Positions 1 through 64,000 of a stretch of DNA of 64,000 nucleotides are shown here, one piece after another. The notes under the pieces are model-generated. The model did no database searches and had not been told where the DNA came from. It saw only the letters and a list, made by a program, of their open reading frames with translations. Origin of the DNA: Bacteroidales bacterium (GTDB lineage: Bacteria; Bacteroidota; Bacteroidia; Bacteroidales; DTGW01); assembly GCA_049968755.1 (NCBI GenBank), contig JBMFQE010000007.1:22498-86497 (forward strand), in the 5' to 3' direction. Made by a program: the position numbers and the translations under genes. Every line of letters starts with the position of its first letter. The first letter of the stretch is position 1.

Positions 1-414
1 GAAGCTCCGCTCAATGATATTCGGGTATGGATACTGGGGCTTTTCCTTTTTTTCTGGCAGATACCCCACTTCTGGATCCTATTGCTCAAGTATGCCGATG
101 ATTACGAACGTGCTGGTTATGCTTCGATTAAACGCGTTTTTCCCCTTGAAGACCTGCGCTGGATTACTTTTCCATGGATTATGATAACAACATTGTGCTC
201 GCTGGCTTTTCCAATAGTTGGACTGATTAGTTCGCCCTTGGTCGTATGGCTTATTGTGTTTGCCAACCTGATTTTGATCATCATGTTTGTTCGATATCTG
301 TTTGGCAAAGAAACAGCTGTACCTCGACGGCTTCGACAGGTATTTCTGGGTATAAATCTGTATTTACTGGTAAATATGCTGGCTGTGGCTTTTCAGCGGC
401 TTGTTCTATTATAG
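1..414 (+). CDS. Protoheme IX farnesyltransferase / UbiA-family prenyltransferase, C-terminal part (5' end lies outside the window)
   Basis: Frame 1 is open from base 1 (EAPLNDIRVWILGLFLFFWQIPHFWILLLKYADDYERAGY...), so the listed 82..414 ORF is only the tail of a longer gene. A WQxPHFW motif followed by hydrophobic helices is typical of the heme O synthase (CyoE/CtaB) family. Confidence 0.6.
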   Translation, partial: EAPLNDIRVWILGLFLFFWQIPHFWILLLKYADDYERAGYASIKRVFPLEDLRWITFPWIMITTLCSLAFPIVGLISSPLVVWLIVFANLILIIMFVRYLFGKETAVPRRLRQVFLGINLYLLVNMLAVAFQRLVLL

Positions 415-513
415 GATTGTATTGTCGTGTAAGGGAAATTTTGCACAGTTAAAACAGAAAAATATTTAAACAATAGATAGGAAATCAATGTTAAAAGAAT
501 AAAAAGTTCAGTT

Positions 514-1062
514 ATGGCTAATCGCATTTATACACGCAAAGGTGATGAGGGCACTACCTTAATAGGGAACGGGCAGCGTCTGCCAAAGTATGATGATCGT
601 ATTGAGGCCCTTGGTGCGCTGGAAGAATTAACCAGTTACCTTGGAATACTGCGCGACCTTACCTCGTGGCCCAATATTTCCGAAAAACTTGCTATTATTC
701 AAAATAACCTGTTGAGTTGTGCTGCTATTCTTTCGGAAAATTATTCCGGTAGAAAGCCAATGGTGGGGCAGGATGATATAGAGTTGATTGAGAAGGAGAT
801 AGATAAGATAGATTCGGTACTGAATGGATACCAGGGAGTTTTTATACCTGGAGGTCATCCATTGGTTGCCTATTGCGATGTGGCCCGGAGCGTATGCCGC
901 AGGGCCGAGCGACAGGTAGCCCTTGTGAGCGATAAATATAATACCGACAAAATTATTGTTGCTTACCTCAACCGGTTGTCGGACTATCTTTACATGCTTT
1001 CGCTATTTTTTATAAAGGCTCTCAACGTAAAGCCGGTTGAATGGAAGCCTAAATATTCGTAG
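514..1062 (+). CDS. ATP:cob(I)alamin adenosyltransferase, PduO type
   Basis: 182 aa. IYTRKGDEGTT, RIEALGALEELTSYLG and LNRLSDYLY segments are characteristic of PduO/MMAB-type adenosyltransferases. Confidence 0.85.
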   Translation: MANRIYTRKGDEGTTLIGNGQRLPKYDDRIEALGALEELTSYLGILRDLTSWPNISEKLAIIQNNLLSCAAILSENYSGRKPMVGQDDIELIEKEIDKIDSVLNGYQGVFIPGGHPLVAYCDVARSVCRRAERQVALVSDKYNTDKIIVAYLNRLSDYLYMLSLFFIKALNVKPVEWKPKYS

Positions 1063-1140
1063 GGGGTTGTCTTCCTGTGGGTTAACTAATTGCAAAATTT
1101 AGGCTTTTCGACGTGAGGATGAGTATGTGGAAAAATATAA

Positions 1141-1167
1141 AGCAGGGAAAACTCCCTGCTTTTTTTA
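1141..1167. terminator. Bidirectional rho-independent terminator between convergent genes
   Basis: 8-bp stem agcaggga/tccctgct, loop aaac, followed by T7 and preceded by an A-rich run. Confidence 0.8.
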
Positions 1168-1216
1168 TTAAATTTTCCAGGAGCTGATCGTCCTATTCAG
1201 GCAGTTTGGAAGGGTA

Positions 1217-1930
1217 TTATTCGGAAATGAGCCAAACGGTAGTGTTAACATACCCCGAGGCATTGCCACCGTATGCTTCAGTTAGCAGTATAGCAGCGGG
1301 CGACCAATCGGTACCTTGAGTTAACCCTACCCCAGTCCATGCTGCGCAGTGATTACCAAAGGTAATGGTCATGTTTTTTCCGGTAGGGGCCTGGGTTTTT
1401 CGAGTGCTGAAAATCTGCCGGAAAGTAGCGGTGCCAATAATTGAGGGCGCATTGTAACGCATGGCCGTGTAGATATCGTATTGTGCACCATCGCTAGAGA
1501 ACGTTCCTCTATATTCGCCGGTGGGCCGGCTGCTACCCCATTTCTCATTTACATAGTATTCAATTAATGGATTTTTAGTCCAGCCGTAATAACCGAATGT
1601 GCCACCGCCATTCATGGTAAACGCTCCACAATTATACCCTAATTTACGTGTGGGTTTCCCATAGCTCCAGCCTTTGCCGCAGGTAAAATTGCCCTGATAG
1701 TTCCATGCAACGGAATAATTCCCTCCTGGACCATTCTGGTAATTAACATAGCCGGCCTTGTCGTCGGTCCACAATGACCAGAAGAAACCGTCGTGAGTTC
1801 CCGACTGATACGCTTTTAGGTGACTTTGAGACTGAGGCCGAAAGTCCTCAGATTCTTCTTCCTTGTTGCAGCTTACTGCAAACAAACATACCACCATTGT
1901 GGGTAGTAAGAACCATTTTTTTGTTTTCAT
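1217..1930 (-). CDS. GH11 endo-1,4-beta-xylanase, predicted surface lipoprotein
   Basis: 237 aa. GH11 jelly-roll signatures are YGWTKNPLIEYYV (nucleophile Glu), YDIYTAMRYNAPSI, TFRQIFSTR and LLTEAYGG (acid/base Glu). Lipobox LFAVSC is followed by an acidic NKEEESED stretch. Confidence 0.9.
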   Translation of the reverse strand: MKTKKWFLLPTMVVCLFAVSCNKEEESEDFRPQSQSHLKAYQSGTHDGFFWSLWTDDKAGYVNYQNGPGGNYSVAWNYQGNFTCGKGWSYGKPTRKLGYNCGAFTMNGGGTFGYYGWTKNPLIEYYVNEKWGSSRPTGEYRGTFSSDGAQYDIYTAMRYNAPSIIGTATFRQIFSTRKTQAPTGKNMTITFGNHCAAWTGVGLTQGTDWSPAAILLTEAYGGNASGYVNTTVWLISE

Positions 1931-2445
1931 GTTTTAGAATTTTAATTGGTTAGCTCCCCAAAATTAGGCTGGATGACTACCGAGGACTATAATTATTATT
2001 TCAAAAAATATCAGTATTGTTTCATTGGATGGTGTCAGGGAGGATATAAAATAATTGCAGTGAGGATTATTGGGTTGATATGTTTTCTACTTTTTTTAAA
2101 CCCAGGTGTTTGTCTACTGCCTACGTATTACCTGCATTTTGGTTTTTGTACAACTTCCCATTGTTCTTTCATAAAACCGCTCCCTCTTCAATCTATATCC
2201 GCTTGTTTACCAGAGAAAAAGATGGGTAACGAGGTGGCAAATGGCAGGTAAAAAGTTGTTTTGGATTTGACAAGAGTTAAGTTGATGAAATAAAATTACC
2301 AGATTATGACAGAAAATTTCTAATGTTACGGGCGAATGTTCTGTATTTTTTGTTAAAAAAAGAAAGAATATAGCCAGTTTAAGACAAAAATCTTACAGGC
2401 AACCAGTAAATTTATGCTGTAATTTTATAAAAATATAGTATAGTT

Positions 2446-5400
2446 ATGTATGCTTTGAGGTATTGGTTAATTGGGGTATTACCATTGATGATGTATACGC
2501 CGTTGGGGTCGCAATCGGTTTCATTTAAAACCTACAAAAATCCTGTAATACCTGGCGATCATCCTGACTGTACGGTTTCAAGGATTGGGAATGATTATTA
2601 TACTACGGGTTCATCTTTTAATCTTGAGCCTCAAATATATCATTCCACCAATCTGGTGCATTGGCGGGTAATAGCCAAACCAGTAAGCGCAACATGGGAA
2701 GGATTTGGTGATGCACCCGGTGGAGGTTGCTGGGGGGGACAGATGGTATTTCACCATAATAAGTATTGGCACTTTTTTTCACGAGCCAATACCATGTATT
2801 TCACAACGGCCAACAATCCCGAGGGTCCGTGGAGCATGCCTACTCGTATGAATAATCCACCTCAGCTTCCTTACACGTTGGGATACGACAATTCTATATT
2901 TATCGATGACAATGGCAAATGGTATCTGTTGGTTAAAAATGGTCAGCCCAACAATGGGATTGTGGAGTTAGGCGAGGATGGTCAGCCTACTGGTGTGGTG
3001 TACAATCTTAGCTGGCTTAATCCGGCGCCAACATATCCGTATAGCTGGGCCGAGGGTCCGGTCATGTGGAAATATAATGGATACTACTATTACTCTTTTG
3101 CTCGCGATCTGGCAGGTGGGCAAAAAGTAATGCGCAGTAGAACGTTAACTGCCGAACAATCGGCATGGGAGATGCTGGGCGATTTTTTTAATGAGAGTGA
3201 TCCGCTTAAACCTTCAGCTCTTTTTACCAGTCCCAATCATAGTTCGGCAGTGGTTATGGCTCCCGACAGTACCTTTTGGGTTGTTCATCCGCTGTATGCT
3301 AAAGGCGAATGGCGAGGGCAGGGGCGACAGGGACTGCTCAATCAGGTGTTTTATGATGAGAAGGGTAAACCTACCGCTGTTTATCCAATAGACTCGTATT
3401 TTACCGCGCCGCGTCTTCCCAGTAGTGGTATACCCTGGATGGTTCCCAAATCAGATTTTTTTTCGACAGAAACATTAAATCCTGAATGGCAATTCTATGG
3501 GTATACGCCAGCACAGCTCTATTCCCTTACCGAGCGACCAGGTTGGCTCCGCCTTTCACCTAAAACACGAAGGTTTAATCTTCTTTCGAAAAACGATGGA
3601 GAACATAACTACTCGTTGATTACCCGCCTGGATTTTAACCCGCAATCCCCTCAGGATGAGGCCGGTCTGGTTATCATGCGGGGTGATGAAAAAATGTTTG
3701 TGAAACTGGTCAGCACGGTGAATGAGCTTGGCAGGAAAATCATTCGCTTTTCTTTCAACGATAGCTATTATCAGGCCGATAATATGATTGGAAACATCGT
3801 TTGGCTTAAGCTGGTGCGTATTAATCATAAAATCAGTGCCTATTTCAGTGAGGAAGGGATAAACTGGTTACCCATGGTAGGCAGTTTCGATATTTCGGAA
3901 ATTGATTCATACTCCGATTTTTCTACGTTTACAGGAACCCGACAGGGGCTTTTTGTACAAAATCGCAGCGCTTTTTTTGATTTATATATTTACCGGGATG
4001 CCTATACTTCTATTCTTGCCGAATGTCCGGCAAATGAATTTGGAACCAGGCGTACTACCTTAAGTAATGGCATTTACTTGCTCGATAGCATTCACAATAA
4101 CGACTGGGCATTGTATGCTGGCGTTGAATTTGGGAACAGCAATTATGCACGAGCCTGCGATTCAGTAGAATTCATTGCTTCGTCGGCTACCGGTGGAGGG
4201 ATTATTGAAGTTTGGCTTGATTCAATAGATACGGGTGAAAAAATAGCATCGTGCCATATTACCCCAACGGGCGGATGGAACGAATTTCGTGTTTTTAAGG
4301 CAAAAACAAAACGCATATCCGGTCGTCATGACGTGTACCTGCGATTTCTGGGACCTGAGGGTAGCCGCTTGCTCCAGCTGAAATGGCTCAGGTTTGTCCC
4401 ATCTTATGCTCCCCGTGTGATAAGGGGCGCATCATCCGACGATGGAAAGAGCCTGGAACTTGAGTTTTCCAAACCGATTCTTCCAGCTGATTTCCTGATT
4501 GGATTTAAATTTTATGTTAATGGTGAAGCTAAAAGCATCGATAGCGTCAGGATTAACAATACATTGCCCAGCCGGCTAAACATTTATCTATCAAATCCGA
4601 TTGCAGTTACCGATACCCTGATGCTGTCGTATGATAATGGCAATATACTGTCGCTGGATAGCTTACCCTTGACTGAATTTTCAGAATTTCGGATTGACAA
4701 CAGGATGGCTGGCGCAAAGCCTTTGATCAAACAAATGATTACAAACAGGAATGGGGATAGCATTGAAATTACTTTTTCCAAAAAAATGCGTATTCTGGAC
4801 GAACAATGTAAGAAGTTTGTTTTAAAAGTCAATGATAAAACTACTCAGATCCCTTCTGGCTGCTTCTGTAAGGATAATGATTCCTTGCGCTATGTTTTAG
4901 GTTTTGATCGGCGGTTTTACTATGAAGATACTCTGCATTTATCGTATAGTACAAATGATTTGGCAGCAACTAATGGAGGGGTGCTTGATCCCTTTTACGG
5001 GGCATCGGTGGTGAATGTAGCCACGGGATATCCGTTGCAATTGTTTAGTGCAACAGTGCAAAAAAAAGGTTCGGGCTTTTCGGTTATTCATTTGAAATTT
5101 GACAAGCAAATACTCAAGCTCGATTACCGTCCTGATGCTTTTCAGGTAGCAGTAAATGGAATAACGGCTATCGTTCGTAGTTTAGTCGTAGCAGGCGATT
5201 CTGTTGTACTATCGTTCTCTCCAGCTGCAAAAGCTGGGGATACGATTTTGCTTTCGTATGATAATGGTAATATACAAAGCCAGTACCTGGGAACTTTAGA
5301 AAATTTTTATAACCTTCGGTTAACCATACCCACTGGTTTAAAGAAAATGAATAGGACTACTGGCGTTACAGTGTTTCCCAATCCTTCCGATGGGCAAGGA

Positions 5401-5592
5401 ATAAATATTTATGCTGATGATCCGTTTGATTTTATCCGGATATGCACATTACAAGGGCGGGAGGTGCTGCGAAGGAACATTTATCCTGTCTTTTCCCATC
5501 AATTATCTTTGTCTCTACCGCAGGGTATCTATTTGCTTGAGGTTCGGGGTGTTCGAGGAAATGCTTACCAAACAAAATTGGTAGTCAAGTGA
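2446..5592 (+). CDS. Multimodular GH43 glycoside hydrolase with CBM6-like module, repeated beta-sandwich (SWM-like) modules and T9SS C-terminal sorting domain
   Basis: 1048 aa. The N-terminal GH43 five-bladed propeller begins NPVIPGDHPDCTVSRIGNDYYTTGSSF...HSTNLVHW. The CBM6-like segment is DWALYAGVEFG...TGGWNEF...LKWLRF. At least three modules end in LSY-x-GN (LSYDNGNI twice). The C-terminus VFPNPSDGQGINIY...GIYLLEV...KLVVK matches the type-A T9SS CTD pattern. Confidence 0.85.
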   Translation: MYALRYWLIGVLPLMMYTPLGSQSVSFKTYKNPVIPGDHPDCTVSRIGNDYYTTGSSFNLEPQIYHSTNLVHWRVIAKPVSATWEGFGDAPGGGCWGGQMVFHHNKYWHFFSRANTMYFTTANNPEGPWSMPTRMNNPPQLPYTLGYDNSIFIDDNGKWYLLVKNGQPNNGIVELGEDGQPTGVVYNLSWLNPAPTYPYSWAEGPVMWKYNGYYYYSFARDLAGGQKVMRSRTLTAEQSAWEMLGDFFNESDPLKPSALFTSPNHSSAVVMAPDSTFWVVHPLYAKGEWRGQGRQGLLNQVFYDEKGKPTAVYPIDSYFTAPRLPSSGIPWMVPKSDFFSTETLNPEWQFYGYTPAQLYSLTERPGWLRLSPKTRRFNLLSKNDGEHNYSLITRLDFNPQSPQDEAGLVIMRGDEKMFVKLVSTVNELGRKIIRFSFNDSYYQADNMIGNIVWLKLVRINHKISAYFSEEGINWLPMVGSFDISEIDSYSDFSTFTGTRQGLFVQNRSAFFDLYIYRDAYTSILAECPANEFGTRRTTLSNGIYLLDSIHNNDWALYAGVEFGNSNYARACDSVEFIASSATGGGIIEVWLDSIDTGEKIASCHITPTGGWNEFRVFKAKTKRISGRHDVYLRFLGPEGSRLLQLKWLRFVPSYAPRVIRGASSDDGKSLELEFSKPILPADFLIGFKFYVNGEAKSIDSVRINNTLPSRLNIYLSNPIAVTDTLMLSYDNGNILSLDSLPLTEFSEFRIDNRMAGAKPLIKQMITNRNGDSIEITFSKKMRILDEQCKKFVLKVNDKTTQIPSGCFCKDNDSLRYVLGFDRRFYYEDTLHLSYSTNDLAATNGGVLDPFYGASVVNVATGYPLQLFSATVQKKGSGFSVIHLKFDKQILKLDYRPDAFQVAVNGITAIVRSLVVAGDSVVLSFSPAAKAGDTILLSYDNGNIQSQYLGTLENFYNLRLTIPTGLKKMNRTTGVTVFPNPSDGQGINIYADDPFDFIRICTLQGREVLRRNIYPVFSHQLSLSLPQGIYLLEVRGVRGNAYQTKLVVK

Positions 5593-5626
5593 AGTTTTAT
5601 AGGGAATCGTTTTGATCTATAATTTA

Positions 5627-5702
5627 ACCTAAATTTGCCATTAGATCAAATTTTTCTAATTACTGCATATTAGAAGATTTAAGTCTAATGACAAATTTAG
5701 GT
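5627..5702. terminator. Long imperfect inverted repeat (19-bp arms) between convergent genes, putative bidirectional terminator
   Basis: acctaaatttgccattaga (5627-5645) pairs with tctaatgacaaatttaggt (5684-5702) with one mismatch. An inner 6-bp palindrome tctaat/attaga is present. There is no clean U-tract. Confidence 0.45.
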
Positions 5703-5749
5703 TCCCTACAAGACAAATATTATCCCATCTGCATGCTGTTTGATGATTC

Positions 5750-6763
5750 TTATTTAATAAATTTCACCGTAAAAAGATTGTTGTTATAACCGATTTTAGC
5801 AACATAAATTCCTTCTTTGAGGGCAACCTGATCCCCATTGCGGAAGTTTAGGTTACGATATACCAGTGCGCCCGTAACACTGTAAATATTCATTTGTATG
5901 GGACCTCGACCCGATAAGGCAGGAATGTAAAGTCGGTCATTTTTTACCACAATAGCATAGGTATGTGATTGAGCAGTTGATGCAATGGTATTAACAATAG
6001 CCGACCGTTTAGCTCCCTGTTGGTATAGCCACAAAACATTTTCCTCAGTTAGGGCAGTACCCCATATAGCAAAGAGTTCAATTAAGCCTTTCCAGGTAGG
6101 ATCTGGATAAACGCTCCGGCCAATAAACGCACTTTCATTGGACACTTTCGATAGTGTGTGATTGGCATCGAGCGTATCAATAGCCGGTTGGGCGTTATCG
6201 CCATATTTCAGCAGGCTGCCGTCGACATATAGCTTCATGATATTGTTGGTGTCGATGGTAACTACATAATGGTGCCACACAGAATCTCCTATGTTGGCGT
6301 TAAAGCTTAGCCCATCCTCGTTGGCCCAGGGCGCATCAGAACCTACCGATAGGCGGGCTGCTACGCCCGTACCCCAGCGACCCGGCGTGAAAAACAAATA
6401 ATTCATTCCAACATTACCCGACTGGCCAAAGCTCCATAGCATGTTGGGATTAGGCGAATTGAGACTGGTGTATGGTAAGCACCATATTTCGATTGATACC
6501 GCCGGGTAATTTTTAAGATTAATTACATCGGCTGGAAGACTTAGATATCCCTCGTTTTTTGTCGTATCCGACAGGTCGAGTACACCATTGTGAATGGTTG
6601 CCACTGCGTCGGGTTCACCGTGTGCCTCACCAATCTGATCCATGGGCGTATCATCCTCAAAATTCCAAAGATGGCGCTGATCGCTAACTGCAGGCTTTAT
6701 CTGGCTATAGATTGCCATTGTCATGCAGAGCAAAACTGTTACGGTAGTAAGTAATTTTTTCAT
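5750..6763 (-). CDS. Secreted LamG/concanavalin-A-like lectin domain protein with T9SS-type C-terminal domain
   Basis: 337 aa with a signal peptide (MKKLLTTVTVLLCMTMAIYSQ). The central region (WHHYVVTIDTNNIMKLYVDGSL..., FIGRS) resembles LamG/laminin-G folds. The C-terminal ~80 aa (MNIYSVTGALVYR...GIYVAKI...FTVKFIK) resembles a T9SS CTD but lacks the PNP motif. Confidence 0.6.
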   Translation of the reverse strand: MKKLLTTVTVLLCMTMAIYSQIKPAVSDQRHLWNFEDDTPMDQIGEAHGEPDAVATIHNGVLDLSDTTKNEGYLSLPADVINLKNYPAVSIEIWCLPYTSLNSPNPNMLWSFGQSGNVGMNYLFFTPGRWGTGVAARLSVGSDAPWANEDGLSFNANIGDSVWHHYVVTIDTNNIMKLYVDGSLLKYGDNAQPAIDTLDANHTLSKVSNESAFIGRSVYPDPTWKGLIELFAIWGTALTEENVLWLYQQGAKRSAIVNTIASTAQSHTYAIVVKNDRLYIPALSGRGPIQMNIYSVTGALVYRNLNFRNGDQVALKEGIYVAKIGYNNNLFTVKFIK

Positions 6764-7024
6764 AGCTAATTAATTATTGGTTTTAGCTCAAATGTATTTC
6801 TCAATACAGCCAAACCTATATAAGTATTCTTTCAATCGTTGTGACTATTATTTCATTTTCAGCATTTTTTTGCTTTTGTTATTGAGGTCAGATAAAATGA
6901 TGCCTGAAAAATGAAAGGAAATTGACAGATAATGAAAAAATAGTTACAGCGCTTTGTTATAGAACCGGATTAATTAGCAGGAAAAATTTTCTGAACCAGT
7001 TATTAGCGATCAAAAATTTATGGT

Positions 7025-7122
7025 ATGAAACACCCATGTTCCTGCAAACGCAAACACAATAGGGATAAAATTGCGAACATGGGTGTTCCATCAAACCTTT
7101 AAAAATTAATTTTATTATGATG
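7025..7122 (+). repeat. Copy 1 of ~97-nt hairpin-containing repeat ending in the ATGATG start of SusC-1
   Basis: ATGAAACACCCATGTTCCTGCAAACGCAAACACAATAGGGATAAAATTGCGAACATGGGTGTTCCATCAAACCTTTAAAAATTAATTTTATTATGATG. The 13-bp perfect inverted repeat is 7029-7041 / 7075-7087. Confidence 0.95.
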
Positions 7123-10100
7123 AAAAACAACTACTACACTACGTGTGCAAAGAGACGACTGTTACTGATTACAGCATGGTTGTTTTTATGGATGCCTGCT
7201 GTACTGTATGCACAGAAGATCAAAACAGTAAGTGGTATAGTGAAGGATGCAACGGGTGCACCTATTGTGGGTGCTACCGTAGTTATTAAAGGTACAAACA
7301 TTGGGACGCTGACCAATCAGGAGGGTAAATTTTCAATTAGTGTGCCCGAGGGAAAGGGAAACACACTGGTTATTTCCTTCCTGGGAATGGAACGCCAGGA
7401 ATATGATATCAGTGAGGTATCTACCATTGAGGCGGTATTGAAAGAGACGGAGGTTAAGCTCGAGGATGTAATTGTGGTGGGCTATGGCAGCCAAAAAAAG
7501 GAGAGTGTAGTGGGTGCCATTGCACAGACCAAGGGAGATGTACTTGTACGAACGGGCGGGGTTACGAATGTGGCTTCCACGCTGACAGGTAATCTGCCGG
7601 GGGTTGTTACCATGCAGGGGACGGGTAAGCCGGGGCAGGAAGACCCCGTGATCTTAATTCGCGGGCAGGCAACCTGGAACAATTCCAGGCCGCTTGTATT
7701 GGTCGATGGTATTGAACGTTCGCTCGATGGGCTTGATATTAATTCCATTCAGAGTATTTCGGTACTGAAAGACGCTTCGGCTACGGCCGTGTTTGGTGTA
7801 AAGGGTGCAAATGGGGTTATTCTGGTTACTACCAAACGTGGTGCTGAGGGTAAAGCCAATATTTCGATCAGCTCCAATGTGACCATGAAAGCACCCTCAA
7901 AACTACCAAACAAGTACGATGCTTACGATGCTCTTAAGTATCGTAATATCGCCATTGAACGTGAACTTGGGCTGAGTCCTTCCTCCTGGGACTATGTAAC
8001 CCCTATCCCCGAGCTCAATAAGTACAGAAATCCTGCCAATCAGGAAGAAGCAGAGCGTTATCCCAATATCGACTGGCAAAAAGAATCGTTTAAGGATTAT
8101 GCTTTTTCTCACAATAATAATATTAGTATTTCGGGTGGAACACCTTTTGTAAAATATTACAGTGCGCTCGATATAATTAATGAAGGTGATGTAATAAAGG
8201 TAAGGGAAAATAATAAAGGTTATACACCAGGTTATGGTTATAATCGTTTGAACGTTCGAAGCAACCTCGATTTTAATCTTACAAAAACTACTACGCTATC
8301 TACTAACCTGGCCGGTATTTATGCCAATCAAAAAGAAACATGGAGCGATTTTGAGTACACCATCTGGCAAAATGCCTATACTACGGCTCCCGACGTTTTT
8401 CCTGTTCAATATAGCGACGGGTATTGGGGTTACTGGCTGCAGGATGTGCAGGCATTGAATTCGCTTCGAATTGTATCTAACACGGGTATTCGTAATCGTA
8501 AGACAACCAGCTTGAATACCGACTTCACCCTGACACAGGACCTTAGCATGTTGCTAACAGGGCTCAATGTAAAAGGAACCCTTGCCATGGACAACCAGTT
8601 TGTGTCGGTAGGGGGTATTTACGACGACGGTAGCGCTTATCAGAAATGGATTTCGCCCGATGGCCAGGTATTCTATAAAAATACTACCGGCGCTATTAAG
8701 TACGACTACGTACTTCCTCAATGGTCGGTTCGCAGCGACCAGATGGACAATACGCTAACCGCTCGTAAGCTTTTCTACCAGATGCAGCTCAACTATGCAC
8801 GTAAGTTCAATCGTCACGATTTCACGGCTATGGGACTGTTTAGCCGCGATAAGCTGGCGACGGGTAGCGAATTTCCTCATTATCGCGAAGACTGGGTGTT
8901 CCGCGTGACCTATAATTTTGACGCACGGTATTTTATCGAAATCAATGGTGCGTACAATGGATCCGAAAAATTTGGACCAAAATATCGTTTCGATTTCTTC
9001 CCTTCGGCGGCCATTGGTTGGTCAATTGCCGATGAGAAAATCGTTAAAAATAACTTAGATTGGATAAATCGATTGAAGGTTCGCGCTTCGTATGGATATA
9101 TTGGAAACGATGATATATCCAATGTGGGTAGGTGGTTGTACCTATCCCAGTGGGCTGCAGGAGGATCCTCGTCGCTGGGACTGAACAACGGTACCATGAG
9201 TCCATACACCTGGTACCGAGAAGCTGTTATTGGCAATCCCGAACTACACTGGGAGAAAGTGCGAAAAACCAATATTGGTGTCGACTATGGCTTTTTTAAC
9301 TCGCTAATCGAAGGTTCGATCGATTTTTTTAACGATTACCGAACCGATATTCTGGTGGCCGGTTCCGATAGAGCTATCCCTTCATATTTTGGAGGTGCGG
9401 CTCCCGTAGCAAATCTTGGCAAAGTTAAAGTCAATGGGTTTGAATGGGAAATTAGAATCAGTAAAACATTTCCAGGAGGATTTCGTCCTTACATCAATTT
9501 TAACATGAGTCATGCCATCGATAAAATCATCGAACGCAACGACCCCGAATTGCTCGATGACTATCAGAAACAGGCAGGATATTCTATTGGTCAATTCCGC
9601 TCCCACGTTATTACCGACTATTACAATACCTGGAATGAGGTGTATGGAAGCACTCCAGTAAATACCAACGATCATCAGAAATTACCGGGTAACTACAACC
9701 TTATCGACTTTAACGCCGACGGCGTCATTAACGATTATGATGTGATACCCAATGGTTATCCCGAACGTCCGCAAAACACCTATAATACTACCATAGGTTT
9801 CGATTATAAGGGATTCAGCTTTATGGTTCAGTTTTACGGGGTAAATAATGTAACCCGTTACATGTCGTATGGCAATTTTGCTGTTAAAACAAATATTCTG
9901 TACAATCAGGGCGAATTCTGGTCAAAGGAAAATCCTAATGCTCCTTCTTTTATGCCTCGCTGGGCTTCGGTTTGGGATTACTATGGTAACTTTTATGCAT
10001 ATGATGGTTCGTACTTACGACTGAAAAATGCTGAGATAGCATATACTATTGAGTCGAAAGGCATTCAACGCTACGGGCTGAAGTCGATGAAAATATTTCT

Positions 10101-10230
10101 TAATGGGAATAACCTCTTTCTCTGGACAAAGATGCCCGACGACCGCGAGTCGAACCTTGGACAATGGGGTGCCATGGGGACCTATCCAACCGTTCGCCGT
10201 ATCAATTTAGGTCTAAAACTAACTCTCTAA
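7117..10230 (+). CDS. SusC/RagA-family TonB-dependent outer-membrane transporter (pair 1)
   Basis: 1037 aa. It has a carboxypeptidase-regulatory-like N-domain (VSGIVKDATGAPIVGATVVIKGT), a TonB-box/plug region (VVVGYGSQKKESVVGA) and a C-terminal beta-barrel ending in an aromatic-rich segment. A SusD gene follows immediately. Confidence 0.95.
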   Translation: MMKNNYYTTCAKRRLLLITAWLFLWMPAVLYAQKIKTVSGIVKDATGAPIVGATVVIKGTNIGTLTNQEGKFSISVPEGKGNTLVISFLGMERQEYDISEVSTIEAVLKETEVKLEDVIVVGYGSQKKESVVGAIAQTKGDVLVRTGGVTNVASTLTGNLPGVVTMQGTGKPGQEDPVILIRGQATWNNSRPLVLVDGIERSLDGLDINSIQSISVLKDASATAVFGVKGANGVILVTTKRGAEGKANISISSNVTMKAPSKLPNKYDAYDALKYRNIAIERELGLSPSSWDYVTPIPELNKYRNPANQEEAERYPNIDWQKESFKDYAFSHNNNISISGGTPFVKYYSALDIINEGDVIKVRENNKGYTPGYGYNRLNVRSNLDFNLTKTTTLSTNLAGIYANQKETWSDFEYTIWQNAYTTAPDVFPVQYSDGYWGYWLQDVQALNSLRIVSNTGIRNRKTTSLNTDFTLTQDLSMLLTGLNVKGTLAMDNQFVSVGGIYDDGSAYQKWISPDGQVFYKNTTGAIKYDYVLPQWSVRSDQMDNTLTARKLFYQMQLNYARKFNRHDFTAMGLFSRDKLATGSEFPHYREDWVFRVTYNFDARYFIEINGAYNGSEKFGPKYRFDFFPSAAIGWSIADEKIVKNNLDWINRLKVRASYGYIGNDDISNVGRWLYLSQWAAGGSSSLGLNNGTMSPYTWYREAVIGNPELHWEKVRKTNIGVDYGFFNSLIEGSIDFFNDYRTDILVAGSDRAIPSYFGGAAPVANLGKVKVNGFEWEIRISKTFPGGFRPYINFNMSHAIDKIIERNDPELLDDYQKQAGYSIGQFRSHVITDYYNTWNEVYGSTPVNTNDHQKLPGNYNLIDFNADGVINDYDVIPNGYPERPQNTYNTTIGFDYKGFSFMVQFYGVNNVTRYMSYGNFAVKTNILYNQGEFWSKENPNAPSFMPRWASVWDYYGNFYAYDGSYLRLKNAEIAYTIESKGIQRYGLKSMKIFLNGNNLFLWTKMPDDRESNLGQWGAMGTYPTVRRINLGLKLTL

Positions 10231-10243
10231 AAACATTTTAGAT

Positions 10244-12097
10244 ATGAAGACAATAAGTTTTGCAAAAATATTCCGCTTGAGTACATTGATCATTTTATTG
10301 GCGGTTTTGCCTGCCTGTGAGGAGTATCTCGATAAAGCTCCTGAAGCCGAAATATCTGATAAGGAGGTATTTGGAACTTTCCGGAGTTTCCAGGGTTTTG
10401 TCGAAGAGCTATACCATTGCATTCCCGATTATACCAAGGGGACGTGGGTTGACGACTGGAATATTGCCGACGAGTTACTGGCTACCACTGGAGCCAACTG
10501 GAGACTTACAGTAGCTTTCGATAATGGAGACTATTGGGCATGGCAGCATGGCAACGGATGGTCGCAAAGCTACATAGGTAATCCTGCCGATGGAGCCAAC
10601 ACCGATAACAACGCTCATACAAAAAATTTGTGGGACCTCTCGTGGTATGGTATCAGAAAGTGTAACATAGGTTTGCAGAATCTCGACAAGCTGGTGGCTG
10701 CTTCCGACGAAGAAAAACGGGCTATCAAGGGTCAGCTGTTGTTTTTCAGGGCATTTTTCCATTTCCAGATCATGAGCTTCTGGGGTGGTATACCCTATAT
10801 CGATAAGGATTTGGCGTCCGAGAAAATGAACCTTCCTCGATTGAGCTATCGTGAGGTTGCCCTGCGCGCTGCGCAGGATTTTGAGGAAGCAGCTCAATTA
10901 TTACCGGTCGACTGGGATAAATCGCCGGTAGGACAACGCACCCTTGGTAACAATTACCAGCGCATTACAAAGTCGGTGGCTCTGGCTTACCTGGGCAAAA
11001 ACTACCTGTATGCTGCCAGTCCGCTGATGAATCTGGTCTCGACCGGAAATGCCAGTTACGATGCCGAGTTATGTAAAAAGGCTGCAGAAGCCTTTTATCA
11101 ATGCCTTTACCTGTCTCATACAGGACAGGCCCCCTATAAACTTATCGAATGGGAACGATACGAGGAAAATTTTTACACACTTAATGATAAGTTGCCCGGT
11201 ATACCCGAGCATTTACTTGCAGCTCCCAATTATGGCGCAGCTCCTGATTGGTATTCTAACTTCTCCCTGTTTTTTCCTCCCGTATTGGGTGGCGATGGCA
11301 ACATGATTTCGCCTGCGCACAATTATGTCAAAAATTTTGGTATGGCCAATGGCCTTCCTATCGATGATCCCGAATCGGGTTACGATGAAAGCGATCCATG
11401 GTCGAATCGCGATCCGCGTTTCTATAAATTTATCGTTTACGATGGAGTTCAGGTTGTGAAAGGTGGAACAAGCGCTAACGATAATGTGCGCTATGCTAAC
11501 CTATATAACGGCGGAAATTATCGCGATGATGGTACAGGCAGCCGTAGTGGCTATTTACTCCGCAAGTTTATGAACCTTACCAATAATAACATCGACGCCG
11601 AAGGACGTAATATAATTGTGTTACCAGCATACCTAAGGCTTGCCGATGTTTATTACATGTATGCCGAAGCCGTGTTACATGGCTATGGTACTCCACAAAG
11701 CTCATACCCCGGTAATCCCGATTATGTGCTTACGGCTGCCGATGCTGTAAATACCGTGAGGGCCCGTGCAGGCGTACCCAATGTCCACGAAAAATATCTT
11801 GCCTCAAAGGAAGCTTTTATGCAGGAACTCATCCGCGAAAGAGCTGTTGAACTCTGCTACGAGGCCAACATACGATTTATGGACCTTCGTCGCTGGCTAT
11901 TGGCCGAAGATATGAAATACCGCATAAAAACGGCTATCGATTTCGATCGCTCTGGTACTCCGCCTGATACAAAGCCTATTAACATGCGTGAACGTACCGT
12001 TGTGGTCAGGGTTGTGGAAAAGAAACACTACTGGTTGCCTTTCCCCACCAGAGATGTTAACCTGTATCCCGAATTTCCCCAAAATCCTGGCTGGTAA
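10244..12097 (+). CDS. SusD/RagB-family glycan-binding lipoprotein (pair 1)
   Basis: 617 aa. Lipobox LPAC is followed by acidic EEYLD. SusD-like TPR core motifs include YLLRKF, LAEAVLHG-like YMYAEAVLHG and IRERAVELCYEANIRFMDLRRW. Confidence 0.95.
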   Translation: MKTISFAKIFRLSTLIILLAVLPACEEYLDKAPEAEISDKEVFGTFRSFQGFVEELYHCIPDYTKGTWVDDWNIADELLATTGANWRLTVAFDNGDYWAWQHGNGWSQSYIGNPADGANTDNNAHTKNLWDLSWYGIRKCNIGLQNLDKLVAASDEEKRAIKGQLLFFRAFFHFQIMSFWGGIPYIDKDLASEKMNLPRLSYREVALRAAQDFEEAAQLLPVDWDKSPVGQRTLGNNYQRITKSVALAYLGKNYLYAASPLMNLVSTGNASYDAELCKKAAEAFYQCLYLSHTGQAPYKLIEWERYEENFYTLNDKLPGIPEHLLAAPNYGAAPDWYSNFSLFFPPVLGGDGNMISPAHNYVKNFGMANGLPIDDPESGYDESDPWSNRDPRFYKFIVYDGVQVVKGGTSANDNVRYANLYNGGNYRDDGTGSRSGYLLRKFMNLTNNNIDAEGRNIIVLPAYLRLADVYYMYAEAVLHGYGTPQSSYPGNPDYVLTAADAVNTVRARAGVPNVHEKYLASKEAFMQELIRERAVELCYEANIRFMDLRRWLLAEDMKYRIKTAIDFDRSGTPPDTKPINMRERTVVVRVVEKKHYWLPFPTRDVNLYPEFPQNPGW

Positions 12098-12125
12098 TAA
12101 TTTTCTAACTTAAAAATTAAGGATC

Positions 12126-15101
12126 ATGAGAAAATATAGAATACCCTATCTGGTTTTATATCTGCTGTCACTATTCATATTACAGGCTAACGGGCAGAAT
12201 TTGACCATCAATTCGAGAGTTACCACTTCGGATGGAAAGCCTATTGCAAACGCATTTATTACCAACGAAAATGGAAAAGTTTTGGCTGTAACGGATACAG
12301 CTGGCAGATTCGTTCTTTTAGAGGTTGCCGACACTATTTCATTGTATGTTTCGGCCGATGGCTTTCAGGCAGTAATGCTTAAGCCTAAAGATGCTCTGAA
12401 TGATATTGTACTCGAATACGACCTTAGTAAACAAAAAGCTAATGTTGCATATCGAAATATCTTTAAAAAGGACATAGGTACTGATATATCCGTGATCGAC
12501 CTAAAAAGTGTCAACGATATTGACAACAACTTTAGCATTACAGATGCTATAAATGGACGCACCAGTGGACTTTTATGGTATAACAATATCTGGGGAATGC
12601 AGAATGCACAGGTATTTATCGATGGTGTGCCGCGCGATATCAACTCTATTACTGCAGATGAAATAGACCATGTTACCCTTTTAAAAGGAGCACATGCGGT
12701 GGCATTATACGGTAGTATCGGAGCTAAAGGTGTTATCCTGATTACCACTAAAAGAGGGGAACAGTACAAGCGAAAAATCGATGTGAGGGTAAATAACAAA
12801 TTTGGTGTACCTCGCATGTATCCTTCTTTCCTGAATTCAGCCGACTACATGACCCTTTATAACGAGGCGCGCATCAATGACGGATTACCCAAGCTTTATG
12901 GCGATACCTTAATAAACAATTACCGTACCGGTAATCGTTATCAGTACCCCGACATAGATTATTATTCACGCGATTACCTGCGTTCTATGGCTAATCGCAC
13001 CGAAGCCAGTGCTCGGTTTAGCGGTGGAAACCAGAATGCTCGCTTCTTTACCAATATTGGCTATGTTCGCAGCACGTCTTTACTCAATATCGGAGAAGGC
13101 AAAAATGAAAATGATCAAGCCTTCAGGGCAAGGGGGAATGTCGATTTAAATCTTAATGATTTTATTTCCAGTACCATTGACGTGGCTACTATTTTCTCCA
13201 ATAGGCGTTCGGCTTTGACAAATTACTGGCAAAGTGCTGCAACCATTTTGCCGTTTAAATATGCGCCACTTATCCCATTAAGTCTTATTCGCAACGATTC
13301 GTTGATTGAGGTGGCAAATTCCAGCCGAAATATTATTGATGGGAAATATTTACTCGGTGGTTCACAGGAATATCTCAATACCCCTTTTGCCGACCTGTAC
13401 GCAGGGGGATATAACAATAATGTTCAGCGGGTTTTACAGGTAACCAATAAGTTGCATTTTGATTTAAGTGGGTTGGCAGAGGGGTTAAGCTTCACTACAA
13501 ATATTCATGCCGACTATCAAAATGCCTATAATCAGTCAATCAACAATAATTATGCAGTATTTAGCCCCGTGTGGCGAAACGATAGTCTGGTTGATCTTAT
13601 AAAATATGGTAACGATTATCGACCTGGCGTTGAAAATATTAATAACTCCTACCAGACAAGAAATATTGGTGCCTCGGCACAGGTAAATTACGATAAGCAG
13701 TTAAACGACCTACACAGCCTATCTCTTATGGCAGTGGCTTCAGCTATTAAGATTCAGTCGACAGGGATCTATCAGCCCAATAAGTATGCACATCTGGGTG
13801 TACAGGCTAATTACTGGTTTAAGCAAAAATATGGCATCGACCTAACGGGCGTTTGGGTAAATTCTACAAAACTACCAAAGGAAAACAAAATAGGCTTCTC
13901 GCCTTCTTTCGGCTTTACATGGCAGCTTAGAAATGAGGATTTTATTAAAAACTTAATCTTTGTCGATTATCTGAAGGCTTATGCTTCCCTGAGCATGCTT
14001 AAAACAGATTTAGATATTACCGATTATTTTCTTTATGAAAATTATTACAGCTCTCAAGGATATTATGCCTGGAACGATAATCTCAACAATACCAATAATT
14101 CTGCTACGGTTTCTCTGCGAGGAACTAATCCCGATCTTACTTTTCCAACACGAAAAGAATTTACGCTCGGTCTTGAAGGGAGTATTCTCAAGCAAATCGC
14201 TTTTTGTGGTAATTATTTTATTATTCGAAATGATGGGCTGCTTACCAAGCGTTTGAGCTTGTATCCGGGCTTTCTCTCCGACTTTGTCCCCTATGCCAAT
14301 TACAATGCTAATCAGTATACAGGTTTTGACCTATCATTGACTTTCAATAAAACTTTAAGCGAAGCTGCTAAGTTTTCCGTCGGTTTCAACAGCACCTATG
14401 TGACTTCTAAGGTTATCAAGCGGGATGAGTTGTATGCCTACAATTACCTCAATCGCACGGGGAAGCCTGTGGATGCTATTTTTGGCTTGCAAAATGCCGG
14501 GTTCTTTAGCAGCACTGAAGATATCAAAAATAGTCCTTATCAACTTTTTGGAGAGGTAAGGCCCGGCGATATTAAATACGTCGATCAAAATGGGGACAAC
14601 ATCATCGACCAGAATGATGAGGTGATGATAGGTCGCTGGATTTCGCCCTATGTTTTTGGCCTGAATGTTACCTTTTCCTATAAAAATATAACATTATTTG
14701 TGATGACAACCGGCTCAATGGGTGGTTATGGGGTGAAGTCCAACGATTACTTTTGGGTGGATGGTGATGATAAATATTCAACGGTGGTGCTCAACCGCTG
14801 GACAGAGCAAACCAAAAATACTGCAACTTTCCCTCGTCTAAGCTCTTTACGCAATGAAAACAACTTCAGATATTCCGACTTCTGGCTGTACAAAACCGAT
14901 AGGTTGGATATAAGCAGGGCTCAACTCACTTATACTTTGGGTAAAAACACTTTCCGTCAGGGTTATCTAAAGGAACTGCAGATTTATATCGGCGGTGCCA
15001 ACCTGCTTACCTTATCCAAAAGTAAAGAAATTTTATTGCTCAATGTATATGATGCTCCCCAGATGACCTATTATACGCTGGGGATAAAGGGTAATTTTTA
15101 A
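12126..15101 (+). CDS. SusC/RagA-family TonB-dependent transporter (pair 2)
   Basis: 991 aa. It has a signal peptide, a plug domain (VTLLKGAHAVALYGSIGAKGVILITTKRG) and a long beta-barrel. A second SusD follows. Confidence 0.9.
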   Translation: MRKYRIPYLVLYLLSLFILQANGQNLTINSRVTTSDGKPIANAFITNENGKVLAVTDTAGRFVLLEVADTISLYVSADGFQAVMLKPKDALNDIVLEYDLSKQKANVAYRNIFKKDIGTDISVIDLKSVNDIDNNFSITDAINGRTSGLLWYNNIWGMQNAQVFIDGVPRDINSITADEIDHVTLLKGAHAVALYGSIGAKGVILITTKRGEQYKRKIDVRVNNKFGVPRMYPSFLNSADYMTLYNEARINDGLPKLYGDTLINNYRTGNRYQYPDIDYYSRDYLRSMANRTEASARFSGGNQNARFFTNIGYVRSTSLLNIGEGKNENDQAFRARGNVDLNLNDFISSTIDVATIFSNRRSALTNYWQSAATILPFKYAPLIPLSLIRNDSLIEVANSSRNIIDGKYLLGGSQEYLNTPFADLYAGGYNNNVQRVLQVTNKLHFDLSGLAEGLSFTTNIHADYQNAYNQSINNNYAVFSPVWRNDSLVDLIKYGNDYRPGVENINNSYQTRNIGASAQVNYDKQLNDLHSLSLMAVASAIKIQSTGIYQPNKYAHLGVQANYWFKQKYGIDLTGVWVNSTKLPKENKIGFSPSFGFTWQLRNEDFIKNLIFVDYLKAYASLSMLKTDLDITDYFLYENYYSSQGYYAWNDNLNNTNNSATVSLRGTNPDLTFPTRKEFTLGLEGSILKQIAFCGNYFIIRNDGLLTKRLSLYPGFLSDFVPYANYNANQYTGFDLSLTFNKTLSEAAKFSVGFNSTYVTSKVIKRDELYAYNYLNRTGKPVDAIFGLQNAGFFSSTEDIKNSPYQLFGEVRPGDIKYVDQNGDNIIDQNDEVMIGRWISPYVFGLNVTFSYKNITLFVMTTGSMGGYGVKSNDYFWVDGDDKYSTVVLNRWTEQTKNTATFPRLSSLRNENNFRYSDFWLYKTDRLDISRAQLTYTLGKNTFRQGYLKELQIYIGGANLLTLSKSKEILLLNVYDAPQMTYYTLGIKGNF

Positions 15102-15119
15102 CATTAAAATCGTAAGTTT

Positions 15120-16967
15120 ATGAAACATATATATTCATTTGTAAAGGGCATAGGCTACAATGGCTTGAGCCGCTTTTTTCCAGAAATAAGTAATATATTG
15201 TTCGGCAACTGGCTGAAGCAACTTTTGGTAGTCAGACGAAATTTGCTGCTATGCTTACTTTTGCTTGTGTTGACTACCGGTTGTGAAGACATACTTAGTC
15301 CCGACCTTGAGAATCACCGCACCTTTGAAGATGTATATACCGATGCTTATTTTGCCGAGGGGCTATTAATGAATGCATACGCCCGTTTGCCTTATAATAA
15401 TCCATTTTATTCCGACGTAGCTACCGATAATGCGGTGATAAACGATAAGTTCAGCAATTACCGCAATATGGCTACGGGTCAATGGTCGGCTATGTTTAAC
15501 CCCATGTCGCAATGGACCAATGCTTACACGGCTATAAACTATTTGAATTTGGTGCTGGAGCATACCGATTCCATACGTTGGTCGAAGAACGACACGCTCA
15601 GGTTTCTTTTTGCACAACGTCACAGGGGAGAGGCTTATGCATTGAGAGCATTGTTTTTGTACTACCTGTTACAGGCTCATGCTGGCTACGTGGGTACCCA
15701 GCTGTTGGGGGTTCCAATCATTACAAAGTTTGTTGATGCGCAAAGTTATAACCGTTTGACACGTAGTTCTTTTGACGATTGCATCAATCAGATTTATAGC
15801 GACCTCAATGAAGCCGAAAAATATTTACCCCTCGATAATAAAACCCTTACGGATATTTCGGCTATCCCATCACAATATGCATTTGCAGGTCTGGAAAAAT
15901 ATAATACGGTCTTTGGGGATATCAACCGGCAGCGCATGTCGGGAAGGATTGTTAAGGCCATCCGCGCAAAGGCTGCCCTGTTAAAGGCTAGCCCAGCTTT
16001 CGAGGGTACACAGACCGATTGGGAAAATGCTGCCCGTTACGCTGCTGAACTTATTCAACTCCTTGGCGGTGTGGACAAACTCGATCCGAAAGGTAGTTTC
16101 TACTTTCAGGCAAACAATGTGAATGCAATTAACCTGACCATCCGCAAAGATCAACCCGAAATGCTCTGGCGTGGTAGTCTGTATAATTCGTTCGATATCG
16201 AGCTTACCAACTTCCCTCCATCGTTGTACGGAAACGGACGCGTGAACCCTTCACAGAATCTGGTCGATGCTTTTCCCATGGCCAATGGATATCCTATCGA
16301 TCATCCCAATAGTGGCTACGATCCCAACAATCCCTACCAGAATCGCGACCCGCGGTTGAAAGAATACATTGTGGTGAACGGAAGCACGCTTGCCGGAAAA
16401 ACAATTTTTACAGCAGCAGATGCAAATACAGACGATGCTATTGACAAAATTCGTACCTCAACCCGTACGGGCTACTATCTAAAAAAATTGCTGCGCGAGG
16501 ACGTCAACCTCGATCCAACCTCCCGGCAGCCAAAGCTACACTATAACCCCTACATCAGATATACCGAAGTGTTCCTGATTTTTGCAGAAGCTGCTAACGA
16601 AGCCTGGGGCCCCGACGGCGATGGAGGTTACGGATTCACGGCCCGTATGGTGGTGGGTGAAATTCGTAAAAGAGCAGGAATTGCTCAGCCCGACGAATAC
16701 CTTGCTTCAATTGGTTCTAAGGAAGAAATGCGTGCGCTTATTCGCAATGAACGTCGTATAGAGCTATGTTTCGAAGGTCATCGCTTCTGGGATATCCGAC
16801 GCTGGAAAGAAAACCTGTCTACTCCTGTTAAAGGTATCCGATTCTTGAATAATTCTTATTCGATTGAAACCGTCGAAAACAGAGTGTTCCAGGATTACAT
16901 GTATTACGGCCCAATCCCTTACGATGAAGTGATCAAGAATAACTTGCAGCAAAACAACGGTTGGTAA
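15120..16967 (+). CDS. SusD/RagB-family lipoprotein (pair 2)
   Basis: 615 aa. The lipobox LTTGC followed by EDIL sits ~55 aa into the ORF, so the true start may be downstream or non-ATG. The C-terminal IRNERRIELCFEGHRFWDIRRW motif is typical of the SusD family. Confidence 0.9.
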   Translation: MKHIYSFVKGIGYNGLSRFFPEISNILFGNWLKQLLVVRRNLLLCLLLLVLTTGCEDILSPDLENHRTFEDVYTDAYFAEGLLMNAYARLPYNNPFYSDVATDNAVINDKFSNYRNMATGQWSAMFNPMSQWTNAYTAINYLNLVLEHTDSIRWSKNDTLRFLFAQRHRGEAYALRALFLYYLLQAHAGYVGTQLLGVPIITKFVDAQSYNRLTRSSFDDCINQIYSDLNEAEKYLPLDNKTLTDISAIPSQYAFAGLEKYNTVFGDINRQRMSGRIVKAIRAKAALLKASPAFEGTQTDWENAARYAAELIQLLGGVDKLDPKGSFYFQANNVNAINLTIRKDQPEMLWRGSLYNSFDIELTNFPPSLYGNGRVNPSQNLVDAFPMANGYPIDHPNSGYDPNNPYQNRDPRLKEYIVVNGSTLAGKTIFTAADANTDDAIDKIRTSTRTGYYLKKLLREDVNLDPTSRQPKLHYNPYIRYTEVFLIFAEAANEAWGPDGDGGYGFTARMVVGEIRKRAGIAQPDEYLASIGSKEEMRALIRNERRIELCFEGHRFWDIRRWKENLSTPVKGIRFLNNSYSIETVENRVFQDYMYYGPIPYDEVIKNNLQQNNGW

Positions 16968-16999
16968 ATTTTATGGATAAAAATTTAAACTTTTTAAGT

Positions 17000-18043
17000 A
17001 TGAAAAGAATAGGGTTCATCATCATAATGCTGGCATCTGCATTTTATGCCTGTGAAAATGAAAAATGGGAATTCCCCGATTATAAATATACGGCCGTTTA
17101 TTTTTCTTATCAGACACCAGTCAAAACACTTGTATTGGGTGATGATGAAATGTATGACAATTCCAAGGACAACGAACATGTTATACAAATCTTTGCTACG
17201 CTGGGAGGTGTTTACGAAAACAAACAGGATAGAATCATTCAGGTCGAAATCGATAATGCATTGTGCGATAGCCTTTATTTCGATAGTGAAACGGGTAGCC
17301 CCGTATTGCCTCTTCCTGCAAGCTATTATGAGTTACCCTCCAAAATGCAAATCGTTATTCCCCGGGGAAAGTTCATGGGTGCCATTGAATTTAAGCTTAC
17401 CGATGCCTTTTTCCAGGATTCGCTGGCTTTAAAAAAATCTTACGTTTTGCCGCTTGTGATGAAGTCGGTCGTTGGGGCCGACTCAATTCTCAGGGGTAAA
17501 TCCGAAAAAAGCAATCCCGACCGTCGTGTTGCTGGCGACTGGATTACAGCACCTAAGGATTATATCCTGTATGCAGTGAAATATATTAATCCTTGGCATG
17601 CTTTTTACCTGCGAAGGGGCAGAACTCACATCAAAGGAAAAGATGGATTTTCGAATATAGATACATCCCTTGTGTATCGTGCAAAATATGTGGAGAAAGA
17701 CGAGGTGTGTCAGGCAGTGTCCAATTCATATAACACGGTTTCCCTTGATCTTAAAACTAAAGCTATCGATGGTAATACCGATTTACCCTTTACTATTAAA
17801 CTGAACTTTAATGAGAATAATGAATGTGTGGTCAATCATCCGGCTAATGCTACCTATACTGTTGTGGGGACAGGAAAATTTGTAAAGGATGGTGATGAAT
17901 GGGGTGGAATCAAACGAAATGTGCTGTATCTTAATTACACCGTAGAGTTTGCCAACGCTACCTATTCGTTTACCGATACGCTTGTGGTAAGGGATAGGGG
18001 GATAAAATTCGAAACCTTTTCGGCTGTAGTTAAAAACCAATAG
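17000..18043 (+). CDS. Putative surface glycan-binding lipoprotein (occupies the xusE-like position after the second SusD)
   Basis: The start was moved to the internal ATG that gives MKRIGFIIIMLASAFYAC plus an acidic ENE lipoprotein signal. The call rests on position in the locus and a beta-rich composition. The domain family was not verified. Confidence 0.55.
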   Translation: MKRIGFIIIMLASAFYACENEKWEFPDYKYTAVYFSYQTPVKTLVLGDDEMYDNSKDNEHVIQIFATLGGVYENKQDRIIQVEIDNALCDSLYFDSETGSPVLPLPASYYELPSKMQIVIPRGKFMGAIEFKLTDAFFQDSLALKKSYVLPLVMKSVVGADSILRGKSEKSNPDRRVAGDWITAPKDYILYAVKYINPWHAFYLRRGRTHIKGKDGFSNIDTSLVYRAKYVEKDEVCQAVSNSYNTVSLDLKTKAIDGNTDLPFTIKLNFNENNECVVNHPANATYTVVGTGKFVKDGDEWGGIKRNVLYLNYTVEFANATYSFTDTLVVRDRGIKFETFSAVVKNQ

Positions 18044-18489
18044 TATGTTCTTTTTTGTGTTAAAGAAGCTATGTAGTTTTTGTTCTCCTATACATTGGTG
18101 TTTTGGTTAGTACTTAGGCAAGGACATCGGGGTCAGCGAGGCAATACTTACCCTATAAAAAAGTTATGCGGTTACAAATGCTTAGCATGCTCAGGAGTGG
18201 ATAGTACCAACTTTACATTGGTGGTGCAAGGGTTATCGGTGTCTAATCTCAAAAGTGCATGGGTGCAATAATCTATGCGCATTTAGGTTACTGTAAATGA
18301 TCAGCGGAAACAATATTGATACATTTACTCGCGCCCCCATGTCCTTTTATGCCAATTGCCATTAACTATAGTCCAAAAGTAAAAAGGGAAATAATATGCA
18401 CGAAGTATACGAAAAAAAGAATAATTCATGCCTTTTGCCATGCTTTTCATGGGGTAACTTTAAAAAGCTAAATTTTTAAATTAATTTTT

Positions 18490-20244
18490 ATGGGAAAGAA
18501 TAAAGAAAATGTCTTATTTGAGTGGTTAAGCAAAAAATTTTTTGCTGTTGTGGGAATAGTATTGACAGGGTTGATACCGTTTACTGTCTGGGGTCAGCCA
18601 TCGGGTAAATTAAAAGCATCCAATGCTCCCCTTATTATCAAAGTGGTGTATCAAGGCGATGATCGGGTATATCGCGACAATCCCCTGAAAGATGACGAAT
18701 TTTACAATCCTATTTTACAGGGTTGCTATCCCGATCCAAGTATTTGTAAGCGTGGAGATGATTACTTTCTTGTTACATCGTCTTTTGCATTTAACCCAGG
18801 AGTACCCATTTTCCATTCCAAAGACTTGGTCAACTGGAAACAGATTGGACACGTACTGGAACGGCCCTCGCAGTTGAAAGTGGAAAATACTGGCATGGCC
18901 GCCGGTGTGTACGCTCCTACGATTCGTTACAATCCGCACAATGAAACTTTTTACATGATTACCACCCAATTTGCCGGCGACTTTGGAAATATTGTGGTAA
19001 AGACCAAAGATCCTTTCAAAGGCTGGAGCGACCCTATAAAACTGAAATTCGATGGAATAGACCCTTCTTTATTCTTTGATGATGATGGAAAAGCTTATGT
19101 AGTACACAACGATGCACCCGAAAAAGCTTTGTACGATGGGCACCGTGTAATTAAAATATGGGAATACGATGTTCAAAACGATCAGGTGATAACCGGAACG
19201 GATAGGGTAATCGTCGATGGTGGGGTGGATATTACCAAAAAACCCATCTGGATTGAGGCCCCTCATATTTATAAGCGTTATGGTAAATACTACCTGATGT
19301 GTGCCGAGGGTGGCACGGGCGGATGGCACAGTGAGGTGATTTTTAAGTCCGATCATCCCATGGGACCTTACAAACCTGCCGAAAACAATCCCATCCTTAC
19401 ACAGCGTTATCTTTTCCCGCATAGATCCAACAAAGTCGATTGGGCCGGACATGCCGACCTGGTGGAAGGTCCCGATGGCCGGCTATATGGCGTATTTCTG
19501 GCTGTGCGCCCCAATGAAAAAGATAGAGTTAACACTGGCCGCGAAACATTCATCCTGCCTGTCGATTGGTCGGGAGAGTATCCTGTCTTTATCAACGGGC
19601 TGATTCCTTTGGAACCTAAACTGAAGCTCCCTAAAGGCGTGGTAAATATGACTGGTAAGGATGGTTTCTTACCGAATGGTAACTTTACTATTGTTGAAAA
19701 TTTTTCTGCCCCCTCCCTCGATTATCGCTGGATTGGCGTACGCGGACCAAGGGAGAATTTTATTGCAAAAACAAAAAATGGCATACAAATAAAGCCTTTT
19801 CCGGTAAATATCAGCGAGGTGAAGCCTACTTCAACTCTTTTCCTCAGGCAAATGCACAACAGCTTCTCGTTTACTGTAAGCATGCACTACACACCCATGT
19901 CCGAAAATGATCTGGCTGGTATTGTCTGCTATCAGAACGAAAAGTTCCATTATGTGTTTGGCATCACTAAAAAGGATAAGGCTTATTATCTGGTATTGCA
20001 ACGTACCGAAAAAGGCCAATCAACTCTTGTGGCCAGTAAATCCATCGAGCTGAAGGGTATTGTTCATCTTCAGGTAACCGCTAAAGGCGATGATTATCAG
20101 TTTGGTTATTCATTAAACGGAACCGACTTTGAGAATGTGGGTGAAACTGTCTCGGGCGATATCCTTTCAACTAACGTAGCTGGCGGATTTACAGGTGCAT
20201 TAATAGGTATCCATGCAACCACAGCAAATGATATTAAACCTTAA
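18490..20244 (+). CDS. GH43 beta-xylosidase/alpha-L-arabinofuranosidase (XynB/Xsa-like) with C-terminal beta-sandwich domain
   Basis: 584 aa. NPILQGCYPDPSICKRGDDYFLVTSSFAFNPGVPIFHSKDLVNW and IEAPHIYKRYGKYYLMCAEGGTG are classic GH43 propeller motifs. The C-terminal ~200 aa is a concanavalin-like domain. Confidence 0.9.
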   Translation: MGKNKENVLFEWLSKKFFAVVGIVLTGLIPFTVWGQPSGKLKASNAPLIIKVVYQGDDRVYRDNPLKDDEFYNPILQGCYPDPSICKRGDDYFLVTSSFAFNPGVPIFHSKDLVNWKQIGHVLERPSQLKVENTGMAAGVYAPTIRYNPHNETFYMITTQFAGDFGNIVVKTKDPFKGWSDPIKLKFDGIDPSLFFDDDGKAYVVHNDAPEKALYDGHRVIKIWEYDVQNDQVITGTDRVIVDGGVDITKKPIWIEAPHIYKRYGKYYLMCAEGGTGGWHSEVIFKSDHPMGPYKPAENNPILTQRYLFPHRSNKVDWAGHADLVEGPDGRLYGVFLAVRPNEKDRVNTGRETFILPVDWSGEYPVFINGLIPLEPKLKLPKGVVNMTGKDGFLPNGNFTIVENFSAPSLDYRWIGVRGPRENFIAKTKNGIQIKPFPVNISEVKPTSTLFLRQMHNSFSFTVSMHYTPMSENDLAGIVCYQNEKFHYVFGITKKDKAYYLVLQRTEKGQSTLVASKSIELKGIVHLQVTAKGDDYQFGYSLNGTDFENVGETVSGDILSTNVAGGFTGALIGIHATTANDIKP

Positions 20245-20317
20245 CTAATATAGCTAGGCATGAGAGAGGATATGTGTCAATGCCTAATGGGAAAGTGTTA
20301 GACAGAATTTTGATTTA

Positions 20318-20367
20318 ATCCCGATAACATATATGGGACGTCATCTTTTTGACGTCCCTGTCGGGAT
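20318..20367 (+). other. Nested hairpin in the GH43-esterase intergenic spacer
   Basis: An outer stem atcccga/tcgggat (7 bp) encloses an inner perfect 8-bp stem gggacgtc/gacgtccc with loop atcttttt. Confidence 0.4.
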
Positions 20368-20395
20368 TGAGCATAAACATTGGCTTTGATTTTAA

Positions 20396-22336
<1,941 letters not shown>

Positions 22337-22398
22337 CATTTTAACCAATGGCTTACTTTCATTTAACGATATGGAAACCATCCGAAAAAACTGAATAT

Positions 22399-24372
22399 AT
22401 GAAGCTTAATATGTTAAAACTATGGTTTGCAACACCGATCTTTTTCTTGATGACTCAGCTTTATGCCGAAAATTACACTGTTAATAGTCCCGATGGAAAA
22501 CTTGCAGTAAATGTTTGGCTCAACGATAAAGGCAAAGTTTTTTATAGTATTTTGTATTTGCAAGACACGATTTTAAAAGAATCAAGATTAGGACTGGTGC
22601 GAAGTGATGGCGATTTTACCAGAAATTTAATATGGGAGTCCGTATCCGAACAAGTTCAGGTAAATGACAAATATACATTATTGCATGGTAAACGTCGTAA
22701 CTGTGAGTATACGGCCAACAAAAGAGTGTTCTACTTCAAAAATAAAGATTCGAAAAGGTTGGCTGTAATTTTTCAGGTATCGAATGACGGTGTTGCTTTT
22801 CGCTATTATTTTCCGGAAAAATCCGATAAAAAAGTAACGATATACAAAGAGGTTACTTCATTTCATTTCGATAGTTCAGCAAAAGGATTTCTACAGCCTT
22901 GTCCCGATGCACGTACAGGATGGTGTTACACACAGCCATCGTACGAAGAATATTATCAGATCAACATTCCGGTAGGCACACCTTCACCTTTTCAGGCAGG
23001 ATGGGTGATGCCAGCATTGTTCAATTTTAGTCTTTATTGGATAAGCATTACCGAGGCTGCGGTTGACACGAACTATTGTGGTTCGCGCCTGAGCCAGTTT
23101 GCCCCGGATGGTGAGTATAGCATTCAGTTTCCTCAGCCACAGGAAAGCATGGGTAGTGAACCTTATCTCCCTGAGTCAGTGCTCCCCTGGTACACTCCAT
23201 GGAGGATAATTGCTATATCCGACAATCTGGGAGGACTGGTGGAATCGAACCTGGCAACTGATCTGGCTAACCCTGCCCAATACGACGTTTCCGGTTGGCT
23301 CGAACCGGGTATAGCCTCGTGGAGCTGGGTTATTTTAAAGGATAATGCCACCGTGTATGAGATGCAAAAACATTTTATCGATTTTGCATCGGAAATGAAA
23401 TGGAGGTATTGCCTGATTGATGCCCTGTGGGATACACAGATAGGCTATGATAAAATAAAGGAACTGGCCGATTATGCAAAAACGAAAAATGTCAAAATAT
23501 TGCTCTGGTACAATTCGGCCGGAGATTGGAACACCACAACCATTACCCCGCGCGACCGCTTGCTTACGAGCGAGTCACGCAATGCCGAATTTAGTCGGCT
23601 AAAAGAAATGGGTATAGCTGGTATCAAAGTCGATTTCTTTGGTGGCGACGGACAGTCGATGATGAAATACTATATTGATATCTTGAAAGATGCTGCAAAA
23701 TATAATCTTGCTGTTAACTTTCATGGGTGTACCTATCCACGAGGTTGGCATAGGACATTCCCCAATCTGGTCTCCATGGAAGGCATAAGGGGAGAGGAAT
23801 ATGTTACTTTCAGCCAGTACTTTGCCGATAATCAACCCTGGCATTGCACGGTTATCCCTTTTACCCGAAATCTTTTCGACCCAATGGATTTTACGCCTGT
23901 AAATTTTTCGGGAATTCCAAATATTACGCGAAGAACTACGGGTGGATTTGAAATAGCCCTATCGGTTTTGTTTACTTCGGGCATTCAGCATATTGCTGAA
24001 ACGCCGGAAGGAATGGCAAAGCAACCAGATTATGTTATTGAATTCATGCGCACTGTTCCGAACGTATGGGACGATGTACAATTCATCGATGGGTATCCAG
24101 GGAAGTTTGTAGTTCTGGCAAGAAAGAAAGGAGAAACATGGTACATTGCTGGCATTAATGGCGAAAAAGCCGAAAGGATAATCGAATTAAATCCATCGTT
24201 CCTAAACAAAAAGGTAAAAGGCATGATGATTACGGATGCTGAGGATGGCAAGAGTTTCAAGAAAGAAAATATAAGCTTTGGCAAACCCTTGAAAATAAAA
24301 ATACTGCCTTATGGCGGATTTGTAATAAAAACATATGAAACACCCATGTTCCTGCAAACGCAAACACAATAG
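22399..24372 (+). CDS. GH97 glycoside hydrolase (alpha-glucosidase/alpha-galactosidase family)
   Basis: The start was moved to MKLNMLKLWFATPIFF (signal peptide). The GH97 N-domain is SPDGKLAVNVWLNDKGKVFYSILY. The catalytic barrel segment is IAGIKVDFFGGDGQSMMKYY...NFHGCTYPRGWHRTFPN. The last 11 codons and the stop lie inside repeat copy 2. Confidence 0.9.
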   Translation: MKLNMLKLWFATPIFFLMTQLYAENYTVNSPDGKLAVNVWLNDKGKVFYSILYLQDTILKESRLGLVRSDGDFTRNLIWESVSEQVQVNDKYTLLHGKRRNCEYTANKRVFYFKNKDSKRLAVIFQVSNDGVAFRYYFPEKSDKKVTIYKEVTSFHFDSSAKGFLQPCPDARTGWCYTQPSYEEYYQINIPVGTPSPFQAGWVMPALFNFSLYWISITEAAVDTNYCGSRLSQFAPDGEYSIQFPQPQESMGSEPYLPESVLPWYTPWRIIAISDNLGGLVESNLATDLANPAQYDVSGWLEPGIASWSWVILKDNATVYEMQKHFIDFASEMKWRYCLIDALWDTQIGYDKIKELADYAKTKNVKILLWYNSAGDWNTTTITPRDRLLTSESRNAEFSRLKEMGIAGIKVDFFGGDGQSMMKYYIDILKDAAKYNLAVNFHGCTYPRGWHRTFPNLVSMEGIRGEEYVTFSQYFADNQPWHCTVIPFTRNLFDPMDFTPVNFSGIPNITRRTTGGFEIALSVLFTSGIQHIAETPEGMAKQPDYVIEFMRTVPNVWDDVQFIDGYPGKFVVLARKKGETWYIAGINGEKAERIIELNPSFLNKKVKGMMITDAEDGKSFKKENISFGKPLKIKILPYGGFVIKTYETPMFLQTQTQ

Positions 24373-24431
24373 GGATAAATTTGCGAACATGGGTGTTCCA
24401 TCATACCTTTAAAAATTATTTTATTATGATG
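24335..24431 (+). repeat. Copy 2 of the ~97-nt repeat, overlapping the 3' end of GH97 and preceding GH31
   Basis: Same sequence as copy 1 except for A>T at element position 46, A>T at position 70 and a 1-nt deletion in the A/T tail. Confidence 0.95.
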
Positions 24432-24456
24432 AATAATTACTTATTACAACTCAATT

Positions 24457-28090
<3,634 letters not shown>

Positions 28091-28099
28091 AAAAATAAA

Positions 28100-30706
28100 A
28101 TGATGAAAAGATTGAAAAATATTTTTATTACTTCCTTAGTATTTTCTTCATTTAGTCTATCCAGCCAACAATTACCTTTTCAAAATCCTCACTTAAGTTT
28201 TGACGAACGGACACAGGATTTAATTTCGCGGTTGACTGTTGAAGAAAAAGTGGCTCTGATGTGCGATCAGTCTGAGGCTATCCCCCGATTGGGTATTCGT
28301 AAATTTAACTGGTGGAGCGAAGCACTGCATGGCTATGCCAACAATGATAGTGTAACAGTATTTCCTCAACCCATAGGCATGGCTGCTTCATTTAATGATG
28401 AAATGGTTTATCAGATCTTCTCGGCTGTTTCGGATGAGGCACGTGCAAAATATCACGAACACCTGCGTCGAGGAGGTGAAAATAAACGATTCCTGAGTCT
28501 TTCTGTGTGGACGCCTAATATTAATATTTTCCGCGATCCACGCTGGGGTCGTGGCCAGGAAACCTATGGCGAAGATCCTTATTTGATGACCCGCATGGGT
28601 GTTGCTGTGGTGAAAGGTTTACAGGGCCCCGACACAGCTAAGTATCGCAAATTACTTGCCTGCGCCAAGCATTATGCGGTTCATTCGGGTCCCGAATGGA
28701 GTCGTCACGAAATCAATTTAAATAATGTCGATCCGCGCGATTTATATGAAACCTATTTGCCGGCTTTCAAAGCATTGGTGCAGCAGGCAGGAGTGCGTCA
28801 GGTGATGTGTGCATATCACCGCCTCGACGATGAACCCTGTTGTGGCAATCGCAGGTTGCTGCAACGAATATTACGCGACGACTGGGGATACAAGTCTATC
28901 GTGGTGTCCGATTGTGGCGCTGTTACCGATTTTTTTACCAGCCATAAGGTTTCCTCCACTCCGGTTCATGCAGCTTCAAAAGCCGTTCTTGCCGGAACCG
29001 ATGTGGAATGCGTGTGGGACAATTATCCCTATAAAACCCTCCCAACAGCTGTAGAAAGGGACCTGATTAAAGTTGAGGATATCGATAGAAGTTTGTCGCG
29101 TGTATTACGCGGCCGTTTCGAACTCGGCGATTTTGACCCCGACTCACTGGTGCCCTGGACAAAAATTCCCTATACTATCATTAACAATGAAAAGCATCGT
29201 CAGCTTGCCCTGGAAATGGCTCGCCAATCCATTGTATTGCTGCAAAACAAAAACAATATTCTCCCGCTCAATAAGTCGGCGGTTAAAAAAATTGCTGTAA
29301 TTGGCCCCAATGCAAATGATGCTGTTATGCTCTGGGGAAATTATAATGGTACCCCTATACGTACTATTACTATTTTAGAGGGTATTACCTCAAAATTGTC
29401 ACCTGAAAAAATTCTTTATGACAAGGCATGCGACCTTGTTGAAGATAAGATTACCCAGAGCTACATAGGACGTGCCCAATTTGATGGGAAAACAGGCTTT
29501 AAGGCTACCTATTGGAATAATCGCGATTTTAGCGGTGATGTCGTTGCAGTACAAAATATTACCAATTCTGTTAAGTTAACTACTGCAGGCCAACATGAGT
29601 TTGCCCCTGGTGTAAAACTCGAGGATTTTTCGGCCAAATATGAAACCGAATTTACTGCCGACAAAGACGAAGAAATTACCTTTAACTATGGCGCTACAGG
29701 CTATTTTGAGTTATTCGTTAATGGTCAGTCACTGGTTAAAAGCTATAACTGGCGTACGCTTCCCTCGAAGGCTCATTTTAAGGTTGAGGCCGGCAAAAAA
29801 TATTCAATCGAGATACGCTACGCCCAGCTTTACAACTGGCAGGCCAACCTAGAGTTTGATTTTGGTAAGGAAGTAAATATCGATTTCAGCGGACTTATCG
29901 ATAAGTTAAAGGGTATTGATGTAGTAATCTTTGTAGGTGGTTTGTCGGGTAGGCTCGAGGGCGAGGAAATGCCTGTGCACTATCCGGGTTTTAAAGGAGG
30001 CGACCGTACCGACATTGAATTACCTGCTGTTCAGCGCAATTTGCTTAAAATGTTGAAGCAGGCCGGTAAAAAAGTCATTTTTGTCAATTGCTCAGGCTCG
30101 GCTATTGCGCTCACCCCCGAAACCCAGACCTGCGATGCTATTGTGCAGGCCTGGTATGCTGGCGAAGCCGGCGGACAGGCTGTGGCCGATGTGCTTTTTG
30201 GCGACTATAATCCATCGGGTAAATTGCCCGTTACCTTTTATAAAAGCTCCGACCAGCTTCCCGATTTCGAAAACTATTCAATGAAGGGTCGTACCTACCG
30301 CTTTATGAACGATGCTCTTTTCCCGTTTGGTTTTGGACTAAGCTACACAACCTTTAAAATAGGTGAGGCTAAGCTGAATAAAACCCAAATATCGGCTAAT
30401 GAACAAATAGAGCTTACTGTCCCTGTTACCAATGCTGGTAAACGCGATGGTACCGAAATAGTTCAGGTATACGTCCGTAAAGTGAATGATACCGACGGCC
30501 CCCTAAAAACGCTCAGAGGCTATCAGCGAATTGATGTGCCAGCAGGCAAAACCCGTAATGCTGTAGTTACGCTACCTTACTCATCTTTCGAGTTTTACGA
30601 CCGTAAAAGCGGTAAGCTGACGGTAACACCGGGAGAATATGAAATTTTTTACGGAAATAGCTCCGATAGCAAAGATTTAAAAAGTATGAAAATTATTGTT
30701 CACTAA
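28100..30706 (+). CDS. GH3 beta-xylosidase/beta-glucosidase with inserted PA14 domain
   Basis: 868 aa. GH3 motifs are WWSEALHG, NIFRDPRWGRGQETYGEDPYL, KHYAVHSGPE and VVSDCGAV. The PA14-like insert is ATYWNNRDFSGD...YFELFVNGQS. The C-terminal domain is fibronectin-like. Confidence 0.95.
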   Translation: MMKRLKNIFITSLVFSSFSLSSQQLPFQNPHLSFDERTQDLISRLTVEEKVALMCDQSEAIPRLGIRKFNWWSEALHGYANNDSVTVFPQPIGMAASFNDEMVYQIFSAVSDEARAKYHEHLRRGGENKRFLSLSVWTPNINIFRDPRWGRGQETYGEDPYLMTRMGVAVVKGLQGPDTAKYRKLLACAKHYAVHSGPEWSRHEINLNNVDPRDLYETYLPAFKALVQQAGVRQVMCAYHRLDDEPCCGNRRLLQRILRDDWGYKSIVVSDCGAVTDFFTSHKVSSTPVHAASKAVLAGTDVECVWDNYPYKTLPTAVERDLIKVEDIDRSLSRVLRGRFELGDFDPDSLVPWTKIPYTIINNEKHRQLALEMARQSIVLLQNKNNILPLNKSAVKKIAVIGPNANDAVMLWGNYNGTPIRTITILEGITSKLSPEKILYDKACDLVEDKITQSYIGRAQFDGKTGFKATYWNNRDFSGDVVAVQNITNSVKLTTAGQHEFAPGVKLEDFSAKYETEFTADKDEEITFNYGATGYFELFVNGQSLVKSYNWRTLPSKAHFKVEAGKKYSIEIRYAQLYNWQANLEFDFGKEVNIDFSGLIDKLKGIDVVIFVGGLSGRLEGEEMPVHYPGFKGGDRTDIELPAVQRNLLKMLKQAGKKVIFVNCSGSAIALTPETQTCDAIVQAWYAGEAGGQAVADVLFGDYNPSGKLPVTFYKSSDQLPDFENYSMKGRTYRFMNDALFPFGFGLSYTTFKIGEAKLNKTQISANEQIELTVPVTNAGKRDGTEIVQVYVRKVNDTDGPLKTLRGYQRIDVPAGKTRNAVVTLPYSSFEFYDRKSGKLTVTPGEYEIFYGNSSDSKDLKSMKIIVH

Positions 30707-30715
30707 GGCTTAACT

Positions 30716-30742
30716 CCGTAGAGAAAACTTTTTTCTCCACGG
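30716..30742 (+). terminator. Hairpin just downstream of GH3 (possible non-canonical terminator or processing site)
   Basis: ccgtagagaaaa / ttttctccacgg form a 12-bp stem with one mismatch and loop ctt. No U-tract follows. Confidence 0.35.
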
Positions 30743-30796
30743 GGGGCTGGCAGTCCATTGAACTAAATACCATTATTAACATAAACCCATAAAATT

Positions 30797-30894
30797 ATGA
30801 AACACCCATGTTCCTGCAAACGCAAACACAATAGTGATAAAATTGCGAACATGGGTGTTCCATCATACCTTTAAAAATTAATTTTATTATGATG
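30797..30894 (+). repeat. Copy 3 of the ~97-nt repeat, ending in the ATGATG start of the CE1-T9SS esterase
   Basis: 98 nt. It differs from copy 1 at element positions 39 (G>T) and 70 (A>T). Confidence 0.95.
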
Positions 30895-33264
30895 AAAAAT
30901 TTAAAATGTCTGCTTTTGGGGGTATGGGCATTTATTGCAGTTGAATTATCATATGCCCAGATCGAAGATTTTCAGGTGGGTAATACCACCCGTCAAATGC
31001 TTGTATATGCTCCCTCGACCATTGTTCCAGGTCGTCCGCTGCTTATTTCCATGCATGGATATAACCAGGACATTAATTATCAGAAAAACCAGACCCAATG
31101 GGAAACCATTGCCAAAGAGAACAATTTTGTGGTAGTGTATCCTGCCGGACTTAATAATTCGTGGGATATATCGGGCAATACTGATATTGATTTTATCCTT
31201 GCCATTATTGATGAAATGGTTAACAGGTATGGTATCGATAGGGAAAGGGTATACCTTTCGGGCTTTTCGATGGGTGGCATGATGACCTATTATGCAGCTA
31301 CTAAAATAGCCGATAAAATTGCTGCTTTTGCCCCTGTTAGTGGTTACCCGCTATGGAATAGCAATATCAGTAGTTCAAGGCCTGTCCCTATTATTCATGT
31401 ACATGGCACTGCCGACGATGTGGTAGCTTACAGTGGAGTGCAACCCTACCTAAATGGATGGATTGCCAGGGATAGTTGTCCTACTACAGCCGTTATTACA
31501 AAACCCTATCCACCCGACAAACCCAATTCCAATGGCACCAGATATTATTGGGGACCGGGTACCGATTCCGTCGAAATAGTGTTGATAAGCATTACCGGTG
31601 TAGGTCACTGGCACTCCATCGACCCCAATGGGGTGAATACCAGCAAGGAAATTTGGGATTTTTGTAAAAAATTTTCACTTGGCTTTGGGGTTCCTAAGTT
31701 CAAGGCAGCTTATGTGCTCGATGCTGACCCAAAACAAATAATGGTTACTTTTACAAAGCCAATCAAGTCATTGCCATCATTTGAGGGTTTTTCGGTAAAA
31801 GTCGATGGGCTGGATGCTGCCATTGATACCATTGTGCTGGCCGATTCCGTTCATATCGCTATTGTGCTAAAGAACAATATTACAAAAACCAACGAGGTTA
31901 CCCTGTCGTATGGCAACGGAAATGTGGTGTCGGTGTACAACAAAGCACTGGTGGCTTTTAACGATACGGCTGTAGATAATCAACTCTATGGATCTGCTCC
32001 AAAATTAGTTGAGCTGGCGGTTACCGAAAGTGGTGATAGCTTAGTGGCACAATTCAATAAGAAGATGTTGCTATCCAATGATATTTCTTCATTAGAACTG
32101 AAGGCTACTTTCAATGGACAAAAAAATATTTCGCTCCTTAATTGCAGTTTTCTGAACAACGACTCTACCACACTGGTATTCCAGCTTTCGGATACGGTTT
32201 ATGCCGATTATCAGCTAGCCCTCAGTTACACCGGCAATAGCATCTTATCGGTTGATAGTGGAGTGTTCAAGAATGACACAGCTTACATAGTAAAAAATAA
32301 GGCTAAGGGACTACCTGTTCATATTGTCTCAGCCAGTGTCGACAATAACGCAATAGCTTTAACCCTGGTATTTTCAAAACCTATGGCAATGATTGATGCA
32401 CAAATTCCTCAGCTCGCATTGAAGGTCAATGGTAAGGCCGTAGCCATTAAAGAAGTGTTCAATATTAAAAATACTGTTAAGTTAAACCTCTATAGCAATT
32501 TATACTATGGCGATACGGTAACCATTTCTTATACACCCGGAAACATTACGGCTGCCGATAAGGGTTCGTTGGAGGCTTTCACCGATTTTTTAGTTGAAAA
32601 TCCATTACCAGCACCCATTTACGTCCAAATACCCGGAAAAGTTGAGGCCGAAAATTATACCCTTCAGTTTGGCACAGCTACCGAAAATACAAGTGACGCC
32701 GGTGGCGGATTGAATGTAGGCTGGACCGAAACAGGCGACTGGCTGGTTTATGCCATCGAAAACAATACCAACGATACGGAATTTAAAATTTTATTCCGCC
32801 TGGCTGCCCAATCTGCTGGGCCTAAGTTCGATTATTACCTGGATGATGTTAAAATAGGTACCATTAGTGTTCCCTCTACTGGTGCATGGCAAACATTTAC
32901 CTCGGTAATAAAAGATATATCTGTACCGAAGGGAAAACACTACCTTAAGATTGTTACAGTTACCGGAGGCTTCAATATCAACTATTTTGACATAGAAAAG
33001 GATTTTGTTGGAATTACAACCAAAAATACTGGCAACATATCCATTTATCCCAATCCTGCATCCAATGAAATTGCGATTAAATCACCCGATTTCAGATACA
33101 ATAGGATTCAAATTACCGACATGATGGGGAGACTAATTATGGGCAAGTCTGTCAACTATGCCCCTGAAATGACCTTGCCTCTGAGTTTAAAAAATGGGGA
33201 TTACTTTGTAGTTCTTAGGAATGGTACGACTGTTTATTCTCAAAAGATTAGCATAACAAAATAA
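30889..33264 (+). CDS. Multimodular esterase (PHB-depolymerase/CE1-like) with SWM-like repeats, CBM6 and T9SS C-terminal domain
   Basis: 791 aa. The N-terminal alpha/beta hydrolase has PLLISMHGYNQD, YLSGFSMGGMMTY (GxSxG) and HVHGTADDVV. Three modules end in LSYGNGN / LSYTGNS / ISYTPGN. The CBM6 segment is VEAENYT...GWTETGDWLVY...TGAWQTF...NINYFDIE. The CTD is IYPNPASNEIAI...GDYFVVL...KISITK. Confidence 0.85.
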   Translation: MMKNLKCLLLGVWAFIAVELSYAQIEDFQVGNTTRQMLVYAPSTIVPGRPLLISMHGYNQDINYQKNQTQWETIAKENNFVVVYPAGLNNSWDISGNTDIDFILAIIDEMVNRYGIDRERVYLSGFSMGGMMTYYAATKIADKIAAFAPVSGYPLWNSNISSSRPVPIIHVHGTADDVVAYSGVQPYLNGWIARDSCPTTAVITKPYPPDKPNSNGTRYYWGPGTDSVEIVLISITGVGHWHSIDPNGVNTSKEIWDFCKKFSLGFGVPKFKAAYVLDADPKQIMVTFTKPIKSLPSFEGFSVKVDGLDAAIDTIVLADSVHIAIVLKNNITKTNEVTLSYGNGNVVSVYNKALVAFNDTAVDNQLYGSAPKLVELAVTESGDSLVAQFNKKMLLSNDISSLELKATFNGQKNISLLNCSFLNNDSTTLVFQLSDTVYADYQLALSYTGNSILSVDSGVFKNDTAYIVKNKAKGLPVHIVSASVDNNAIALTLVFSKPMAMIDAQIPQLALKVNGKAVAIKEVFNIKNTVKLNLYSNLYYGDTVTISYTPGNITAADKGSLEAFTDFLVENPLPAPIYVQIPGKVEAENYTLQFGTATENTSDAGGGLNVGWTETGDWLVYAIENNTNDTEFKILFRLAAQSAGPKFDYYLDDVKIGTISVPSTGAWQTFTSVIKDISVPKGKHYLKIVTVTGGFNINYFDIEKDFVGITTKNTGNISIYPNPASNEIAIKSPDFRYNRIQITDMMGRLIMGKSVNYAPEMTLPLSLKNGDYFVVLRNGTTVYSQKISITK

Positions 33265-33283
33265 AGATTGAGCCATGTTTAAA

Positions 33284-33340
33284 CACAGAGGGCACGGAGA
33301 AACACAGAGAAATGCATAAAAATCTTTGTGCCATCTGTGG
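33284..33340. repeat. CACAGAG/CTCYGTG-type short tandem and inverted repeat cluster (REP-like)
   Basis: cacagagggcacggagaaacacagag ... ctttgtgccatctgtgg. The outer arms can pair as a ~16-bp stem including G-U pairs. The same heptamer family occurs at 51809-51843. Confidence 0.6.
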
Positions 33341-33468
33341 TAAATTAATAGGGGAAAAAAATAACTGAGCAATTGGATTTTAATGTTGAAGTCATGCCTT
33401 AGGATAATAAAAAAATCAGCTTTACACGCTTTTGGAAATACAGCCTCAGTAATTAAAGATTATATGCC

Positions 33469-33566
33469 ATGAAACACCCATGTTCCTGCGAACGCAAACA
33501 CAATAGTGATAAAATTGCGAACATGGGTGTTCCATCATACCTTTAAAAATTAATTTTATTATGATG
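33469..33566 (+). repeat. Copy 4 of the ~97-nt repeat, ending in the ATGATG start of GH43
   Basis: 98 nt. It is identical to the orphan copy 6 over the first 81 nt. Confidence 0.95.
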
Positions 33567-35117
33567 CAAAACAATATATTTTTTGCAATTATTTTCTTAT
33601 TCTGTTTTATAAATTTTTCAGAATCTCAAAAAGCCACCAATCCTGTCATCTTTGCCGATGTGCCTGATATGTCGATGATACGGGTAGGGGATACATATTA
33701 CATGAGTAGTACTACCATGCATATGTGCCCGGGTGTACCGGTAATGAAATCAAAAGACCTTACAAACTGGGAAATAATAGGTTATGCTTATGATATCCTT
33801 GAGGATATTGACGAAACGCGTCTTACAAACGGAAAAAGCGATTATGGGCGGGGTTCATGGGCCAGCTGCTTACGATTTCACAAGGGAACATACTATTTGA
33901 GTACTTTTTCCCATACTACCGGCAAAACATATATTTTCAAAACAAAAGATATTGAGAGTGGCCAATGGGAAAGATTTGCATTTGCCCCCACCTTACACGA
34001 TCATTCCATATTTTTAGACGATGACGGCAAAATTTATATTATCTGGGGTGCAGGGACGTTAAAAATTGCTGAACTTAAGGAAGATTTTTCGGGATTAAAG
34101 GAGGGCACGGTAAGGATATTGATTGAAAATGCAAGTGCACCGGCAGGAGATAATATCGGCCTTCCGGCTGAGGGGTCGCAGCTTTTTAAGGTAAAGGATA
34201 AATATTATCTCTTTAATATTACCTGGCCAAGAGGCGGAATGCGAACCGTTTTAATCCATCGTGCCGATAACATAAATGGCCCATGGGAAGGCCGGATAGC
34301 CTTACAGGACAGAGGTATTGCCCAGGGTGGATTAATCGATATGCCCGATGGACGATGGTTTGCTTATCTTTTCCGTGATTTTGGTGCCGTAGGCCGTATT
34401 CCTTATTTAGTGCCGGTTACCTGGCAGGATGATTGGCCTATCCTGGGAATTAATGGCCATGTACCTGATACGCTCGATTTACCTTTTAATAAAAGTATTA
34501 TTCCTGCCATTGTATCATCCGACGAATTTGACCGAAATGAGGGAGAGCTTGACCTACCTCTCGTGTGGCAATGGAATCATAACCCCGACAATAATTTATG
34601 GTCAATTAAACAGAGGAAAGGATATTTGCGGTTAATCACTGGTACGGTAGTCGATGATTTCGAAAAAGCAAGAAATACGCTGACACAACGAACTTTTGGA
34701 CCGAAATGCAGCGGAGCTGTGAAAATTGATGTGTCGGGCATGAAAGAAGGCGATTTCGCAGGTTTGACTTTATTACAAAAACAGTACGGACTGATAGGCG
34801 TAAAATACGAAAATGGTCAGAAAAGAATTGTAATGGTTATTAATCAAAACAAAGTCCCTGAAGAAATCGAGAGTGTGCCTTTAAAACAAAATATAGTGTA
34901 TTTTAAGGCCAACTGTAATTTTACAAATATGGTTGATACCGCCCGTTTTTATTACAGTCTCGATAACAAGGCATGGAAACCTATTGGCAATACTCTAAAA
35001 ATGACATACAATCTGGCGCATTTTATGGGGTATCGCTTTGGACTCTTTAATTATGCCACCAAAATAACTGGTGGCTACGTTGACTTTGATTGGTTCAGAA
35101 TTAATCAAATATTTTAA
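33561..35117 (+). CDS. GH43 glycoside hydrolase with C-terminal concanavalin-like beta-sandwich
   Basis: 518 aa with a signal peptide. NPVIFADVPDMSMIRVGDTYYMSSTTMHMCPGVPVMKSKDLTNW, EGSQLFKVKDKYYLF and the C-terminal GYRFGLFNYAT...VDFDWFRI are typical of GH43 enzymes with a GH43_C2-like domain. Confidence 0.9.
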   Translation: MMQNNIFFAIIFLFCFINFSESQKATNPVIFADVPDMSMIRVGDTYYMSSTTMHMCPGVPVMKSKDLTNWEIIGYAYDILEDIDETRLTNGKSDYGRGSWASCLRFHKGTYYLSTFSHTTGKTYIFKTKDIESGQWERFAFAPTLHDHSIFLDDDGKIYIIWGAGTLKIAELKEDFSGLKEGTVRILIENASAPAGDNIGLPAEGSQLFKVKDKYYLFNITWPRGGMRTVLIHRADNINGPWEGRIALQDRGIAQGGLIDMPDGRWFAYLFRDFGAVGRIPYLVPVTWQDDWPILGINGHVPDTLDLPFNKSIIPAIVSSDEFDRNEGELDLPLVWQWNHNPDNNLWSIKQRKGYLRLITGTVVDDFEKARNTLTQRTFGPKCSGAVKIDVSGMKEGDFAGLTLLQKQYGLIGVKYENGQKRIVMVINQNKVPEEIESVPLKQNIVYFKANCNFTNMVDTARFYYSLDNKAWKPIGNTLKMTYNLAHFMGYRFGLFNYATKITGGYVDFDWFRINQIF

Positions 35118-35211
35118 AACTAAAATGAAACTTTCAATAGGCAGTATCAAAACATAACCTGAAAACAAGAAATTAGAGAATATTTCAATTTATTGTGAAA
35201 AATAAAAAATT

Positions 35212-35306
35212 ATGAAACACCCATGTTCCTGCGAACGCAAACACAATAGTGATAAAATTGCAAACATGGGTGTTCCATCATACCTTTAAAAATTAATATT
35301 ATGATG
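35212..35306 (+). repeat. Copy 5 of the ~97-nt repeat, ending in the ATGATG start of GH43-CBM6
   Basis: 95 nt. A G>A change at element position 51 shortens the stem to 12 bp. The A/T tail has a 3-nt deletion. Confidence 0.95.
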
Positions 35307-36650
35307 AAAAAATTATTCCTCTTATTTTTACTATTTGTGACCTTTGAAAATATTTTTTCACAAAATCCAGTAATACGGAATCAATTTACTGCCGATCCAT
35401 CGGCTCATGTCTTCAATGGCAAGGTGTACGTGTATCCTTCCCATGATATCCCGGTGCCCGAAGGAAAGGGATTGCGTAAAGATTGGTTTTGTATGGAGGA
35501 TTATCATGTCTTTTCTTCCAGTAATCTCGTCGATTGGGTTGATCATGGCGTAATACTTACGCAATACCAGGTGCCATGGGTCGATACTACAACTTATAGC
35601 CTGTGGGCACCCGATTGTGTTGAACGTAATGGTAAGTATTTTTTTTATTTTCCGGCAATTAGTCAAGAAAAGGATAGCGTAACTGGTAGAAAGCTGTTTC
35701 GCATAGGGGTTGCAATAGCCAATAAACCCGATGGACCATATGCTATTCAGCCCGAACCCATAAAGGGAATTGTAGGTATCGATCCCTGTGTGTTTATCGA
35801 TAAAGATGGTCAGGCTTATATCTATTGGTCGCTGGGTAATATTTATGTAGCAAAGCTGAAGGATAATATGCTTGAACTTGCCTCTGATCCTATCATTATT
35901 GAAAATTTGCCCCAAAAAGGTTTGAAAGAGGGTCCATGGGTTTTTGAGCGAAATGGCTTGTATTATCTTACTTTTCCTCATGTTGAGAATCAGATTGAAC
36001 GGCTCGAGTATGCCGTTGGAAGTAGTCCCATCGGACCATTCAAAATGACTGGGGTAATAATGGACGAGTCTCCTATGAACTGTTGGACCAATCATCATTC
36101 TATCATTGAATACAAGGGTCAGTGGTACTTGTTTTATCATCAAAATCATCTTTCGCCTCATTTCGATAAAAATCGTTCCATTTGTATCGATAGCCTCTTT
36201 TTTAATTCCGATGGAACCATTCGTAAGGTTGTACCTACTAATCGTGGAGTAGGGGTTACGGATGCTTCAAAAAGAATCGACATCGATAGATATAGTAAAA
36301 TTAGCGAAAAAGGTATTACTATTGCATTTATCGATTCTACCAAAACTTTCGTTGGATGGAAAACTATTTTCCATCAAAAAGATGCCTGGGTACAATACAA
36401 TAGCGTGAGCTTCGAAAATAAAAATTATAAAAATGTTATAATCAAATACCTGGCCGAGAGTGGAGGTGTAATAGAGCTCAAGCTAAATAACGTCAATAAT
36501 CCTTCCATTGCAAAAATGATTATTCCTCCAGCCAATCAATGGCAGATTGTTAAATTTAAAGTAAATGCATTAAAACCGGGATTGCATAATTTGTTGGTGT
36601 CATCTGCCGATGATAGAAAGGTTGAAATTGATTGGCTGACTTTTGAATGA
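35301..36650 (+). CDS. GH43 glycoside hydrolase with C-terminal CBM6-like module (arabinofuranosidase/xylosidase type)
   Basis: 449 aa with a signal peptide. GH43 motifs are NPVIRNQFTADPSAHVFNGKVYVYPSHD, LWAPDCVERNGKYFFYF and KEGPWVFERNGLYYLTF. The CBM6-like tail is AWVQYNSVSF...IDWLTFE. Confidence 0.9.
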   Translation: MMKKLFLLFLLFVTFENIFSQNPVIRNQFTADPSAHVFNGKVYVYPSHDIPVPEGKGLRKDWFCMEDYHVFSSSNLVDWVDHGVILTQYQVPWVDTTTYSLWAPDCVERNGKYFFYFPAISQEKDSVTGRKLFRIGVAIANKPDGPYAIQPEPIKGIVGIDPCVFIDKDGQAYIYWSLGNIYVAKLKDNMLELASDPIIIENLPQKGLKEGPWVFERNGLYYLTFPHVENQIERLEYAVGSSPIGPFKMTGVIMDESPMNCWTNHHSIIEYKGQWYLFYHQNHLSPHFDKNRSICIDSLFFNSDGTIRKVVPTNRGVGVTDASKRIDIDRYSKISEKGITIAFIDSTKTFVGWKTIFHQKDAWVQYNSVSFENKNYKNVIIKYLAESGGVIELKLNNVNNPSIAKMIIPPANQWQIVKFKVNALKPGLHNLLVSSADDRKVEIDWLTFE

Positions 36651-36838
36651 TTTGATTTTAGAAATTAACCTTGACGAGGGAAAAAATGTTTTTTGCTAAC
36701 AAACAGATAGCTATAGCTCCGGCTCTTGAACGTTCTTTACATTTAAATGCCTATTTCGAAACATTTACAGGCAGGCTTATCAGCGGAAGTTTGATATTTT
36801 TCGGAAAAAAAATTAATAGTCATTAACTCACATGAATT

Positions 36839-39256
36839 ATGAAAACAATAAAGCTACTCAGCGTTGTGTTTTTATTTTGGTCAGCACTGTCAACTATTGT
36901 TTCGCAGCCGAATACTCAACAGCCCTACTTTCAGCCGACATTCGAGTCGCTGGAAAGGGCTAATCCTGTTCCTGAATGGTTTAAGGATGCCAAGTTTGGC
37001 ATTTACTTCCATTGGGGCGTTTATTCAGTCCCGGCCTATGCCAATGAATGGTATCCCCGGAACATGTACGTTGCGGGTTCGAACGAAAATAAGCATCATA
37101 CCGAGAAGTATGGCGACATCTCTGTGTGGCCATATCATAATTTTATTCTGGGCGCACCAGATAAGGAGGGCAACTTTGTGCAGTTTGCTCCCCGTCTGAA
37201 ATCGGAAGGGGGCAATTTCGACCCCGACGAATGGGCTCAGCTTTTTGCCGATGCGGGAGTTAAATTTGCTGGCATGGTGGCTGAGCATCACGATGGCTTC
37301 TCAATGTGGGCAAGTAAGGTAAATCCATGGAATGCAAAGGATATGGGACCCAAACTCGATTTGGTGGGCTTGCTCAGCAAGGCTATCCGCCAGAGAAATC
37401 TAAAATTATTGCTTTCTATGCATCATGCTTACAACATTACCGGATACTTTGAGTATGTCCCTAAAACCGATGACCCCAAACTGCAGATGCTTTATGGCCA
37501 ACAGGGGAAGGAAAAAAACGAAGCCCTCTGGTTGGCTAAACATAAGGAAATTATCGATGGCTATCAACCCGATATTATTTACCAGGATTTTAACCTGCAC
37601 CAGCTATCCGAACCCGTCCTGCTCGGCTTTCTGTCTTATTACTACAACCGGGCAATCGATTGGAACAAGGAAGTGGTTGCTACCTTTAAGGATGGCTTAA
37701 ATACGAAATGTGCTGTTCTTGACTACGAGCGTGGGGGACCTACTTCGCTTACCGACATTTACTGGCTTTCCGATGATGCTGTGAGCCCAACAAGCTGGTG
37801 TTATACCGAAGGTCTCGCCTATTATTCGTACAAACAATTGCTGCATTCGTTAATCGACAAGGTTAGCAAAAACGGCAACTTGCTACTTAACATCTCACCC
37901 CGCGCCGATGGTTCAATTCCTCAAGAACAAAAGGATATTCTGCTGGCCATTGGCAGGTGGCTTAAAAAATACGGCGAAGCCATTTACAATACCCGTGCCT
38001 GGCAATGGTATGGCGAAGGACCTACAAAGATGGGCGCTAACCACGGCGTATTTATTGCACCGCAGGAAGGCACAGCCCAGGATATCCGTTACACCCGATC
38101 GAAAAACAATACAACCCTCTATGCCATATTGCTCGGATGGGACAAAGCACAGAAGGATGTAAAGCTAACCTTGCTGGGTGCCGATCATATCAACTTAAAA
38201 AACCTAAAGTTGGTAGAAATGATTATGGGCGAAACAAAAAGATATCAGCCCTTGTCTTACAACCAACTCAATGATGGCTTACTGGTTAGTTTGCCCGATA
38301 CCTTTTTCGATGAGCCGGCATACGTTATTCGGCTAAGCTTCGATGGCTACATCCCACCTCTCGATAATTACGCCGATATCAATTGTTCCCTGAATTATTT
38401 CCTGATACCAGCTAACAATAATGGCAGTCTGGTACTTGGGTACGATTTAACTCTTACAAAGGGAAGGAAAAACTACGAAAATCAATGGAAGCTTGAGTCC
38501 GCAGGCAAAGGTTTTTATAAAATCATCAATCGGAAAAACAATAATCAGGTGCTGGAGTATAATGCTTCAAAGCAGGGTATTGAGATCGCAAAAGAGCGTG
38601 GCCAGGACAATCAACAATGGAAAATCGAAACTATCTATTACGGAATGCTGAGAATTACCAATAAGCAATTCCCCCATAAAGTTTTGATCGTTAAGGGGGA
38701 GGTTGCTGAAGGAAGTAAAGTGGATGTCGGCGATGCTAATGCTACCTCTTTTGCTGGATGGCAACTGAAGGAAGTATGTGATGTAGCCCAGCAGGCCTAT
38801 AAACTGAATACCATACCGGGTACCATCGAAGCCGAGGATTTTGATAGGGGTTGCCCCGACGATGCTTACCACGACAGGAATGAGGTAAACGAGGGTGGTC
38901 AGTATCGTTTACAGGAAGGGGTGGATATCGAAAAATGTTCGGCCGGTGGATATAATGTTGGCTGGATCAACAGAGGCGAATGGCTGGCTTATACCGTCAC
39001 GGTCGAAAAACCAGCTACCTATGAGGTGTCATTGTACCTTGCTGCGGCTTTCGAAGGGGGTAAGTTTCACCTCGAATGCGACGACAAAGATGTATCTGGC
39101 ACAATTGTGGTGCCCAGCACAGGCGGATTTCAAAACTGGACAGTGGTGAAGAAACCCATAAAACTTGAAGCAGGTACCCATGTGCTCAAATTTGTAGCCG
39201 ATGGCGATAATTTTAATATCGATAAGATGGTGTTTGAAATTGCAGGGAAAAAGTAA
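36839..39256 (+). CDS. GH29 alpha-L-fucosidase-family enzyme with ricin-B-like lectin module and C-terminal CBM6
   Basis: 805 aa. The GH29 core has KFGIYFHWGVYSVPAYANEWYPRNMY, AGMVAEHHDGFSMW and NGNLLLNISPRADGSIP. The ricin-type repeats carry NQW / QQW / AGW (QxW) motifs. The CBM6 segment is IEAEDFD...GWINRGEWLAY...TGGFQNW...NIDKMVFE. Confidence 0.9.
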   Translation: MKTIKLLSVVFLFWSALSTIVSQPNTQQPYFQPTFESLERANPVPEWFKDAKFGIYFHWGVYSVPAYANEWYPRNMYVAGSNENKHHTEKYGDISVWPYHNFILGAPDKEGNFVQFAPRLKSEGGNFDPDEWAQLFADAGVKFAGMVAEHHDGFSMWASKVNPWNAKDMGPKLDLVGLLSKAIRQRNLKLLLSMHHAYNITGYFEYVPKTDDPKLQMLYGQQGKEKNEALWLAKHKEIIDGYQPDIIYQDFNLHQLSEPVLLGFLSYYYNRAIDWNKEVVATFKDGLNTKCAVLDYERGGPTSLTDIYWLSDDAVSPTSWCYTEGLAYYSYKQLLHSLIDKVSKNGNLLLNISPRADGSIPQEQKDILLAIGRWLKKYGEAIYNTRAWQWYGEGPTKMGANHGVFIAPQEGTAQDIRYTRSKNNTTLYAILLGWDKAQKDVKLTLLGADHINLKNLKLVEMIMGETKRYQPLSYNQLNDGLLVSLPDTFFDEPAYVIRLSFDGYIPPLDNYADINCSLNYFLIPANNNGSLVLGYDLTLTKGRKNYENQWKLESAGKGFYKIINRKNNNQVLEYNASKQGIEIAKERGQDNQQWKIETIYYGMLRITNKQFPHKVLIVKGEVAEGSKVDVGDANATSFAGWQLKEVCDVAQQAYKLNTIPGTIEAEDFDRGCPDDAYHDRNEVNEGGQYRLQEGVDIEKCSAGGYNVGWINRGEWLAYTVTVEKPATYEVSLYLAAAFEGGKFHLECDDKDVSGTIVVPSTGGFQNWTVVKKPIKLEAGTHVLKFVADGDNFNIDKMVFEIAGKK

Positions 39257-39265
39257 ACAGCTGTC

Positions 39266-39302
39266 GGATGAAATAAATAGCAGGATGAGATTTATTTCAT
39301 TC
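39266..39302 (+). terminator. A/T-rich hairpin followed by a T-rich tract, downstream of GH29
   Basis: atgaaataaat / atttatttcat form an 11-bp stem with an 11-nt loop. The downstream sequence is ggttcttttaggcttttttt. Confidence 0.5.
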
Positions 39303-39350
39303 CGGGTTCTTTTAGGCTTTTTTTCGATTGGATTAGATGTTACCTAATTA

Positions 39351-39380
39351 TAAGAAAGCTGCTGTAAAGCAGCTTTCTTA
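39351..39380. terminator. Perfect 12-bp hairpin between convergent GH29 and GNAT genes
   Basis: taagaaagctgc / gcagctttctta with loop tgtaaa. Confidence 0.55.
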
Positions 39381-39443
39381 TGCCATTTCCACAACGGCTT
39401 TTATTTGAGTCTCTTGTAACGTCATGTCCACATCTGGCTACCC

Positions 39444-39923
39444 TTACAACCACTTTGTCCAGAAGTACATAGGAGGTTCTGTGTCGGCAAAGCCCAGCTC
39501 ACGATACAGATGTTGTGCCGGAAGGTTGTCGTGGCGCACCTCAAGGGTGACCTTGCAGTAATTACGCTCACGGGCTATTGCTATTATCCTTTCAAGTAGT
39601 TGCCGACCAATACCTTGCCCTCTATATGCTGGCAGCACTGCAATGTCGTGAACGTTGAAGTAGGGTCGGGCATAAAAAGTAGAGATACCTATAAAGGCCG
39701 TGCAAATACCTACATAATTCTCATTTACCCTGGCTAGTAGAACGAGTTTAGCTGGATGTGCCGACAGAACCGCTGACAGATTTTCCTTTACATGGTCAGC
39801 CATCCTTTCACCGCCTCCCATCGGATCCAACATGTAGGCTGCAGTGAGTTCTCCTATTGCCTTCAAATGCTCAGGATCTTCAAAATTACATTCAATAATC
39901 TTTGCAGATTGTTGCATATCCAT
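39444..39923 (-). CDS. GNAT-family N-acetyltransferase
   Basis: 159 aa. The acetyl-CoA binding motif is VLPAYRGQGIGRQLLERII and the C-terminal segment is A..LYRELGF. Confidence 0.85.
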   Translation of the reverse strand: MDMQQSAKIIECNFEDPEHLKAIGELTAAYMLDPMGGGERMADHVKENLSAVLSAHPAKLVLLARVNENYVGICTAFIGISTFYARPYFNVHDIAVLPAYRGQGIGRQLLERIIAIARERNYCKVTLEVRHDNLPAQHLYRELGFADTEPPMYFWTKWL

Positions 39924-40006
39924 GCTTGCAATAAAATTGCAACTTTTAGTTACCCTCTACGTATAAGACAAAAGTAAACATATTTACAAACTTAAAGGTA
40001 AAGGAA

Positions 40007-40417
40007 ATGGAAATAATTAAGTGGAGCGATAGCTATAGTGTTAAGATTGCAAGTATCGACAGGCAGCATCAATCCCTGTTTGATGCTTTAAATGCCTTTT
40101 ATGAAGGTATAGTTCAACAAAAGGACACTCATGATGCTTTATTACAGCTCCTTACAAAATTACGGGATTATACGGAGTATCATTTTCAGTGGGAAGAACA
40201 ATTGATGCATCGTTACCAATATCCCGGCTTTACTCTGCACAAGAAAGAACACGATGAATTTATTAAGAAAGTAAATGAAATAGCTGAACGGGTAAAGACA
40301 GGCAAGCTGGTGATTAGCATCGAAATTACCAACATGATCAAGGAGTGGATAGAAAATCATATTCGTAAGACCGATAAGGAATACAGTGCCTATTTATTGT
40401 CTCATGGTGTGCATTAG
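40007..40417 (+). CDS. Bacteriohemerythrin (hemerythrin-like metal-binding protein)
   Basis: 136 aa. WSDSYSVKIASIDRQHQSLF, HFQWEEQLM, HKKEHDEF and WIENHIRKTDKEY supply the spaced His/Glu/Asp ligands of hemerythrin domains. Confidence 0.85.
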   Translation: MEIIKWSDSYSVKIASIDRQHQSLFDALNAFYEGIVQQKDTHDALLQLLTKLRDYTEYHFQWEEQLMHRYQYPGFTLHKKEHDEFIKKVNEIAERVKTGKLVISIEITNMIKEWIENHIRKTDKEYSAYLLSHGVH

Positions 40418-40515
40418 TCTGATAAGTAATTTATTTTCATACAAAAGGGCTAATTTTGTTCCCTGTTAGGAAACTTTGAACGATTTTTGTTGTTTAAACT
40501 AAAAAGCAGGTAGGT

Positions 40516-40833
40516 ATGAGCAACAAAATTTTGCAACTGGAATCAGAAATAGCCACGGTGCTAAAGACCATATACGACCCCGAAATTCCGGTCAACATTT
40601 TTGATTTGGGTCTGATTTATGAAATCAACATTGATGATAATTTCAATGTTGAGATAGTAATGACCATGACGGCTCCCAATTGCCCTATGGCCGATGAGCT
40701 GGTGGTTGAGGTACACGAAAAGGTAAAGGCCATAGAAGGGGTTAAGGATGTAAAGGTTAACCTCACTTTCGACCCACCATGGAACAAAGATATGATGAGC
40801 GAAGAAGCCATGCTTGAGCTGGGTTTATTATAA
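40516..40833 (+). CDS. DUF59/SufT-like Fe-S cluster assembly protein
   Basis: 105 aa. The segments are LKTIYDPEIPVNIFDLGLIY, TMTAPNCPMA and FDPPWNKDMMSEEA. Confidence 0.8.
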   Translation: MSNKILQLESEIATVLKTIYDPEIPVNIFDLGLIYEINIDDNFNVEIVMTMTAPNCPMADELVVEVHEKVKAIEGVKDVKVNLTFDPPWNKDMMSEEAMLELGLL

Positions 40834-40842
40834 ATTCTATCG

Positions 40843-41796
40843 GTGGATATCGAAACCCTCACACAATTCATTAAAGCCAAAGCCATTGCGCTGGGATTTG
40901 ATGCCTGCGGTATAGCCCGAGCGGAAAGGCTGGAAGAGGATGAATATCGTTTACAGCAATGGCTAAGCAAAGGCTATCACGCTGGCATGCAGTGGATGGC
41001 TAATCATGTGGATAAGCGGATTAACCCACAACTGCTATTTGAGGGCACACGCTCTATCGTTGTGGTTTTAAAAAATTATGCGCCTGCACACTATCCCTTT
41101 GCTAATCGAAAGTACAAAATTGCCCGCTATGCCCTGGGGGTCGATTACCATCGGGTCATGAAAAAGCAACTTCAACGCTTGCTTTATGAAATTCAACAAA
41201 CTTTTGGCAATCATATTCGGGGTCGTTGTTTTGTTGATTCGGCTCCGGTAATGGAGCGTACCTGGGCACAACGAGCTGGTCTGGGCTGGATCGGGAAAAA
41301 TAGCCTGCTGCTCAACCGACGGCTGGGGTCATATTTTTTTATCGGGGAAATTTTCCTGGATATCGAGCTGGCTTATGATAAGCCTATCAATAATTTGTGT
41401 GGTACCTGTACCTATTGCATCGATGCCTGTCCTACGGGTGCTATTGTAGCCCCTATGGTGATAGATGCCAGTCGCTGTATTTCCTATCAAACCATCGAAA
41501 ATAAGAATGATATCGATGAACCAGTGAAGGGAAAATTGCAGGGATGGATTTTTGGTTGTGATATATGTCAGGAGGTGTGCCCCTGGAATTTCCGTGCTAA
41601 CCCCCACCACGAACCCGCATTCGAAGCCAGTCCGGCTTTGAAGGAGTTAACAGATGAACAGTTGGAAAATTTAACCGAAGAGTCCTATTCCTGTCTTTTT
41701 GCCCGCTCGCCGGTAAAAAGAGCAAAATATCCAAAATTGCTTCATAATATTAGGATAAATCAAAAATATAGTCTAAAAGCCAGTAAGGTTAATTAA
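40843..41796 (+). CDS. queG: tRNA epoxyqueuosine(34) reductase
   Basis: 317 aa with a GTG start. Motifs are GFDACGIA, GYHAGMQWM, GLGWIGKNSLLLN and two 4Fe-4S motifs (CGTCTYCIDACP; CDICQEVCPWN). Confidence 0.9.
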   Translation: MDIETLTQFIKAKAIALGFDACGIARAERLEEDEYRLQQWLSKGYHAGMQWMANHVDKRINPQLLFEGTRSIVVVLKNYAPAHYPFANRKYKIARYALGVDYHRVMKKQLQRLLYEIQQTFGNHIRGRCFVDSAPVMERTWAQRAGLGWIGKNSLLLNRRLGSYFFIGEIFLDIELAYDKPINNLCGTCTYCIDACPTGAIVAPMVIDASRCISYQTIENKNDIDEPVKGKLQGWIFGCDICQEVCPWNFRANPHHEPAFEASPALKELTDEQLENLTEESYSCLFARSPVKRAKYPKLLHNIRINQKYSLKASKVN

Positions 41797-41834
41797 ATTT
41801 GCAGTAACAGCAATTAAGCTAAGCTATCATCTGC

Positions 41835-42404
41835 ATGAAAACAGGCTTGTTTTTTGGATCGTTTAATCCCATCCACGTCGGGCATCTGGTTATTGCCAAC
41901 TACATGGTCGAGTTTACCGATATCCAGCAGGTGTGGTTTGTGGTAAGTCCGCAAAATCCTTTTAAGAAAAAAAGTACCTTGCTGGCCGATTATCACCGGA
42001 TGGCACTGGTGCGTGAGGCTATATATGACGATCGTCGTTTCCGTGCCTGTGATATAGAGATGAAAATGCCTCAGCCATCCTACACCATCGATACCCTGGC
42101 CTATTTGCGCGATCAATACCCCGATCGGCAGTTTGTTATTATCATGGGTTCCGATGGTCTACCTACTTTTAATCAGTGGAAAAATTACCAAGAAATCATC
42201 CGTACCACAACACGATATGTGTATCCGCGCCCTGGATTTGAATGCAACCCCCACGAACATCCCAATTGTGTGTTTGTGCCAGCTCCCCTGATAGAAATAT
42301 CAGCTTCCTTTATTCGCAATTGTATTAAAAAGAAAAAGGACGTACGCTATTTTTTACATGCCCGCGTGTACGACTACATCCGCGAAATGCATTTCTACGA
42401 GTAA
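41835..42404 (+). CDS. nadD: Nicotinate-nucleotide adenylyltransferase
   Basis: 189 aa. Motifs are GLFFGSFNPIHVGHL (the (H/T)xGH motif), SYTIDTL and ISASFIR (the ISSTxxR-like motif). Confidence 0.9.
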   Translation: MKTGLFFGSFNPIHVGHLVIANYMVEFTDIQQVWFVVSPQNPFKKKSTLLADYHRMALVREAIYDDRRFRACDIEMKMPQPSYTIDTLAYLRDQYPDRQFVIIMGSDGLPTFNQWKNYQEIIRTTTRYVYPRPGFECNPHEHPNCVFVPAPLIEISASFIRNCIKKKKDVRYFLHARVYDYIREMHFYE

Positions 42405-42790
42405 CAAAGCACATCCTTCACAGCCTCGATAATATCTTTTATTCCGGCTGGCTTTGATAGGAAGGCTTTTACCCCTAGCGAACGGGCGCGTTTTTCACTT
42501 TCTTCCGATGCGTTGGCAGTTAGCATAATCACAGGAATGTTGGCCAGCTCTGCCTGTGCTTTCATGCTCTGCAATAAATCGAATCCATCCATCCCCGGCA
42601 TCATCAGGTCAAGTATGATTAAATTGGGTTTCTCCTTTTGTAAGCTCTTCAATGCACTCTTTGCCTGCTCACATACCACTACTTCGTATCCCTCATCGCT
42701 CAGGATGCTGGTATACAATAGGTTGTTTGTTGAAGAATCGTCAATGAGCATAATTTTGGGACGTGTCATGGCCTTATAATTTTTTATCAA
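42395..42790 (-). CDS. Stand-alone response-regulator receiver protein (CheY-like)
   Basis: 131 aa containing only a REC domain. Motifs are KIMLIDDS, LIILDLMMPGMDG (phospho-acceptor Asp), IPVIMLTA and FLSKP. Confidence 0.9.
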   Translation of the reverse strand: MIKNYKAMTRPKIMLIDDSSTNNLLYTSILSDEGYEVVVCEQAKSALKSLQKEKPNLIILDLMMPGMDGFDLLQSMKAQAELANIPVIMLTANASEESEKRARSLGVKAFLSKPAGIKDIIEAVKDVLCYS

Positions 42791-42811
42791 AAATAATTAA
42801 AAAGTTTAAAA

Positions 42812-43276
42812 TTAATTAGCAAGGTATATGGCCGGAAAAACATTCTTTCCCTCACAACTTTTCCATAGTAAGGGTAAATTGAGAATGGTTAAAGGTTTAT
42901 TTTCATAATTGACGATCACCTCCTTGTACGAATTGGCTGTTGTGGATTGAAAATTGAATGGGTAGCTCAGCAAATCATCCAACATTGTTACTTCTGTAAT
43001 CTCATCATAGGTAAGTCCGATTATTTCTTTTTTCTTTTTTTCTGTAATTATCTCAGCAAGCAGGATATTGACTTTATCTTTACTTTTATATTGATAAAGA
43101 TGATGAAGGTTTATGTAAGGTATCGACATACCCCAGATGTCAATCCTGTTGATGAGCTTATTCTTTTCCTTTTCGGTAGGTAAGGTCACGTTCTTGAGAA
43201 TATTTACCAGCTGACTGGCTTTTATGCCCAATATTTTATCATTTACCTTAAAAATCAAAAATTTTGACATTCTCAT
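42812..43276 (-). CDS. CheW-like coupling-domain protein (divergent)
   Basis: 154 aa. The pattern FLIFKVNDKILGIKASQLVNIL ... IWGMSIPYINLHHLY ... IIGLTYDEITEVTML ... LTILNLPLL follows the CheW fold consensus. The call rests on pattern recognition only. Confidence 0.6.
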   Translation of the reverse strand: MRMSKFLIFKVNDKILGIKASQLVNILKNVTLPTEKEKNKLINRIDIWGMSIPYINLHHLYQYKSKDKVNILLAEIITEKKKKEIIGLTYDEITEVTMLDDLLSYPFNFQSTTANSYKEVIVNYENKPLTILNLPLLWKSCEGKNVFPAIYLAN

Positions 43277-43725
43277 TGTTTTCTGATTTGGATTATACCC
43301 AAAGTTACGTTTCTACTTTTGGGTTTCCGATAAAAACGGCATGATAAAAATTGGAATTTGATATGAAAAATATCATTTCTACTGATAAGATAAACTTCCA
43401 GTAGGCTACTGACGAAAACAAACAATGCGCACAACTCAGGGGGATATCAACATCGTTACCTGTGCCTATATTTAAGCAATAAAAGATATTAAAAGGTGTT
43501 GTTTGGGGAGGAGAAGTTTATGTCTTGCTGCTACAGTTGTTTAAAATTTTGAAAGCAAAGTCTTTGTGTCAAAATTACAATTATTTTTTTGTAATATTGC
43601 AGAAATATTATAGCAATTTATGCCTGAATTTTTATTACTTTTCCAAATAAATAACGTAAAAAGCAATTGGATTACTGTTGTAAAAGTAAGAAATAACAAC
43701 AATAAGAAAATTAAAGGGGATACTT

Positions 43726-45516
43726 ATGAAATGGAAAGATTTACGGATAGGCTATAAGATAGGTATAGCAGTGGGTATAATGATATTACTGGCTGCAATT
43801 ATCGGGGGGGCATCGGTGCTAACGATGATAAAGATTCAGCGAGAGGCGGTCAACCTGACGCAGCGGTATATACCCACAATCAACGAAACATTTTATATGG
43901 ATAAATATTGGCACGAAGTAATACAGCTACTTCAGGCATACGATAATAGTGGTGATCCATACTATATCGACCGGGTAAAAAGTAAGCTGGCGAAATTTAA
44001 TGTTTCGCTGGATGCCCTGATTCGTATTTCTTCGTCCAATAAGCAGTTGGCAAATGTTGTGCAGGAGTACCAGAAGATTAAGCAGGATGTTCAGACCTTT
44101 ACCAGCGACCTTGAGCAATATGAGGCACTGGTAAAAGAGAATACCCGGTCACTCGAATATGTAAGGCAGGGTTATGCTTTGTTGCAGCGATATAACGACG
44201 AAGTGTACCGCGGACGCAATGGGCGGTTTAATGAATTGCTGAACCGTGCCAATGATATTTCCGCTACTGTCTTTTATGCCGTTTACGCACGCGTGCCGGC
44301 TGATATGCTAAAGTCGCAGGGAAAATTTGAAAACTTTCGCACCTATGTAAATAATTACCGTCGGCAGGAACGACTGGCAAAAGATCTGGATACCTCGCTG
44401 GCTGCTTTCTCGGATGCTGTTGTGTCGTTAGGTACAAAATATCCGCAGGCCAAACGGATGGAACTGGCCAACTTTGAAAAATCGTCCAACATATTATGGA
44501 ATATCCGTGGTATTTCCGATGTTGGGGTAGATCAGGTGAAGGAGATGGGAGAAAGTACCTATTCGTTAATTCAAAAAAGCAGAATTTTTCTACTTCTGGA
44601 AGTTATTGCCGTTATTCTCATTGGTAGCATTCTGGGGTATCTCATAACGATATCAATTGTGGTTCCCATTGAGCGCGGTATCCAGCTGGCTCACCGGATG
44701 GCTGAAGGTGATCTTACGCAGGTTATTGAAGTAGAGCGTGAGGATGAGGTAGGTATTCTTGCCAATGCACTTAATCGATTGAACCAGCAATTACGGGCTA
44801 TTATCTCCGAGATAGCTAAAAATGCCGACGATATTGCCGACACCAGTACGGTGCTGTCTACTAGTGCGGCTGAAATAGCTGAAGGCGCTCGTCAGCAGGC
44901 ATCGGCTACCGAAGAAATTTCGGCCTCGGTAGAGGAAATGCATGCTAATATCCAGCAAACCAGTGAAAATGCTAAGCAGACAGAGATAATATCCAATAAG
45001 ACTGTTATAGAGGTGAATAAAAACAAGGAATCGTTCCAGGTTGCCTCGCAATCGCTGCGCCAAATAGCCGAAAAAGTAAATATTATTGACGAGATCGCCT
45101 TCCAGACCAATATCCTTGCATTGAATGCTGCCGTAGAGGCTGCACGTGCAGGCGAACATGGCAAAGGCTTTGCAGTTGTTGCAGGTGAGGTACGTAAACT
45201 TGCCGAAAAGAGTAAAACAGCAGCCGGCGATATAAACAGCGTATCGAAATCGACGCTAATGCTTTCTTTGAATGCTGAAAAAGAACTTCAAATGTTGGCC
45301 CCTGAAATCGAAAAAACTTCGAATCTGGTTCGTGAGATTGCTGCTGCCAGCCTCGAGCAGTCCAGCGGCATTGAACAAATCAACAACGCTATGCAGCAGC
45401 TGAACGTTGTGGTGCAATCCAATGCTCAGCGGTCGGAAGAAATGAATTCGCACTCCATGAAACTCGCCGACCAGGCTGAACGTTTACGAAAATTGGTTGA
45501 TATATTTAAAGTATAA
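43726..45516 (+). CDS. Methyl-accepting chemotaxis protein (two TM helices, ~250-aa periplasmic sensor, HAMP, short signalling domain)
   Basis: 596 aa. TM1 is [21 protein letters not shown] and TM2 is at about aa 290-315. The HAMP segment is [29 protein letters not shown]. The conserved hairpin tip is [41 protein letters not shown]. Confidence 0.9.
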
Positions 45517-45532
45517 TCAGGTATCCCCTTTT

Positions 45533-45558
45533 AAAAAAGCCCCGAAAGGGGCTTTTTT
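45533..45558. terminator. Bidirectional rho-independent terminator
   Basis: aaaaaagcccc-gaaa-ggggctttttt lies between the convergent MCP gene and the 425-aa ORF. Confidence 0.85.
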
Positions 45559-45577
45559 ATTGAAGATATAGCAATTT

Positions 45578-46855
45578 TTACCAGTTCGTTTTGAAACGCT
45601 GATTGTAAATTTTGTACGTTAATAATTCACCAGTTACACTTCGATATTGAATGTTCCCCGAAAGGGTATTTTTGACAGCAGCACTGCAAATTTTTTTATC
45701 CAGTGGCTGTGGAAGAGTAATCGAGAGATTATATTCTCCCTTACCTTTTATCTCATATTTGATCCCGTCAATCACTACTGGCGGATAATTATCCCAGTTT
45801 AGCGTAATTTTTTCAATCGTGAGGGGACTGTTATATTTCGAATATATTACCAGCGCACATTGTACCGACATAAGCGGATCGCTTCCTGTATTGGAAGCCG
45901 TAAAAATAATGTCGTCGCGCAATAAAATTTCGGCTTTGTTGGCGTTGATATCAAATGCAAAATCTTTTCGAAGCGATGAGCTTACAGGGTAAACAACAGT
46001 AATTACATTGCCCGGATCGTCGTAGCATCCTGCATAGTTATACCGAATAATCCATTCGCTCCCTTCGTTGCGTGTTTCTATAATTTTGGCACAGTTTGAG
46101 GTTACACGGGGATTGGTTGCTGTAGTTATAATCCGGTCGTTATATCGAAGGCTGTATCTAATTTCTCCCAATTTTTCTTCCAGCGGATAAATGGTTATTG
46201 AACGCAGCATCTCGTTTAGCTTATTAATATAGAGCTCGGCCTTCTGCTTGCGCGTGTCAATAAATGCCCTCGACAGGTTTTGCAACGAACGCATGTATTC
46301 TGTTAGTTGCTCGATACTGGTGATGTAGGGAATGCTATCGATGATCGTGTTCATTTCTTCGGTTAGCTGTTTGTCGGCCATTTCAAAATCAAGCACAAGC
46401 TTAGCCAGTTGTTGTTCGCTAAAGGGATACTTGATGTGGTAGTAGTACTTGATTTTTCCATCTTCCGAAACTTTTTCCCAGTAATATGCTTCGGCCTTAT
46501 TGAGAGAAATTCCTTTGATAAATCCGATGTCGGCTGCTTTAGTTTTTGTAGAAGTTTCATAATTCTCAATAAAATTAGAGACCCCATTTACCGTTTTTTC
46601 ACCGCGGTAGTATTCGCTGCTGGTCTGGATATTTTCGGCAATTGAAGAAATGATGCGTTCCTTGATCCGAAGAAGCGCATTGGATTGGGCACTCTCTGCA
46701 GTCTCGCCCGAGGCACTTACGATTATGTAGTCTTTAACAATACCATTGACCCATTCAGGAGGTTTGCGTGCACTTTTCTCCAGCACCTTTACCTTCTGGC
46801 TTATGCCCGATATGCAAAACGATGCGCCTATAATCAGTAATACTAATTTCCTCAT
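45578..46855 (-). CDS. Hypothetical secreted protein (no family recognised)
   Basis: 425 aa with signal peptide MRKLVLLIIGASFCISGISQ. It is a long uninterrupted ORF with normal composition. I recognise no motifs with confidence. Confidence 0.6.
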   Translation of the reverse strand: MRKLVLLIIGASFCISGISQKVKVLEKSARKPPEWVNGIVKDYIIVSASGETAESAQSNALLRIKERIISSIAENIQTSSEYYRGEKTVNGVSNFIENYETSTKTKAADIGFIKGISLNKAEAYYWEKVSEDGKIKYYYHIKYPFSEQQLAKLVLDFEMADKQLTEEMNTIIDSIPYITSIEQLTEYMRSLQNLSRAFIDTRKQKAELYINKLNEMLRSITIYPLEEKLGEIRYSLRYNDRIITTATNPRVTSNCAKIIETRNEGSEWIIRYNYAGCYDDPGNVITVVYPVSSSLRKDFAFDINANKAEILLRDDIIFTASNTGSDPLMSVQCALVIYSKYNSPLTIEKITLNWDNYPPVVIDGIKYEIKGKGEYNLSITLPQPLDKKICSAAVKNTLSGNIQYRSVTGELLTYKIYNQRFKTNW

Positions 46856-47054
46856 AACTGCGGTTTTATTGGTTTACTTATCTTCTAATTCCTGACAGTT
46901 CGTTCACCTCCACTCGCTCATAGAAAGACAACATAAGCGGGAAGGTAGACAAAGCCCTTATGGGTTAAATATACATAATTTTCATGACATCTTCAAAAAA
47001 GATGCAGTTGATGAATTAAGAATAAATCGGGGGGGATAAAAAATATCTCAGCGT

Positions 47055-48443
47055 TTATTTATGCAATTTCCCCCGGTAATACGAGAAATACACTCCTATC
47101 AGACAGATAATTGAGAAAAGTAAAAAACTGTATCTGGTGATTTTAAGGAATTGTGTGGGCGATGCCATGTCTATGGCCTTATTTCCAATTATCAGGGCAA
47201 AAAATATAGTAATCAGTGTCATGCTAGTAATTTGACCAACTACGCGCATGGTTGATGCTGTGGCCGAAGCAATGCCATATTGTGTTTTTTCCACCGAACT
47301 CATGATAGTGTTCATATTGGGCGAGGAAAAAAGTGCAAAGCCACTTCCCATCCAGGCGAGGATAAAGAGGATTGACCCTAAGGGGAAGGTAGTTGATAGA
47401 AACGATAGGATGAATAAACCGATACTACACATGAACATTCCTACTGAAGCTAACAGGTGGGGTTGGATTTTGTCCGAGAGACGACCTGTTATGGGGGAAA
47501 AAACGGCCATTATAAGGGGTTGGGTTACCAGTATGGCTCCTGCATCCCGGGGCGATAGACCTTTAATTTTTTGCAGATAAAGACTTAGCATAAACACAAT
47601 TGAATAGGTAGCGCTATAGTTAATTAGTGCGGCAATATTGGAATAGGCAAAAAGACGGTTGCGCGTAAAAAGTCTTGTATCGAGCAGTGGATGTTTCGAA
47701 CGATTTTGAATGTGCCAGAACACAAATAGCGTGATGATTCCCGCTCCCATCATCAGCCAGCCAGGGGTGTGGGGTATTTTTGACGAACCATACACCAGCA
47801 GTACTAGCCCTACCATATAAATCAGGCTTTCGATATAGCTAAATTTTTCCCGAGAGGCTGAGTTCGACTTTATCGCATTTTTAAAGATTCGAAAGGCAAG
47901 GAAAGCTATGACAATTCCAATGATGGTCGACAGATAAAAAAGCATGCGCCAGCCTGCATATTGGGTAATGATACCTCCCACAAAGGGACCAGTTGCCAGT
48001 CCCAGATAAACGCCAGCAATGGATATTCCCAGCACCCTTCCGCGGTATTGAGAAGGAAAGGCTGATGCCAGGATTGCTGTACCGGTAGCATTGGTAAAAG
48101 CTGCGCCAATTCCCTGAATGAAACGGAAAAAAATAAACCAGAAACCACTCTGTACCCAGCCACAGGCCAACGAGGCAAGCGTGAAAACTACTATGCCTGC
48201 TTTGTAGGTCCTAAAAATTCCATGAATATCGGCCCAGCGGCCAATAGGAAGTAATAAAATAGCCGTGGCTAGCAAAAATGAGGTTATCGTCCAACTAAGC
48301 TCGATTGCAGTTAAATTAAATTCATGCTCAATGCGGGGAAGTGCAATATTGACCGACGAAATCAGAAAAGTGCCCATGAAGGCGGCTACGCTGGCAATGC
48401 TTATAAGTGCTACCTGTTGTCCTGTAAGTTTCATTTTTACCAA
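47055..48443 (-). CDS. MFS transporter, DHA2/EmrB-like (14 predicted TM helices)
   Basis: 462 aa and hydrophobic throughout. The MFS motif A-like segment is GRWADIHG, followed by FRFIQGIGAA. Confidence 0.9.
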   Translation of the reverse strand: MVKMKLTGQQVALISIASVAAFMGTFLISSVNIALPRIEHEFNLTAIELSWTITSFLLATAILLLPIGRWADIHGIFRTYKAGIVVFTLASLACGWVQSGFWFIFFRFIQGIGAAFTNATGTAILASAFPSQYRGRVLGISIAGVYLGLATGPFVGGIITQYAGWRMLFYLSTIIGIVIAFLAFRIFKNAIKSNSASREKFSYIESLIYMVGLVLLVYGSSKIPHTPGWLMMGAGIITLFVFWHIQNRSKHPLLDTRLFTRNRLFAYSNIAALINYSATYSIVFMLSLYLQKIKGLSPRDAGAILVTQPLIMAVFSPITGRLSDKIQPHLLASVGMFMCSIGLFILSFLSTTFPLGSILFILAWMGSGFALFSSPNMNTIMSSVEKTQYGIASATASTMRVVGQITSMTLITIFFALIIGNKAIDMASPTQFLKITRYSFLLFSIICLIGVYFSYYRGKLHK

Positions 48444-48503
48444 CCCTGTTTTTGCGATTAAAGTCGACGATGTATGAAAGACGTTTCATTTCAAAAATTG
48501 TTC

Positions 48504-48540
48504 AAAAAAAGCTCAACGAATATCATTGCATTCGTTGAGC
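48504..48540 (-). terminator. Rho-independent terminator of the DUF2723 gene
   Basis: A perfect 11-bp stem gctcaacgaat/attcgttgagc with an 8-nt loop. On the minus strand it is followed by T7. Confidence 0.75.
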
Positions 48541-48566
48541 TTTCAAAATTCTTATAATAGGCTGAA

Positions 48567-51500
48567 TTATTGTCCTACATAGCGTGCATAGTAGGTCTGA
48601 AATTGCTGTTCAATTTGCTGGGCTCGATCGGTATTGCCATATTGTTTTTCGATCATAGCCAGTTGCTGCAATATTCGCAGGTTGACCCGTATGTCGTAAT
48701 CCATAAGTTCCCGCTGTTCTGGTTTGAACTGGAAAATATATCTAAGCTCCGAAGCAGCAATCTCTTCCAGTCGCTTGCCAATGCGTTGGGCCTGTTCGGG
48801 TTCGTTTAAGCGGTAATAAATATCTACAAAAGGTAGTACAAAATAATTGAAGGGTACGCAGTTATCGGGCATTACCTCCATCGCTTTATTTACCACCTGG
48901 CGGGCCGAGTCGAGCTTGTTTTGCTGAATCAGGGCATCGGCCAACTTGGCAAACATGTTGCGCATGTTGGAAAGCATCCGTAGATTATTTTCGTCGAGAT
49001 AAACCTTGGGATTATTGATACCACCCCAGCGGAACTTAAACATCAGGTTATTGTATGTAGTGTCGACATTAATGTTTTGGATATCACCCATTGGGGCTTC
49101 CTCGTAAATAGGGACAACCTTATAGGTAAGTCCATTGATTTGCAGATAGTTGTCGAGGTTAAGGTAATTGTCGCGGGAAACGGTTACGGCAAAGTAAATG
49201 GGACGTTTCCAGTTGTTATGGGCAATCAGATCGAGAACCAGCAGACCTGCCTTCGTAATGTACGATTGGTTTATCGTCCATCGCATTTGGCTTACTACTC
49301 GGTGACGCTCATTGGGGGCTACATATCCATTGGCAAATACGGCTGCTGTATCCACATCAAATTTAAACATTTTGGTAGGGATGTAATCGACACGTTCGGA
49401 GTAGCCAGGTATGGTTTTGGTTTGCGGGTTGTCGCTGGCCACAAACTCCAGTGCCTGCTTCAGGTCGGTATAGTCTTTTATTCGGTCGATGAGGTATATG
49501 ATATCACGTTTACCCTGTAGCACCTGATCTCGCGTAAAGGAGAATGGTAGGGGATCGGAAAGGTAAGCTTTCTGATGCATCTGTTCAAGGTACCAGTCGG
49601 CACTCAGATAACTCAGGTTAACAACCCGTACGTCGGTTCGTATACCCTCTACCTCCTGAGCATACCACAATGGGAAGGTATCGTTGTCACCATTGGTAAA
49701 AATAATACCGTTGCGTTCGCACGAGTTGAGATAATTTGCTGCAAAATCACGGGCAGTATAGCGATGCGAACGATCATGATCGTCCCAGTTCTCCTTTGCC
49801 ATTAAGCCAGGGACGAATATAAGGCTTGCTACTGTGGCAACAAATACGCTCAGGGGCTGCTTGATTATTTTGCTTAGCCAGTCGATAAGCAACAATACTC
49901 CCAGACCAATCCAGATGGCGTAAGCATAAAACGAGCCAGCATACGCATAATCCCGTTCCCTTGGCTGATAGGGAGTCTGGTTGAGATACAGTACAATGGC
50001 TATTCCCGTAAAGAAAAATAGCAGCATAACCACCGAAAAGTCTTTTTTATCTTTTTTGTAGTGAAAGTACAATCCCAGAATTCCCAATAAAAAGGGCAAC
50101 AGGTAATAACGGTTATGTCCCTTATTTTTGGTGATACTGTCGGGCAGATTGTCCTGGGGGCCCAGTCGCATCTCATCGATGAATTTAATGCCAGAGATCC
50201 AATTGCCCCTGTTGGGTTCCCCAAAACCCTGGATATCATTCTGCCGGCCAGCGAAGTTCCACATGAAATATCGGAAATACATGTGTATAATCTGGTAACG
50301 CCAGAAGAAACGTAAATTTTCACCAAAAGTAGGCTTATACACGGTTGTGGGTTCGCCACGATTATTCTGAACTTGTAAGGGTATGCCTTTAACCTTTCCC
50401 CAGTATTGATAGGCCTTTACATGATCGGGGTCGGGACTGTACATGCGGGGGAAAAACATCATGAACCTATCGTCATATTTGTATTCTACCTTACGGTTGG
50501 TTATTTCGTAGCGTCCATTTATGGGGGTGTAGGTGGGTTTCCCATTTTCGATACCAATGGCTGGGGCATTATAAGTTGGTCCATATAGGAGTGGCCGGTC
50601 GCCGTATTGCTCACGGTTAAGGTACGAAAGCAAGGAAAACATGTTGTCGGGGTCGTTTTCATCAAGGGGAGGGTTGGCTGCCGACCGGATAACGATCATG
50701 GCTACCGATGAATAGCCAATAAGAATGACAGTTAGCATGGTTAATGCGGTGTGCCAGGTAACTTTGTTCTTTTTGTAGGTGTAGTTCAATCCCCATACAA
50801 TAAACCCAATTAATAGTAGCACATAAAATATTACCCCTGTGGCATAAGGAAGACCAAAGCCATTGACGAATAGTAATTCAAATTTTGAGGCAATCAGCAC
50901 AAGGCCCTGAATAATGCCATACATCACCAGTGCCAGCAGTAATATGGAAACCAGTGAAGTTATGATTATACCTTTGGGAGATACTTTATATTTACGAAAA
51001 TAATAGACAAATACCAGAGCAGGGATGGTAAGCAGGTTCAGCAGGTGAACCCCAATGGAAAGTCCCATCAGGTAAGCTATCAGGATGAGCCACCGGTTGG
51101 CATGGGGTTCATCGGCGCGATCCTCCCACTTTAATATAGCCCAGAACACCAGTGCGGTGAAAAGCGAAGACGATGCATATACTTCAGCCTCTACAGCCGA
51201 GAACCAGAAGGTGTCGGAAAAAGTATAGGCCAGGGCACCAACCAAGCCGGCACCCATGATGGCCATATTTTTCGAGAAAGTATATTCGTCGTTCTTGATG
51301 ACAATTTTACGGGCCAGATGGGTAATAGTCCAGAACAGGAAAAGAATGGTAAAGCCACTAGCCAATGCCGACATGGTATTCATCCATATAGCTACATGCT
51401 CAACATTCCCTCCTGCAAACAAGGTAAAAAATCTCCCCATTATCATAAATAAAGCCGCTCCAGGAGGATGGCCTACTTCTAATTTGAAAGCAGTAGAAAT

Positions 51501-51629
51501 AAATTCACTACAATCCCAAAAACTTGCTGTGGGTTCCATCGTGAGTAAATAGGTAAGACTTGCTATGGCAAAACTTACCCAGCCAAAAATGCTGTTGAGA
51601 AGTCTGAATTGACGCTTCAAAGAATCCAT
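48567..51629 (-). CDS. DUF2723-domain polytopic membrane protein (GT-C-like putative glycosyltransferase) with C-terminal TPR-like region
   Basis: 1020 aa. The N-terminal half has many TM helices and the motif PTASFWDCSEFISTAFKLEVGHPPGAALFM, typical of DUF2723 proteins. The C-terminus is a soluble helical region. Confidence 0.8.
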   Translation of the reverse strand: MDSLKRQFRLLNSIFGWVSFAIASLTYLLTMEPTASFWDCSEFISTAFKLEVGHPPGAALFMIMGRFFTLFAGGNVEHVAIWMNTMSALASGFTILFLFWTITHLARKIVIKNDEYTFSKNMAIMGAGLVGALAYTFSDTFWFSAVEAEVYASSSLFTALVFWAILKWEDRADEPHANRWLILIAYLMGLSIGVHLLNLLTIPALVFVYYFRKYKVSPKGIIITSLVSILLLALVMYGIIQGLVLIASKFELLFVNGFGLPYATGVIFYVLLLIGFIVWGLNYTYKKNKVTWHTALTMLTVILIGYSSVAMIVIRSAANPPLDENDPDNMFSLLSYLNREQYGDRPLLYGPTYNAPAIGIENGKPTYTPINGRYEITNRKVEYKYDDRFMMFFPRMYSPDPDHVKAYQYWGKVKGIPLQVQNNRGEPTTVYKPTFGENLRFFWRYQIIHMYFRYFMWNFAGRQNDIQGFGEPNRGNWISGIKFIDEMRLGPQDNLPDSITKNKGHNRYYLLPFLLGILGLYFHYKKDKKDFSVVMLLFFFTGIAIVLYLNQTPYQPRERDYAYAGSFYAYAIWIGLGVLLLIDWLSKIIKQPLSVFVATVASLIFVPGLMAKENWDDHDRSHRYTARDFAANYLNSCERNGIIFTNGDNDTFPLWYAQEVEGIRTDVRVVNLSYLSADWYLEQMHQKAYLSDPLPFSFTRDQVLQGKRDIIYLIDRIKDYTDLKQALEFVASDNPQTKTIPGYSERVDYIPTKMFKFDVDTAAVFANGYVAPNERHRVVSQMRWTINQSYITKAGLLVLDLIAHNNWKRPIYFAVTVSRDNYLNLDNYLQINGLTYKVVPIYEEAPMGDIQNINVDTTYNNLMFKFRWGGINNPKVYLDENNLRMLSNMRNMFAKLADALIQQNKLDSARQVVNKAMEVMPDNCVPFNYFVLPFVDIYYRLNEPEQAQRIGKRLEEIAASELRYIFQFKPEQRELMDYDIRVNLRILQQLAMIEKQYGNTDRAQQIEQQFQTYYARYVGQ

Positions 51630-51808
51630 ACAAGGTATTTTTTGGATATTAATTTTTTAAGAACACCCAAAGTAAAGCAAATTTTGCCAAACTCTATGAA
51701 AATTCAAACGCATATTTTATTTTTTTAACGAAGATATCTTTTGTGTATAAAGCGTAGCCATAGTATCCCTGTTTTCTAACCCCATCAGGGATGATGGACA
51801 TCCTTTTT

Positions 51809-51843
51809 CTCCGTGTAACTCTGTGTTCTCTGTGTTCTCTGTG
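51809..51843. repeat. Tandem CTCYGTG heptamer repeats (REP-like) in a divergent promoter region
   Basis: CTCCGTG taa CTCTGTG tt CTCTGTG tt CTCTGTG. The same heptamer family, in reverse orientation, occurs at 33284-33309. Confidence 0.6.
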
Positions 51844-51936
51844 TTTTATTTTTCAACACATAAAATTCAACACAGATGATATAATTTTCGATAAAGTGAA
51901 AGTTTTATATATTTTTATAGCTTCAAAACTGGAAGA

Positions 51937-52536
51937 ATGAACTTTTTGGCGCACTTATTTTTGTCGGGATCAAACGAAGAAATACGTTTGGGCAATTTTA
52001 TTGGGGATTATGTGAAAGGGCATGAATACAAAAAGTATCCACCCAATGTCAGGAAAGGCATCATGTTGCACCGGCAAATTGATAATTTTACGGATAGCCA
52101 TCCGATAGTGCGTCAGCACAAATCGCTGTTTTATCAGAAATATCATAAATATTCTGGGATAGTAACGGATATCCTGTACGATCATTTTCTGTCTACCCAT
52201 TGGAATCGCTTTTCTGATGAGGCGCTGGCCGACTATATTGATGAAATGTATCGTTGGATAGAGAATAATGTCGAAAATTTACCCACCGATATGCAAAGGA
52301 TTGTTCCTTCGCTCATCAAAAATCAATGGTTAAGGGCATACTCAACACTCGAGGGCATTGAAAGCGTGTTGATAGGGATGAGCAAAGGGACGTCTTTGCC
52401 GGCAGAGCATGAATTTGCACTTTTTGTTATACGGAAACACTATGAAGAACTTCGCCATGCTTTTCTGCATTATTTCGAGGAACTCATGCTGTTTGTCAAT
52501 AGCACGCTTGAGAATATGGAACATAACATTCCTTAA
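51937..52536 (+). CDS. acpH: Acyl carrier protein phosphodiesterase
   Basis: 199 aa. MNFLAHLFLSG...LGNFIGDYVKG...HRQIDNFTDSHP is characteristic of AcpH. Confidence 0.85.
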   Translation: MNFLAHLFLSGSNEEIRLGNFIGDYVKGHEYKKYPPNVRKGIMLHRQIDNFTDSHPIVRQHKSLFYQKYHKYSGIVTDILYDHFLSTHWNRFSDEALADYIDEMYRWIENNVENLPTDMQRIVPSLIKNQWLRAYSTLEGIESVLIGMSKGTSLPAEHEFALFVIRKHYEELRHAFLHYFEELMLFVNSTLENMEHNIP

Positions 52537-54740
52537 TTCCCCATCTCCGAAATAAACTTGATGCGCATCAGACGTATTTCTTCTTCGGTATAACTGTCGG
52601 TTCCCAACTCTTCCATAGCCTCCTCTATCGATTCTGTTTCAGCTTCACGGAAGTAATCGTAAATTTCCTGCTGTTGGTCCTCGTCCAAAATTTCATCAAT
52701 ATAGTAGTCGAGATTGAGGCGTGTGCCGCTATTTACTATTGCTTCAATTTCGGTCAACAACTCGTCCATGCTGATATTTTTCGCTTCAGCAATATCTTCC
52801 AATGACATTTTGCGATCGATACTCTGAATGATAAATACCTTCAACCCCGATTTGTTAACAACCGATTTAACAATCATGTCCTGTGGACGGATAATCTCTT
52901 TCTCCTCCACATAGGCTTTGATTACTTCTATGAATTCTTTGCCATATTTTTGTGCCTTACCTGCTCCTACTCCTACAATGTTTTGCAACTCTTCAAGAGT
53001 AATAGGATACTGGATGGCCATATCTTCGAGCGAAGGATCTTGAAAGATAACAAAAGGAGGTAAATTTTTTTGCTTGGCTATTTTTTTGCGCAGGTCTTTC
53101 AGGATATGCAATAACTCTTCGTCAACTGTTGTAGTTTTCATAGGGACTACACCCTGTTCTTCGTCCGATTCCACATCATAATCGTGATCCTCGGTGAGCA
53201 TGAGTGGTTCGGGATGGTCCAGATAATGATATCCGGCAGGGGTTACCTTCAACAAACCGTAGTTTTCGATTTCTTTGGCGATGAGTTGATGAACCAGCAT
53301 CTGACGGATTACAGCATTCCAGAATTTTACATCCCGCTCGCTGCCTTTGCCAAATATTTCGAGTTTGTGGTGTTTATATGATTTGATGGAAGAGGTAATA
53401 TTGCCAGCCAAAATGTTGGCGATATGCTCGGCCTTGAATTTTTCCTTGACCTCGAGAATACATTCGAGTACCATAAGAATATATTCCTGCCCGTCGAACT
53501 GAGTTTTTGGATTTTTACAGTTATCGCAGGCTTCGCAGTTGTCGGGTTCGTAAGTTTCGCCGAAATAGTTCAAAAGAAACTTACGCCGACACATCGACGT
53601 TTCGGCATAGGCGACGGTTTCCTGAAGCAGCTGTTTGCCTATTTCCTGCTCGGCAATAGGTTTGCCCTGCATGAACTTTTCAAGCTTCTGGATATCCTGG
53701 TAACGATAGAAGGTAAGGCAGTAGCCTTCACCCCCATCCCGTCCAGCGCGTCCGGTTTCTTGGTAGTAACCCTCGAGACTTTTGGGTATATCGTAGTGGA
53801 TAACGAAACGCACATCAGGCTTGTCGATACCCATACCGAAGGCGATGGTTGCCACTATCACATCGGCTTCTTCCATTAAAAATTTATCCTGATTGAGCGC
53901 CCGCGTAGCTGCATCAAGGCCTGCATGATACGGTAATGCTCTTATTCCGTTTACCTGTAAGAGCTCGGTAAGCTCTTCTACTTTCTTACGACTCAGGCAG
54001 TAGATGATACCCGACTTGCCAGGATTGCTCTTGATGTATTTGATGATTTGCTTGGTTGCATCAATCTTAGGACGTACCTCATAAAACAGGTTGGGGCGAT
54101 TGAAAGATGATTTAAAAACCTGTGCATCCATCATCTCCAGATTTTTCTGGATGTCATTTTGCACTTTCGGCGTGGCTGTAGCGGTCAACGCTATGATGGG
54201 TGCAGGCCCTATCTGATTGATGATGGGACGGATGCGGCGGTATTCAGGCCTAAAATCGTGCCCCCATTCCGATATACAGTGGGCTTCATCCACCGCATAA
54301 AACGATACTTTAATTTGTTTGAGAAACTGGATATTTTCTTCCTTGGTCAAAGATTCCGGGGCTACATATAACAGTTTCGTCTTACCACTCAGGATATCGT
54401 CTTTGACCCGGTTGATCTGTGTCTTGTTTAACGATGAATTGAGAAAATGGGCTACACCTTCCTCCTCACTAAAACCCCGCATGGCATCTACCTGATTCTT
54501 CATCAGGGCTATCAAGGGAGATATAACTATAGCGGTTCCCTCCATGATTAATGCGGGCAACTGATAGCACAATGACTTGCCTCCCCCTGTGGGCATAAGC
54601 ACAAAGGTGTCATTGCCTGCTAATACATTCTTGATTATGGCTTCCTGATTTCCCTTAAAACTGGAAAAACCAAAGAATTTTTTCAAGTATTCATGAAGTG
54701 CGCCCTCATCAATCGTCTTGGCCATCTTAACCTCTCCCAT
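52533..54740 (-). CDS. recQ: ATP-dependent DNA helicase RecQ
   Basis: 735 aa. Motifs are FGFSSFKGNQEAII, TGGGKSLCYQLPA, DEAHCISEWGHDFRPEY and a zinc-binding CRR...C..CDNC. RQC and HRDC regions are present. The start could instead be the ATG 15 nt downstream. Confidence 0.95.
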   Translation of the reverse strand: MGEVKMAKTIDEGALHEYLKKFFGFSSFKGNQEAIIKNVLAGNDTFVLMPTGGGKSLCYQLPALIMEGTAIVISPLIALMKNQVDAMRGFSEEEGVAHFLNSSLNKTQINRVKDDILSGKTKLLYVAPESLTKEENIQFLKQIKVSFYAVDEAHCISEWGHDFRPEYRRIRPIINQIGPAPIIALTATATPKVQNDIQKNLEMMDAQVFKSSFNRPNLFYEVRPKIDATKQIIKYIKSNPGKSGIIYCLSRKKVEELTELLQVNGIRALPYHAGLDAATRALNQDKFLMEEADVIVATIAFGMGIDKPDVRFVIHYDIPKSLEGYYQETGRAGRDGGEGYCLTFYRYQDIQKLEKFMQGKPIAEQEIGKQLLQETVAYAETSMCRRKFLLNYFGETYEPDNCEACDNCKNPKTQFDGQEYILMVLECILEVKEKFKAEHIANILAGNITSSIKSYKHHKLEIFGKGSERDVKFWNAVIRQMLVHQLIAKEIENYGLLKVTPAGYHYLDHPEPLMLTEDHDYDVESDEEQGVVPMKTTTVDEELLHILKDLRKKIAKQKNLPPFVIFQDPSLEDMAIQYPITLEELQNIVGVGAGKAQKYGKEFIEVIKAYVEEKEIIRPQDMIVKSVVNKSGLKVFIIQSIDRKMSLEDIAEAKNISMDELLTEIEAIVNSGTRLNLDYYIDEILDEDQQQEIYDYFREAETESIEEAMEELGTDSYTEEEIRLMRIKFISEMGN

Positions 54741-54844
54741 TTAGTAATTCGAATTTAATAAACGTTACAAATCGCTTTTTTTATATTTTGTAGTTAAAAT
54801 TACTAATTTTCGAAGGAAGTGAAGATATTTTTTTTGATGATTTT

Positions 54845-54941
54845 CATCATAAAAAATTAGTTTTTAAAGGTATGATGGAACACCCATGTTCGCAATTTTA
54901 TCACTATTGTGTTTGCGTTCGCAGGAACATGGGTGTTTCAT
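54845..54941 (-). repeat. Copy 6 (orphan, minus strand) of the ~97-nt repeat, 104 nt upstream of recQ
   Basis: The reverse complement is identical to copy 4 over the first 81 nt. Its ATGATG opens only a 15-codon ORF (54803-54850). Confidence 0.95.
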
Positions 54942-55237
54942 CAATTTATCCCAATTCTTATAAGAAGTGTGAAAAAACTTATGCATTCCTTAACAGTAGG
55001 TATGCAAGCAAAATACATGCAATTGCAATGTCCTGTTGGGGCATTTGGCAATTACAGGTACAAGAGTACTTCTATTAAAAGATTGGGCTTAAAACAAGCT
55101 CGTGTACAAATTTTGTACCAAACATGTGCTTATTTATGGTTCGCTAACGGTTAGTTATATTGGCTTTTCTACAGGTTCGAAAATATCCTCATTGGATAAA
55201 AAAGATTCATCGCGCTAATCACCATATGCATTGCCTT

Positions 55238-56632
55238 TCAGGGGTTGTTACTTGATACGATTTTGCCTATCAGGGTAGCTGAGGTGCAGTCCACAATTTG
55301 CACCTGCACATACTGACCGGGCACAAGGTTATTTTTGGGAAAAACCACCACTTTATTCTGTGAGGTACGACCAAAAAGTTCGTTGGGCGATTTTTTGGAT
55401 ACGCCTTCGATTAGCACTTCAAAGGTTTTACCGATGTCCTGTTGTTTACTTTTTTCCGATAGTTTATTTTGTAATTCAATAATTTCATTCAGGCGACGTG
55501 TTTTGATTTCGTCGGGGACATTGTCCTTAAGTTCAAGCTGAGCCTTTGTTCCCGGCCGTTCGGAGTATTTAAACATGAAGGCAAAGTCGTAACCTACCTC
55601 CTGCATCAACGAAAGGGTTTGCTGATGGTCTTCTTCAGTTTCGTCGCAGAAACCCGCAATAATATCGGTAGAGATGGAACAATCGGGCAATATATTTTTG
55701 ATGGCTTGAATACGATTGAGGTACCATTCGCGCGTGTAGCGGCGGTTCATTAGCTGAAGCATTCTGTTACTACCACTCTGAACCGGCAGATGGATGTGTT
55801 TACAAATGTTAGGGTATTTTGCCATAACGTGTAAGAGTTCGTCGCTCAGGTCTTTAGGATGCGAGGTTGAGTAGCGAATTCGTACACCGGGATCAATAAG
55901 GGCAACCAGCTCAAGTAGTCGGGCAAAGTTGATGGCAGGCTGTCCGGGCTGTTGCCAGAAGTAGGAGTTGACATTTTGTCCCAGCAGGGTGATTTCCTTG
56001 TATCCGGCGTCGATGATTTCGCGCGCTTCCCGAACAATGGATTCGGGGTTTCGGCTCCTCTCTACGCCTCGGGTAAAGGGCACCACGCAGTAGGAGCACA
56101 TGTGATCGCAACCCCGCATGATGGATATAAAGGCCGAAACACGATTGTCATCCAGACGAACAGGACTGATATCGGCATAGGTTTCTTCCTGCGAGAGTAG
56201 CACATTGGCTGCTTTTAACCCGCTTTCAACCTGCGAGAGCAGAAAGGGTAGGCTTCGGTAGGCATCGGGACCTGCTACAATGTCGACTGCTTTTTCCTGT
56301 TCCAGCAGTCTTTCCTTCATCCGTTCGGCCATACAGCCCAGAACACCTATCCGTAGCGAAGGTTTTTTCTTTTTTAAGGAACGAAAATATTCTAACCGAT
56401 GTATAACCCTCGTCTCGGCATTTTCGCGTATCGAGCAGGTATTGACAAAAACAACATCGGCCTGTTCAAGTTCATGGGTAAGTTCATACCCTTCTTTTTT
56501 CATGATGGCTGCCACTACTTCGCTGTCGTTGACATTCATCTGGCAACCATAGGTTTCTATATAGAGTTTAGGTTTGCCGTTGTCAGTTGTCTTTTTTGTT
56601 ATGGTAAACATTTGTGGGTTCACTGTTGTCAT
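55238..56632 (-). CDS. miaB: tRNA (N6-isopentenyl-adenosine37-C2)-methylthiotransferase
   Basis: 464 aa. It has a UPF0004 N-domain (YIETYGCQMNVNDSE), the radical-SAM motif CDHMCSYCVVP and a C-terminal TRAM domain. Confidence 0.95.
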   Translation of the reverse strand: MTTVNPQMFTITKKTTDNGKPKLYIETYGCQMNVNDSEVVAAIMKKEGYELTHELEQADVVFVNTCSIRENAETRVIHRLEYFRSLKKKKPSLRIGVLGCMAERMKERLLEQEKAVDIVAGPDAYRSLPFLLSQVESGLKAANVLLSQEETYADISPVRLDDNRVSAFISIMRGCDHMCSYCVVPFTRGVERSRNPESIVREAREIIDAGYKEITLLGQNVNSYFWQQPGQPAINFARLLELVALIDPGVRIRYSTSHPKDLSDELLHVMAKYPNICKHIHLPVQSGSNRMLQLMNRRYTREWYLNRIQAIKNILPDCSISTDIIAGFCDETEEDHQQTLSLMQEVGYDFAFMFKYSERPGTKAQLELKDNVPDEIKTRRLNEIIELQNKLSEKSKQQDIGKTFEVLIEGVSKKSPNELFGRTSQNKVVVFPKNNLVPGQYVQVQIVDCTSATLIGKIVSSNNP

Positions 56633-56644
56633 TTTACGGAACTA

Positions 56645-58036
56645 TTACAGATGAATAACCTCTCCATAAGCCTGAGCAGCAGCTTCCATAATAGCCTCGC
56701 TCATGGTTGGATGCGGATGAATTGATTTAATGAGTTCGTGCCCCGTGGTTTCCAGATTACGGGCAACCACCAGTTCGGCTATCATCTCGGTAACATTATA
56801 TCCGATCAAATGTGCTCCCAACAATTCGCCATACTTGGCATCGAAAATAAGCTTTACAAAACCATCCTTGTGGCCGGCAGCACTTGCTTTGCCTGAGGCT
56901 GTGTAGGGAAATTTGCCAACTTTGATTTCGATACCTTTTTCTTTGGCTTCTTTCTCTGTCATTCCTACCGAAGCTACCTCGGGCATGGTATATACGCAAC
57001 CAGGAATATTCTGGTAATTGATGGGCTCGGGGTTAAGACCGGCTATCTTTTCCACGCAAACAATGCCTTCGGCCGAAGCTACATGCGCTAAGGCAGGGCC
57101 GGGTACAATATCGCCTATTGCATATATACCCTCTACGTTGGTACGGTAGTAGGCATCGACCAGTACTTTTCCTTTGTCAGTTTTTACCCCAAGTTCTTCC
57201 AGACCAATATTTTCAATATTGGCTGTGATTCCTACTGCCGATAGTACTATTTCTGCTTCTTTCTGAATTTCACCGCTGGCTGTTTTTATTTTTACCTTGC
57301 AAATATCTTTTTCAACGGTAACAGACTCGACGGAGGAGTTGGTATAAATTTCCATTCCCTCTTTCTTAAAGGAGCGTTCCAGCTGCTTTGAAACTTCTTC
57401 ATCCTCGAGGGGTAGGATGTTGGGCATATATTCAACCAGCGTGACTTTGGTTCCCAGCGTATTATAAAACCAGGCAAATTCACTGCCAATAGCCCCTGAT
57501 CCTACTACAATCATGGAGGAGGGTAATTTGGGCAGCGTAAGTGCTTCGCGATAGCCAATAATTTTTTTGCCATCCTGTTTTAGCTGGGGAAGTTCTCTTG
57601 AACGCGCGCCAGTGGCCAGAATGATATGGTCGGCCTGATAGTCGGCTTTTTTCCCCTGTCCATCGGTTACCTCAATTACTCCTTTTGCCTTGATTTTGCC
57701 GAAACCTGGTATGATATCAATTTTGTTTTTTTTCACCAGAAATTGTACGCCCTTGCTCATACCATCGGCCACCGAACGGCTGCGTTTGACCATTGCCTCA
57801 AGATCGGGTGTTACCGCACCGGCTATTTTTACGCCAAACTGGCTGGCTTCCCGGGCATACTGATAAACCTGTGCACTCTTGAGCAGTGCTTTAGTGGGAA
57901 TACACCCCCAATTAAGGCATATTCCACCCAGTTCGCTTTTTTCCACAATAGCTACTTTCTTACCAAGCTGAGCAGCCCTGATGGCGGCCACATATCCGCC
58001 TGGACCACTTCCTACAATAATTATGTCGTATTTCAT
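56645..58036 (-). CDS. lpdA: Dihydrolipoyl dehydrogenase
   Basis: The start was moved to MKYDIIIVGSGPGGYVAA. Motifs are the redox-active GGICLNWGCIPTK, the NAD site VVGSGAIGSEFA and the C-terminal HPHPTMSE. Confidence 0.9.
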   Translation of the reverse strand: MKYDIIIVGSGPGGYVAAIRAAQLGKKVAIVEKSELGGICLNWGCIPTKALLKSAQVYQYAREASQFGVKIAGAVTPDLEAMVKRSRSVADGMSKGVQFLVKKNKIDIIPGFGKIKAKGVIEVTDGQGKKADYQADHIILATGARSRELPQLKQDGKKIIGYREALTLPKLPSSMIVVGSGAIGSEFAWFYNTLGTKVTLVEYMPNILPLEDEEVSKQLERSFKKEGMEIYTNSSVESVTVEKDICKVKIKTASGEIQKEAEIVLSAVGITANIENIGLEELGVKTDKGKVLVDAYYRTNVEGIYAIGDIVPGPALAHVASAEGIVCVEKIAGLNPEPINYQNIPGCVYTMPEVASVGMTEKEAKEKGIEIKVGKFPYTASGKASAAGHKDGFVKLIFDAKYGELLGAHLIGYNVTEMIAELVVARNLETTGHELIKSIHPHPTMSEAIMEAAAQAYGEVIHL

Positions 58037-58307
58037 CACAATAACATTTAATTTTCTGTTCAATATTTCTTAATCTTATACCTACATTTTTCCCATATGT
58101 ATGGAAACTTTGGGTAATACGATTACAAAAAAAGAACCTTAAGCTTTAATTGTTTTTTTGCAAAGATAAATGATATTTTACCAACAACGGGGAAAGGAAA
58201 ATGTTTAAACCTTGATTTTGTTGATAGATGAATGTTTGATATGATTGACTACTGTTGATTTTTTGGGAAATATGAGGTAAAAAGGCGTACTTTTGCAAAA
58301 AAATTTT

Positions 58308-60134
58308 ATGGCCGATGTAATACGTCTTTTGCCCGATTCACTTGCCAATCAGATAGCAGCGGGCGAGGTGGTTCAGCGTCCAGCTTCGGTGGTAAAAGAG
58401 CTTATTGAGAATGCAGTGGATGCAGGGGCTACACGAATAGCTGTTGTGCTGGTTGATTCGGGGCGTACGCTTATTCAGGTCATCGACAATGGGGTAGGCA
58501 TGAGCGAAACCGATGCGCGCATGGCATTTGAACGGCATGCTACCTCAAAAATTTCTAAGGCCGATGATTTATTTGCGATCACCACGATGGGTTTTCGGGG
58601 CGAAGCCCTGGCTTCTATTGCTGCTGTAGCAGAGGTTACCTTGCAAACCCGGCGGGCAACGGATGAAATCGGGGTAGAGGTGCAAATACGTGCCTCGGAG
58701 GTGGTTGCCCAGGAATATGTTGCCTGTCCGCAGGGTGCTAATTTCTGCGTTAAAAATCTGTTTTACAACGTACCTGCTCGCCGCAAATTTCTAAAATCCG
58801 ATGCCTATGAACTTCGCCTATCAATACTTGAGGTTCAGAAGATTGCACTGGCATTTCCAGCAATTGAAGTCAGTTTTACGCATAACGGCAAAGAACTTTT
58901 TCATTATTATCCGGCTGGCAATATTCGGCAGCGTATCGGGCAGGTGTTGGGTAAGTCGGCAGCGTCCACGCTCATCGAAATCAAAAGCGATACCATATTG
59001 GCGCACATAGCAGGCTATGTAGGCAAGCCCGAGGCAGCTAAAAAATCCCAGAACGACCAGTATTTTTTTGTAAATCGCCGATTCATGCGTCATAGCCTGT
59101 TCCATAAAGCAGTTTTACAAGCTTACGAAAAAGTGTTGACACCAGGCTTACAACCAACGTACATTATTTTCTTTGAGGTGGATCCGCAGAAAATAGACGT
59201 GAATATCCATCCAACCAAAACCGAGATTAAGTTTGAGGACGAACAGGCGTTGTGGCAAATATTAAATGCAGCCGTACGTGAATCGCTGGGCAAGTTCAAT
59301 GTTGTACCATCGCTCGATTTTGATACCGAGATGGCTATACCCATCCCCGTGATTCAAAAAGATACACCTGTAAAAATTCCGTCGATAAATATTAATCCCA
59401 ACTATAATCCATTTGAAAAAACAACCCCCGAACATGAATTAACTCCACGGTATACGCCCGACGATGGACAAATCAAACAGAACCTGCCCTATTGGGAAAC
59501 GCTTCTTTCAGGCTTTGAAAACGAACCCCGACAAACTACTGTTTTTACTACCGAACAGCAGGAATTACCCATGGGAAACAGCCGAAAGTTTATTCAGATT
59601 AAAGGTAAATACATCATCATTCCCTCAAAATCGGGCTTTATGCTTGTCGATCAGCGACGTGCGCATGAACGTATTCTGTTTGATCAATTTTTGTCAATCT
59701 ATAAAGGGAGCCGTCAGCCAGCGCAAAGACAGCTTTTCCCTCAAACCCTTACCCTATCGCCCGACGATTACCTGCTGGTGGAAAGCTATGCCGATGTTAT
59801 ACGGCAGTCGGGTTTCGAAATTCGATGTATCGAGGATTATCAAATTGAAATATATGGCTGTCCTGCTTTTCTCGAAAGTGCCGATATAAAATCGGTTATT
59901 GAGCAAATGATTGCAAATCTTAACCTTATTCCTGCCAGTGATACCCTTGAAGAGAGTATTGCCGGGATACTCAGCAAATCTGCGGCCATTCCCTACGGTA
60001 AAGTTCTTTCCGATGCAGAAATGGAACATCTCATCGAACGGCTGTTTGCGTGTGCTAATCATCGCTATACACCTGATGGTAAGGCTATCATAGCGCTTTT
60101 TACGCTCGAAGAGATAGAGAAACGTCTGGGGTAA
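58308..60134 (+). CDS. mutL: DNA mismatch repair protein MutL
   Basis: The first ATG is used (the listed ORF starts at an upstream TTG). The GHKL ATPase motifs are IRLLPDSLANQIAAGEVVQRPASVVKELIENAVDAG, DNGVGM and GFRGEAL. The C-terminal dimerisation domain is present. Confidence 0.95.
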   Translation: MADVIRLLPDSLANQIAAGEVVQRPASVVKELIENAVDAGATRIAVVLVDSGRTLIQVIDNGVGMSETDARMAFERHATSKISKADDLFAITTMGFRGEALASIAAVAEVTLQTRRATDEIGVEVQIRASEVVAQEYVACPQGANFCVKNLFYNVPARRKFLKSDAYELRLSILEVQKIALAFPAIEVSFTHNGKELFHYYPAGNIRQRIGQVLGKSAASTLIEIKSDTILAHIAGYVGKPEAAKKSQNDQYFFVNRRFMRHSLFHKAVLQAYEKVLTPGLQPTYIIFFEVDPQKIDVNIHPTKTEIKFEDEQALWQILNAAVRESLGKFNVVPSLDFDTEMAIPIPVIQKDTPVKIPSININPNYNPFEKTTPEHELTPRYTPDDGQIKQNLPYWETLLSGFENEPRQTTVFTTEQQELPMGNSRKFIQIKGKYIIIPSKSGFMLVDQRRAHERILFDQFLSIYKGSRQPAQRQLFPQTLTLSPDDYLLVESYADVIRQSGFEIRCIEDYQIEIYGCPAFLESADIKSVIEQMIANLNLIPASDTLEESIAGILSKSAAIPYGKVLSDAEMEHLIERLFACANHRYTPDGKAIIALFTLEEIEKRLG

Positions 60135-60282
60135 ATTTTGAAAGTTTGTGATGGGCAGAAGACGAGAAAAAAATTTCATTTTTTCTGCCCTTGAGCATAG
60201 AAATTTTGTGGTTGGCCAGAAGAAAAAAATTTTGCAAAATGTGCAAGTAACGTATAACTTTGATAAATGTTACAGGAAGATT

Positions 60283-61503
60283 ATGGGCATGCAACAAGGA
60301 AATATTCGTTTCTCATGGGGTAAAAGTGGACTGTTGCCTCAGGAAGAAAAATTAGCGGTTGAAAATAAATTTAAGAAGCTAAAAATTGGCATTCCGCGTG
60401 ATAACGACCAGGTGGAGACCCGTGTACCGCTTACACCGGAGGCAGTTGAAATATTGGTCAATGAGGGACACGATGTATTGATAGAGACCTGTGCAGGAAA
60501 AGCAGCAAACTACCTTGACAAAGATTACAGCGAGCGTGGAGGGTTTGTTATCCAGGATAGGTCTGCTATTTTTCAATGCGATATTTTGTTAAAAGTAGCG
60601 CCTGTTACGTTGGAAGAAATAGATAGTTTACATGGTCAGCAGACCATTATTTCCTCCCTGGTTCTCAATACCCAAAGTATGTCCTATTTTCAAAAGCTGA
60701 TGGAAAAAAAAGTGACCACCATAGCTTTTGAATACATCAGGGATGAAAATGGAAGCTTTCCTGTTGTACGCTCGATGAATGCTATTTCGGGGTCTACAGC
60801 TGTGCTTATTGCTGCTGAATATCTAAGTAATGCGCATGGGGGAAAGGGAGTGCTGCTGGGCGGGATAGCCGGCATTACCCCCGCCGAAGTTGTGGTGCTA
60901 GGGGCCAACACAGCCACCGAGTATATCATTCGTGCTGCACAGGGTTTGGGTGCTGTGGTAAAAGTGTTTGACAATAACATTAATGCCCTGATACAGTTGC
61001 AAAATATTTTTGGCTTACCTTTGCAGACCTCTGTTTTTCACCCTCAGGTCCTGCTCAAGGCCTTAAAAAGCGCTGATGTAGTCATTTGTGCCTGCAATGG
61101 GCATGAAACCGACCTGCAATACATAGTAACCGAAGATATGGTACGAACTATGAAAAAGGGTTCGGTAATCATTGATATTGGCGTGGCCTATGGGCACGTG
61201 GTGGAAACCTCGGAATGCAGAACGCTGCAAAACCCTTCCTATGTCAAACATGGGGTCATTCATTATACCATACCCAACTTGCCCTCTCGTGTTCCTCGCA
61301 CTGCATCTATTGCTTTAAGCAACATCCTGCTACCTATACTGATTAAAACCGGCCGACGGGGAGGTATCAATGCCTTATTGAAAGAAGACAAGGGATTGCG
61401 ACAGGGAGTTTATCTGCTCAACGGTATTCTCACCAATACGCAGATTGGCAAGCTATACGACCTGCCTTCCAGCGATATCGATTTGCTTATGGCAGCATTT
61501 TAA
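60283..61503 (+). CDS. ald: Alanine dehydrogenase-family NAD-dependent enzyme
   Basis: The start was moved to MGMQQGN, giving 406 aa. Segments are KIGIPRDNDQVETRVPLTPEAV, the Rossmann VVVLGANTATEYIIRAAQGLGA and HYTIPNLPSRVPRTAS. The start position is uncertain. Confidence 0.75.
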   Translation: MGMQQGNIRFSWGKSGLLPQEEKLAVENKFKKLKIGIPRDNDQVETRVPLTPEAVEILVNEGHDVLIETCAGKAANYLDKDYSERGGFVIQDRSAIFQCDILLKVAPVTLEEIDSLHGQQTIISSLVLNTQSMSYFQKLMEKKVTTIAFEYIRDENGSFPVVRSMNAISGSTAVLIAAEYLSNAHGGKGVLLGGIAGITPAEVVVLGANTATEYIIRAAQGLGAVVKVFDNNINALIQLQNIFGLPLQTSVFHPQVLLKALKSADVVICACNGHETDLQYIVTEDMVRTMKKGSVIIDIGVAYGHVVETSECRTLQNPSYVKHGVIHYTIPNLPSRVPRTASIALSNILLPILIKTGRRGGINALLKEDKGLRQGVYLLNGILTNTQIGKLYDLPSSDIDLLMAAF

Positions 61504-61693
61504 TGCTGGAACTTTGATATTTCCTTAAGATTTTATGTGCCTTCCCTTACGTTTAAACTTTTTTATCGAATACACGTCAATGATATAAAAATGCTCCTTT
61601 TGCATCAAGGCAAAAGAAGAACCGCGCTTATTGTTTTTTCTTCCTTGAATAGGTTAATTCATCGATTGATAAAGTATCCGACATTAGAAAATG

Positions 61694-61725
61694 AAAAAGA
61701 GCCGGACTTTTGCCCGACTCTTTTT
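61694..61725. terminator. Putative bidirectional terminator between ald and ddl
   Basis: aaaaagagccgg-acttttgc-ccgactcttttt forms 11 bp with one mismatch. A and T runs flank it. Confidence 0.5.
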
Positions 61726-61886
61726 GCCTAACCCTAAACCCTTATTAACCTAAACACCAATAAAACCTAAAATTAAATTAACCCTTAAATCAAACTATTA
61801 TGAAATCCATTACAAATGTAAAATGTTTTCTCAAAACCCTCTAAAAATTAGAGGCGATTTTTATCAATGTCAATCGGTGATTTTTG

Positions 61887-62867
61887 TTACCTTTTAGTAC
61901 AAATGTTTTGTAAAATACTGTCATACATATCTGCCACGCTTATTCCCATCGTTTTAAGTTGTTTGGGGATAATGCTGTTGGGACTCATACCCGGAACGGT
62001 ATTAACTTCGAGCAGGTAGGGTTTGCCATCGGAAATAATAAAGTCAGTACGGGTGATACCCTTGCATCCGAGTGCATGATATAGTTTCTGTGTAGCCTTT
62101 CTTACCTGCTCAGCCAGAGATTCGTCGATGCGTGCCGGGGTAATTTCTTCCGATAGGCCGGTTGTGTACTTGGCTTCGTAGTCAAAAAAGTCGCGCTTCG
62201 AAACGACTTCGGTAATGGGAAAAATAAGATCGCCTTCAGGCAGGGCAATCATACCACAGGTTACCTCAGTGCCGGCAATAAATTTTTCGATCAGTACTTC
62301 ATTACTTTCGCGAAATGCAAGATCAACAGCCTGTTGCAGCTGGTTTTCATTGGTAACCTTTGATACACCAAAACTTGAGCCCGATTCGGCTGGTTTGACA
62401 AAACAGGGTAGCCCTATCTGTTCAAAAATTATTTGTGAGTCAATAGAATCACTGCGTTGAATCAATACCGATTCGGCGGTGTTAAGTCCAATTTGCCGGG
62501 CAAAAAGTTTACAGGCATATTTGTTGAAGGTTACTGCAGCTGCCATTACTCCGCAGCAGGTGTAAGGAATATGCAGCAGGTCGAAATAGCCCTGCAATTT
62601 ACCATCCTCGCCGGGTGTACCATGGATGGCCATCACCACGGCATCAAAATGGATGACATTGTTTTTGTATTGAAAGCTAAAATCGGCACGGTCGATGGGT
62701 AATATTTCGTCGGCTGTAAGGTGAACAAGCCAGCCCTGAGGACTTATTTCGACCAGATACACTTCATAACCAGCCTTGGCTACCTCGTTTACCAGCATTT
62801 GTCCGCTCTGTACCGAAATAGGGTATTCGGAGGAATAGCCGCCGGCTACCACTGCAACTTTCTTCAT
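61887..62867 (-). CDS. ddl: D-alanine--D-alanine ligase
   Basis: 326 aa. Motifs are VAVVAGGYSSEYPISVQSG, HGTPGEDGKLQGYFDLLHIPYT, FVKPAESGSSFGVSKV and LEVNTVPGMS. Confidence 0.95.
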   Translation of the reverse strand: MKKVAVVAGGYSSEYPISVQSGQMLVNEVAKAGYEVYLVEISPQGWLVHLTADEILPIDRADFSFQYKNNVIHFDAVVMAIHGTPGEDGKLQGYFDLLHIPYTCCGVMAAAVTFNKYACKLFARQIGLNTAESVLIQRSDSIDSQIIFEQIGLPCFVKPAESGSSFGVSKVTNENQLQQAVDLAFRESNEVLIEKFIAGTEVTCGMIALPEGDLIFPITEVVSKRDFFDYEAKYTTGLSEEITPARIDESLAEQVRKATQKLYHALGCKGITRTDFIISDGKPYLLEVNTVPGMSPNSIIPKQLKTMGISVADMYDSILQNICTKR

Positions 62868-62885
62868 AATAAAAAACGTGTTATG

Positions 62886-63464
62886 CTAAAACTTTACTTC
62901 CGGAGCTTTTTCAGCACCCTGAGCTGCCTCAAAATAGGGTTTGGGCTGAAATCCAAACAGGCGCGCAACAATTACCTGAGGAAATTTTCGTATGTAGGCA
63001 TTGTAATCGCGTGTGAGATCGTTAAACTTCATGCGCTCAATTGCAATACGATTTTCGGTACCCTCGAGCTGAGCCTGCAGCTCCAGAAAGTTTTGATTGG
63101 CTTTGAGCTGGGGGTATTGCTCCACTACCACCAGCAAACGTGAGAGAGCACTCCGAAGTTCGTCCTGGGCAGCCTGAAATTTTCGCAGCGAGTTTTCGTC
63201 AAGTTTGTTGGCATCAATGTTCACGGAAGTAGCTTTTGAACGGGCTTCGATAACCTGTGTTAATGTACTTTTTTCAAAATCGGCATATCCCTTAACGGTA
63301 TTCACCAGGTTGGGTATCAGGTCGGCCCGGCGTTGATATACACTTTGTACCTGAGCCCACTGGGCGGCTATGGCTTCTTCTTTCTGAACCATTGTGTTGT
63401 AGCCACAACTGCTTAGCAGGGGAACTATCCCTATCAGAAAAAGCAGGTTTTTAATTTTTTTCAT
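62886..63464 (-). CDS. lemA: LemA-family lipoprotein
   Basis: The start was moved to MKKIKNLLFLIGIVPLLSSCGY. Motifs are YQRRADLIPNLV, LSRLLVVVEQYPQLKA and LEGTENRIAIERMKFN. Confidence 0.9.
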   Translation of the reverse strand: MKKIKNLLFLIGIVPLLSSCGYNTMVQKEEAIAAQWAQVQSVYQRRADLIPNLVNTVKGYADFEKSTLTQVIEARSKATSVNIDANKLDENSLRKFQAAQDELRSALSRLLVVVEQYPQLKANQNFLELQAQLEGTENRIAIERMKFNDLTRDYNAYIRKFPQVIVARLFGFQPKPYFEAAQGAEKAPEVKF

Positions 63465-63557
63465 GGCGTTGTTTTTTTTCGTGTTTTTACAAAATATAGC
63501 ATTTATGCTGTGCAAATATACTTTTAAATTACTTTTGTGCCATATACCGGTACAAAT

Positions 63558-64000
63558 CATGGGCCGAATCATTCAACCTACTGCTGATGGATCATTTACC
63601 ATTTTCGATGAACGGGTAGGGGAGAGTTTTCATTCTATCCACGGGGCCATACAGGAGTCGCTACATGTGTTTATTCGCTCAGGTTTTGACGGGTGCCAAA
63701 AATCCAGCGTTCGTGTTCTGGAAGTGGGTTTTGGCTCGGGGCTCAATGCTTATCTTACCCTTCTCAGAGCCGGGGAGGTGCAAAAAATAGTGGAATACGA
63801 GACAATAGAGATGTATCCCCTGGAGGCGGAACTGACAAATATTTTTGCTACAGGCGTTGAGGATAAAGATTTGTTTATGCGTCTGCATGAGACTCCCTGG
63901 CAGGTAAAAAAAGAAATAACTCCAAATTTTTATCTGACCAAAAGAAGGGAGGATATGCTAATGGCAAATTTTACAGGGCCTTTCGATGTGGTATATTTCG
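63558..64000 (+). CDS. MnmD-like SAM-dependent tRNA methyltransferase (DUF752 family), N-terminal part, 3' end outside the window
   Basis: This ORF is absent from the supplied track because it is open-ended. An ATG at 63558 gives MGRIIQPTADGSFTIFDERVGESFHSIHGAIQESLHVFIRSGF...VRVLEVGFGSGLNAYLT..., the pattern of MnmC-C-terminal/MnmD methyltransferases. Confidence 0.65.

Follow-up and report, generated by a model that had tools for sequence, protein, structure and literature searches.

Likely off-target insertion of a short ATGAA-associated repeat at a GH97–GH31 junction in a Bacteroidales genome

Several families of short bacterial repeats are positioned so that they contribute sequence to neighboring genes. 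The Neisseria REP2 and Borrelia IR-A/IR-B repeats are 100–180 bp long, lack terminal inverted repeats, contain two internal stem-loops, and lie directly upstream of genes, to which they give a 5′ UTR and an ATG start codon (Delihas 2011, PMC3184786). Other repeats, including Rickettsia RPE, ERIC/BOX/RUP, and BRE, have insertions that extend or enter coding regions (reviewed in PMC3184786).

We analyzed a 64,000-nt stretch of a Bacteroidales genome (hereafter the window) that contains copies of a short repeat for which a literature search found no description. One of these, copy 2, lies between genes for a GH97 and a GH31 enzyme. We conclude that copy 2 is most likely an off-target insertion of a small non-coding element that is, or recently was, mobile. 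The element's usual site would be the start codon of a gene.

The repeat family and its conserved structure

The 3.0-Mb genome contains 95 full and 8 partial oriented copies of the repeat, with ~97–100% identity. Within the window, a 60-nt core occurs five times at no more than three mismatches against zero expected, and the repeat is thus far above chance; a repeat search recovered a sixth, more diverged copy. The six window copies were aligned with one another and, separately, so were the 95 genome copies. The window copies are as follows.

Copy 1, 7025..7125, + strand: its ATGATG (7117) is the start of the first susC-like gene.
Copy 2, inserted DNA 24340..24433, + strand: ends in the rebuilt ATG-ATGAA, as delimited by copy alignments and the filled/empty comparison.
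Copy 3, 30797..30897, + strand: a 791-codon gene begins at its ATGATG (30889); G002 has no element at the orthologous site.
Copy 4, 33469..33569, + strand: its ATGATG (33561) is the start of a 518-codon gene.
Copy 5, 35212..35309, + strand: a 449-codon gene begins at its ATGATG (35301); in G001 the orthologue has no element and starts ATGATTCGA.
Copy 6, 54842..54941, − strand: opens only a short ORF, as copy 2 does (15 codons, MMKIIKKNIFTSFEN and a stop); the next gene is ~100 nt on.

Copies 1 and 2 have the variant bases CTGCAAACG and TAGGGAT in common. The copy 2 insert is 94 nt rather than the 95 nt of the consensus, reflecting a 1-nt deletion in its A/T tail.

Borders are sharp across ~100 copies (ATGAAAC...ATGATGAAA), and every family member opens with ATGAAAC. 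From outer border to outer border the element measures ~101 nt; like a MITE, it is short (<300 bp), multi-copy, and non-coding. The terminal inverted repeats of a MITE were not found in the element, whose two ends instead carry ATGAA(A) as a direct repeat. An internal inverted repeat joins positions ~4–24 with 45–65, leaving a 36-nt unpaired A/T tail on the 3′ side. No pair of subterminal hairpins, one per end, was observed: the element consists of one long hairpin (helix 1) and a short helix (helix 2) that joins the hairpin's 3′ foot to the right end.

Both helices are conserved as structures. For helix 1 of copy 2, the RNA fold has a predicted energy of −35.1 kcal/mol (z = −4.9). Across genera the helices covary, with double changes at six pairs, and none of 500 shuffles did as well. 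Helix 1 covariation across genomes includes CACCCATG/CATGGGTG, CATCCATG/CATGGATG, CATACATG/CATGTATG, and CACACATTTT/AAAAGTGTG, and two other genera carry the compensatory helix 2 variant CATACG/CGTATG within the consensus structure. Rfam 15 gave no match at gathering score in the window and, at the locus, only sub-threshold chance hairpin matches (E up to 1). In relatives the family is patchily distributed and its subfamilies are genome-specific; tandem arrays are found in L148 and L153, with one ATGAA(A) common to neighboring units.

The only ORF internal to the element is a 25-codon frame (MKHPCSCERKHNSDKIANMGVPSYL and a stop). We do not propose it as a coding sequence: it is intact in most copies because these are nearly identical, and it is broken in the G009/G013 subfamily.

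Insertion at ATGAA and the link to gene starts

ATGAA is present at all inspected insertion sites. Of the 95 full copies, 55 supply the start codon of the gene that follows through their right-hand ATG(ATG)AAA (counting ORFs of 60 codons or more), while 40 open short ORFs without consistent geometry; 80 are co-directional with the next downstream gene. Outside elements, ATGAA occurs 7785 times within ORFs, 1105 times in intergenic DNA, and 447 times at gene starts. The elements themselves occupy 55 gene starts, ~37 intergenic positions, and only three positions inside an ORF – all three in the last two codons, and copy 2 among them. Apparently, an insertion persists only where it leaves the host protein intact. 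Copy 2 also has a bearing on the question of how a selfish element comes to enter ~2% of the gene starts in a genome while its host survives.

Empty sites support an insertion rule. When 14 further copies were compared with two genomes of the same genus, ~13 orthologous sites proved empty, consisting of flank, a single ATGA[A/G]A, and the gene; one of the 14 was taken by a divergent family member. At these sites the G000 left flank aligns to the 5′ UTR of the relatives. These sites and the tandem arrays suggest that insertion adds ~95 nt and a second ATGAA, as in a target-site duplication. The duplicated pentamer may arise either from staggered cuts by an enzyme or from a copy that the element itself carries. 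At two sites, the susC start and seg11, sister genomes hold different subfamilies at orthologous positions; gene conversion that homogenized old insertions, rather than repeated transposition, could account for this.

From these patterns we propose that integration takes place at the pentamer ATGAA(A), adds ~95 nt, and leaves ATGAA on either side. The element's usual target would be a gene start (ATG AAA, Met-Lys), and the gene would survive because the element's A/T-rich tail and the rebuilt ATG(ATG)AAA take over as leader and start codon. Our best guess for how the element moves is a single-strand route of the HUH/Y1 type, like that of IS200/IS605. The genome has a single intact Y1_Tnp ORF (C1:434054-434398), with HVH and YIRQQ motifs. 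No copies flank this gene and no transposase linked to the element was found; 34 of 41 relatives have a member of the Y1_Tnp family, irrespective of element presence or load.

In a different account, the repeat would not be mobile but a cassette like Neisseria REP2, acting as a promoter or regulatory leader and both spread and homogenized by recombination; through copy 2, GH31 and the downstream PUL genes would have a promoter or regulated leader of their own. The strong orientation bias and the start codon given to the downstream gene fit such a cassette, as does the presence of five co-oriented copies within one polysaccharide-utilization cluster. The Bacteroidota −7 consensus is TAnnTTTG, and copy 2 carries a perfect match to it, TAAATTTG. 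However, copy 2 is the only one of 95 copies with a perfect match; the remaining copies and the subfamilies do not conserve the box, which lacks a −33 partner, and we give it little weight. A precedent exists in REP2 and the IR repeats of Borrelia, which carry a promoter, an RBS, and an ATG (PMC3184786), but the genes downstream of the element are functionally unrelated. Moreover, the exact ATGAA duplication at ~13 empty/filled pairs, the arrays that share ATGAA, and the patchy, genome-specific bursts argue for site-specific insertion. We thus regard a purely recombinational cassette as unlikely, although a cassette role and site-specific insertion are compatible with each other. Scanning for sigma-70 promoters and intrinsic terminators gave nothing in the element beyond chance, and neither a conserved promoter consensus nor an SD-like motif was found in it. 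The hairpin was also dropped as a candidate terminator, as no T-run follows it.

Copy 2 at the GH97–GH31 junction

The features of the junction are listed below.

22348..24372, + strand: GH97 alpha-glucosidase-type gene, 674 codons, with its native part extending to Glu664 (GAA 24337-24339).
24335..24339, + strand: left ATGAA, probably the pentamer that was first targeted; in the GH97 frame, (T)AT GAA encodes Tyr663-Glu664.
24339..24397, + strand: helix 1, the long hairpin, with arms 24339-24358 and 24380-24397 and the GH97 stop in its loop.
24340..24372, + strand: C-terminal extension TPMFLQTQTQ and new stop TAG (24370-24372), element-encoded by translation.
24399..24431, + strand: helix 2, in which CATCATA (24399-24405) is predicted to pair with TATGATG (24425-24431), covering the uORF start codons.
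24426..24467, + strand: 13-codon uORF; its first ATG comes from the element, its second is the rebuilt target, and the rest is former GH97–GH31 spacer.
24434..24456, + strand: remnant of the native junction, with TAA (24434-24436) as the inferred former GH97 stop, then the 20-nt native spacer and proximal GH31 leader.
24457..26889, + strand: GH31 gene, with native start, signal peptide, and Pfam GH31 domains.

The GH97 protein matches Pfam GH97_N, Glyco_hydro_97, and GH97_C, the last of which ends at residue 661, and its ORF ends ...GGFVIKTYETPMFLQTQTQ before the TAG. Homology stops at residue ~662–663, the element's left border, both for the 23 orthologues inspected and for the 120 best among 3226 database homologues. 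The tail was seen in none of these, but ETPMFL[QR]TQTQ followed by a stop also terminates two unrelated genes of the same genome (C1:136954 and C1:348292). GH97 proteins of relatives end in ..RTY, ..RTN, or ..KTIESH. In the closest relative, L162, the RTY end is followed without any element by GH31 (TAT TAA, 22 nt, ATG); the junction in G001, of the same genus, is likewise element-free (RTN; AAT TAA, 14 nt, ATG). The same-genus genome with the ..KTIESH end has a divergent element at the GH31 start.

These comparisons, which the original prediction had proposed, uphold its view that the element arrived after the GH97 gene existed: homology ends at the left border and two relatives lack the element at this junction. 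The positions it gave for the GH97 frame, the TAG, the repeat's first ATG (24335), and the ATGATG (24426) are also correct. It had assigned the last 11 GH97 residues to the element; this holds for TPMFLQTQTQ, whereas the preceding E (GAA) belongs to the duplicated target. Similarly, it described the 3′ end of GH97 as replaced. The stop was indeed displaced, but nothing native was replaced and ten residues were added.

We reconstruct the empty site as ACA TAT GAA TAA (GH97 ending ..KTYE), with the predicted sequence ACATATGAATAATTAC / GTAATAAAAACATATGAATAATTACTTATTACAACTCAATTATGCTT. On this reconstruction, GH97 would have lost no sense codon. A model without duplication, in which the native protein ended ..KT before the TAA, is somewhat less likely, given the Tyr codon that the closest relative also has and the ATGAA rule that the family follows. 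Two metagenome scans gave no match to a conspecific junction, empty or filled, and a protein search over GH97 residues 400–674 gave no homologue above 89% identity.

Draft assemblies are often broken or mis-joined at high-copy repeats, and several partial copies do lie at contig ends. Nevertheless, G001, G002, and L162 show the same GH97–GH31 adjacency and conserved synteny across the cluster as a whole, and native sequence continues on either side of the element. It is therefore extremely improbable that the junction is a repeat-caused assembly artefact or, given its occurrence on two unrelated genes and on no orthologue, that the tail is native GH97 coding sequence.

Under the off-target insertion that we favor, the target would have been a chance ATGAA 25 nt upstream of the GH31 start, formed by the two sense codons before the GH97 stop (T-ATGAA-TAA, Tyr-Glu-stop). 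GH97 now reads into the element and ends at its TAG; it has acquired TPMFLQTQTQ and kept all of its native residues. The rebuilt ATG-ATGAA together with the old spacer forms the 13-codon ORF over the GH31 start. Copy 2 would thereby indicate that recognition by the element depends on the ATGAA pentamer alone rather than on a start site in use.

The GH31 gene itself appears unaltered. It starts ATGCTT, retains a native 20–22-nt leader, and keeps the start position found in G001 (MLNKERIFLW...) and L162 (MYENKSVFIL...). The distance from the GH97 stop to this start has grown from an inferred 20 nt to 84 nt and now includes a stable hairpin. As originally described, the ATGATG is out of frame with GH31 and opens a 13-codon ORF with an 11-nt overlap; the GH31 ATG at 24457 is in the +1 frame relative to this uORF, which ends 8 nt past the GH31 AUG. 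A frameshift from the uORF into GH31 was ruled out, as the GH31 ATG and N-terminus are conserved in relatives.

The arrangement had been called a classic geometry for coupling. The geometry is real, but nothing beyond it backs coupling, and the short ORFs opened by other copies vary. Termination-reinitiation across short distances is established in bacteria, and a uORF that stops 8 nt past the GH31 AUG could have been selected to couple or attenuate, setting GH31 against GH97 expression. The tail upstream of the ATGATG is the leader of 55 genes and hence probably a competent initiation region, and in the modeled fold helix 2 could mask the uORF AUGs in a switch-like manner that a regulator might use. 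Against selection, the uORF is found only in this genome, with relatives having simply the GH97 stop, 14–22 nt, and the GH31 ATG; its peptide is not conserved; and the insertion rule generates such ORFs automatically, the 12 comparable ones elsewhere varying between an overlap of 74 nt with the following gene and a 65-nt gap before it. A selected device is thus quite improbable, and we consider the uORF probably a by-product of insertion.

A by-product could still influence translation. Ribosomes probably start on the uORF, because in 55 other genes the same tail is where translation starts. Once there, they might mask the GH31 AUG, or terminate just beyond it and re-initiate there. Interference or coupling at GH31 is therefore possible, with a net effect that is probably modest.

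We also entertain, as a tentative and less probable extension, that the family is a type of bacterial mobile element not described before, one that is guided to start codons by the ATGAA sequence alone and brings its own ‘repair kit’, and that the copy 2 mini-ORF is translated and gates GH31. The kit would comprise the A/T-rich leader, the rebuilt ATG, and the hairpin-spanning 25-codon frame, which would run from the old start codon and stop ~15 nt before the new one, handing translation on. If so, copy 2 would be a natural control, its Tyr-Glu-stop context suggesting that targeting ignores gene context.

For annotation, 24457 should be taken as the real GH31 start, no gene should be annotated for the small ORF, and the ten C-terminal GH97 residues should be marked as repeat-derived. 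Copy 2 also offers a test of the element's leader and ATG when not fused to a gene, which bears on start-codon choice in Bacteroidota, a group that lacks Shine-Dalgarno-led initiation.

Comparison with described systems

Copy 2 resembles the overlapping uORFs that couple translation by termination-reinitiation in polycistronic mRNAs in that a short ORF stops a few nt beyond the next start codon. The geometry alone is in common, however: the uORF here is not conserved and is known only from sequence.

As with RPE, ERIC/BOX/RUP, and BRE, the insertion lengthens the reading frame of a gene at its 3′ end and gives it a new stop, in GH97 and two other genes. Here, in contrast, such extension is a rare off-target outcome (3/95), and the normal target is a start codon.

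The likeness to REP2 and IR-A/IR-B is closer. The element lies directly 5′ of genes and provides their ATG (55/95), lacks terminal inverted repeats, and has two internal stem-loops. It differs in that its sequence is unrelated, that it has ~100 copies rather than ~25, that an ATGAA insertion rule and empty sites are documented, and that it showed no conserved promoter consensus or Shine-Dalgarno-like motif.

Finally, the element shares several properties with the IS200/IS605-derived PATEs and with REP/REPIN sequences, which are mobilized by Y1 HUH enzymes. It is short and non-coding, has a conserved imperfect hairpin, and inserts beside a specific 4–5 nt sequence, here ATGAA. In addition, CATCAT at the hairpin foot complements the element end ATGATG and covaries with it, recalling guide/cleavage-site pairing, and a Y1_Tnp gene is present in the genome. 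Unlike those systems, our putatively mobile element showed no linked transposase and no correlation with Y1_Tnp presence, and it has one hairpin rather than separate left-end and right-end hairpins. The same pentamer stands on both sides, resembling a target duplication, and the target is start codons, to which the element brings a replacement leader and ATG.

Displacement of the GH97 stop codon by a repeat element

The junction between the GH97 and GH31 genes holds copy 2 of an oriented ~95-nt repeat (hereafter the element) that is bordered at both ends by ATGAA(A). The main features, in window coordinates, are as follows.

22348-24372, + strand: GH97 ORF of 674 codons, with Pfam GH97_N, GH97 catalytic and GH97_C domains
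24426-24431, + strand: ATGATG, which opens a 13-codon ORF (24426-24467)
24457, + strand: start ATG of the GH31 ORF, with four GH31-type Pfam domains

Translated GH97 ends ...GGFVIKTYETPMFLQTQTQ* at a TAG (24370-24372); taking the small ORF as reference, GH31 is read in the +1 frame. The coordinates given in the original prediction are all correct, as is the 11-nt overlap between the small ORF and the GH31 start. It further proposed that the element replaces the 3' end of GH97. Across 23 inspected loci and the best 120 of 3226 database homologues, homology to GH97 orthologues goes no further than residue 662-663, which coincides exactly with the element's left border. These 120 homologues cover 93-97% of the C-terminal query (95-97% except one), and orthologues carry 0-11 variable residues, mostly 1-3, after ..GGFVIKT.

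Table. The GH97-GH31 junction in the host genome and its relatives
Host genome (G000), copy 2: ...AAA ACA T[ATGAA / ACACC...TTATG / ATGAA]T AAT TAC...
L162, locus of the closest relative (89% over the C-terminal part): GH97 end ...ACT TAT TAA (..RTY*); 22-nt spacer to the GH31 ATG; no element
G001, same genus: GH97 end ..RTN* (TAA); 14-nt spacer; no element
G002, same genus: GH97 end ..KTIESH*; no spacer value applies; past the stop lies a diverged family member whose right ATGAAA serves as the GH31 start

Together with the element-free junctions of L162 and G001, this end point supports arrival of the element by insertion – though the replacement part of the proposal does not stand. If one ATGAA is taken out of the host sequence along with the 89 nt that separate the two ATGAA copies (94 nt in total), what remains is ACA TAT GAA TAA TTACTTATTACAACTCAATT ATG. 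Because this restores a GH97 ending in ..KTYE* and, after a spacer of 20 nt, the GH31 start, we infer that copy 2 displaced the GH97 stop and added ten residues (TPMFLQTQTQ) without replacing the native 3' end. The Tyr codon is common to the closest relative, which supports the left ATGAA being native DNA.

The original prediction had named conserved GH97 coding sequence as the alternative origin of the tail. This is excluded, since ETPMFL[QR]TQTQ* also ends two unrelated host genes (C1:136954 and C1:348292); in each case a short ORF comes next, ahead of the following gene. An assembly mis-join is likewise ruled out, because the entire cluster is syntenic with its counterparts in G001, G002 and L162.

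A 99-nt direct repeat (76% identity; 21716-21814 and 27467-27565) lies nearby, inside ORFs 20396-22336 and 26873-28090. At L162, the gene in place of ORF 20396-22336, directly upstream of GH97, matches Pfam Esterase (PF00756), so the repeat probably represents paralogous esterase domains rather than a mobile repeat.

The element family and its insertion sites

With ≤3 mismatches allowed, the window contains five instances of a 60-nt element core (0 expected), and a sixth copy is more diverged; the likeness among copies is not due to chance. The host, an uncultured member of Bacteroidota with a 3.0-Mb draft genome (42% G+C), carries 95 full and 8 partial copies at ~97-100% identity. Borders are sharp, with conservation running from ATGAAACACCC to ...TTATGATGAAA and flanking sequences unrelated between copies. 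The next downstream gene is co-directional in 80 of the 95 copies. An ORF of at least 60 codons is opened by the element's own ATG(ATG) in 55, and the element therefore supplies the start codon there; window copies 1, 3, 4 and 5 open their downstream gene in this way. In the remaining 40, copies 2 and 6 among them, ATGATG opens just a 3-58 codon frame. That of copy 6 (54842-54941, - strand) has 15 codons (MMKIIKKNIFTSFEN*), and a 735-codon gene starts ~100 nt further on.

Diverged subfamilies (72-90% identity) extend to further genera of the host's family and, within the order, to at least two more families, with large differences in element load from genome to genome. Both same-genus genomes have another subfamily, ATGAAACGARCATGT...CGGATGRAAA. 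All variants share the 5' end ATGAAAC and the 3' end ATGAAA.

We compared 14 further host copies with orthologous sites in the two same-genus genomes. About 13 of these sites are empty, consisting of a 5' UTR, a single ATGA[A/G]A and the gene; the 5' UTR of the relative can be aligned with the left flank of the host copy, and the host gene picks up straight after the right-hand ATGAAA. One site is filled by the relative's own subfamily, and G002 lacks an element at the site of copy 3. Where elements stand in tandem, as at L148 and L153 in two other genomes, neighbours have a single ATGAA(A) in common. Each insertion therefore adds ~95 nt and a second ATGAA(A).

Outside elements, the host genome has 7785 ATGAA sites in ORFs, 1105 in intergenic sequence and 447 at gene starts (crudely called). 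Occupied sites comprise 55 gene starts, ~37 intergenic positions and only 3 ORF-internal positions, all within the last two codons of the gene; this spread shows selection. At four copies (C1:351435, C1:476195, C2:389522 and C4:154334), the left ATGAA (aTGAaa) contains the TGA that stops the upstream gene. The genes on either side once formed ATGA stop/start-overlapping pairs, which the element has moved 95 nt apart.

At ~28100-35300, three genes (868, 791 and 518 codons) are present in the window, partly present in G002 and absent from the syntenic G001 contig. Copies 3-5 of the element stand at the starts of the 791- and 518-codon genes and of the gene that follows them, one copy per gene.

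RNA structure and the small ORF

Two helices are maintained via compensatory change across genomes. Helix 1 is a long hairpin (arm pairs CACCCATG/CATGGGTG, CATCCATG/CATGGATG, CATACATG/CATGTATG and CACACATTTT/AAAAGTGTG); in the short helix 2, CATCAT directly 3' of the hairpin pairs with the right-end ATGATG, or CATACG with CGTATG in two genera. An alignment of 14 sequences has 93.7% of its cells paired and double changes in 6 of 17 pairs, values matched by 0 of 500 shuffles and by no slid control. Rfam holds no family matching the element.

The left ATG, the old start codon of the invaded gene, opens a 25-codon frame (MKHPCSCERKHNSDKIANMGVPSYL*; element positions 1-78, e.g. window 7025-7102) that spans the hairpin and stops ~15 nt ahead of the rebuilt ATGATG. 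Several subfamilies of differing sequence also have this frame open, but it is cut to 4 codons in the type found in genomes G009 and G013. Copy 2, alone of 95 copies, has an A->T change at element position 47, turning TAAAATTG into TAAATTTG (24376-24383), which fits the Bacteroidota -7 promoter consensus TAnnTTTG perfectly. No -33 TTTG lies at the proper distance from this box, which may be fortuitous or may give GH31 a new internal promoter.

The first ATG of the 13-codon ORF is the element's, the second is the rebuilt target and the other 11 codons are former spacer. The GH31 start is native, its position and N-terminus agreeing with G001 (MLNKERIFLW...) and L162 (MYENKSVFIL...), and the 22 nt directly 5' of it are untouched. 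Judged from this composition and the native GH31 start, the small ORF is best read as a mechanical by-product of insertion. The original prediction saw in the overlap a classic geometry for translational coupling or interference. Ribosomes probably initiate at 24426/24429, because 55 genes have an identical tail as their leader, and helix 2 may temper this initiation. They would then run over the GH31 AUG and terminate 8 nt past it, which could occlude GH31 initiation or allow re-initiation. Among 12 copies with a short ORF and a co-directional gene within ~110 nt, the extremes between ORF stop and gene start are an overlap of 74 nt and a gap of 65 nt, with no sign of selection for the copy 2 geometry; a coupling role is unsupported, although such a role may exist.

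Spread of the element and comparison with known systems

In its single hairpin, specific pentamer target and guide-like CATCAT/ATGATG pairing, the element resembles those moved by IS200/IS605-type single-strand transposition. However, the host's only Y1_Tnp gene is not flanked by an element, and the Y1_Tnp family occurs in 34 of 41 relatives irrespective of element load. This gene, outside the window at C1:434054-434398, is a single intact IS200/IS605-type Y1 HUH transposase-like ORF (HVH and YIRQQ motifs) between YbaK-like and recQ-like genes; no element copies or obvious hairpins lie beside it, a layout resembling that of a domesticated or RAYT-like gene.

The same site is sometimes filled by different subfamilies in sister genomes. 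At the susC start of copy 1 (7025-7125), the orthologous site in G001 (contig C71, L131-L133) holds a different, longer subfamily (ATGAAACGAACATGT...CGGATGGAAA, ~143 nt), which implies turnover. These differences would fit loss of an older copy after a further insertion at the rebuilt ATGAA, and gene conversion also fits.

Copies 1 and 2 (24335-24434) have the minority bases CTGCAAACG and TAGGGAT in common, which suggests local hopping, with copy 2 descending from copy 1, 17 kb upstream within this gene cluster. TAGGGAT also occurs in the copy at C10:23465.

Taken alone, the locus is of moderate interest, as one outcome of an element family that is far more interesting; copy 2 shows targeting by sequence only and provides a natural setting in which to test the element's leader. 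The element lacks terminal inverted repeats and so is not a classical MITE, and it differs from IS200/IS605 derivatives in lacking their two-hairpin architecture. Neisseria REP2 and Borrelia IR repeats bring a leader and an ATG to the genes they precede, and repeats that lengthen gene 3' ends have also been described (PMC3184786). What distinguishes the present element from these is a start-codon-like target documented by many empty/filled pairs.
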